A DNA stretch of 59,235 nucleotides, the filler included, from Aplysia californica (Eukaryota): assembly GCF_000002075.1 (NCBI RefSeq). It is 2 parts of 2 records of this genome, joined end to end, with 100 filler letters (N's around TTAATTAATTAA, not from the genome) between each part and the next. Parts side by side here need not be neighbours in the genome. Positions count along the whole stretch, not along the records: positions 29,635 to 59,235 come from NW_004797387.1; 1 more part is not named here. The stretch is one strand, 5' to 3'. This document shows positions 1 through 59,235 of the stretch, one piece after another (the first letter of the stretch is position 1; the number at the start of each line of letters is the position of its first letter). The notes beneath the pieces were generated by a model. The model was not told the origin of the DNA. It made no database searches and was given only the letters and a program-made list of their open reading frames with translations. Position numbers and translations under genes: made by a program.

Positions 1-1122
1 ACTGGTCCTATTGCATAAGTGAAGTCCTTTGGGGAAGAACAACTCAAACTACAGTAAACTTTGAGTAATGTTTTTTATCTCCATTTTTTAAACTTTTACA
101 TTCTCTTTAGCCTTTTTGAGGCTACTTAAGAGATTTTAAAATCAATAAAAATCATTTCTGCACAGCTGCTTGTATTAAAAACATTCCAGCAGATCATCAC
201 AATGTCTACACAAAAAAATACTATGATTTACTCTTACTTCTACAGAGAAAAAGGGTTGATGATTTCAACACAGAAATCCTGTTCTCAATTTTATTCTATT
301 CACACAAAGTTCATGGCACAAGCGAAAGTTGACCGACAATGAGACAGTAATGAATGGGTACCAAGGTGATGAAAAGCAGCCCACGACCACCTACAATATC
401 CCTCTTCAAAGCACTTTTATACCGATGCAAACCCATCAAACAAGGCAAAGAGACTGATAGAGAAAACAGAAACTAGCATACATCTGAAAAGACATGCAAG
501 AGATAATTAAAACTTTACTTTAGATTCACTTCTCAGCCCTGAAAATTAATTAAAAAATCAAACACATGTAAATTTCAAATGTGAACATACATGTACAACT
601 AAGAATCAACATTTGAGTCAAAATACAAAAGGTAATGACAGTGATGGGACTTGTATTCAGTAAAATGAATCCAAGGACAAGGAGAGACAGCTGAACATAA
701 AATCTGTCCTCAAAAGTTATGAAAGCTCACACATCAAAGTAAAGCATCTTTTTCTGTACAGACAAAAAATAGTATAATGTTCAATCTCTCTTAATAGATA
801 TATTACTAGATACTACCAAGTGAAGTTTGAAATCAGTTGTGAAATTCTTTTTTTTAAGGGAACTGACTCTCTTGAAGTCGTGCTGCTAATAAGTACAACA
901 AACATTTCCCTTCTGAATACATAGCCGCCAATCTTGTCTTCTAATGCCAAATGCTAACAGGTCAGGAGTTTCACTAACGAGTGTGCGGGGATGGGAATGT
1001 ACCTCACCCCAATCAGCCATCCTTCAACATGCACAAATTTACGAGAATGAATATGATATCGAGTCTATTCACACTATACATAGGACAATCGTTAAATGCT
1101 GGATACTATGTGGGGAATTTGT

Positions 1123-1234
1123 TTAGTCCATTCCTTCAAACTTTTTTCCAACGCTTAACGTAACTGTCGCGTTTCTGTCTTTGTTCAATTCATAGCTTCC
1201 AGCTGAAAGCCTCTCCTTCAACTTATTCAGGAGA
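1123..1234 (-). CDS. Candidate EF-hand-region exon of the PLC-gamma-like gene (LLNKLKERLSAGSYEL...GMD*)
   Basis: Strong pyrimidine tract ttttctctttccattcccag|. The phase-2 frame is open, and LKERLSAGSYEL resembles PLCG LKNMLSQVNYRV. It runs to TAA at 1123-1125 with no strong donor. Confidence 0.4.
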
Positions 1235-2849
1235 CTGGGAATGGAAAGAGAAAAGGGGGAGGAGGAGGCAGGAGGCAGGATGCAGGGAAGGGGTCGTGCG
1301 GATGCAGATTTTCTTTTTAATGGAAGGGGGGGGGGGAGGTGTACAGGAAAATCGCCTGTAGGGGAGGCTAGGGTGGAGAGTGATCAGGTATAGATATTGC
1401 TGCAGTTTACAGTGGATGCCAACATACCTTAAACAAGTTTGAAACCCCAAATATTATTGTGTAATGCATTTTTAAACTTTGTAATTTAGACAACCCGTGA
1501 ACTCAGGCAGTCTAAAGGCACAGTAACTCTATACGCATTACTGCCAAATCTAATATAAGGTATAAGGAGGGAAGCCAATTGAGGTGGATTAAAGATGGGT
1601 GATTTACCCTTCAAACAAATCTAAAAGTGAGGCATTTAGCATCCATTAACCACTAACAAAAGTAACAAGTTATTGTCTTTCATTTTCATCCATATTCATA
1701 TCAGTCGAACAAAGAATCATAATAATGTCATGTATATAAATTCACATAGAATACTGAACATCTCTGGAGACAGCATGAACGTACAACAGATCATACTTCT
1801 TTGACTCTCACAAAATGTATTTAAATATAGCCATACAAGTACAAAACAGTCACAAATATTTCTGAAAGAAAACATTTACTTTGAATTTTACAACACTGTA
1901 CTTAACAAACATATAAAATCCGTCTTAAAACAGGAATCTGAAATAGGAACAGGGAAAAGTTCAACAAGCAATCTAAAGCAAAACCAAGGTGGGTAAATGT
2001 CACACTTTTGCTTAAACTAATTATTTTTTTCAGATTCTGTTGAACTGAAGAGACATAAATCAACAAACTGTTCATTTAGGTTAACAAAATGAATACATTA
2101 ACATGACAGGGATCAATAAATGTTAAGGAAAAGAGGTAAGATAGACAGACAACGGAAGGCATAAAAAGATGCAGACCCTATAAATGGTGCCCCCTCCAAC
2201 TGCATACACTTTGTCATAAAAGATTGACACACGAGTAAACAAAGGCATCTTTTCAGGAAGACCATAGCAACACCTAACAACCACCCATGTCACCAGAAAG
2301 CAGATGCTGACCACAGCACCCTCATGAAGCAAAAACGTGCTCATGAGTAACAGGAAATAGTGGGCCAGATCTATAAACAATATTCTTCAACTGGCACAGG
2401 TAAGAACAATGGCCACTCTGACAAGTAGTACCCACAAAATGTGGCTGGTTCCACAGCATCATTAATGAACAAAAGAAACCCCCCCCAAAAAAAACTGTTT
2501 ATAAATATCTGTGCAGTCTAGTAAATATCTGTGCAGTCTAGTAAATCTTCAGAAACTTATTTGGATGTGAGTTACTGAATTTTATTAGCTCAGTTGTGTT
2601 AAGACAATCAGAACAGACCTACATAATGAGAAAACAATTGGCTTCAAATCTACCCCTCTGTGCATGGTAAAAACAAAACAGAGAAAGTAAGCATGAACTT
2701 AACAGGGTACAAAGGCTTGATAGCTCACAAATCACTGGCATAAAAATCCAAATTAAAAGGGAGCGAAAATAGCGTAGCAGTGTGATGAAAACTAAGACAA
2801 AAAAATGTTTGCTTACCTCATCAACATGAGGCAATAGGAACACACTTAC

Positions 2850-2855
2850 CTCCTC
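2850..2855 (-). CDS. Candidate 6-nt microexon GAGGAG of the PLC-gamma-like gene
   Basis: gtgattttcag|GAGGAG|gtaagtgtg: consensus acceptor and donor, frame-preserving. Confidence 0.4.
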
Positions 2856-3959
2856 CTGAAAATCACTTTATTTCCATATTGTTTTCTTTGAAGGAGTAAG
2901 GAAATTTAATGTAACAATACCAAAAAGCTGGGTATCTGACAAATACCATCATATTTGAAGAGGATTTGTGGGCAGAGAAAGACAAGAGACTTAAACTTTT
3001 TTCCGTTTCCTCTCTGACTCATCCATATATAAGACAAAGGATGAAAATGGTTTGAAACTAAATAAATAACTTTTTAAAAAGCCTTTCTATCAATTTAGTC
3101 CCACCTAACCCAACCTGTTTCTATTAACTCATTGCATGCCATGGGTCTATCTATCAGCTCCGCCTCTTTCCCATTTTCTTTAGCTTTTCTTTCCACAAAA
3201 TTAATCAATCTTTGTAATTCATGTTTTTAACAGATCTGTTTACCATACATCTGTCAACCAGTTCAAAGGATGTTGAAAGTAAAAACAGTTTAACGCTTCC
3301 AAATCTAGTCAATACGACATCAAAACATTCTGCTTATGCGACAGATCCACAGCTTATGTCGTGAACATGTTTCTTTATGTGGTGCTGGTATATCTTATAA
3401 CCCACAAATGGATCATAATTGTACCAAAGCTGAAAAAGTGTTGGGCAAACTGATGGCTCCCTTGGACAAAAGACATATCTTTGCACATCATTTGAACTCC
3501 TCGGTTTCCCCTTCTGCAAAAGCAACATTTCACAAAGAACAGTCCTTGTAAAGCAGAGATATTTCCCTCAACAACTGAAAACTCTGACAATGGCTCACAA
3601 AGAAATGAAGTGCTTTATATCAACGGAGAACCAATATCTTGATATTGCTTTGAGGTACAAAAAACCCAAGAGGCTTTGTAGCCTTGTTTTGAGTAGAGCA
3701 TCTGAAGAGACCACCACTTTACCCAATGCAAGGGGAGACATTGCTAACTCATTTGCCACTGTTTTTATACGACCATAAAATGAACAGTTGTGATCGACTG
3801 AACCCAAATGTGTCAAACTATGGCATTTTCAACTGCAAAAACTGTACAGTGGAGGAAAAAGCTCTTTCTCTGGCTGTTGGAAGTGAGCCAGGTGAACAAC
3901 CATATTTTTTGCTGAGAGAGCCAAGGCATCAAAACCAAGCTGATGGACTTCAAAGTCCC

Positions 3960-4305
3960 AACTGCTCCAATTTCTGCCCCCACCCCCTCACCTCCTTTGC
4001 CCTTCCTCTGGGCTCCTGACTCTTTCTGCAGCCTTTCTACTGCTACTCCTTGGCTCCTTCTTACTGCTCTCTTTCAGCCACACCCCTGATCTTCTGGAAG
4101 GAAAGATCTACACCTAGCCTTCTCGGACAAGGGGGAAAAATTTTGGAGGTCTCGAGTGCAAGTTGCGCACGTTAAAGATCCTTTGGTGGTCTAAAATCGA
4201 TAAGAGTAGGCTTCGGCCACCACCTGAGCAAAAATCAAAATTTCCTACCCACTGAAAATGTTTGGGGTGTCCCACGCGCTCATGTGAACTTATGCAGTTG
4301 TTGAC
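3960..4305 (+). mobile_element. 5'-truncated copy of the 20731-21270 SINE
   Basis: Colinear match, e.g. ctgggctcctgactcttt, gatctacacctagcc, ggtggtctaaaatcgataagagtagg. Confidence 0.88.
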
Positions 4306-5058
4306 AGAGTACAGTAACAGTTTGAAGCACGAGTGCACAGTGCTATTTTTTAAATAGTGAATGAATACACCAAATTCTTACACCTTAGGAGTGTATGAGA
4401 AACTTTGCCTGGTTAGAGCAAATTGGATATACCATCTCAATATGACCAAGCTTTGAAGTGATGTAGCAGCAACACACTATGCAAAATGTAAGTTAAAATT
4501 TTGTGCTCGATTTTTTAAATTCCTTCCTCCTCCCCTCCCTTTTTCCTCCTCATGTTAATTTATCTCTCTTTTAGTCTGTATAAATGTTTTTTCTAAGTTT
4601 GCATTAGATTTCTTTGATTCTGCATTCATATAAGTCACAAAAAAAGGACAGGGGTACCTAAAAATTCTAAATCCAAGAAAATGCCTAGATCACAGCACTG
4701 AAAATGCCTTGGTAGGCAAAGAGTTTTGTAGAAACAAATGAACTGTTCTCCCTAGAGTAGTTTTTATACATACAGGAAGAGAAGTCAAAATAACATTTCT
4801 TCTTCAGCCACTCGAAACACCAATACATTTTGCCAGAGGTCATATTTCTAATGAAATATGCGATTTGTTCTAAATATAATAGTATTACTTGACCACTTGG
4901 AAAGTTTTTCTTCAGAAATTGCAAAAAAGTGTCTAAAACTGACTGAAGTAGGCCCTGAAAACTTAAAAACTTTGAACGACACTACATTGTGTATAATGTT
5001 ATAAAGGCATCAGTGATAGAAATCTTGCAAGTATTTATGGACATTATACACCACTTAC

Positions 5059-5130
5059 TTGTTTTCTTGTCTGGCTGCAGGAAGAGAGAACCTTGAAGCC
5101 TGAATTTTGTTAAATTCCTGCTGCAGCCAT
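5059..5130 (-). CDS. PLCG: PLC-gamma-like gene, exon 5 (WLQQEFNKIQASRFSLPAARQEN)
   Basis: gattttcag| acceptor, AA|gtaagt donor, 72 nt, phase 2 to 2. RWLQQEF resembles RWLRKQF at the PH/EF-hand junction. Confidence 0.82.
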
Positions 5131-5768
5131 CTGAAAATCATAGTAAATTTGCATTTTCTATTGAAGAACTTTGCAACTATTTACCATAAAAATTCACACA
5201 TGAAAATCCAATGGAAATATGGGCAGTACCAAACACATTTGAAAAACAGATAGAATCAACTTAGTATACCAGCTAGTACAAATTCAAACTGCATCTGCAA
5301 ATCTGTAGGAATAATTGCAAGCTCATTCCGTATGCAGAGGAGTAAAATAAAATCATAAACATGTGTCAAACTGTATCAACTCAACTCCTAAGACCAGCAT
5401 ATTTTGACTGCTTAGAGTAAGACTCTTCCATATGCTTTTCTTAGCAATTGATATGTGATTGTGCAGCATTTAGGGTGGAATTCCACACTCTGTTTTTGTG
5501 TCCGGCACAAGAGAAAAGAAAAGAGAGTAAGAAGAGGTGGGGATGGTGAGTGCAGAGACAAAACTGTAGTTGTTTCCCCGTCCCATCGGACAAGTCAGCT
5601 TTATCTCAACACTCATACCAGCTAGCTTGAGAACCAGTTTGACAAGACACAAAACTAACAAATGCTAGCTTGCCCACACAGTTTCAGAAAGACCAAAAGC
5701 TCCCAAGTCTTGAGATAAAAAGGAAAAGTAGCTATTTCTTAAATGCCACTAGACATCATAGTTGTTAA

Positions 5769-6008
5769 CCCTATCCTTATGTCATGTTCTACTATTGTGT
5801 CCATACGACGAGGGGAACTCTGTACCACCACTTTCCCAAGAGGAAATTTACTCGTTAATGCGATCCGTACGCTTTGCATAGCAGTCTGTCAAAATGATTT
5901 TTTGAGAAATACTGAAAATTTCAAAGAGATCTTCGCACTAGAAGTATTCTAAAATGTGAAGAATACAACCCCGGGGGTACAATATGACCCCAGGGCATAC
6001 GAATAGGG
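5769..6008. mobile_element. piggyBac-like non-autonomous element (MITE)
   Basis: TTAA|CCCTATCCTTATG ... CATACGAATAGGG|TTAA: TTAA TSD with CCCT-initial TIRs. An inverted partial copy lies at 17251-17410. Confidence 0.8.
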
Positions 6009-6679
6009 TTAAATCATGTGGACTGTTGCATACAGGCCAAAATACCAAACAGGAAAGGGAGAGGTACACCAATAAAGCCGTATTTTGACAACCCCCCAAC
6101 ACCCTTGACTAAACTCAAGGAACGAAGTACAAGGTTTTTCCTCAATGCAAATGACAGAAAGGAGTGGAGATGATTAACGAAGCACGCTCCAGGATGCTTA
6201 CAAGTAAAAGGCAATTGGCCAGCCTTGGCAAAGGTAGTATAGCCAGCCAGTCTTTCTCAATAATAAAAACTACCAACAGCATATTGGCAAGACGCTTATA
6301 TTTGTATCCTATACACACACAAAAAGTGTGTACCAATAACTCAATTGGAATCATGCTGGACTACAGGGCAGATTTCCCTGGTTTAAATCCCCTCATTTTG
6401 CCTGATCATATCAGAGATGGACATTGGAAATCAGAGGTTTTGCCTCTTAAATAATCTTGTAGTGCTTAAACAGGCATAAAACTCATGTCATACCATCAAC
6501 AAATTGTAAGCAAACCAGAGAGAACAACATACTGTGACAACCCCTGTTCAGGATGGGTCAAAAGTGCCTTTCTTAATTGTACCCGATCAGCCAATAATTT
6601 TTTTTTGCAGCAAGGAATGCATTTACCATACTCTAATATGCCTGTTCACGAGCAATGAAATTCAATAGGAACACCAAAC

Positions 6680-6773
6680 CTTTGTCTTCGGACAGGGTAG
6701 CTTTGGTTTTTCATTTCTGTGGTTGCAGCAGCCAGTGCAGCCTCAACAATGTCAAATGTTCCCTCATCCCTGG
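6680..6773 (-). CDS. PLCG: PLC-gamma-like gene, exon 4 (ARDEGTFDIVEAALAAATTEMKNQSYPVRRQR)
   Basis: ccaccttccag| acceptor, AG|gtttgg donor, 94 nt, phase 1 to 2. Aligns to ATSEDEVNMWIKGL...PLQIER. Confidence 0.85.
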
Positions 6774-8021
6774 CTGGAAGGTGGAAAGTAACATTTGTGA
6801 AATTATAAGAATCTTAAAATACCAGCGGAAATTGATCAAAGTCAAAGCCACACTCCTAGCCCTGTATCCACTCTGATGGTAGGCTGAAGAGCTCCAAACA
6901 TCTTTGCGATATTTGTTAATTTTAAAATTTACCATCTTGGACCCTCTCAGGAGCATACATGGTTGCATGCTGCTAATCTATCATTAACATGTCCCATTAC
7001 TGTTGAGGGAAAACAGGCTAAATAGTCTTAAATACTTTTCCAACGGGTGCTAAAACCTATAACATTCAGCCAGAAATCAAACTCACAGTTTTTGGCTATA
7101 AGATTTACTACTAAACCAAGACATGCGTTCAAATTCTACCATTTCTTCAACTGAGTTCCTGACAATCAACATTTAAAATTTGCACCCATCTTAGTCTGAT
7201 ATCAAGAGGCAAAGGTAAAAAAACATCTAACGAAGAAATAAAATACAGAAAAAAAAAGCACAGAAGTTATACTTACTAAGAAATAAATTATTATATGTAG
7301 TACTCCATGGTTAGAAACTACATCACATGAAATCATCTGAGAGAACTATTTGTCTGGAGAACTTTTAGCCTACATCAAAGCACTTCAGTATTATAGTTTA
7401 AAATGCACGTGAGCAAGTAAAGGAATTTTTCTTTCCAGGCTCACAAACCTTGTTTTGAATTAAAAGATTGACAACAGAAGAATTAATAATCTGACATTGC
7501 CAGATCATTTTCTGTCGATAGTTGAATCATAGTGTAACAGGTACTGAGAAATGCATGCCCAATGGGCAACTCTTCAGTAATAATAAGGCTCTTCACTGTT
7601 TAACGCAAAAGATGAGTTTTGTTCCAATGTGAGGAAGACTTTTATATTGAAACACTGTTTCTTTTCTTTTGGTGTGCTCTTTCTCACTCATCTCGGGCTA
7701 ACCCTGACAGGATCAGTAAAAGCAAGATCGGCTAAAACAGTCCATGTCCTAAATTTTCTAACTTGTGTTTATGAAGGTGTGTAAAACATTGCAATTAATT
7801 ACACAGTTTATGAAGGTGTGTAAAACATTGCAATTAATTACACATCTATGGCCTGAAATTTCTCAAAGAAACACTGTTCTATTTCAAACAAACAGAAGCA
7901 ATCATGTTTCATCATTTCTTTTTTCAAACACACAAGTACTTATATATTCGAACTAGGCCAATAGTTCTACACCCTGAGACATCTAGGTAAAAGAAAAACA
8001 AAAAAGAAAAAGAACACTCAC

Positions 8022-8168
8022 CACACACTGTAATACTTTGTAGGATGAAAGTGTTCCCATAGAGAATGGTAATACATCTGTCCAATCTCTGTCTGTGTAG
8101 GTCCTCAAAAGACCTAACTAGTCGGGTCCTTGAATCCGAGATCACTTCTTGTATCTGAGTCAGGTCCA
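8022..8168 (-). CDS. PLCG: PLC-gamma-like gene, exon 3; PH domain (VDLTQIQEVI...RCITILYGNTFILQSITVC)
   Basis: tcttctacag| acceptor, G|gtgagt donor, 147 nt, phase 1 to 1. Resembles PLCG IDIREIKEI...HCFVILYGMEFRLKTLSL. Confidence 0.88.
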
Positions 8169-9779
8169 CTGTAGAAGAGAACACAGAATTTAACTCCAGA
8201 TATCTTCGCCGTCGTGCACAAACCTTGTAAGCGACAGCATTTTTAAAATTTACTTTTTTGGCTTATAAGATTCTGTATAACATACAGTATGTCCCAGTCA
8301 AACGATATTTGACACAGGTGAAAAATAAGTACATGAAAACACAAATGAAAAAACCTCTGATCTCCAACAGCATGAAAGCCGTCGGGCAAAAAACTAGTAA
8401 AAGCCAGCGTAGCGCTTTGGAGTTTTGTGCCCGGCGGCCCTGCCTGCTCAGCTGTCACACCACGTCGCTTATGTTGAGTAATTGTAACAGCCTAACAATA
8501 GTTGTATTGCCCTACGGTCCATCTTGAGCAAACGTATTACCTCGGGTCTTTTTTGTTGTTTCACTTTGATTGATTTCATAGTGGATCTGAATCAAAGGTA
8601 ATAGTTTCGTTAGGATGCCTACAACGTTGCCCTTGGCGAAGGGACAGATTAGGTACTTATATGGTGGTTCACACTTAAAGCACGTTGTTCACTATTCAAA
8701 CTGAGCTCGGTCTTTTCCCCTAACATCAAAGTCAATACAATACATTGCAAGGAGCAGGAACATTTGAAAGCACCAAAACTAAAATATCATGCCTTGTGAT
8801 GCCCCATAAAACTTTAGAAGGTCTAAATCTGTGTATGGACATGGAAAACAGCCTTTCTGTCTGCGTACACCAATCACATTAACATCTAAATATGTTAGAT
8901 TTCCAAAAGTTTTCTTCCTGGTAACAACCAAAGCAACAAATTTTGCCGACACCTAAAGGCTTTTAACATGATGCTGTATAAGTTAGGTTTGTATGACCAT
9001 CAACAGGGCTGATGACCAAATTAAAATTTGTGTCTTGAAAAATCTGTATACGAGAAAACTCAAAAGTTCACTCATAAGATTATTGTCAAGCGAAAGGTGC
9101 ATTTGTTTTATTCTTCGCTTAAAAATGTTTCCTGTCAGCTGAAGCCCACGTTTAGTTCAGTTGTCCCTTTCGCAATCTGACAATAAATGTCCTCATCGCC
9201 AAGGCGGGAAATCTTCCCCTAAATCATTGCCGCTTAATGAAATATCAGGAAGTGCCATTGAAGACATCGCGGACAAGGTTTTCTTGCAAGAGACACCAGA
9301 ATTAGGTATTTCTGTGCCATGCTTTGACAAGTCGGGTTTTCCATTAGCTACTTTTCAATGCCCCGAAAAAATTGCCAGTAACCACATTTGACCTAATTCA
9401 ACCAATTTCAACCACTACTGGAGAGCTCCAGGCGCTGGCTTCTTGTCCCGCCCTTTCGGTTCCATCAAGTTCTCTTGATGCTACGTTGCAGTGAGACATC
9501 CCTGCAGTTCCAGCAGATCATGCTGATGTCACAACTGACGTTACTCCGGCTTCAGTTGTTGGCACTATATTCCCTTTGCATCACCTAGTGACACAGCTGA
9601 CATCCCCTCAGCATCGTTTAGTGACACTGCCCTTCTTGTGTCAGATGTTGGCACTATGGACTCAGCCAAAAACCAATCAGTATCAGCTGTTGGCATGGTC
9701 ATCTTTGCAGTGGGCATCGGGTACTGACAACAGTCTTGTAACTACCCGTGCCAACTGCAGAAGTACTTCCTGCCAATGA

Positions 9780-11220
9780 AGAATTAACTATCCTGACCCA
9801 AAAAGACAGGGGAAAAAAAGTGTTGAAAATTGGCAGAGAAGCGAACATTTCTCAGGGAGTCGGGGCAAAGTAATGTCTCTGCCAAGGGCGTCCAACGACC
9901 CGCATGCCAACTTCTGGAACCTTGCAACCCCACCGGCAAAGAGTTGGGGTGTAATTCTCTTTCAGACAAAGACAGAGCAGTGACCTTTGACTTTGTGTGG
10001 TCACTATCATAGGAAAATCAAAAAAGCGTACGTCGACTGTCTAGTTGACAGGGATGAAGAAGTGGAAAGCTTCAGAAGCATCCGAAAGGTCTATCTTCCT
10101 TGCTCATATCAGCTCTTCATAAAGGAAGGTGGAGTAATAGTTGTGTTTGCATGAAAATGTTCACCATTACTCTAGCTTTAGGGGACTGGATGATTCGAAA
10201 TTCCACCGATTCTTAAGGGTCAGATTCAGAGCTGCCCTCTTGTTTGAAATGATGAGAAAGTGTTCCTGTAGATGAATTCTTCAGAATATTATCGAAATTC
10301 CATCTTACTGTTGTCGAAAACCTCGGCAAAGTGTTACCAGGGGCCCCATTTTCATTCTCTGGTGGAGAACCGGTACTTGAAAAGGAGTGAGAAACTGGGC
10401 CGCGAGGGCCTGGGACTAACAGAGTTCAAAAAGTAGTTTCATAACCACAATTTGGCGTTGCATCATCCCCAAAAGGGCCTGTGTGATGTATGGGAGTCCC
10501 ACAGGGTTGGAAACATGAACAAAGAGATAATGGAACACCACGTGAGGCTGAAGTAGAGAGCCTTTTTCTGAGAAAGAGATGGACAACAAACTGTCTCTTG
10601 AAGGTTCAGTGAACTGAGTCAGGACTGTTGCCATTTGTATGAACTTGGAATCTGTGCTTCTTGCTCCTTCACTTCAGGCATCTGTCATCTACTGCTAGAC
10701 AGGGGAACATAAGTATCTAGTCAAAGGAACACTCACATGGACGTTGATTCCTACCATAGCCTGATAGAACGAGCATCAAAAGATGTTCCTATCTTCCTGC
10801 CAGCGACGTACATTAGCATTATGGGCAAAGCCTGGCGCAACCCCAGACTCTTTGAGGTCATTGTCAATACTGTGATAACACATTTTTTAAGGATGGTTCT
10901 AAATGCGGATCAATCAATAGTGAAAGAGGTGACCCACATATTGTAAACACTTGTTGTCTTAGGTATACGCCAGATCGAAACAGATCCTTCAAGTTGACCT
11001 TTTTTTTTTTAGTATTAGTAGAGGGTTTTACGGCGCTCGCAACTGCTAAGGTCATATGAGCACGCGGATGACCTTTGATGAGGGGTTTGAAGGATCATCC
11101 TCAAGAAAGGGAGTATGCAGAGGTAGCTAGTGAAAAAACCTGGAAGTCATAACACAGAGGCGTTGTAGATCATGGACGTGAAATTCAAACGCCTCCAAGG
11201 ACAAAAAGCCAATATCCCTA
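9780..11220 (-). mobile_element. Degenerate retrotransposon RT remnant, probably DIRS-like
   Basis: Frameshifted minus-strand translation at ~9950-10220 gives GG.FRII..., KIDLSDA..FHFFIPV, DSRR...FSYDSDH..KVTAL. This resembles the DIRS/LTR RT motifs R.I.D / DL.DAY.HIP / F...G..Y....LPFG. Boundaries are approximate. Confidence 0.4.
11000..11066 (-). mobile_element. Tail fragment of the same SINE (further tails at 25328-25388 + and 26777-26830 +)
   Basis: Shared tail gcgctcatatgaccttatgcagttgcgagcgccgtaaaac followed by an A-rich end. Confidence 0.75.
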
Positions 11221-11439
11221 AAGACTATTCTACAATAATATGTGAATTTAAATAATCATTTCAACTACATCTGAGAGAGAAAGGAGGAGAAGATTAAGAG
11301 AGAGTGACTGGCAGAGAGAGAGAAAGAGAGAGAGAGAAAGAAAGAGAGAGAAAGAATGAAAGAAAGAGATATGTGAGTGTGAGTGTGTGTGTGTGTGTTC
11401 TTTGAAAGGCCAGAAAACTGTAGAGAGAAGAGAACCAAC

Positions 11440-11590
11440 CTGTAATGAGGGGCTTTGAGCCAAGTGCTCTAAGACAGACCAGTTGGGCCAAGTCCTGCTG
11501 CAGGCACAGAGTCAAGTTCTCTGGGTGACGCTTGGCCGAAATCAGGGTGATCACTATACCTTGTTCCAGTTTCTGAATTGCATCTGTCAC
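11440..11590 (-). CDS. PLCG: PLC-gamma-like gene, exon 2; start of N-terminal PH domain (VTDAIQKLEQGIVITLISAKRHPENLTL...KPLIT)
   Basis: tttattttaag| acceptor, CAG|gttggt donor, phase 0 to 1. KLEQGIVITLISAKRHPE resembles PLCG1 LEVGTVMTLFYSKKSQRPE (recalled). Confidence 0.85.
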
Positions 11591-12681
11591 CTTAAAATAA
11601 AAAGGGGAGCGAGAATAAATTTTGTCTTACAGTGGCACTTTTATTTAAATACGATTTTCACTACAGGGAAGAAATTGGAGTTGTTGGTTTTTTTTAATGC
11701 ATGATAGCTACAGTTAGGGTAGCAAAATCGAGAGGACCATTTTTACTCTTTGTTCTGACAGTTTATTTGTTTGAGGAAAGAAAAGCACATCGACACAGTA
11801 ATGGTCTATTAGCGCTGTGAGAAAACTAGAAAGACAGATGGAAACAAGAGGGAAAGAAAAGATGCAGAACCTACCAGTGGATACCTCCATCTCCACCTCC
11901 ATTTTCCTCAGCCTAGCTCTACAGACAACAATATTGTAGAGGATGAAAAGTAAAATGTGTCTTAGAGTACAAATGGAGTGGCTTCATATTTCTCACACAA
12001 AAAACTAGACGATCCATTCAACCGGAACAGGCATACAGATGGGACTCCCTTCCCCTTCTTTTCAATTTCTCATTAAAACCCCTATACAGATTCACTGAGA
12101 TTGAGATTTAGTGCTGAAGTAATATTTTTCTTCATTATTCTTTTACAAGGCCATGTCAATGTTACAGCACAAAACATTAGTAACATTGAAAAAAGAGGGA
12201 TAACAAACATTTGAGAAAACTGAATAAGCTGATGCGCTTACTCAGCTTTTGAAACAGGGTTGATATGGCTATTTGTAATTACGATGAATATCCCCTTATT
12301 TCTTCAAGGGTACAATTCACAGTTTAAATCAAATAAGGAAGAGCTGAAAGAAGCTAGGTGGGACAGTCAAGTCACTATTAAACGCAATTACGAAAAGACA
12401 TCCAGTTTTTAGGACAATGGAATGTACATCTGACCTTGAACATCTTTCTCTCACTAGGCAAATAAAAGGCATAAGAGGCAGAGACAAACTAAGAACAACT
12501 TACTCTCATAGAACTCCAACAGATGGGTGATGTGAGAAGGCCAGGGTGAAATTATTTTTTTTTTGGAGAGCATCAGAGCAGACAAATGAGTCGTGAACCA
12601 TAAAGACTGATATTTGTTTCCATACTTTAGCACTCGACCAAAGAGAAGCACAAAAATTATAGTTGTATTTTTTTCACTCAC

Positions 12682-12822
12682 CGGAGACAACGGCGGTCCA
12701 TCACCAGAGAACCACTGAGGTTCGGAGACAAAACGTCTTGGTAAGGGGGACACAGGAGGTGTACTAACTGCAGCAAAACTTTTGCGCCCCATAAATGCTT
12801 GGCCATATTTAGACTCTGCCAT
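12682..12822 (-). CDS. PLCG: PLC-gamma-like gene, coding exon 1 (MAESKYGQAF...GDGPPLSP)
   Basis: Acceptor ctttgcag at 12927-12929; ATG in good context (agtATGG) at 12822; phase-0 donor CCG|gtgagt matches the next exon. Confidence 0.7.
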
Positions 12823-14356
12823 ACTAATGTGGTGTCCTGTGCCTTTTCTTCGGTTCCTGCTGATTATGTGAACCACATGATATGTACTGAACGGTGTTAT
12901 GGGCAGAGGAGTTGTGAAAGAGTCATCTGCAAAGAGATACATTGAAAGAGAAAATCACATGACATGAAAATTGTTTATAGTTCAAAAAGAAAGGACTCAT
13001 TAATGCCTTAAAAGTAGTGCTAAAAACCTATATATTATGAAAGCATTCAAGTTCTCAAAGGAGAAGTTGTGCTTTTGAACAGCTTCAGAAAGACACTTAA
13101 CGTCCTGTATTGTAAAGTGTTCATATCCTGTCTCTTGATGTCACTGCTGTTTTTGCAGTAGAGGTTTTTAACAAGCGCAAATACAGAATATTTTGATTAA
13201 CATCATATATGAGGAGATGAAATAATTCTCGAGAAGCAAAACAACTTTTAAAATACTATTTAAAAAAGTACTGAAAAAAAAATTTCAACTAACAACTTGA
13301 AAATCTACAAAGCTAATTACAGCTGAAGAGATAAATAGGGAGTCGGCTACCACTCATTCATGATGAGCGATATGACCCCTTTTCAAGAAAATCAACTGAT
13401 AAATCTAAAACAAAAACAAAAAAATCAGCATACGGGCACACACACCTTAAAAAGTTTAAACTTCAAATCCATCCCCGGCTATGTCTTCAAATAGTATGAT
13501 TTGAATCAATGCAAGAAACGAGTGTGCACTGACAGCTTGACCTCAGCATTCACTCACTGCATAAATATCCCACCTCTGTGAAGCTATTACAACTGGTTTA
13601 ATTCATTAAATTACACAGAAAACAAAGCTGCACAACAATGGTTATTTCTCGGGTCAAATCTCTTACATGCAACAAGGTATAAGATTGAACTTGCATTGGA
13701 CGGAATTTTCAACTCAACAGTCCTGATATCGAAAAGGCCATAAATAATTTATCGGGGGGGGGAGCTAATCTTTAACACTAATGCTGCAGTACACCAGATT
13801 TGTCCAGCAGGGCATGGTCACAATAAAAGAGGGCCATAAAAGTGAGGGTTACAATATTCACACGACAATAAGTGGAAACTGTGTCAGCAAGGATTACATC
13901 ACTCATCAATCACTTCTGTGGACACAGTTTATTACAACATGACTTCAGGCATTGCTCTACTACACAGTCCTGAGAGAGAGAGAGAGAGAGAGAGAGAGGN
14001 NNNNNNNNNNNNNNNNNNNNNNNNNNNNNNNNNNNNNNNNNNNNNNNNNNNNNNNNNNNNNNNNNNNNNNNNNNNNNNNNNNNNNNNNNNNNNNNNNNNN
14101 NNNNNNNNNNNNNNNNNNNNNNNNNNNNNNNNNNNNNNNNNNNNNNNNNNNNNNNNNNNNNNNNNNNNNNNNNNNNNNNNNNNNNNNNNNNNNNNNNNNN
14201 NNNNNNNNNNNNNNNNNNNNNNNNNNNNNNNNNNNNNNNNNNNNNNNNNNNNNNNNNNNNNNNNNNNNNNNNNNNNNNNNNNNNNNNNNNNNNNNNNNNN
14301 NNNNNNNNNNNNNNNNNNNNNNNNNNNNNNNNNNNNNNNNNNNNNNCTCTCTCTCT

Positions 14357-14393
<37 letters not shown>

Positions 14394-14573
14394 TCTCTTT
14401 TGCACATTCACTCCCACTTACAAAAGCCTGCCTGCAGAGGGTGTCCTTTTTTAAATTTTCAGTAAGAATATAGTAAACAGTTGTAATCTCTTTAGCTCCA
14501 ATATGCTGCGCCATTGTCTTCTTTATAGTATGTGTCACGACGCAGTAGAATCAGGCGTTCGTCATTTTTGTAC

Positions 14574-15024
14574 ATATGTGAGGCAGCGTGGTGGAATCAG
14601 GCTCTCGTCAAAATAATCAAAGTGAAGAAACTTGCATTTTTCTGCAGGTTTATGAATTTTTATCAAATTTTTGTTTTTTGATTCAACACCTTTCATGCCC
14701 ATTAAAGAACACATTTCTGAGTGGATTTTTTTTTTAAACGTTGATTAAAAGCACAAAAAATGTAAATTTTCAGTTACCACGGACTCTTTTAATTAAGCTA
14801 AGGAAATAACTAATCTTTAGCGGCTATTTTCTCACTACTTTTACCTCTGAAAACAGTTGATCCCCCACCTCCTTCATTTGTAGATATCTTGACTTGTATT
14901 CAAGTTAAATGGATATTTTTGTCATCCAAATAAAGACAAGTGAACAAGCTTTAAGATGATACTCAATAACTCTACATGCCCAAAAATTTACGAGAGCCTG
15001 ATTCCACCACGCTGCCTCACAAAT
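14574..15024. mobile_element. MITE with 32-bp perfect terminal inverted repeats
   Basis: tgtgaggcagcgtggtggaatcaggctctcgt (14577-14608) is the reverse complement of 14990-15021; AT-rich interior. Confidence 0.88.
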
Positions 15025-16544
15025 ATAGAGTTATTGGATTGTCTTAAAGCTAGTTCTTTTGTCTTGCTTTTGATAAAAAATTTATCTATTTAGCTTCAAT
15101 AGGAGTCAAGATAGTTTGGTTTGAACGAAGTGGGGGTCACCTGGTTTCTGGAGCAAAATTAGCGAAAGTATGGCTGCCAAAGTTTGGAGACTTCCAAAGC
15201 TTGACAGCCATTGGAAACTGTAAATCTGCATTTTTTTGGCTTTAATTATAATTATTGTTTTTCAGTAAAATCCACACAGCAGCAATGTATTTTATTTAGC
15301 CATAAAAGGTTTTGAGCCAAAAAGTAAAAATTAGATAAAAATTGCCCTACAGGAAGAAAAATACCATTTTCTTCGATTTCACTATTTTGACACCATGATG
15401 CCTCACATACAGATCATTTTGATGCTGCCTGGACTGGATTTTAATTAACTCGCTCTTCAAAAGAAGTTTTTCGCCTTGAAACATAATATATTTGGGTGGG
15501 CATCAGCATATATATCTGACTTCAAGATTGACTTTCAGCAGAGTTGCAATGTTTCTCATTATAATGCTCATATACATAGTACATAGTACTCAAATTGATA
15601 TTGAGCTCTCTTAGTTGATAAAGCACTCAGTATTGGCCAGTATCGACTAGTGCCCACCCCCAGTATTATTTTACTCAGGGACCTGTTTCAATCTCATAAA
15701 GCATTTTTTTGGTTCATTTCTATCTGCGTAACTTACACAAAGTTTGACTTTACCTCCATTGCAAACTATTAGTTTATGACATTATGGATATCATTTTACA
15801 AACTATATTACAATAGGCCTAATGGGGTAGTAATGTTTGACTTCATTTTAACACTTTCCAGTCACACAGCCAGCAGTACAGTACAAAATACCCCCTCAGG
15901 TCACCCGGCCAGGAGAGTGACTGCAACAGACTTCTCGGGCCTACCGCAGATCTGTGCCAGGTGACCGGAACGGATCATTTTCACCGACGCATTATTGTGC
16001 CACGTGACCTGCAAAGTGTTAACAACATGGGGGATTCATGGGGGCATGCCCTCCTGACCCAAAAAGAATCTAGGGAGTTTACCCCCCCCCCCCCCCCCCC
16101 CCCCCCGGCATTTCACCATGAGCAAATGTTTTGGCAATTAGGATTGATATTTACTTAAAAACAATTGATTTGCAATGGTCTTAATGGCCATGTATTACAT
16201 GTCATACCTTGTATAATATGATCTTATGAGCTCAGCCTTTTAAGTTAATCAAGACAGAGGATTTTACTACATTTGTTTTTCTCTGTCCTATTACCATAAG
16301 ATTCACTACTTTGTATGAATGAATGCATGTTTCATACATGATGTCAATGGACATGAATAAAAGCATTTCATTTCACAGGCTTTACTGCAGTATGTGCCAA
16401 TGTTGTTATACACAGCAGAATTCTACCAATGTGTTGATGGTGTGTAAAAGTATGTTCAATAAATTTATGTTGCAATTGAACTTCAATGTGTTAGTTTTTC
16501 TTCTTTGAATTATAAGGTGGTTTTTTTGTTGCTTTTTTACCGGA

Positions 16545-16925
16545 AAGTGGTTTACGGCGCTCGCAACTGCGTAAAGTCATATGAGTGCAGGAAACTAAAC
16601 ATTTTTAGTTTGTAGGAAACATTTCTTAATTTTTGCCAGGTGGCAGCCGAAGCCTACTCTTATCGATGTTGGACCACCAACTTGCACAAAGGACCTCCGA
16701 GATTTTTTGCCCTTGTCCGAGAAGGCTAGGTGTAGATCTTTCCTACCATAAGATCAGAGGTGTGGCTGAAAGACAGTGCGGCAGTACAGTAGTAAGGAGG
16801 AGCCAAAGAGTAGAAGTAGAAATAGAAAAGCTGCAGAAAGAGTCAGGAGCCCAGAGGACGGGGCCCAGGAGGTGAAAGGGGGGGGGGGGCAGAAAGTGGA
16901 GACGAAAGTAGACAAAAGAACATTA
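16545..16925 (-). mobile_element. Inverted truncated copy of the same SINE
   Basis: Reverse complement of the core (cctactcttatcgat, cttgtccgagaaggctaggtgtagatc) and tail (tttacggcgctcgcaactgc). Confidence 0.88.
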
Positions 16926-17250
16926 CTAGACAGCAGGAAAGGACATGAAAGGAGACAATTCTTTCAGAAGAAAACAATTTCTGTCCCGGGACTTATAGTG
17001 AGAGGCAAACACCTTAACCTCTCGGCCATGAGACTGAGAGCCCCCTGAATAAGTTTAGTTTATCAATACTATTATCATCATGAATTTTCAAAATATACAC
17101 ACACACATGATGCTTCTTTTTGTGTTTGGTGAATAAGGCCGCATGTTCGAGAATCAATGTCACCCCTATTTTGCACAGCTGTTTGTATCCATCTGGCCTA
17201 ACTTTTATTAACCATATTTTTTCACCACAGGGGGCTCTTGTGGCCTTGAG

Positions 17251-17410
17251 ACCCTATCCGTACGCCCTGGGGTTATTTTGTACCCCCCAGGGTTGTATTC
17301 ATAATTCTTCACATTTCAGAATACTTCTCGTACGAAGCTCTTGAAACTTTCAGTATTTCTTAAAAAATCATTTTGACAGACTGCTATGCAAAGCATACAG
17401 ATCAGATTAA
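17251..17410. mobile_element. Partial inverted copy of the piggyBac-like MITE
   Basis: Reverse complement of ~5855-6008 (aaaaatcattttgacagactgctatgcaaagc). Confidence 0.78.
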
Positions 17411-17545
17411 CCTTGGTGGTCTAAAATCGATAAGAGTAGGCTTCGCACCCAGACAAAATTCAAAATTTCCTATCAACTGAAAATGTTCGATGGGTCCCAT
17501 GCGCTCACGACCTTTAATGCAGTTGTGAGAGCCGTAAAACACTTT
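17411..17545 (+). mobile_element. 3' part of the same SINE
   Basis: ccttggtggtctaaaatcgataagagtagg...gcagttgtgagagccgtaaaacac. Confidence 0.8.
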
Positions 17546-18124
17546 TATTATACAAAAAAATCAAAACAAATTTCCACCACAATTTAGGCTAGATTAAAAA
17601 CTTTTCTTAATAATCAATTTACCACATGCTCCTTCCTGTCAAAATGGGATTGTCCACAGCACATCCCGCTTCTCAAACACATTTGGGTATGCAAAGCATA
17701 CGTCACAGCTCACCCAATGACACTTTTTAGATATGCAAAACTAGTATCTCTAGATCAAGATTTAGTTACAAAATTATTTTATAGTGCACACTTTTTGCAC
17801 TCAAAGTTGCACTAAAAATAATCTCGCAATTTAAAAAAAAGTGATGGGCTTGTTCAAATTAACACTTTGCCCCCAAAGGATGCCGATCGGCACCGGCGTG
17901 CGCTAGCATGTACCGCACCTGTATCCTGGCCCATGGGGATGTGTTGCGCGGCGCGCTGCGTGGGTGGAAAGTGTTAAAAGAGATATTACATGTATTAGGT
18001 AAACATTTTAAAATCAGAGGAAACCACCCACAGCCAAGGATTTTTAATCAATATAGTATACATACAGTAATCCGTTTATATCGACACGCTCTGGGAAGTG
18101 GATTTCACGTCGATAAAATTGTCA

Positions 18125-19020
18125 GCGCTTTTTCGGTAGTTCCCATCCCGCCATTGTTATTCGCGGGTTTTGGCCCCCAAGAGTAGGTAGGTTTCAGTTG
18201 CCCCCCCTGACCTAATAAAAATAAGGCATAAAAGGTGGGGGGGGTTCATGCACATGCGATTAAACGTAGAAAGACGCAAACTATTTTTAGGTACGGCGCC
18301 CATCATGTTTGACGTCACACCAGGATTCCCCTCCGATCACGTGACTACATTATATCTAAGTATAGCCACTGCATGGCACCAAAGATGGAAGAGTATGAAA
18401 ATTGCCGTAAAGACTCTGGAGGATTCTATATTAGAAGATCTACCCCCCCCCCCCCCCCCCCTCTCCTGCATTCTTCATCACTAAATACATAAAAAACAAA
18501 CAAACTTCAAAGCAGCTCTACAAATTATAATTTATGGGACTGTTGGTCAGTCGGGAGGAGGAAAAGAGAAAAAAAATATAGTCCGGGACCGGAATCGAAC
18601 CGCTCCTAAAACCATTGCATGACTTCAAACGCAGACGCGCTGTCTATTCGGCCATCAGAACTTCCGAGAGCGTGGTGTAGATTAAAAGCGTATATATATT
18701 ACATAGTATAGACACTTCCATCTTTGGTGCCATCCAAGACTAGTGTCTTGGGTGCCATGCGGTTGGCTATACTTAGATGTAGTCTCGTGATCGGAGGGGT
18801 ATCCTAGTGTGACGTCAAACAAAATGGGCGCCGTACCTAAAAATAGTTTGCGTCTTTCTACGTTTAATTTCGCATGGTTCACGCCCCCCCTGATTTTACC
18901 ATAATTTTGCAGTTGTTAGGTATGATATCTTAGGTTGCCGCGCATCAAACATATAGACCTAGATTCTAGATGTAGATCTAGGCTCAAATAAGGGGGGTGG
19001 GAACTGCCGAAAAAGCACCA
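18125..19020. mobile_element. Fold-back element or inverted repeat pair enclosing a tRNA-like sequence
   Basis: Arms ~18250-18392 and ~18712-18878 are near reverse complements; weaker similarity extends to 18126-18150 versus 18995-19020. Confidence 0.75.
18580..18661 (-). pseudogene. tRNA-like sequence (pseudo-tRNA or SINE head)
   Basis: GTTCTGATGGCCGAATAG...GGTTCGATTCCGGTCCCGGACT: A-box and B-box present; acceptor and anticodon stems imperfect. Confidence 0.6.
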
Positions 19021-19467
19021 AATTGTTGATATAAATTAAATATAAAGCCAAAGAGAAAAAAACAACAAGGGGAAGTCAGTGGTAAAGACAACTGCACTAC
19101 ATTTTTAAGCTGGTTGCTCTCCTTGCTTCTTACACAACTACACAGTAAAAGATCTAGATCTAGATTCTAGATCTAGAATCTATTCTTGACATATAGATTT
19201 AGATCTAGAATCTATATCTAGATCTCGATCTAGACTCTTCTAATAGGACCATGCCATCTATGATCTATACTAGACTAGAATCTCTAACTTCCATCAAAAA
19301 GTTCATTACAACAATTACAACGCATCAGAACCTTCAGAAGTTCTCTCGAAAGAAAAACACAACGCCCACGGATTAAAACTTCTCCTCACAAGCACAAATG
19401 ACGATCTAATCTAGATCCAAAATCTAGATTCTAGATCTAAATCTAGATAATGTTATCACAAACTTAC

Positions 19468-19620
19468 TCCAAAACCCGTTCTCTTCTCTCAACAAACTAT
19501 GCCGAAATGATTTAGTTCCTTGTTTGTTTCACCAAACTCATCAAACTGTCGAGACTGGTATCCGTGTCCAGAAGAATTTAATTAAATCTAGCCTTGTGCA
19601 CACGGGAAGTAACCCTCTCC
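19468..19620 (-). promoter_or_regulatory. Probable non-coding first exon and promoter of the PLC-gamma-like gene
   Basis: GA|gtaagtt donor at 19461-19467; ETS-like CGGGAAGT at ~19603-19610; dense TAGATCTA cluster just inside the intron. The link to the coding exons crosses the 14000-14346 gap. Confidence 0.4.
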
Positions 19621-19830
19621 TATTCAATGGCCTGGGCCAGAGATTTCCCCAATAAGCCTGGGACAAGGCTACGCCTCTGCCGTTGATTCAGGCTTACGTA
19701 ATTAGGCTACATATCCACATGAAGTTTGATTGTGATTTTATGTCACTTTCAAGAGAAGAAACAGCTAGTGTACCTTTCTTCTTCATATTACTTTCATTAC
19801 ATTTATTTAACAGTAGACCTTAAACGCTAG

Positions 19831-19869
<39 letters not shown>

Positions 19870-20730
19870 NNNNNNNNNNNNNNNNNNNNNNNNNNNNNNN
19901 NNNNNNNNNNNNNNNNNNNNNNNNNNNNNNNNNNNNNNNNNNNNNNNNNNNNNNNNNNNNNNNNNNNNNNNNNNNNNNNNNNNNNNNNNNNNNNNNNNNN
20001 NNNNNNNNNNNNNNNNNNNNNNNNNNNNNNNNNNNNNNNNNNNNNNNNNNNTATATTAATTACATTATTTATCTTTTTTTGTTAAAAAAAAGAAGCTTAT
20101 ATTGAATATTAGCCTATTATAAAAGCCTTTTTTGTTGTGTGTGTACTACTGTGTACCGTGCATAGATGTACACTATAGGGGGTAACTCTATGGTACCGTG
20201 CTACTTTGTTGGTCTTTTAAAAAAAGTATCTAATATATTTAATTACAAATGCATAATATCTCATAAGGCTCAATTGCTCTAAAATGTTCGACAATATTGA
20301 CTTTAGGAGATGATACGCACAGGCATGACATATCGCAGAACACCAGAATAGTGAAAAACGAGAAAAGCAAACCCCCCCCCCCCAAAAAAAAAAACACAAA
20401 ACAAAACAAAACAAAACAACAAAAAAAAACAACAACAACAACAAATAAAAAAAACAAACAACAGAAACGTGGGTTGAACGGAGGTTGCTCTTTTCTTTTT
20501 CCTTTTCCCCTTTGAAATAAAAGTTTTATATAAAAAATAAAAGTAAGTGTTTTTCACACCCTCATACACACAATTTAGATCATTTAGGATGCCGGATTCA
20601 ATTCGTCTCTTCGCAGATTTGGTTTCTCTTTCGTTTTCAAGTTATTTAAACCAATTTTTATATCATTATAGACCTACTACGTATAGCCTACTAAAAGACT
20701 TCTTATGCACTCACCAACTCATATACGAAC

Positions 20731-21270
20731 GGGGGCCCTCGTGGCCTAGAAGTTAACTTAAGGTGTTGGCCTCTCATTCAAAAGGACCAGGGTTCGAATC
20801 TGGTCAGGACCGAAGCATTTTCTTCGCTAAACTTGTCTCCTTTCACCTCCATTCCTGCTCTCTAGCTGTGCTGTCATCTGCTTTCGTCTCCACTTTCTGC
20901 CCCCCACCTCCTCACCTCGCCTCCTTTGCCCCTACCCCTCCTCTGGGCTCCTGACTCTTTTTGCAGTCTTTCTACTGCATACATTGGCTCATTCTTACTG
21001 CTGTCTTTCAGCCGCACCCCTGATCTTTTGATAGGGAAGATCTAGACCTAGCCCTCTCGGACAAGGGCGAACAATCTAGGAGGGCCCGTATGCAAGCTGC
21101 GCTCGTTAAAGATCCCTTGGTGGTCTAAAATCGATAAGAGTAGGCTACGGCAGCCACCCAGGCAAAATTCAAATGTTCCTACCCACTGAAAAAGTTTAAT
21201 GAGTCCTGCGCGCTCATAATTATGACCGTATGCAGTTGCGAGCGCCGTAAAACACTCTCGAAAAAAAAAA
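20731..21270 (+). mobile_element. Full-length tRNA-derived SINE with Nin/Deu-like central domain
   Basis: A-box TGGCCTAGAAG, B-box GGTTCGAATC, core CGTTAAAGATCCC...GATAAGAGTAGG, A-rich tail; exact 10-bp TSD ATATACGAAC at 20721-20730 and 21271-21280. Confidence 0.9.
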
Positions 21271-21364
21271 ATATACGAACTCCGCTGGCGGTGCGTGCTC
21301 TCAGACTCAGTAGCCAATTTGTCTGCGCTTTATAATAAATTTTTTTCTGTCTTAGCGAAACCGT

Positions 21365-21396
<32 letters not shown>

Positions 21397-21643
21397 GCTG
21401 CTGCTACTGCTGCTGCTGTTATTGTTTTTGTTTTCGACTCTATATGTTGTCTGCATGTATTGTAATGGTTGTTAAAATTGGTACGAACTTTAAAATAAAA
21501 ATCCCACCGGCATGCACCAGATCACATTCCTTTTTATCTCATTCAAACATCTCCACGGACACAAATAAAGAGACAGCCACTTTAATAGTTACACACCTAC
21601 ATTAATTTATTATGCTATAGTTGTCAGACCTCTCTGTCTGTCC

Positions 21644-21674
<31 letters not shown>

Positions 21675-21679
21675 ACTCT

Positions 21680-22200
21680 GAGACTGTTGTTGATGTGTAT
21701 CCTGAGAGGTCCTGGCTTCTGCTTACCGGGTACTTTCATTGTCTCTGTTTTGTTGATGTTGATCGTCATGTTATTTTTTTCGTTTAATCTGGTGAAGTAA
21801 TTCATTTAGGGCGTCTGGTTCTCTGTTGGCCTCTTTTGTAATTCTATCAATACATAATAATATGATAAATAGTAGCAGTGGTGATAGGAAACAACCATGT
21901 CTTACTCCGGATGTTATCTCGAACCCTTCTGCGAGTCCCTCCGACGTTCTTACTGAACTTAATATGCTGTTCTCATAAATGGCACAGATGTTATCTAGAA
22001 GTTGGCCTCTTACAGTGTGGTTTTTCGAGGGTTTTTTTCCACGGCTTGTTTCTGTTCACTCTGCCGAACGCTTTCTCCTGGACGACAATTACCATGTTTA
22101 GTTCCCTGTTGTGTTCTATTGCCCTTTTGCATATTTGTCGTAGGGCAAATATTACATCCTCTCCCCTTTCTAAATCCCATTTGGGCCTCATTCAGACATG
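21680..22200 (-). mobile_element. RTE-clade LINE reverse-transcriptase remnant
   Basis: Q-MGFRKGRG / DVIFALRQICKRAIEHNRELNMVIVVQEKAFGRVNR / MTININKTETM, with frameshifts. Confidence 0.85.
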
Positions 22201-22454
22201 GATGGAATGAAAATATATAATTTTTTAAAAAGCCAAAGGAAAACAGCTGCATATGCTGCGACTCCATAAATTCTCATGCCTGTCCTTGTTACCTCCGCCG
22301 CTAGGAATGCCCAATTATCATAATTTCCTATCAAACAGCTCCCCAAAGTCAAGCCATGTATTGTATTAATTTGCCCTTGCTATAACGGAGGGCAATTCAA
22401 ACAAACGCATTCCCTAAAGTTTTTATTACTGTGAAAGAAACTATAATTTGATGT

Positions 22455-22456
22455 CC

Positions 22457-22513
<57 letters not shown>

Positions 22514-22595
22514 GTCTGTCTGTCTGTCTGGCTGGCTGGCTGTCTGTCTGGCTGGCTGTCTGTCTGGCTGGCTGTCTGGCTGTCTGGCTGTCTCT

Positions 22596-22639
<44 letters not shown>

Positions 22640-22793
22640 CGCTCGCTCTCTCTCTCCGATCTCTCTCTCTCCATCTGCCAATAATTTTACTACATTACTT
22701 TCTTGTTATCTTTATAAACAAGCTTTTGGTGAGAAATTATTATTGGCCTTTGCGTACCTGATCAAAGAATCTCTCACATACACACACACACGT

Positions 22794-22854
<61 letters not shown>

Positions 22855-22870
22855 TTTGTGTGTGTGTGTG
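22455..22870. repeat. Compound microsatellites (TGTC)n/(TGGC)n/(CT)n and (GT)n
   Basis: Directly visible; similar tracts flank most gaps. Confidence 0.95.
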
Positions 22871-23420
22871 TTTTCTTATCCATCTCTTGCCAGTCTTCTC
22901 AATCTTTCCATAGATTTGGATTTTCTTCTTCACGGCTTGGGTAAGTCTTGAATAATCAGGCCTACTACTTGGTTCTGCTCAGCTTTCATCTGAAGCTACA
23001 TAAGAGCTGCCGTAAATAATCCTGGACTGAACACTGTTTCATGGAGTTTTTGGTGAAGTTCTTCGCCCATGTCAGATCAGCGGCTTATTTATACTGTATT
23101 TGCATGTAATTGCCCTCTATTTTATTTTTCCTAGGCCGTATGCCACAGGCAAATATAGCCTACCTATTATATCAGAAACAAATATGTGACGTTTTTTGAA
23201 TAAATTGCTTTCATGCATAAATTACACTTTCCGACTTGTCGAGGAACAGCTCGGCAGTTGAATTTCCCCAGAAAATAAAAAGGAAGAATAGGATGCGAAT
23301 ACTGTCTTATTCTGCGGTGTACTGAACATGGGGATCTTGGAGTGCGCATTTTTAAGCTTCAGTCAATACAACATCTTTTATGTTACTAATCATGTTATTG
23401 TCATTCAATAGGCAGTACCT

Positions 23421-23680
23421 TTAATTGGTCGCTTTTAAGGACAAATGGGCTAAACCAGATTTCGGGGGTTTCCAGAAATCTTGACCTACACCAAAAGTGG
23501 ACATTGTCCTGCCTATAGGAGAAGTTTGGTTTCATTGGTGTGTATATTTGTTTGGTTATAGAGAAAACTCTCCTTGTTTTTTTAAAGAAACTGAACAGGG
23601 GCAAACACTTTACCTTCGATTTTCTCAAAACAACATTTTTCGGGATAGCCCCCTTGTGCTTTTAACAGCGACCAATTTAA
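23421..23680. mobile_element. MITE with ~32-bp imperfect TIRs
   Basis: ttaattggtcgcttttaaggacaaatgggcta versus tagccccttgtgcttttaacagcgaccaatttaa. Confidence 0.7.
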
Positions 23681-23949
23681 AGACCGATTGGAAGGGGATA
23701 ATAAACATAAAGCTAATAACTTGGGTATGGCAATAGGCTCAAATGCATGTCAGCTGCTTTATAATCAAGTCGCGTCCGTAGATCAACAAGATTTAGGCTC
23801 TATAATTATAACGCAATTTTAAGTAAATTGGGTTCAGACTCACACTCTTACAACTAAACTATTTTATATCTGTAAAAAAAAGGGCCAGATTGTCTCAAAC
23901 CTTTGACTCAGTGAGCAGAGAATCCGTGTCAGCAATGTGTATTGTGTAA

Positions 23950-23956
23950 ATCATCG

Positions 23957-24010
<54 letters not shown>

Positions 24011-24170
24011 AGTGCCAGATCTGCGGCAGACATCGGCGATCATGGTTCTCCACTCATTCCTTTGCTCGTACGAGAAAGCTACGTTACCCTGAACTTTTCC
24101 CGTTACCCATCTGTTTAGGTTCTCTAAGTAGGTTGCTCTGGGGGCCTACTCCTCCCTCTGTGTAACTCAG
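23950..24170 (-). mobile_element. 3' end of an RTE LINE with (GAT)n tail
   Basis: Minus strand reads ...RNEWRTMIADVCRRSGT* followed directly by (TGA)n. Confidence 0.7.
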
Positions 24171-25075
24171 TTCTCGCAAAAAGTGGAGGTAGATCTTTGG
24201 CATTCCAAGAGAACACGTACAGTGTCTCGGTGCCTTCAGAAAGGATGAAACGACTCCCACTACTCTCAGGCCCGTAGACGTTCATGGCAACGTACCTAAG
24301 ACAATGAACGTATTGCTATGTTGGTCTTTCAGTTTTCTTTTGTGAGTGGAAAGGGGGGGGGGGGGGCTATTGGTGGGTAACTGGTCCTACTACTTTATTA
24401 TCTTTCTGAAGTCTAGTCTTTTCATTTTCTCAGTCGGTATCATTTTTTACTTGTGTGTGGAAGACGCGGTTCGAATTCTCAACAGGGTATTCTTGAACTT
24501 CAGTTTTTAGGGAGCATTCGAGGCTTTCCACCCACTCGGTTCGGTCACATTGGTCGCACCTTTTATAACGCCTAAACGCTTTATCCTGAGAGTGTTGAAA
24601 GGGGCATTAGTGGTATGTTGATACAAAACTGATCATGAAGTGTCTCTACGTGATAACCTAACAGTGAAAAAATGTAAGTCATATTTTCGTGTTTTTGAGA
24701 AATTTTAGTTTTAAAGTTTGGTATCTCATACTCATACTCGCTCGCATTATATTATGTATCTTTCACTGGAATATACATGTGCACTTTTCTTCTTTCATCT
24801 TTTACATAGACCATGTCGTTTTTCTCCCTTTAATAAAGCATGTTACTGTATGTTGAAGTTTGGTGTCTTAAAGCCCAGTTGGGTATAATTCGCAATAATT
24901 TAAAAAAAATTATAAAACATAACTGTTGTTTTCTTTCCTTCCTAGTTGTTAGGTTTACCTTGCCTTCCACCAGCACTCTACGCTTGTCGTCATGTCAATG
25001 CGATCCCCTTTGTCACATTACAACAAAACAGGCTCCGCTGTCTCCTCCAACCATGGCGATTAGAGCTTCACAGAA

Positions 25076-25620
25076 CGTATTCCTCCTTTTGGCCTACGGG
25101 TGATAACGCTGTCAGGTTCACATCTTTTAGGTCACGGGTTCGAGTCCCAATCTGGGTCCAACGTTGTGTCTTTGGTTAAGACACTTCATACTTTTTTCTT
25201 GAGTGGTTGGCGGGTGCTCTTGTGTGGTTTGCTCCTTCTTTCCTATCAAACATCTGTCGTCCTTATGTCCCCCTTCTTCTTTTTAATGTTTGTTGTTACT
25301 CTTTTGTAACACCAGCTCTAATCTCCTGGCGCTCATATGACCTTATGCAGTTGTGAGCGCAGAAAAAACCTCTACTAAAACTAAAAAACAGCACGTATTC
25401 TTCCTTTTGACCTTCTGGTGATAAGGCTGTCAGGCTCGCATCTTTTAGGTCACGGGTTTGAATCTCGATCTGGGTTCGAAGTTGTGTCTTTGGTTAAGCC
25501 ACTTCATAACATACTTTCTTTACGAAAGCCAAGTAGGATTGGGTAACTGGCTATGACAGAGAAAGATTTTGTCTCTCCATGTTTGCATGCTCGTGTTCAA
25601 GGGCTTTAAAATGGCATTTT
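25076..25620 (+). mobile_element. Two tandem heads of a tRNA-derived CORE-like SINE (25076-25190 and 25393-25510)
   Basis: B-box GGTTCGAGTCC / GGTTTGAATCTC followed by the CORE-like gttgtgtctttggttaagacactt in both copies. Confidence 0.65.
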
Positions 25621-39341: not shown

Positions 39342-41332
39342 TGTGGAATGTTCTTGAAACTTCTTGTGTAGCAACGAGTTCATCAAGCTGAGGTTTCTTG
39401 TGATAATCAACAGTCCAAGCATCTCTCTCCCCCCATGTAAAAATAGGGCTGAGGCCTACAATTTATCTTAGAGTTGATCTAATGTTGAAAGAGATTCTAT
39501 TACTATTATAATATTATTATATTCTGATATTTTCTATCTCTTTATAGTTCGCCCTGAACATACCCACTGCTGCTGCTGCTAATGATGATCATGTTGATGA
39601 TGTTTGTTTATTCTCAATTTCCCATCAGGAAATTCTCCTGTGTTTCGTGCGTATAGAGGGAGCATTATTGGTTCATTTGTCTAAGATCTAATCAACATTT
39701 ACTAAATAATGACACCCCGGTTCTAACAGTATTTCCATGTGTGTATAAATATAAGCACAGATTGTATATTTGGACAAATTTCTGAGTTCATTGAGCTTTG
39801 TCTTGATGTGATATTTGCTTCAGCTGTGGTGATGAGAATGCAGAGAAGTTATGGTGGTTAATGCTTAAGTTGTATGTGTAGAGGTGTATGTTAGTTGAGT
39901 TGTACGTGTAGAAGTGTCTTATAGTGTTGTGTAGAAGTATAGAGAGGAGTGTTCAAACTTTTCCTATGAACAATTTCTTTTTTCTCCTTGGTGTAGATCC
40001 AGCTTCAGCCATAATGATTTGTTACCATTCTCTCTCTTTAATATATTGTTTGTGCTGATTGTTTTCACTTCTCCTACTGAAACTTTTAGTCTGAAAATTT
40101 GCGTCTATTTATGTATACCGTATCATGTAGAGATAGTTGGTGATAGTAAGGAAAAAAAACCTGCTTCCTGGCAACAGGCTCTTTGAAGGGGAGGAAGAAA
40201 ATCAAAACAAAACCGAAATAATACCATATCTAGCATAGAGAGAAATCCTCTAGCTTGCCTTTCTAAGTGTCACCTGTCTCTATGTCGTCTCTGTTTGTCA
40301 AAAAATGTAATGTAACTCCGGGCACTGCTGGTGCAATAGTCTAACAAAAGCTCTATCAAAGTTTTCTTCTCACAATGGCGACAAATCAAAATGGCTTCAT
40401 CAACTTTTTTTTTGTATCTTTTTAAGAAGTTGATACTTACCAACAGTATTGTTCATATTGACCACCATCTGTCCTGTCCAGAGACTGAAAGAGGACTCTT
40501 ATATGTAGTGAAGTCCACTCAAACCGAACATGATTAATCTGAAAAGAGCGGTATACCAAAAGAAAATAAGATCCCAAATTTTTGGGGGATAATTTGCAGA
40601 GCTCCCATTTCTAACCCAAAAAGAATTTCGAGGGTTATGTCAACTAATTCTTCACAAGTACCGGCAGCCTTCAAGTAACACAAATTTTTGAGTCTTACAC
40701 GCTTCAAGATAGTAAAATAGGAGAAAGAGAAACAAGAGCACTTGTGTGTTGATTGAAAACGAGAGAGAGGCATCACCAGTATATTGCTTGCCTACATTAA
40801 TTATGATGAACCACATTCACATCTGTGGACCTGCACACTATGTACAGGCCTTGTGAAGCAAGGAAGTACGTCTGTCGTGTGACTTTCTGTTAGCCATGAC
40901 CTATTGTCTCTGCAAAGTTGTTTAGGCCTACATACTAATACTTATAATTTCCAGAGGCCCTGCACATGAGCACAGGACGGCATGAGTGTGTTCCATTATG
41001 TCACTGGCACTGGGCTTGCTCACATCTCGACTAGCACAGAGCACAGTTGAGTGTGCTCATCTACTCTTATGACTTTTTCTAAAGCTGACAAAGCACGCTG
41101 ACAATGTCGAGAAAGCAAAATGCGAACAGACTGCTTCTCAAATTGCTGTTGTTAAATTGGGTAGGTGAGAAAAATGTTCAGAAAGTGAAATTTGCTGCGA
41201 GCATGGCATTCCTAACTCAATGCTGTTGACAATCGGATCAATGATCACTGTTTATTAAGCAAACCTCTCTAAACCAAAGGAAGTCGGAGTCTCTCAGATT
41301 TCAGTTCAAACGGACTCCACTGTGTGCTCCAA

Positions 41333-41463
41333 GTTAGATTTCTCTACCATAAATTGTGATGATAATCAGGGGTTCGAGTTAAGACTTCTCTACCATAAAT
41401 TGTGATGATAATCAGGGGTTTGAGTTAGACTTCTCTAGCATAAAATTTGATGGTAATCAGGGG
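41333..41463. repeat. ~45-bp tandem repeat, 3 copies
   Basis: gttagacttctctaccataaattgtgatgataatcagggg repeated. Confidence 0.9.
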
Positions 41464-42617
41464 ATATAATGCACACAACATTGTTTCTGAATGAGCTCAA
41501 GGGCATGACCCAGATATCCTCACTTCCTGATGGCCAAAAGTTTCCACACACTCAACACTCATTAATACTGGTTCCCACAGAGCAGAGCGAGTTGTGTCAG
41601 AAACAAAATTCTCAAAATATGTGCTCTTTCTGGTGGTCATTATTTTGAAAAAGAAAGAATTAGAATTTTTTAAATTAAAAAGCTATGTCTCTTGTCTTTC
41701 TTCCTGAATGTGCATCATAAACATGTCCAATTTTTTTTTCTACTCGCCATGGCAATGATGATATTGATACAGTATAATTATAACACCTCCCTCCCCACCC
41801 CCTGTATTTCTGTATAATGAACGGATGTAAGTTCATCATAGAGATGGGAGGTTTCCCCCCCCCCCCCCCCCCATCCCTACCCACCCCATTCATGTTTGCT
41901 TTTTCCTGGTACCAATCTTGTACATAATGGCTATATTTCTGATGTTTGCGTCGTGCTGTTGTCCAGCAACATTCACGTTGGGGTTTTTTTTTCCCTCAAG
42001 GTTTTTTTTGTCTGGTACGGTTCTTGTCTGTGTTCAGGCTCAACTGTGGAGTGTGCTGCTTTGTTTTGGTCGTTTTGAATTTTGTTTGTTGTTGTTTTTT
42101 GGTTTTGCTTTGTTTTCTTCACATAATGACAGAGCAAGTCGAAGTTTGGATTTATTTTTTTTTCCGTTTGGGTTCCTGTGGCTACCTCATTTTGTCCCAT
42201 GCAAGTGAAATGGGTCAGCGCAATGCATTTTGTACATGGATTTTGATTTCATTTAATCTAGAACATTTCATTTGTACTTTTCTTTGTTTTCATCTTGAAT
42301 GTATCTTGATCTTTGATTTGAGAAGAAAATATTATATGAATTGTGAATTATATATATATATGTAACCACGCAAATATTATGTACTATATACTATACTATT
42401 GTAAATTTCAGTCAGTTTTTGAAAGTGTGCGGAGAAAAGTGTAAGGTAGTCCTGAAGGTGTAGTATATAGCTCAATAAATGCACTGTTGAAGAGAAGAGT
42501 GCTGATGAGTCCAAACACACTCTTAATGCATGTGAGGTTGTTTGTGAAGAGACAGACACAGAGAGCCCTAGTACTACTGGAGTAGTCACTACCTTTGATT
42601 TACAAGGTTCTGTCCGA

Positions 42618-43120
42618 CTTTTTTGGTCGTTTTGAGTTACTAAGATCTTGAGGTCAGAAACCAAATGTTTTATCTGCTCTATCAAAACCATAAGATTATA
42701 CAAAGTAGTTATTAAGATATTCAAAGAATTGCATGCGCAAAAACATGTGAAACTCACAATTCTTTACATTAAATTTCTCAAAACTAGATCAAGGTACTCA
42801 GCAGATAGAACTTTGTTAGTCCACTTTTAGTGAAAAGGCTGACACTGAGAGCCCTATTAGTCTAGAATCTCAAGAGTTGGTCATCATTAGAACAGTTTAT
42901 TGTTATTACTGGTCGCTGCCTCAGAATTACAAATTCCTGTCTGACATTTTTTGGCCATTTTGAGTTACTAAGACCATGAGGTCAGAAACCAAATGTCCTG
43001 CCTCGTCTATCAAAATCGCAAGATTATTTGGATTCGTTACCAATATATTCTAAGAAATGCGTTCGTAAAAGCTTGACATGTTGTGAAACTTAACATTTTA
43101 GATATCAAATTTATCAAAAC
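42618..43120. repeat. Diverged ~170-bp direct duplication (42618-42790 and 42948-43120)
   Basis: Shared ttttgagttactaaga...tgaggtcagaaaccaaatg...tctatcaaaa...aagattat. Confidence 0.75.
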
Positions 43121-44340
43121 TATATGTACGGAGCAGATTGACGTTTGTAATTCCGAGGTAGTGTATTGTTAGTATTACTACTGATTTGTCAACTGATTCT
43201 CTTGGTGAGGACTCTCATCTAGAACCCCCGGAGTCTTTGGCCTTCCCGGATTTGGCCAGAATTTGTTCGCAAAACTCTACCCGGTACCAAGTTCTTGACA
43301 TTTTGGCAGGTTCTGCTCAAATATGAACATTTGTGTTCTTTACACTTACAGTGAAGCAAATAAAAACAAATCTTGTCACATTTATATTATGTTAATGCTC
43401 ATGATAGGATTCTGTTATTTTGTGCTTGGAGCTTCAGCTTGTTTGAGAAAATAAGAATAGAAAAACTAAAAATGGCAGTGGATGAGGCCAGTTTTTTCTG
43501 TGTGTCATTTTCGCATGGAAAACTACTTTCAGAAAGATATGAGTGAAGCATCAGGACATGTAGTTTATGCCCTTCTCCTTGATTTGACATTGGGTCAGCC
43601 TGATATCTAGTGGGTGGTTGGAGGTTGCCACTGGTTGGGCCAACTTCCCTCTGTTTCTGTGTCCTGTCTGTTTTACCTTTCTCCTGCACTAACTGACAGT
43701 TATTCGTTATTGTGTCAGTGAACTCTTTACCTAATCAAAATATGCCGGATTTCATGATGAGAGAGTTAATCTTTGAGAGGGGGAAGTTTCACCATGGTCA
43801 TCGTGTGATTCACATTGTCAGAGAAGGTGACAGGACTCATGTGTGGAAATAAAGGATAATATTATATCATAGCAGTAGCTGTGCTTGTCAGTCTGCTTCA
43901 CAATAGATGGAACATGTCTCCCGTTTTCTTTGATGCCTCTTAACATTTTAGTTTGTCTCCAATTTTTGTGCAGGATTAATCAATAAAATTAATAATTTCT
44001 AAAAATGCTGCTGTAGAACGTTGCTATTCATAGGATATTTACAGTAGTAGTAGTGAAGAGTTGATCTCCTCAGGGCAAATTCCTTTCCATTTGATCTAGT
44101 GACAAGTGATCTGGAGGGACGCGGTGGGTGATGGGTTTTTTTTAGTTTTAGATCCAGTCCTGAAAGACAGCAGCTTACACTGTAATTTGTTTTCTGTTTA
44201 AACGTTCCATCATTTATAAAGGGATTTTTTTTTTTCTGGCATGCCTGTCATGTTCTGTAGTCTATACATGCATGTCATTCATGAGCTCTGAAATAAATGT
44301 TATTGATAGTCCAGGAAAAATTAAGTAGCACCAGACCAGG

Positions 44341-44525
44341 CACTGTCGAACCTGCTCAAACGGCCACCTGTAATAGACAATCACCTGTACAGACAGCCAC
44401 TAGGCCTACCCATTTCCTCCCTTGCATATTTTTTGCATTATAACACTGTGTAAGACATCCAGCTGTCTAGTAAGACAATTTTTCTCCTCGACAATGGGTG
44501 GCCGTCTGACATATTTTCGACTGTA
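44341..44525. mobile_element. Tc1/mariner-like MITE (related fragments near 33530-33760 and 37437-37780)
   Basis: Ends ctgtcgaacctg...ggccacc and ggtggccg...ttcgactgta. Confidence 0.6.
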
Positions 44526-45061
44526 GATCACCAGAAACTGAAATAACCAGTTCTCAATTTAGTATATAAATAACTTTAGATGAATTTTCGTGTGTTAATG
44601 TAAACATATTATGTTATATATATATATACATTTTTTTCCCAAGTCAAATTTTTTCTGTGAAGACAGTATATGGGGAGATGCAAGAGAATGGTTTGTTTTT
44701 GTTTGTGGGTTATTGATCAGAGGGAGCATTTTTACAAATGGTTCCAGTATTGTGAGGCAGATGAGACAAAGGGGCTATGTCAGCTGCTAGACAACCATAC
44801 AGATTGTGTCCTCATGTTGTCCGCTGGTCAGGGCTGCTGATTGTGTTCCTAAATTTGATGTATGCTTCCCAAGAAGTTGAGATTGTTTTAGTAGAGTGCT
44901 ATCAAGTCTGCTGGAGTAATACTAGTATAGATTGTGAAGCACACAAAGCTTGCTGTTGAGTGGGAATTTGCGCTCTAAAAATGCTTTCTATAATTCTAGT
45001 AGTAGTATTTGTCTTGCTAGTAGCCCTCCACGTCCCAGTATGTTACTGGAACACTTCTCTC

Positions 45062-45147
45062 TTTTCGTCAGAACATAGAACAGAAAATTTCTCTTCGTCA
45101 GAACATAGAACAGAAAATTTCTCTTCGTCAGAACATAGAACAGAAAA
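45062..45147. repeat. 30-bp tandem repeat, 3 copies
   Basis: ttcgtcagaacatagaacagaaaatttctc. Confidence 0.9.
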
Positions 45148-46059
45148 TAGAACTATCATGCTGAAGTCAAAAAGTGGTACCTGGACTAGTCTTTCTGTAT
45201 AACGTAGATGCTGGTACTATTACTATAGACCTTGTAAAAGGCACAAACTCTAAGGGGCGCAGAACTGTGAGCTTTTTGCTTGTACATACATATGACAAAT
45301 ATACTTGACCAAATCAAATCTATGAACCAGCGGTTGTTCCTTGTTCCTCCGCTGGCTATGTTGTTTGTGTACAGAGATAAGAAATCATTCCACCACTCGG
45401 ACAATTCTACCTTTATGTCCTTCTAAACTACCCTCTCTTTCTTGCTTCAAACTCTTTATGAAAAACCTCAACATATTCAGTTCCAGATGGTATTATTCCT
45501 CATTTATTGTACCCGCATTTCATCATTCCATACTGTGACCTTATTAGAGAGTACTTATCAAGAGTTTTAAAATGGTTGTTCATTAAAAAAAGTTCCTTTA
45601 TGTGAAGTTTTGTGGATTTTTTATTTGTATTGCGTTTTGTGTGTGTATTGCGTTAACCCATGAAAACCAAATTTGGTAACATTTCCATTAGATACTTGTA
45701 GTTGTTAAATTACTAGTACTAGTATTACCTAGTTTAATCATAGTTTTATTTTCATTGTTTCATATTTAAAAAATTTGTAGTTACTTGGAACAATTTTGCT
45801 CTCAAGGGTTGACATGATTCTATCTTGTTTCCTGTTTTGAGAGTAGGCCTACATGAACTAAATGAAATTGTTCATGCTGGCAAGTTGGCAAAATAAAGGC
45901 TGTTTTGATTGTGATGCAAAGTGCGCATTATAATTACAATGCCAAGAAGAAGACGACTCCAGAAGAGCATCCAACATGCTGGGGCTCAGGCATTAAGAAA
46001 ACAAAACTGTAGTTATTCTCCTGCTGTTGGGGAGGTACATGTGTTTTACTCGAGTGCAC

Positions 46060-46284
46060 GCAGACACTGCGACTACCACAAGGAGACCGTTGAACATCTT
46101 CTCCTTCACTGCCCAAACCTGGCAGTTCTTCGACGCAGGCTCCTACACACACCCACATACTTACAAAGCCTGCTCTACTCTGGCGTTGAACAGATGACAA
46201 GGTGGTTACTTGAGAGAGGCATTGCGCTGCCAAGAGCGAAATGCTCGCAGTTAAAGGGATTTGAAAACAACGACAACAACAACA
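46060..46284 (+). mobile_element. 5'-truncated non-LTR retrotransposon (I/R1/Jockey-type C-terminal CCHC) with TSD
   Basis: HCDYHKETVEHLLLHCPNLAVLRRRL; (AAC)n tail; 13-bp TSD TACTCGAGTGCAC at 46047-46059 and 46285-46297. Confidence 0.85.
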
Positions 46285-46569
46285 TACTCGAGTGCACATG
46301 ACCAGGGTTCGAGTCTTAGCAGAGGCAGGTCTAGAAAACAATGATGGGATTCCTTAAGAACGACATCATGTTTTAGTAAGAGTTTTATGACACTTGCAAC
46401 ACAATAAAGTCATAATATAAATAACCAAGATTAGAGGTGTTATAAGAGAGTAACAAACTCAAAAAAAAAGGAGGACAGACAGGACCACAGATGCTCGATA
46501 GAAAAGTAGCAGCAAACCACACCAGAGCACCAAGCAACCATGGAACATCATCTGGATCAAAGAACCACT

Positions 46570-46658
46570 TCAAACAAACACAACACAAAGAAGTAACTTA
46601 GTAAGGGACAGGAACAAAACAAATGAAATATATGGCCTTTTCAGTCAGATGTTTTATT
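46570..46658 (-). terminator. Polyadenylation signal of the minus-strand transcript
   Basis: AATAAA (plus-strand tttatt, 46653-46658) with a U-rich upstream tract and a GU-rich downstream element (tttgttttgttcc...tttgtgttgtgtttgtttg); strand skew flips nearby. Confidence 0.55.
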
Positions 46659-46929
46659 ATGATCTTCAATTAAAAATAAAATAAAATAAATAGAAAGGGG
46701 GGAGGGCACATCAATGTCACATAAGCAGAGTTTGCTGTTCTTGTGTTACCTCTTCCGTTTGCCAGACACCACTGACCACGACCAGCAGCAAGAACTGCCC
46801 CCATCAGCGGCCAGTGTCTGTAACCCCTGCTCACCACGGGGAGGTGGAAGTAGGATTTCGAGCAGGATAGGAAGAATTTCCACAACACTGACAGCCTGGC
46901 CGACAGGAGAGTTTCCTTGTGATCCAAAT

Positions 46930-47165
46930 TACAAACCCTACACTTTACTCTTTCCCTCAACTTATCAAACTGCCAACCCTACACTTTAGTCTTCACCTAA
47001 ACTTGTCATACCACAAAACCTACACTTTGCTCTTCCATCAAATTGTTTTCTTACCACAAACCCAACATACTGCTCTTCCCCTCAACTTTTGAAAACCGTA
47101 AACCTTACTCTTCTCATCAACTTGTGAAAACCGTACACCTTACTCTTCTCATCAACTTGTCATTC
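46930..47165. repeat. Degenerate 35-42-bp tandem repeat, about 6 units
   Basis: aaaccctacactttactctt(c)cctcaactt recurring. Confidence 0.8.
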
Positions 47166-49495
47166 TCATACCCCCCGACCAATATTTGGGCTTCAATTGA
47201 CCTCCCCCCCCTCCAAAAAAAACCCCCATCCCATTCACAACTTTCTTAACCCAACTCTATCTCAAACCAACTCCCAAACATGTCTAACCTCTTGCACAGT
47301 AGAGCACAAGGAAATCTGTCCCTAACCAAACCTTTATAACTGACAATTCAGTCCTGAAAAACCCAGACCATCAATACTGACCTTTCGGTCTAAATCAATT
47401 TGTGAAGGCAAACACTTCAAGTTGGTGTAATTAGACCATTAGAATTAAGAGACTCAAATTTTCTCGCTTGGCCAGTCTTGGTGGAAATTCTTCCCTCAAA
47501 TCATGGTTGTATGCAATGTTGTAGGTTTGGTATGTGCAAGTCGGAGAGTTTTGTTAGAACATACATCCAGGATAATGGATCCAGCCTCATTTTTGTCTCT
47601 CATACGTGATTTTTTTTTTGACATCAAAAACACATTCATTTAATAATGAAATTGGTACATAACAAATAATTGAAGGTAGCTTTTTTGTTTCAAAACAATC
47701 TAATAAAAAATTTTATTAAATAAATCTAAATCCCACGAGCACTTTTGGAAAGCGTCACTTTGTAGTGAACGGACAACATCTGAAATAGGTGGTCAGCGAG
47801 AGGGTCAAGATTTGACTGACCACACATCACAGACCACCTTGTGTGCTCTCCACCACCCCCGCACCACCACTGTCGCTGGCCCTCCCTCCCTCCCACTTTC
47901 AAGCTCCTTTTGAGCATGTACAGGTTACGGGAGGACCAGCGCTCAGTCCGTGGGGCGGACAAAGCCAGGGATCTGCACGGCGACACCAGTCCACACGGAG
48001 TTACCTCAGACATGATAGCGGCGCGGAACAGGAACGAAAGGAGACACAAATATCACCAAGACTATCAGGCGTGAGAACTACGAGAGTTGAGATGAGAAGG
48101 GATGGATAGTGGTTGTCCTCTAACAAAGGAGGGAAGCATTGGTCAGAAGTGCGGCAGGGCGGCAAGTTTACCGAGGTAATAACATATTCAATACATGACA
48201 TGAAGACATGCAAAATCTAGCGGAAGGACCGGGGGGAGGCGGCGTTACTGGAATATATAAACTGCAGTGGGCCAAACAGAACAGGGGTAATGACTGGGCA
48301 AGAGTACAAAATGTGTTTGAGTGTTCTTGTGTGTCTGTGTTTAAGAGTTTGTGCGTGTGTTGAAGACACTTGCACTTGCAGGGAAAAAAGTCTCAAGTTT
48401 CAAGCCAAAAAAAAGTTATATACAAAAGAAAGCAGTTAGACCTACACCCTTTTACAAGAGACTCCAATACAGAAAGGTTCAACCATTGAACACAATCAGG
48501 CCTACAGCAATATATGAAAGATGCAAAATCCATAAAGATCTACGGAGTTAGGGTCAACAGAGCCAGCCTTTAGCATAGGATCACAAAAGAGACAGGAATC
48601 AAAGATTATTTTAAAGAGTTCAAACAAAAGGCGCACGCAAAGGGACAGACCACAAGGGAAATTTTTGTTTAAAAATTACTCTGGGCTATTGAAGCCTGAA
48701 TGTATATCACTGCAAAAGCCTACGCCTATAGTCAGCAAGCATTTTAGAAGGGAGTGCATGTGATAAAAGGGCAGGATTGTACAAGTGAACGGTTCTCTAA
48801 ATGCTATAGTGCAGAAAACACGCGCAAGTTGTTTTTAGATTTGGCAGTTAAACGAGAATGGGGTACAACAATACTGACACCATAAGGAAAGAAATCAGAG
48901 AAGAAAAAATCCGACAGAAATTATAAAAAGAGGGAATGAGTCAAGATTAGGTTGACAAAAGTACGACGAAATTTTGTGGTAGAGTATAATGTGCTGCTTG
49001 AAAATTGTATCACACGAAGACAAAAAAAAAGGTCATGCTGATGAAAAAGCACCAGTGGGGTCAAGAAAGATTAGAAATGCTTAGAGGTAGTACAGAAGCA
49101 GATATATAGAAACATACACCGGTGTTGAGTCACGGAATGAAAACATATCGGTTATGTAACTAGTGGGAGAGTAAGAGGATGCGTGACGGACAATGGAGGA
49201 CTGGTGTCACTCTGCAGGGCGCCTGACCGACCCGAGCTGTCTAACTAAGCCAAACAGTCGGACAGCTCAGGCCTTTTTTTTTTTTAACTTCGACTTTTTA
49301 ATATAACCATTGTGTTTATGCTCCTCACCAACTGCTCTCCACAAAACAAAATCATATTGTTCATAAAACTGAACTTTGACGCAATACTAATTACGGCTTC
49401 TCGCAAGACAAAATACATTATTATTAATTTAATAAAACTGAACTTGGACACAATACACACCAACATTTTACACTGAACACCCAAATTTGACATAC

Positions 49496-49640
49496 CAGTA
49501 CAGGGCATGGTGCTGGAACCCATCCCATCCGCACACAGGACAAAGGAAGTATTAGTCAAGGCAGGACAAAATCTGGAGTAGGGGGGAGAAGGGAAAGGAG
49601 AGTCCAGCGGCTCGCGCTTGGGTACAATCAACCGACCGAT
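49496..49640 (-). other. Array cassette, 145 nt
   Basis: gggtatggggg...gttgtgttctgcag|ATC ... CTG|gtatgt. Confidence 0.65.
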
Positions 49641-49956
49641 CTGCAGAACACAACAGTCATGGCCCCCATACCCGAAACATAAACAAGTTTCCCCACGAGG
49701 ATATCTACACTGCTAGGTGGTGTACATTTTCAAGTCACAAAACAGATCAAGCAGAAAAACATTTTTGGGATTCATCCTGGCATTGGAAAATCTACTTCTT
49801 TATAAATGGTACGAGTTAAAAGCACTGTGTAAGAAACGAACTAGTGAACAACATTAGTTTCCTTTTTTTTGCCCCAAAAAATTACCAGTAGGCTTCATAT
49901 TGACTAGTGTATTCCACTTATATATATATATATATTGCATACAGGACATTTCTTAC

Positions 49957-50016
49957 CAAGAATTCCTTGGTCTTGTCTAGATCTTCACCGACACTTGTTG
50001 GTTTGCCACTCTTCAC
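49957..50016 (-). other. Array cassette, 60 nt
   Basis: tttttagtgcag|GTG ... TTG|gtaaga; open only in phase 0 (VKSGKPTSVGEDLDKTKEFL). Confidence 0.65.
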
Positions 50017-50425
50017 CTGCACTAAAAATCGCACAGACAAAATGTCCTATGCTACCTACATATAGGCTATGTGGACGAATTTACTTCAAGTAGACCAGGT
50101 TCAAAACTGACTGCAGACAATCATTTAGGCTTATGTTTCTAGGAATTTAAATTTTCAAAAACTTAAAAACTTGTGACTGTTCCAGCCTTAAATGATTACT
50201 TTGTCAATAACAAAATAAAATAGGTTGTCTGATATTTAACTTTCACCTTCACATTCACTGTGCAAAAAAACAGCATTTGTTTAGTTTTACGTTACTTAGG
50301 AAAGGGAATGAAATGATGAATTGACATGTTGATGAAATATAAATTTATATGTCAAGCCTGGTATTGTATTCTACATGAGAGCAATTAACACTTGACAGAC
50401 GACAGGGATACCGTACTTGGCTTAC

Positions 50426-50529
50426 CATACCAGGGGGACGATGTTTTAAAATAGACAAGACCACGGGTAGATTTTCAATGGCTCCTCAAGCACACAGAAG
50501 CACTTCCGGGCTTTTTGCACACAGGGCTT
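50426..50529 (-). other. Array cassette, family X
   Basis: GGGGAAATG...GCAGTTACAG|AAG ... CTGGTATG|GTAAGCCAAGTAC; 104 nt; stops in all three frames. Confidence 0.75.
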
Positions 50530-51100
50530 CTGTAACTGCATGATAGAACACCAACATTTCCCCGGCCCAAAACAACCCCCAACATAAACTACCATAATCC
50601 TCATAAACTACCATAATCCTCATACAAGCGTAGCACAATGAAAGACTTCAAGTGAAAAATCACAATATTTTGTCACTCGGACCAACTTAAAGCAGAACAA
50701 AATTGTCCCACAAAATAATTTATAAAATAAAATTAAGAAGTCAAAGTATTAAAACTTTCAGTAAAAGTATTCAAGTGGTAAAACTAGAAAGATCCATACG
50801 ACTACTTCAGTATAAGTATTATCTAAAACAAGTCTTGCAAGTTACATCAAAATTACTAAACATTACCCCATCTCAAACTTCCAGGACAAAACTAGTCACA
50901 AAAAGCGACAAGTATACCAGTGCAAGTTAGGAGGAAGAACCTTCAAAGGAGCAAGGTATTACACAGGCAACATCAGGCGGCCATCATGTGGTTAAGTCTG
51001 CACCGTGTTACATTCAGTCATATGTTGGTCAATTGTTACATCCGAAAGTCTGAAATCCACAGGAGAGTTAGCCTTCCCCGACCCTCCCCAGGAAATTTCT

Positions 51101-51139
<39 letters not shown>

Positions 51140-51473
51140 TAATGCTTTCTTCAAAGATAAATTTTACGAGAAAATTTTTCCTTTTCCAAGTCTATTACTT
51201 GTTAAATATGAATGACATTTACAATTACTTCTAGAATCACTATTTCAATATTCAGATGAATTTCTCTTTACTTTAAATGAAGAGAGAAATAACAAGGTTC
51301 AGTACTTTATTATATTTTCAATCTCTTTAAGAGGAATAAAATATATTTCATAGTTTAACTTATTTAAGAAAAATACTGATGTAAGAAGCCAAAGTAAAAT
51401 GTAGAAGATCGAGATAAAATACAATTCCCAGTGATGCAAGTACAGACAGACAGCTTCATTACAAGAAACTTAC

Positions 51474-51621
51474 ATGCCACAGCGGACAGAGACTGGGCAG
51501 GCCAAACAAAGATCGCAGAGTCACGGATACCGACTGTGGCTGGGAAGGTATCAAATTCTGACCGCCGGACACTGAACACCCGCCATATCTCCAGATTCCA
51601 GGTTTGGTTTCTATGAAATTT
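51474..51621 (-). other. Array cassette, family X (shifted donor)
   Basis: GTGTAGTTACAG|AAA; ancestral donor lost, CAT|GTAAGT available downstream; 148 nt. Confidence 0.65.
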
Positions 51622-52029
51622 CTGTAACTACACAATACACAAGCACATACCCTACCCAGCAAACGTAATGCCTACTGCCCATAGTTCTCAAGAAAACGTA
51701 ATTCTTTACTTTGGATTTTTTTTTTACATTGACAAAAGATTAGGCACATTATTTTCCTTTACCTTCTTTTCATGTAATTTAATAGCTATTGGTCTTATAA
51801 AAATTGGGACTTTTTTAACAATTTCCTTTGTACATTCATTTTGCGTAGTTAGAATATTGTTTAAAAACATTTAGGATCAAAGTTTTGTAACAGGAAAATG
51901 ATAGATGAACAAATCAACTGAAGTTAAGCTCTATCCTGAACACATTACAGTGGGCAAAGGTTCTAGATTCTAGAGACATTTCAGCTATTTTTGGGACTTT
52001 AAAAAAGTGGACATTAATACTGGCCTTAC

Positions 52030-52162
52030 CAGACTGGATTAACAGATTTAGTTGGTCGGAGACACCGAGATATTGACACATGGAAGAGGATTACTTGTCC
52101 CCCAGTTTTTCATCTCATTACAACGTACTCGTCAACACCACTTCTTGTTTAAACAAGGACTT
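52030..52162 (-). other. Array cassette, family X
   Basis: GTTCAGTTCCAG|AAG ... GTCTG|GTAAGGCCAGTA; 133 nt. Confidence 0.72.
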
Positions 52163-53032
52163 CTGGAACTGAACAATATAGCAAGAGCATGGCCTCGACC
52201 CCTTACCCAACAGATAAAAAAGAACCACTTTAGTGACCCATTAAAATTTTTTCAACAATAAATTATCATATGTTGAACGCTTAATTTAAGGTAAACAAAA
52301 TTTTGAAGGCAAATGAAAGTAAATATTTCAAATAATCAAAGAAAGGATCATTACATTTTGCAAAACTGAAAAAAGGTTTTGAGTTTCACAAGACTTACGC
52401 AAAGATCATTTAAAGAACTTTGCACATAATCATTAACTTGAGCTCATTATTTCATTTTAAACCCAAATGTACAGCAGCTAGCATATTGCCTGCTTTACTG
52501 GTATCATTAAGTAGGCCATTAAAGGATTGGGGGGGGGAACCAAGTAAGATGATAAAGTAAAACAGAAGAACCTGTTGTGGCACACCAGGAGGTCAAGAAT
52601 CTCTCAGGCCCTAGGTCACATCCTCAGTCAAACTTGTCAATACTCAAAATGTCACACCTGAAATTCTGCTGAAATCTACAGGCAAAAAATTACCCCCCCC
52701 CCCTCCCAGTCCCAGAACAAATATAACTTTCCACAACTGTTTTTCTTTTATTCAATAAGTCAATAGAATCAGCTTTTTTTACTTTTTCAATGTTATTTTT
52801 ACTTATTCACCAAGAGAAAGCAATTTTACTATCTCTAGCTATAATAATATGGACAATAGGAAAATGAATTTAATTGGATAAGTTTGTAAAAAACTTAGAA
52901 AATGTCATAAAAACAAACCAATGCTTGTGGGATTCAAGAATATGGGAAGATTGAAATAGTCTATTGGTAATGTATATTTTCAAATACCATATTTATCAAT
53001 ATATGCCGCAGAGACAGACGTACTGGGCTTAC

Positions 53033-53155
53033 CACACCAAGACCTTTTGGGGAACCAGACAAAACTGCGCGCAGGAGAGTAAGCGTCGCAACCGTACATC
53101 ACACCATACATGAACACTGCTTTGTGCATCCCTCTTGTCTACATGATAAGAGTTT
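53033..53155 (-). other. Array cassette, family X
   Basis: GGGGAAATG...CTGTAGTTACAG|AAAC ... TTGGTGTG|GTAAGCCCAGTAC; 123 nt. Confidence 0.75.
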
Positions 53156-53522
53156 CTGTAACTACAGAATACAACACAGACATTTCCCCAGCCCAGAACA
53201 CCCCCAAAGACAACAACAGGACCAGACTTAAATTTCTTATACAACCTTAGCATTGAAAGACATTTTACAGGGGCATTTCTTACATTTCTCGACATCAAAC
53301 AGCATTTATTGAAGGAAAAATAAAGTTGGGATCGAGTAATAATTTTTTTTCAAATCAGAGGAAAGTAAATAACCAGCAAAGTGTTATCTTTTTATCATTT
53401 AATTATTTCAATCTCAATTTACAATAGCTCAAGTTGTTAAAAATTAACAAAATAACTATCTTCTCTAGTCATATCATCACTGTTGCTCAAGAGAATAATA
53501 AAGAGAACTGGCAGAGAACAAC

Positions 53523-53615
53523 CTGAAACTGGGACACGCCTTGGGCCAGACCAGGACTTGGTACTTTCCCCTCTCAGTGGCTAGCAGGTTACTTTCAAAA
53601 GTCACACCAGGAAGT
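53523..53615 (-). other. Array cassette, family Y (others start at 51049, 52668, 54760)
   Basis: Shared GGGGAGGG..GGGAAGG-(C/T)TAA..T(A/G)GATTTCAG-ACTTTCAG-GTGTGAC; donors weaker (CAG|gtt). Confidence 0.62.
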
Positions 53616-54017
53616 CTGAAATCTAGAGACAGTTTAACCTTCCCTTCCCCTCCCCTAGTTTACCTGGTAGCAAACTTACATTTAAAGGATTAGATATCTA
53701 GATTTTTTTTAAGACTAAGAAGATTCATTAAGATTAAAATTTTCAGATCTCATAAAATATTCAACTATTTTATTCTTTTCAATTGAAAGTGATATCCTAA
53801 TCTTTCTGGGCGAACTAAGCCATGAGCATGAAAAGAGTTGTATATATTCTTTTAAGCAAAATAATAGCTCAGCAATTACAAATGCAGATTGAATTAGTCA
53901 TTGTGAGAACTCAAAGGTTAAACTACAGATGAGACCAATCATATCATAGAGGTGTAAACTTTAAAAGATTTCTACATAGCATTTCATAGAACAGAAAATA
54001 CCGATTACCAGGCTTAC

Positions 54018-54130
54018 CATACCAAGATGATGGAGATAAGAGGTATAGGCTGATTACAGGTTTTGTGACTGTGCACCAATTGTGCTCCCTGTTCCTCCTC
54101 ATGAGACATGTTCGTTTACACGTTCTTTCT
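54018..54130 (-). other. Array cassette, family X
   Basis: GGGGAAATC...GTGTAGTTGCAG|AGAA ... TTGGTATG|GTAAGCCTGGTA; 113 nt. Confidence 0.75.
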
Positions 54131-57100
54131 CTGCAACTACACAATGCAAGGAGATTTCCCCACCCAGTCCCCTCCCAGCGCCCAACGCATCCAACAACAC
54201 AAGAAATATCGCATACAATGTAAGTACAGATACAATTTTTTTCCACACGGCATACCAAGAATATCTGCTTATTTTGTTCATAGCTCATCACGATTTTAGT
54301 AACGCAAAAAAATTTTTTCCTCAAAAGTGAGAATGTAAAGAGAATGTAATAAGATTTCAACAAAATTTCTTTGTTAAAGCGATGTGAAGCATATCAACAC
54401 AATAATGGTCATTTAGTGCTGAGAAATAGACAGGCAGACGGAAACAACAGAGGGAAAGTACAGTAAAAATATAATTGTTGACCAACTCAAAGAAAGCATA
54501 AATGGTGACATTAGGTATAAGAAAGTGAAACAGTCCTTGCAAAGATCATTTTCAGCATAATTTCAGGAAGTTATTAAAAATAAATAAACCAAGGGACAAA
54601 TTATTTTTTTTATCGCATATGCAATTCCACAAAAATACAACAATAAGAAAATAAGTGTACCACAGTGTGGAGAAAAAGAAACCGCTGGGCAACTTTTCAC
54701 CCAAAGAGATGTTCGCGACTTTAGAGCGCCAGACACTCGCATTACACACGCACGTCACACCTGAAAGTAAGAAATCCAGAGGCAAATAATCCTCCCCCAC
54801 CAGACCAACCCTCCCCTCCAACTGAGGCACCACCCATAACCCAGTCCAAATCACAAGGCAAAAAGCAATAAAGAAATGCATACACAAAGATCTGAACCAG
54901 TCTAACTTTTGTAGATAAACAGACGGGGAGCATCAGCTCAAATCTATTCAATTTTATGATTTTTAAGATGAAAAATCTAATATATTATTTCCTTTAATAC
55001 CAAATATTTAATTCAAAGAAGATTTCATCTCAACTCTAGCAAATACTTTCATTATGACCAGACACTAGAAAATATTAGTATAATGTTTTCCAAACAATTT
55101 TCTCTAGAAAGAATATCATTAAGTGAAATTCAATCCTTACTGAACATTCATGAAAACTAATTCTTATTCAACATAACCAAAGGGTAAAAAAATGCATAAC
55201 AAGATAAGTCATTACTGACCGCTTTCATATTTCTCAGTAAAAGCAAAAATAGATCTCACACACCATCATCACCCACGGAGTTGGCACCGATCTCCCAACA
55301 CAACGCAAAGGACAGCTGGCACTGAAAACATCATTCAAAGCAAAAGGTCCGCAGACCCTCAACCCTTATCTTACAAGGAAACGCTACATACTATTAAATC
55401 ATTCAATATAAGATTTTTATCTAATCATTGTAAAAATTTCAGCTAAATCATTGTGCATTTAGATCTCTATTATCAAATCATTGTACATTTAGAGATGTAC
55501 TGATATTAAATCAAGATCTACATAAAATAATTGTACATTTAAATGTGCATGAAACATTGTATGTTTAGATCTATGTTTTGCAAGTTATTTTTTAAGTGCT
55601 TTCTCAAACATGACAAGTTGAATTACTTTTTTAAAAATGAAATATCAGTAAGTGTGAGCTTTTATCAAGACTTTGAAGATAAAGATTTTCAGTACAATTT
55701 CATGGAACAACGAAAGAGTCCAATATTGATTAAATCGCTTTGAATACATTATTGAATGATCTACAAAATACGATTGTAATAAATAATTTCATACCAACAC
55801 AACTTGGGTTTCAAGAATTTTCAGCGAACTTTACCCGTTTCAGTCGTATCCTCCGAATGTTTGTTCCCGCAACATTTGTCTTTATGCCTGGAAGAGACAC
55901 TAGAGGAAAAAAGCAACACCCACCCACCTCCCCGTCTAGTTGAACTAGCTTTTACACATTAATAACATAAAATGGGATATTGTGTCCTGTTACTGTCAAA
56001 AGAAAATTATCCTGATGAGGTCACAACTTGGAACATAAGCAATATGTTGCATTTTTACACTTTAAAAATTAGTTCCTCACCAACACAACTATCATAATTT
56101 CATATTACATTGCGATACTATACAGGAAGTATTCAATTAATTCAAGCCAGCTCTGTTGCTAAAATGTAACTGCTACAATTACAGCACATATTAATTCTAC
56201 ATGATATTCAATTGATTATTTTACAACTTCTATACAAGGAACTTCAAAGAAAGAAATAATTTTTTTAAAACAAAAACAGCCTTGACTTAACAAGCTTTAC
56301 AATATCCTTCTTTAAAAACCAAAACCAAACACCCTCAGCCTCGAACAACACAGTCACCGGTCACATAACTACCCAACTTCAGCGAACGCAACTGCTCAAC
56401 TCCGAACCATCACGCGCTTGGGCACTTTGCCACACCTTTGTCAACGACCGCCATTCAACGCCACGAGACAACGAGACCAGATCACTGAAAGAAATTCCCT
56501 TCACAAACACATCCAAAACCCACACACGTAACTGTTAACATGACATTTCATGAAGTACGGCTTGCATTCATAAAGCAACAATGTTACAAACAAAAAACAG
56601 CATCCATTATACCTCAAAGGAACAGGTATTTAATAATGCTTAAGAAAGTACAAAGACTCAATAGTGTATGTGCAAGCAGTGGATAAGATGTATGGTGGGG
56701 TGGAGTTCTTCTTTATGTCAGTATATTTGAATTTGAGGTGGACTCTTAAAAGGCACTGCTTGAAGTTGAAAGTGTACAGTATTATGTTTTAAGAAAAACA
56801 AAGAGGTGTTTAAGCCATTGAAGGCCTTTTCAGGTTTATTTTTATCAAATCAACATCACGAATGACAAAGACAGAAAAGAGCAAAAAGCTTGCCTGAGAA
56901 CACAGTACCCAGTCTTCTGAACAAGAAAAAACAGCAGGTTGCCACCGTGTCCCGATAACAGAGAGAGGAAGTCCATGTGTACTCGTTCTTTATCGCAGTT
57001 CTGGTTCTTCACAAATCCCAACTGAAAGAAAGCTTTGTACCATAGAATTAGCTCCCCTCCCCCCCCCCCCCCCCACCCCAGAGCTCTCTATAAAATACAT

Positions 57101-57865
57101 AAATTATCATCAGTTACTGTTCACTCTTCAACTATTTTCAAAAGACGAAGTAACTTTTCTTCACTAAGCCATGTTCATCAATTATTATTCACAAGATGCA
57201 AACAATTCAATCAATTAAGTTGAAAGAAAATTTTTGGAAATGACAAATCCAAAATTCAGACATCGTTATTAATAATTTGTCAAGACTTATTGATTTTAAT
57301 GAGTCTACACCATCTAGCATCACTATCAACTTCTCAGGTACAAACCCGAACTCTCTAGTTTACCGTTTATCTGGATAGCAAGATCAGAACCTCTGACAGC
57401 ATGGATCAACGCCGGCCGAATTTGCCAAGGATCGCACCAGGACTCGCAATTGTGGAAAACTTTAGCTGAAATAGAGCCTTTGTCAAGACAACTATCCCTA
57501 ACGTAGGTCATTCTAAAAGAACATTTTTATACACATTTTCCATAAATTATCAAAGCTTAAATCTCAAACGACAATAATAGTACCAGTATGTATCTATTTT
57601 TGTTTTCTCGTTACATAATTTTCGCAACTTCAGAACAACTTTGATTATAAGCAAAGGCTCCTTCTTACGAAAAAGTCAGTTATCATCAGAGAAATATATT
57701 TGTATCCATTAATCTCAATTGTATTTGTTCAATATTGTCCTCAAGAAAGCTAGCAATAGGCAAGTAAAGAGATCACTATCACAGTCTAGAGGTATCTTCA
57801 AAATACGGCACCAATATACGGCACATAAAATATATTCACGTCATCTTCAAAAAGAACCTCAATAC

Positions 57866-58124
57866 CAAGACTAGAGAGAAGGTGCACTGGTCAAGAGTGG
57901 ATGACAGAACTTCATGTTGCTGCTGCTGTTGTCATTGCAGATGTTGCTGTTGCAGTTGTGGATGTGAGGATGGACGAGACCCTGTGACTTCTAGAACGGG
58001 TGGTAGTGGTTGATAAGACAGTCCCCCGGCTCCACTAGATTCTCCTACAGGCGCAAGATGTCCCACGGCTAGTCCTACTCCTTTCCATTTGAACCTCCAA
58101 AGTCCCTCCAGTTACTCCACAAAG
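57866..58124 (-). other. Probable stop-containing exon of an unidentified minus-strand gene whose body lies beyond the gap or window end
   Basis: gttcattttcag| acceptor; GC-richer with a CAG/CAA tract; early stop in every frame (xFVE*, xLWSNW..KE*, LCG..RRI*); possible donor TTG|gtattg. Confidence 0.5.
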
Positions 58125-58427
58125 CTGAAAATGAACTAGCATACCCAAAAAAAAATCCCCAAAAAGCCATTTTTTTCCCTCTTTCCTGCTACATTGTTTC
58201 TTTTTATTTTTTTCTTCTTTCTTTCTTTTCTGGTTTTTTTTTTTTCTTCTTTCTTTCTTTTCTGTTGTTTTTTTTTCTAATTTTTTCTTTTTTTTCCCCC
58301 TCCTCTTTTCTTTTTTTTTTTCAATTTNNNNNNNNNNNNNNNNNNNNNNNNNNNNNNNNNNNNNNNNNNNNNNNNNNNNNNNNNNNNNNNNNNNNNNNNN
58401 NNNNNNNNNNNNNNNNNNNNNNNNNNN

Positions 58428-58850
58428 TGTCGACTGGCGTGGGCGATCATGGACCTCCACTTCACTCTGTCTTGACTTGTCGACTGGCGTGGGCGATCAT
58501 GGACCTCCACTTCACTCTGTCTTGACTTGTCGACTGGCGTGGGCGATCATGGACCTCCACTTCACTCTGTCTTGCGTTGCAGCAATAGTGTCTGTTGTTC
58601 TTGCTGCTCCTAACCATGTTGTCGTTTTATCCAGTATCCTTTCCCTCTGTCTGCATCTGCCTCTCTTTCCATCAAACTTGCCCGTTGTTACAATATTCTC
58701 CAACGCTTCTTTCCGCATTGTGTTTCCAATGAACTTTGCCTCTCGCTTTCTTATATTCGTCATAAGCTGTCTTCTACAATGCTTCTACCAATACTTCTTC
58801 TTTTGTTTTTCTAGCTGTCCAAGGGATACGTAGCAAGCGTCTTATGAACC
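58428..58850 (-). mobile_element. RTE LINE 3' end whose last 50 bp are tandemly repeated
   Basis: IRKREAKFIGNTMRKEALENIVTTGKFDGKRGRCRQRER...QDRVKWRSMIAHA; 50-bp unit at 58428, 58478, 58528. Confidence 0.85.
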
Positions 58851-59204
58851 ACAACTCTTGGATGGTACATAGCCATAATTTAGTAGTGTCTGTTGGCCCC
58901 TGAAAGGCCGAGTCGGTCAGAAAGCAGCCTGCTTCCGAAGTATTCTAAAGTGTGTCGATGGAGGCACAAAAAGCATTTACAATCAATTGCACAAAACTTG
59001 TTGACAACAAAATACATTTTTGTTTGAATACTAACATCCAGAACGTTCGCAATCCAGGCCTAAGTGACGTCATATCAGTTTACTTTATTAATTGTGTTCG
59101 CAGTTTCTCACCCTGGCTAGGAACTGTCTGATCAATTTGGATTACATTGTAATTTTCTGAATTAATTGTTGTTTTGGTTGCTGACAAATTAGAGAAGGGA
59201 GATG

Positions 59205-59235
<31 letters not shown>

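Follow-up and report, generated by a model that had tools for sequence, protein, structure and literature searches.

A regular minus-strand array of seventeen exon-like islands in an abundant, mostly unspliced RNA of Aplysia californica

The window analysed is a stretch of 59,235 nucleotides of Aplysia californica DNA, in which a 29.6-kb piece (NW_004797387.1) carries, on the minus strand at 49400..58150, an array of 17 GC-rich islands with a period of 530±68 nt. Island spacing ranges from 376 to 659 nt (mean 530, CV 0.13), a regularity matched by 0 of 100,000 random placements; GC content is 0.49 inside the islands versus 0.29 in the spacers, and the autocorrelation of GC at a lag of 530 is r=0.56 in the array versus at most 0.29 in flanking sequence or control loci L001-L005. 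All 17 units are exon-like in size, GC content and polarity, and the spacers are intron-like, with lengths of 300-500 nt. The regular array of about 17 exon-like cassettes proposed by an earlier sequence-only reading was recovered, with 17 acceptor-like AGs that each lie within 1 nt of where that reading had placed them. The zinc-finger gene LOC101858098 neighbours the array. On the 5' side of the array are an N gap at 58328-58427, a LINE-like fragment and then the end of the piece. On the 3' side, judging by sequence features, the minus-strand unit probably continues through 46300..49400, with exon-like stretches, acceptors near 49211, 48119 and 47779, a donor at 48005, and AATAAA at 47717 and 46658; the strand skew flips near 46200, and in the piece no coding exon was detected on this side of the array.

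Along the minus strand (slashes mark splice junctions), the array begins with C1 (57866..58124), an island of about 260 nt with acceptor TTTTCAG and an uncertain donor, followed by C2 (57364..57465) with donor ACG/GTAAAC. A long G-run with a G-quadruplex-forming pattern (57054..57080; 57040-57090 is missing from the X12 contig) precedes C3 (56894..57021), the best donor of which is GC-type and which contigs cross unspliced. C4 (56358..56484) has alternative donors at 56436 and 56358, C5 (55835..55887) has tandem acceptors at 55899/55887 and a donor-like site heading its G-run (55928), and C6 is located at 55264..55321. Nine islands then fall into two families. The Y units are C7Y (54660..54760), which has lost its first AG and retains an AG/GTGTGA ratchet-like junction; C9Y (53500..53615, 3' end approximate), in which the acceptor is followed after 8 nt by a donor-like GTGTGA (53608); C11Y (52586..52668), with a NAGNAG acceptor, a second AG/GTGTGA at 52658 and a 7-nt deletion allele at 52606; and C14Y (50918..51049), with a CTAAC branch-like motif past the G-run and its donor-like GT moved to AT/GTAAC. 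The X units are C8X (54018..54130), with a G4-pattern G-run and tandem donors GTATG-GTAAG-GTAAT; C10X (53033..53155), with acceptor UACAG/AAAC and tandem donors; C12X (52030..52162), with the strongest donor of the array (CTG/GTAAGG) and a donor-like site heading the G-run (52207); C13X (51474..51621), with acceptor UACAG/AAAU; and C15X (50426..50529), with four donor-like GTs in tandem. The array ends with C16 (49957..50016), which has an AG/GTGAAG junction and a donor TTG/GTAAGA downstream, and C17 (49496..49640), which has donor CTG/GTATGT and a donor-like site heading the G-run (49672). Consensus at both splice sites of these non-coding cassettes is clear in the X units, C16 and C17, and weaker in C1 and at the 3' ends of the Y islands. 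The expectation of a GT donor for every island fails for C1, C7Y, C9Y and C14Y, which have no good donor at the 3' end; in Y units a donor-like GT occurs instead 0-11 nt past the acceptor.

The acceptor and donor cores of the five X copies and four Y copies are about 75-80% identical (X acceptor 80%, X donor 78%, Y 76%). The family motifs match 5, 3 and 3 times versus 0.07, 0.00 and 0.01 expected, in the array only and on the minus strand only of the 29.6-kb piece, an enrichment that is partly circular because the patterns were derived from the copies themselves; by itself, TTTCAG does not distinguish the strands (12 minus, 10 plus). The two families interleave in the 5' to 3' order Y X Y X Y X X Y X, and tandem duplication of an XY pair is supported by homology for at least nine units; C1-C6, C16 and C17 share only generic features. 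Of the about 17 units for which duplication had been claimed, homology is shown for the nine of the two families. As that reading also held, the rest is unalignable: island interiors carry no family signal (pairwise z ≤2.7), and the spacers are unrelated except for one pair (z 4.6). The interiors have no common reading frame, ORF lengths in all three phases are random, and no peptide motif is shared in any phase. Indels within interiors, including frameshifting ones of 1 and 7 nt, occur at the neutral rate; a 1-nt insertion at 52078 is present in all reads, and therefore C12X is 134 nt long in those animals. The C12X acceptor, the C13X donor and the first AG of C7Y have decayed. In C13X the X donor motif no longer has its GTAAG and a new CAT/GTAAGT lies about 25 nt downstream; donor turnover is seen in C14Y as well. 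Donor-like sites number 4.1 per kb on the sense strand of the array versus 0.9 on the antisense strand and 1.6-1.7 in the flanks (36 observed on the sense strand versus 23.7±4.8 after local shuffling), and clustered donors number 11 sense versus 2 antisense, with 7-9 in 13 kb of the flanks; tandem donors in the array are 5-9 nt apart. From these sequence comparisons, selection appears to have kept the signals and their spacing while the bodies drifted.

Words of the array were found in 18 data sets of 7 studies, which contain 0.90-0.92 of them; 15 of these have contig sets of 2-101 M letters. The contig sets X4 and X12 were taken as RNA on the basis of contig-set size, and continuous sequence of the whole array, spacers included, is present in small contig sets that are likewise presumed to be RNA. 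Reads of two raw runs and contigs of two sets were aligned over 51140-57050 (5,911 nt), a range that spans C3 to C13X; for C1, C2, C14-C17 and the 3' end, the evidence from sequencing data is the shares of words given above. In this 5.9 kb there are 5,641 poly(A)-primed reads, almost all sense-strand, corresponding to a sense expression of about 170-240 reads per million. No splice joint was found in the 5,641 reads or in the two contig sets over the aligned range, a result that leaves room for spliced forms below about 20%; Logan contigs drop rare forms. At the C10X donor, the bin has a mean depth of 92-175 and no joint. Contigs run continuously over acceptors and donors through 51326-56369 (depth 198) and 56382-57032 (depth 160). 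The 3'-tag reads start in spacers and therefore cannot report spliced molecules. The read peaks sit at genomic A-tracts within the spacers, and three of the highest coincide with the three strongest A-rich windows, all on the minus strand: a main pile-up at an A10 tract (51716..51730), the largest at an A-rich block (52740..52794) where letters other than A, among them the T of AATAAA at 52750, appear as A in the reads, and the third at 53389..53408. These spacer peaks are interpreted as internal oligo-dT priming. Sense reads without joints and unbroken contigs together mean that the steady-state RNA is long: in the sampled libraries, the transcript is abundant and mostly unspliced. The efficient splicing of cassettes that the sequence-only reading implied is not supported by these data, but its proposal that splice-type signals, and not a peptide, are the target of selection is supported by the kept cores, the unalignable interiors with indels at the neutral rate, the donor turnover in C13X and the enrichment of donors on the sense strand.

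Other searches of the array were negative. A scan of Rfam found nothing in the array, not even a MALAT1-type element; a tRNA scan found none; and a tandem-repeat finder found no unit-level repeat. Folding of each unit compared with shuffles gave z from -1.9 to +2.2, pairing of the G-blocks with their own downstream part gave P=0.08, and hairpins were no more numerous than on a control sense strand (30 versus 31); a small hairpin over the X donor was considered and rejected as not stable. The zinc-finger gene served as a synteny anchor in Elysia, Biomphalaria, Haliotis, Lingula, GCA_932274485.2 and three ENA assemblies: the 10-20 kb downstream revealed neither an array nor DNA similarity, and the sole gene there is a SAM-dependent methyltransferase in Lingula. 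The combined X acceptor-plus-donor pattern had no match in metagenome contigs, and literature searches found no description of the locus or of a MALAT1/Gomafu-like abundant RNA in Aplysia.

The presence in an abundant RNA of 17 exon look-alikes, not spliced in the reads examined, points to a battery of decoy splice sites more than to variable exons. Splicing of known decoy exons is seldom observed without a block of NMD (PMC6097662), and the alternative donors reported for them lie 7-12 nt apart (PMC7373989), a spacing that the tandem donors of the array resemble. The array resembles the decoys of SF3B1 intron 4 (E4a-f), OGT intron 4 and SNRNP70 intron 7 (PMC6097662, PMC7373989) in consisting of non-coding cassettes with real-looking splice sites, in having several donors a few nt apart, and in belonging to abundant unspliced RNA with junctions rare or absent in normal cells. 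Each of those cases comprises from one to six cassettes that are unrelated to one another, conserved in sequence and flanked by two coding exons, whereas the array has 17 regular units (530 nt), at least nine of them tandem-duplicated, with bodies that diverge when paralogues are compared and with G-runs ahead of most acceptors; the piece has no coding exon downstream of it. The best fit to these data, tentatively preferred at slightly less than even confidence, is a set of decoy exons, amplified in tandem, that captures early spliceosome factors and retains the RNA, unspliced, in the nucleus; of the options in the sequence-only reading, decoys with nuclear retention fit best. The array would occupy the 3' portion of a single long Pol II transcript from the minus strand, either a lncRNA or the detained terminal intron or giant 3' region of a gene starting past the assembly gap. 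Its 17 units would be exon-definition modules with a G-run, a branch-like motif, often tandem AGs, a GC-rich body of 60-150 nt, and often tandem or immediately adjacent donors. As decoy exons, they may load U1, U2AF and hnRNP F/H-type G-run binders into early complexes that rarely complete splicing, so that an intact RNA stays in the nucleus; in addition, U1 sites at regular intervals may suppress cleavage in the A-rich spacers, and rare leak-through splicing would yield frame-less products to be removed by NMD. Spliceosome engagement is something we infer, because no junction read was seen. A decoy model also needs intron-terminal sites as competitors; flanking constitutive exons or a host gene were not found in the piece.

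An ordinary multi-exon lncRNA or chain of non-coding exons, spliced in an unsampled tissue, stage or condition and observed here as a slowly spliced precursor, is a less probable account that nevertheless deserves some weight. In its favour, islands and spacers look like exons and introns, a possible terminal exon is located at 47779 with AATAAA at 47717, and four runs are a small sample in which rare forms are lost from contigs, but spacers at a depth of 160-200 without a joint, several islands without a usable 3' donor, and Y donors 0-11 nt past their acceptors all disagree with it. It is unlikely that the array is a relic, i.e., a decayed series of once-coding or once-spliced exons in a long 3' UTR or lncRNA with signals that no longer have a role: no clear constraint is visible in polymorphism (1 variant in the signal cores versus 2.5 expected), some cores have decayed and the relatives' loci examined have no homolog, but cores of 18-30 nt that remain 75-80% identical beside unalignable bodies and spacers are unexpected under neutral decay, which would not maintain a CV of 0.13 in the spacing and would not give rise to a replacement donor. 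Alternative last exons, with every unit spliced onto a constant upstream exon and given a poly(A) tail in its A-rich spacer to yield short variable C-termini, fit poorly and are a shade less likely again. Poly(A) reads do have their ends 90-190 nt ahead of the following acceptor, spacers carry AATAAA, ATTAAA or variants, G-runs could be downstream auxiliary elements, and loose read ends are counted only from about 28-31 reads upward; against this, the tail ends so counted fall on genomic A-tracts with internal non-A letters overwritten, contigs are unbroken at acceptors, and ORFs are of random length with no shared peptide motif. In Dscam, lola and mod(mdg4), variable units encode homologous domains in one frame. 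The array resembles such clusters in its tandem exon-sized units with their own acceptors and two interleaved subfamilies, but lacks a common frame, tolerates 1- and 7-nt indels, and has no junctions or clear poly(A) sites.

Sensing of SAM by METTL16/METT-10, for which the X acceptors would be substrates (UACAGAAA at the 3' splice site) in an m6A switch on splicing like that of the worm sams genes and MAT2A, is very doubtful. Two X acceptors match UACAGAAA(C) of the C. elegans sams-3/4 and MAT2A switch, the MAT2A system includes a retained nuclear isoform, and such a motif overlaps just 916 of 403,563 mouse acceptors (PMC8208822). The exact worm nonamer UACAGAAAC is found in C10X and the 8-mer in C13X, with an upstream GUAG similar to mouse MAT2A hairpin 1. 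The motif was noticed after the fact, and because the X copies are paralogues it counts as one ancestral event; UACAGARA is exact in C10X and C13X, 7/8 in C15X and broken in C8X and C12X, and the minus strand of the piece has four further copies of the 8-mer. In the predicted folds, the motif is part of a stem or the structure has very little stability (0 to -7 kcal/mol), with no convincing stem-loop to display it, and no SAM synthetase exon is present in the piece. Least probable of all is a host of small RNAs (a miRNA or snoRNA cluster) or a set of dispersed transposon ends. Repeated non-coding exon units are typical of SNHG14- and C19MC-type hosts, but the array has no Rfam match, folding z-scores near zero, no excess of hairpins and no recurring C/D boxes. 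As for transposons, the spacers have no common element, the X/Y motifs occur nowhere else in the 29.6-kb piece, and the only pile-up of reads from other loci lies at 54386-54440, with none at the motifs at ≥92% likeness; within this piece and these reads, the dispersed family that the sequence-only reading had named as fatal to its proposal was not found. Recursive splicing offers a further likeness, to ratchet points and RS-exons, in the AG/GT of C7Y, C11Y and C16 and the acceptor-8-nt-donor arrangement of Y units. Ratchet points subdivide very long introns with a spacing of many kb, whereas these are about 1 kb apart and most units have no AG/GT.

Gomafu/MIAT, hsr-omega, MALAT1 and Airn are architectural nuclear lncRNAs. 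With these and with noncoding RNAs retained on chromatin by U1 motifs (10.1101/310433), the Aplysia RNA, in the part aligned, shares length, abundance, a non-coding and largely unspliced state and repeated putative splicing-factor motifs, but they have simple motif repeats or scattered U1 sites where the array has whole exon-definition modules. More speculatively, and with rather low probability, it may be an invertebrate architectural nuclear RNA built of tandemly amplified exon-definition modules that, instead of being spliced, would sequester U1, U2AF and factors bound to G-runs, and so serve as a tunable sponge for splicing factors or as a retention switch. In vertebrate introns, known decoy exons are ultraconserved and occur singly or in small numbers, and their signal is inseparable from their body. 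The array offers 17 natural replicates, at least nine of them made by duplication, in which signals and spacing alone were kept, and it would therefore show which features make a splice site recognised rather than used: tandem donors, a donor heading a G-run 30-50 nt before the acceptor, and an acceptor followed after 8 nt by a donor. A lncRNA that is merely spliced in a tissue-specific manner would be a curiosity; if the RNA is nuclear, it would be an abundant RNA like MALAT1 or Gomafu in a classic model of neurobiology.

The array of 17 exon-like islands on the minus strand (49400-58150; units C1 to C17, numbered 5' to 3') is as regular as the sequence-only reading had proposed. The 17 acceptor-like sites agree in position with that reading, their spacing is 530 ± 68 nt (coefficient of variation 0.13; none of 100,000 random placements was equally regular), the islands have 49% GC compared with 29% in the spacers between them, and GC autocorrelation at a lag of 530 is 0.56 in the array versus at most 0.29 elsewhere. 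On average a unit opens at its 5' side with an A-rich block (-200 to -80), followed by a G-run (-60 to -40); a short pyrimidine tract precedes the AG, and downstream come a GC-rich body and then U-rich sequence. Patterns of G-run plus acceptor occur 12 times on the minus strand of the array, never on its plus strand, and once or twice per 16 kb of flank. The two proposed families of units are real: the acceptors of family X (54130, 53155, 52162, 51621, 50529; minus strand) and of family Y (54760, 53615, 52668, 51049; minus strand) are grouped by homology of their cores, the conserved stretches at acceptor or donor, with within-family acceptor-flank z mostly 5 to 14 and core identity of 76-80%. 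Four X donors score z of 2 to 9, and the X and Y motifs were confined to the array in a scan of the piece at 29635-59235. No clear mutual homology was found among the other eight units, and the interiors are indeed unalignable (body pairs at z of at most 2.7), as are the spacers except for one pair at z 4.6.

In the X donors, which are clusters of the form GTRTG-GTAAG-CC-nn-GTA, the GTs stand 5 and 9 nt apart; the central GTAAG is gone from C13X, which has acquired CAT/GTAAGT about 25 nt downstream. In Y units the acceptor is followed after 8-11 nt by a donor-like GTGTGA, with the second AG lost and the GT retained in C9Y, the donor-like GT shifted to AT/GTAAC in C14Y, and the first AG lost to leave AG/GT in C7Y. 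A donor-like site also heads several G-runs 30-50 nt 5' of the acceptor, a distance at which a normal intron is impossible. By generic splice matrices that approximate, and were not trained on, Aplysia sites, donor-like sites number 4.1 per kb in the sense strand, 0.9 in the antisense strand and 1.6-1.7 in the flanks; the 36 sense sites compare with 23.7 ± 4.8 after shuffling of 50-nt blocks, a modest excess. Bodies vary at the neutral rate (6 variants versus 5.3 expected, including indels of 1 and 7 nt) and acceptor cores carry 1 variant versus 2.5 expected, a comparison of few variants. None of the three phases gives a peptide that is longer or related among units. Scans of the array for RNA families, tRNAs, a folding signal, surplus hairpins and box C/D patterns were all negative. 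A Dscam/lola-type coding cluster and a sno/miRNA host were each tried as models and failed.

Between 0.90 and 0.92 of the 31-mers of the whole 8.75-kb array are present in 18 public runs from seven studies, 15 of which have contig sets of just 2-101 million letters; none of the 18 is registered as RNA. Whole-genome sequencing of the Aplysia californica genome, about 0.9 Gb in size, would not bring a single-copy locus to a depth of 160-200 in contig sets as small as 1-30 Mb; thus, these runs are probably RNA or targeted libraries. One of them (X10), registered under another organism (B, 2025), contains 0.90 of the array words; its label may be wrong, its source may be a very close relative, or the sample may be mixed. 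Over 51140-57050, two raw poly(A) runs that resemble 3'-tag libraries (short GGG leaders, T-tails) gave 2,544 and 3,097 reads, about 170 and 240 per million, nearly all from the minus strand. Read-depth maxima fall in spacers, and the sole three 20-nt windows with at least 14 A (53408, 52794, 51725) underlie three of the highest peaks. Within A-tracts, letters other than A appear as A in the reads, among them the T of AATAAA at 52750 (20 of 26 and 23 of 27 reads) and the G immediately 5' of AATAAA at 53774, a pattern typical of internal oligo-dT priming, here on continuous RNA; real cleavage by variant signals would be a less probable source of the tails. The X and Y units (51700-53900) are covered several times more deeply by tag reads than the 5' units (54100-57050), a difference explained in part by weaker A-tracts in the latter (the A-run at 54612 has only 11-34 reads). 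A short dispersed-repeat fragment in a spacer (54386-54440) collects off-locus reads and contigs on both strands.

Setting aside 339 small loose-end classes, no splice joint was found in the two poly(A) runs or in two small contig sets (X4, X12). A tag read primed inside a spacer is necessarily unspliced at that point, and contigs would, given assembler pruning, conceal any form present at less than about a fifth of the depth. One X12 contig (51326-56369, depth 198) runs through eight units and into a ninth, and a second continues from 56371 upward; an X4 contig (56382-57032, depth 160) crosses the C3 donor and the C4 acceptor. The whole X12 assembly is about 1 Mb (5,671 records) and 51326-57039, at a depth of about 200, is among its longest contigs, so that the locus is either extremely abundant or targeted there. 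The C3 G-run (57040-57090, 51 nt) is missing from the X12 contig; the ends of the missing stretch share a TA micro-homology and have no GT-AG, and either a deletion allele or a reverse-transcriptase skip over a G-quadruplex would account for it.

A C2H2 zinc-finger gene (LOC101858098, Pfam zf-C2H2), conserved across lophotrochozoans, has its last exons on the plus strand of the piece at about 30191-32961. The final exon matches the C-terminus of XP_035825002.1 of Aplysia californica without a difference, which identifies this animal DNA as that of A. californica. The orthologue in Haliotis, Lingula and GCA_932274485.2 lies head-to-head with an aminoacyl-tRNA synthetase gene (tRNA-synt_2). The very long T-rich plus-strand region 3' of this gene, to about 46 kb, may be a long 3' UTR. 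By strand skews, the T-rich strand is plus over 30 to 46 kb and minus over 46 to 58 kb, which suggests that two transcription units converge near 46.2 kb. Tandem repeats include a 35-nt minisatellite with 20/15-nt sub-units (37958-38388) and smaller arrays (36485-36704, 41332-41463, 45060-45148, 46925-47160). A candidate HDV-like ribozyme (46797-46866, minus strand), which matches Rfam RF02682 at 26 bits (E 0.48, under the gathering threshold) and whose P1, P3 and catalytic-C segment appear intact by eye, lies close to where the minus-strand unit is inferred to end. A strong hairpin (47860-47965, minus strand; -52 kcal/mol, z -4.1) includes a (GGGA)n G4-type run and has no Rfam match; downstream of it come another long hairpin, which extends to about 47790, and AATAAA at 47717. 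The 5' side of the array has an A-rich block, an N gap (58328-58427) and a minus-strand fragment (58428-59205) that resembles the 3' end of an RTE-type LINE; three 50-nt tandem copies in it adjoin the gap, and Pfam gave no reverse transcriptase match for so short a fragment.

Signals are conserved and bodies are free, and the RNA is sense, abundant and unspliced where visible; splice signals may thus be kept for recognition rather than use. A duplicated battery of decoys within a detained region or nuclear lncRNA is tentatively preferred, at a little short of an even chance. A doubtful alternative is a multi-exon lncRNA of the ordinary type whose splicing takes place in other tissues or stages. 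That the array is a relic is improbable, and alternative last exons are even less probable. Lower again is a METTL16 switch: motifs of this type, which occur at 0.23% of mouse acceptors (PMC8208822), are present at C10X (UACAGAAAC) and C13X (UACAGAAA), but these copies trace to one ancestral event and the needed stem-loop is absent from predicted folds. Least probable of all is a small-RNA host or a set of transposon ends; diploid-like allele fractions in the reads argue against a high-copy repeat.

The closest tested mechanism appears to be that of decoy exons. Such non-coding cassettes are bound by U2AF, are spliced with low efficiency, come to light chiefly under NMD block and keep the RNA retained in the nucleus (PMC6097662); their donors commonly lie 7-12 nt from one another (PMC7373989). 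Noncoding RNA is held on chromatin by U1 motifs too (10.1101/310433). A literature search found no account of this locus or of any periodic, duplicated decoy array, and neither metagenomes nor eight other genomes, each covered for 10-20 kb downstream of its zinc-finger orthologue, showed a counterpart. Most of these flanks fall short of the 16-25 kb between gene and array in Aplysia and so are not evidence of absence. The array is a real, expressed and unusual feature, a putative member of the decoy exons or of the lncRNAs retained by U1, and would work as they do.
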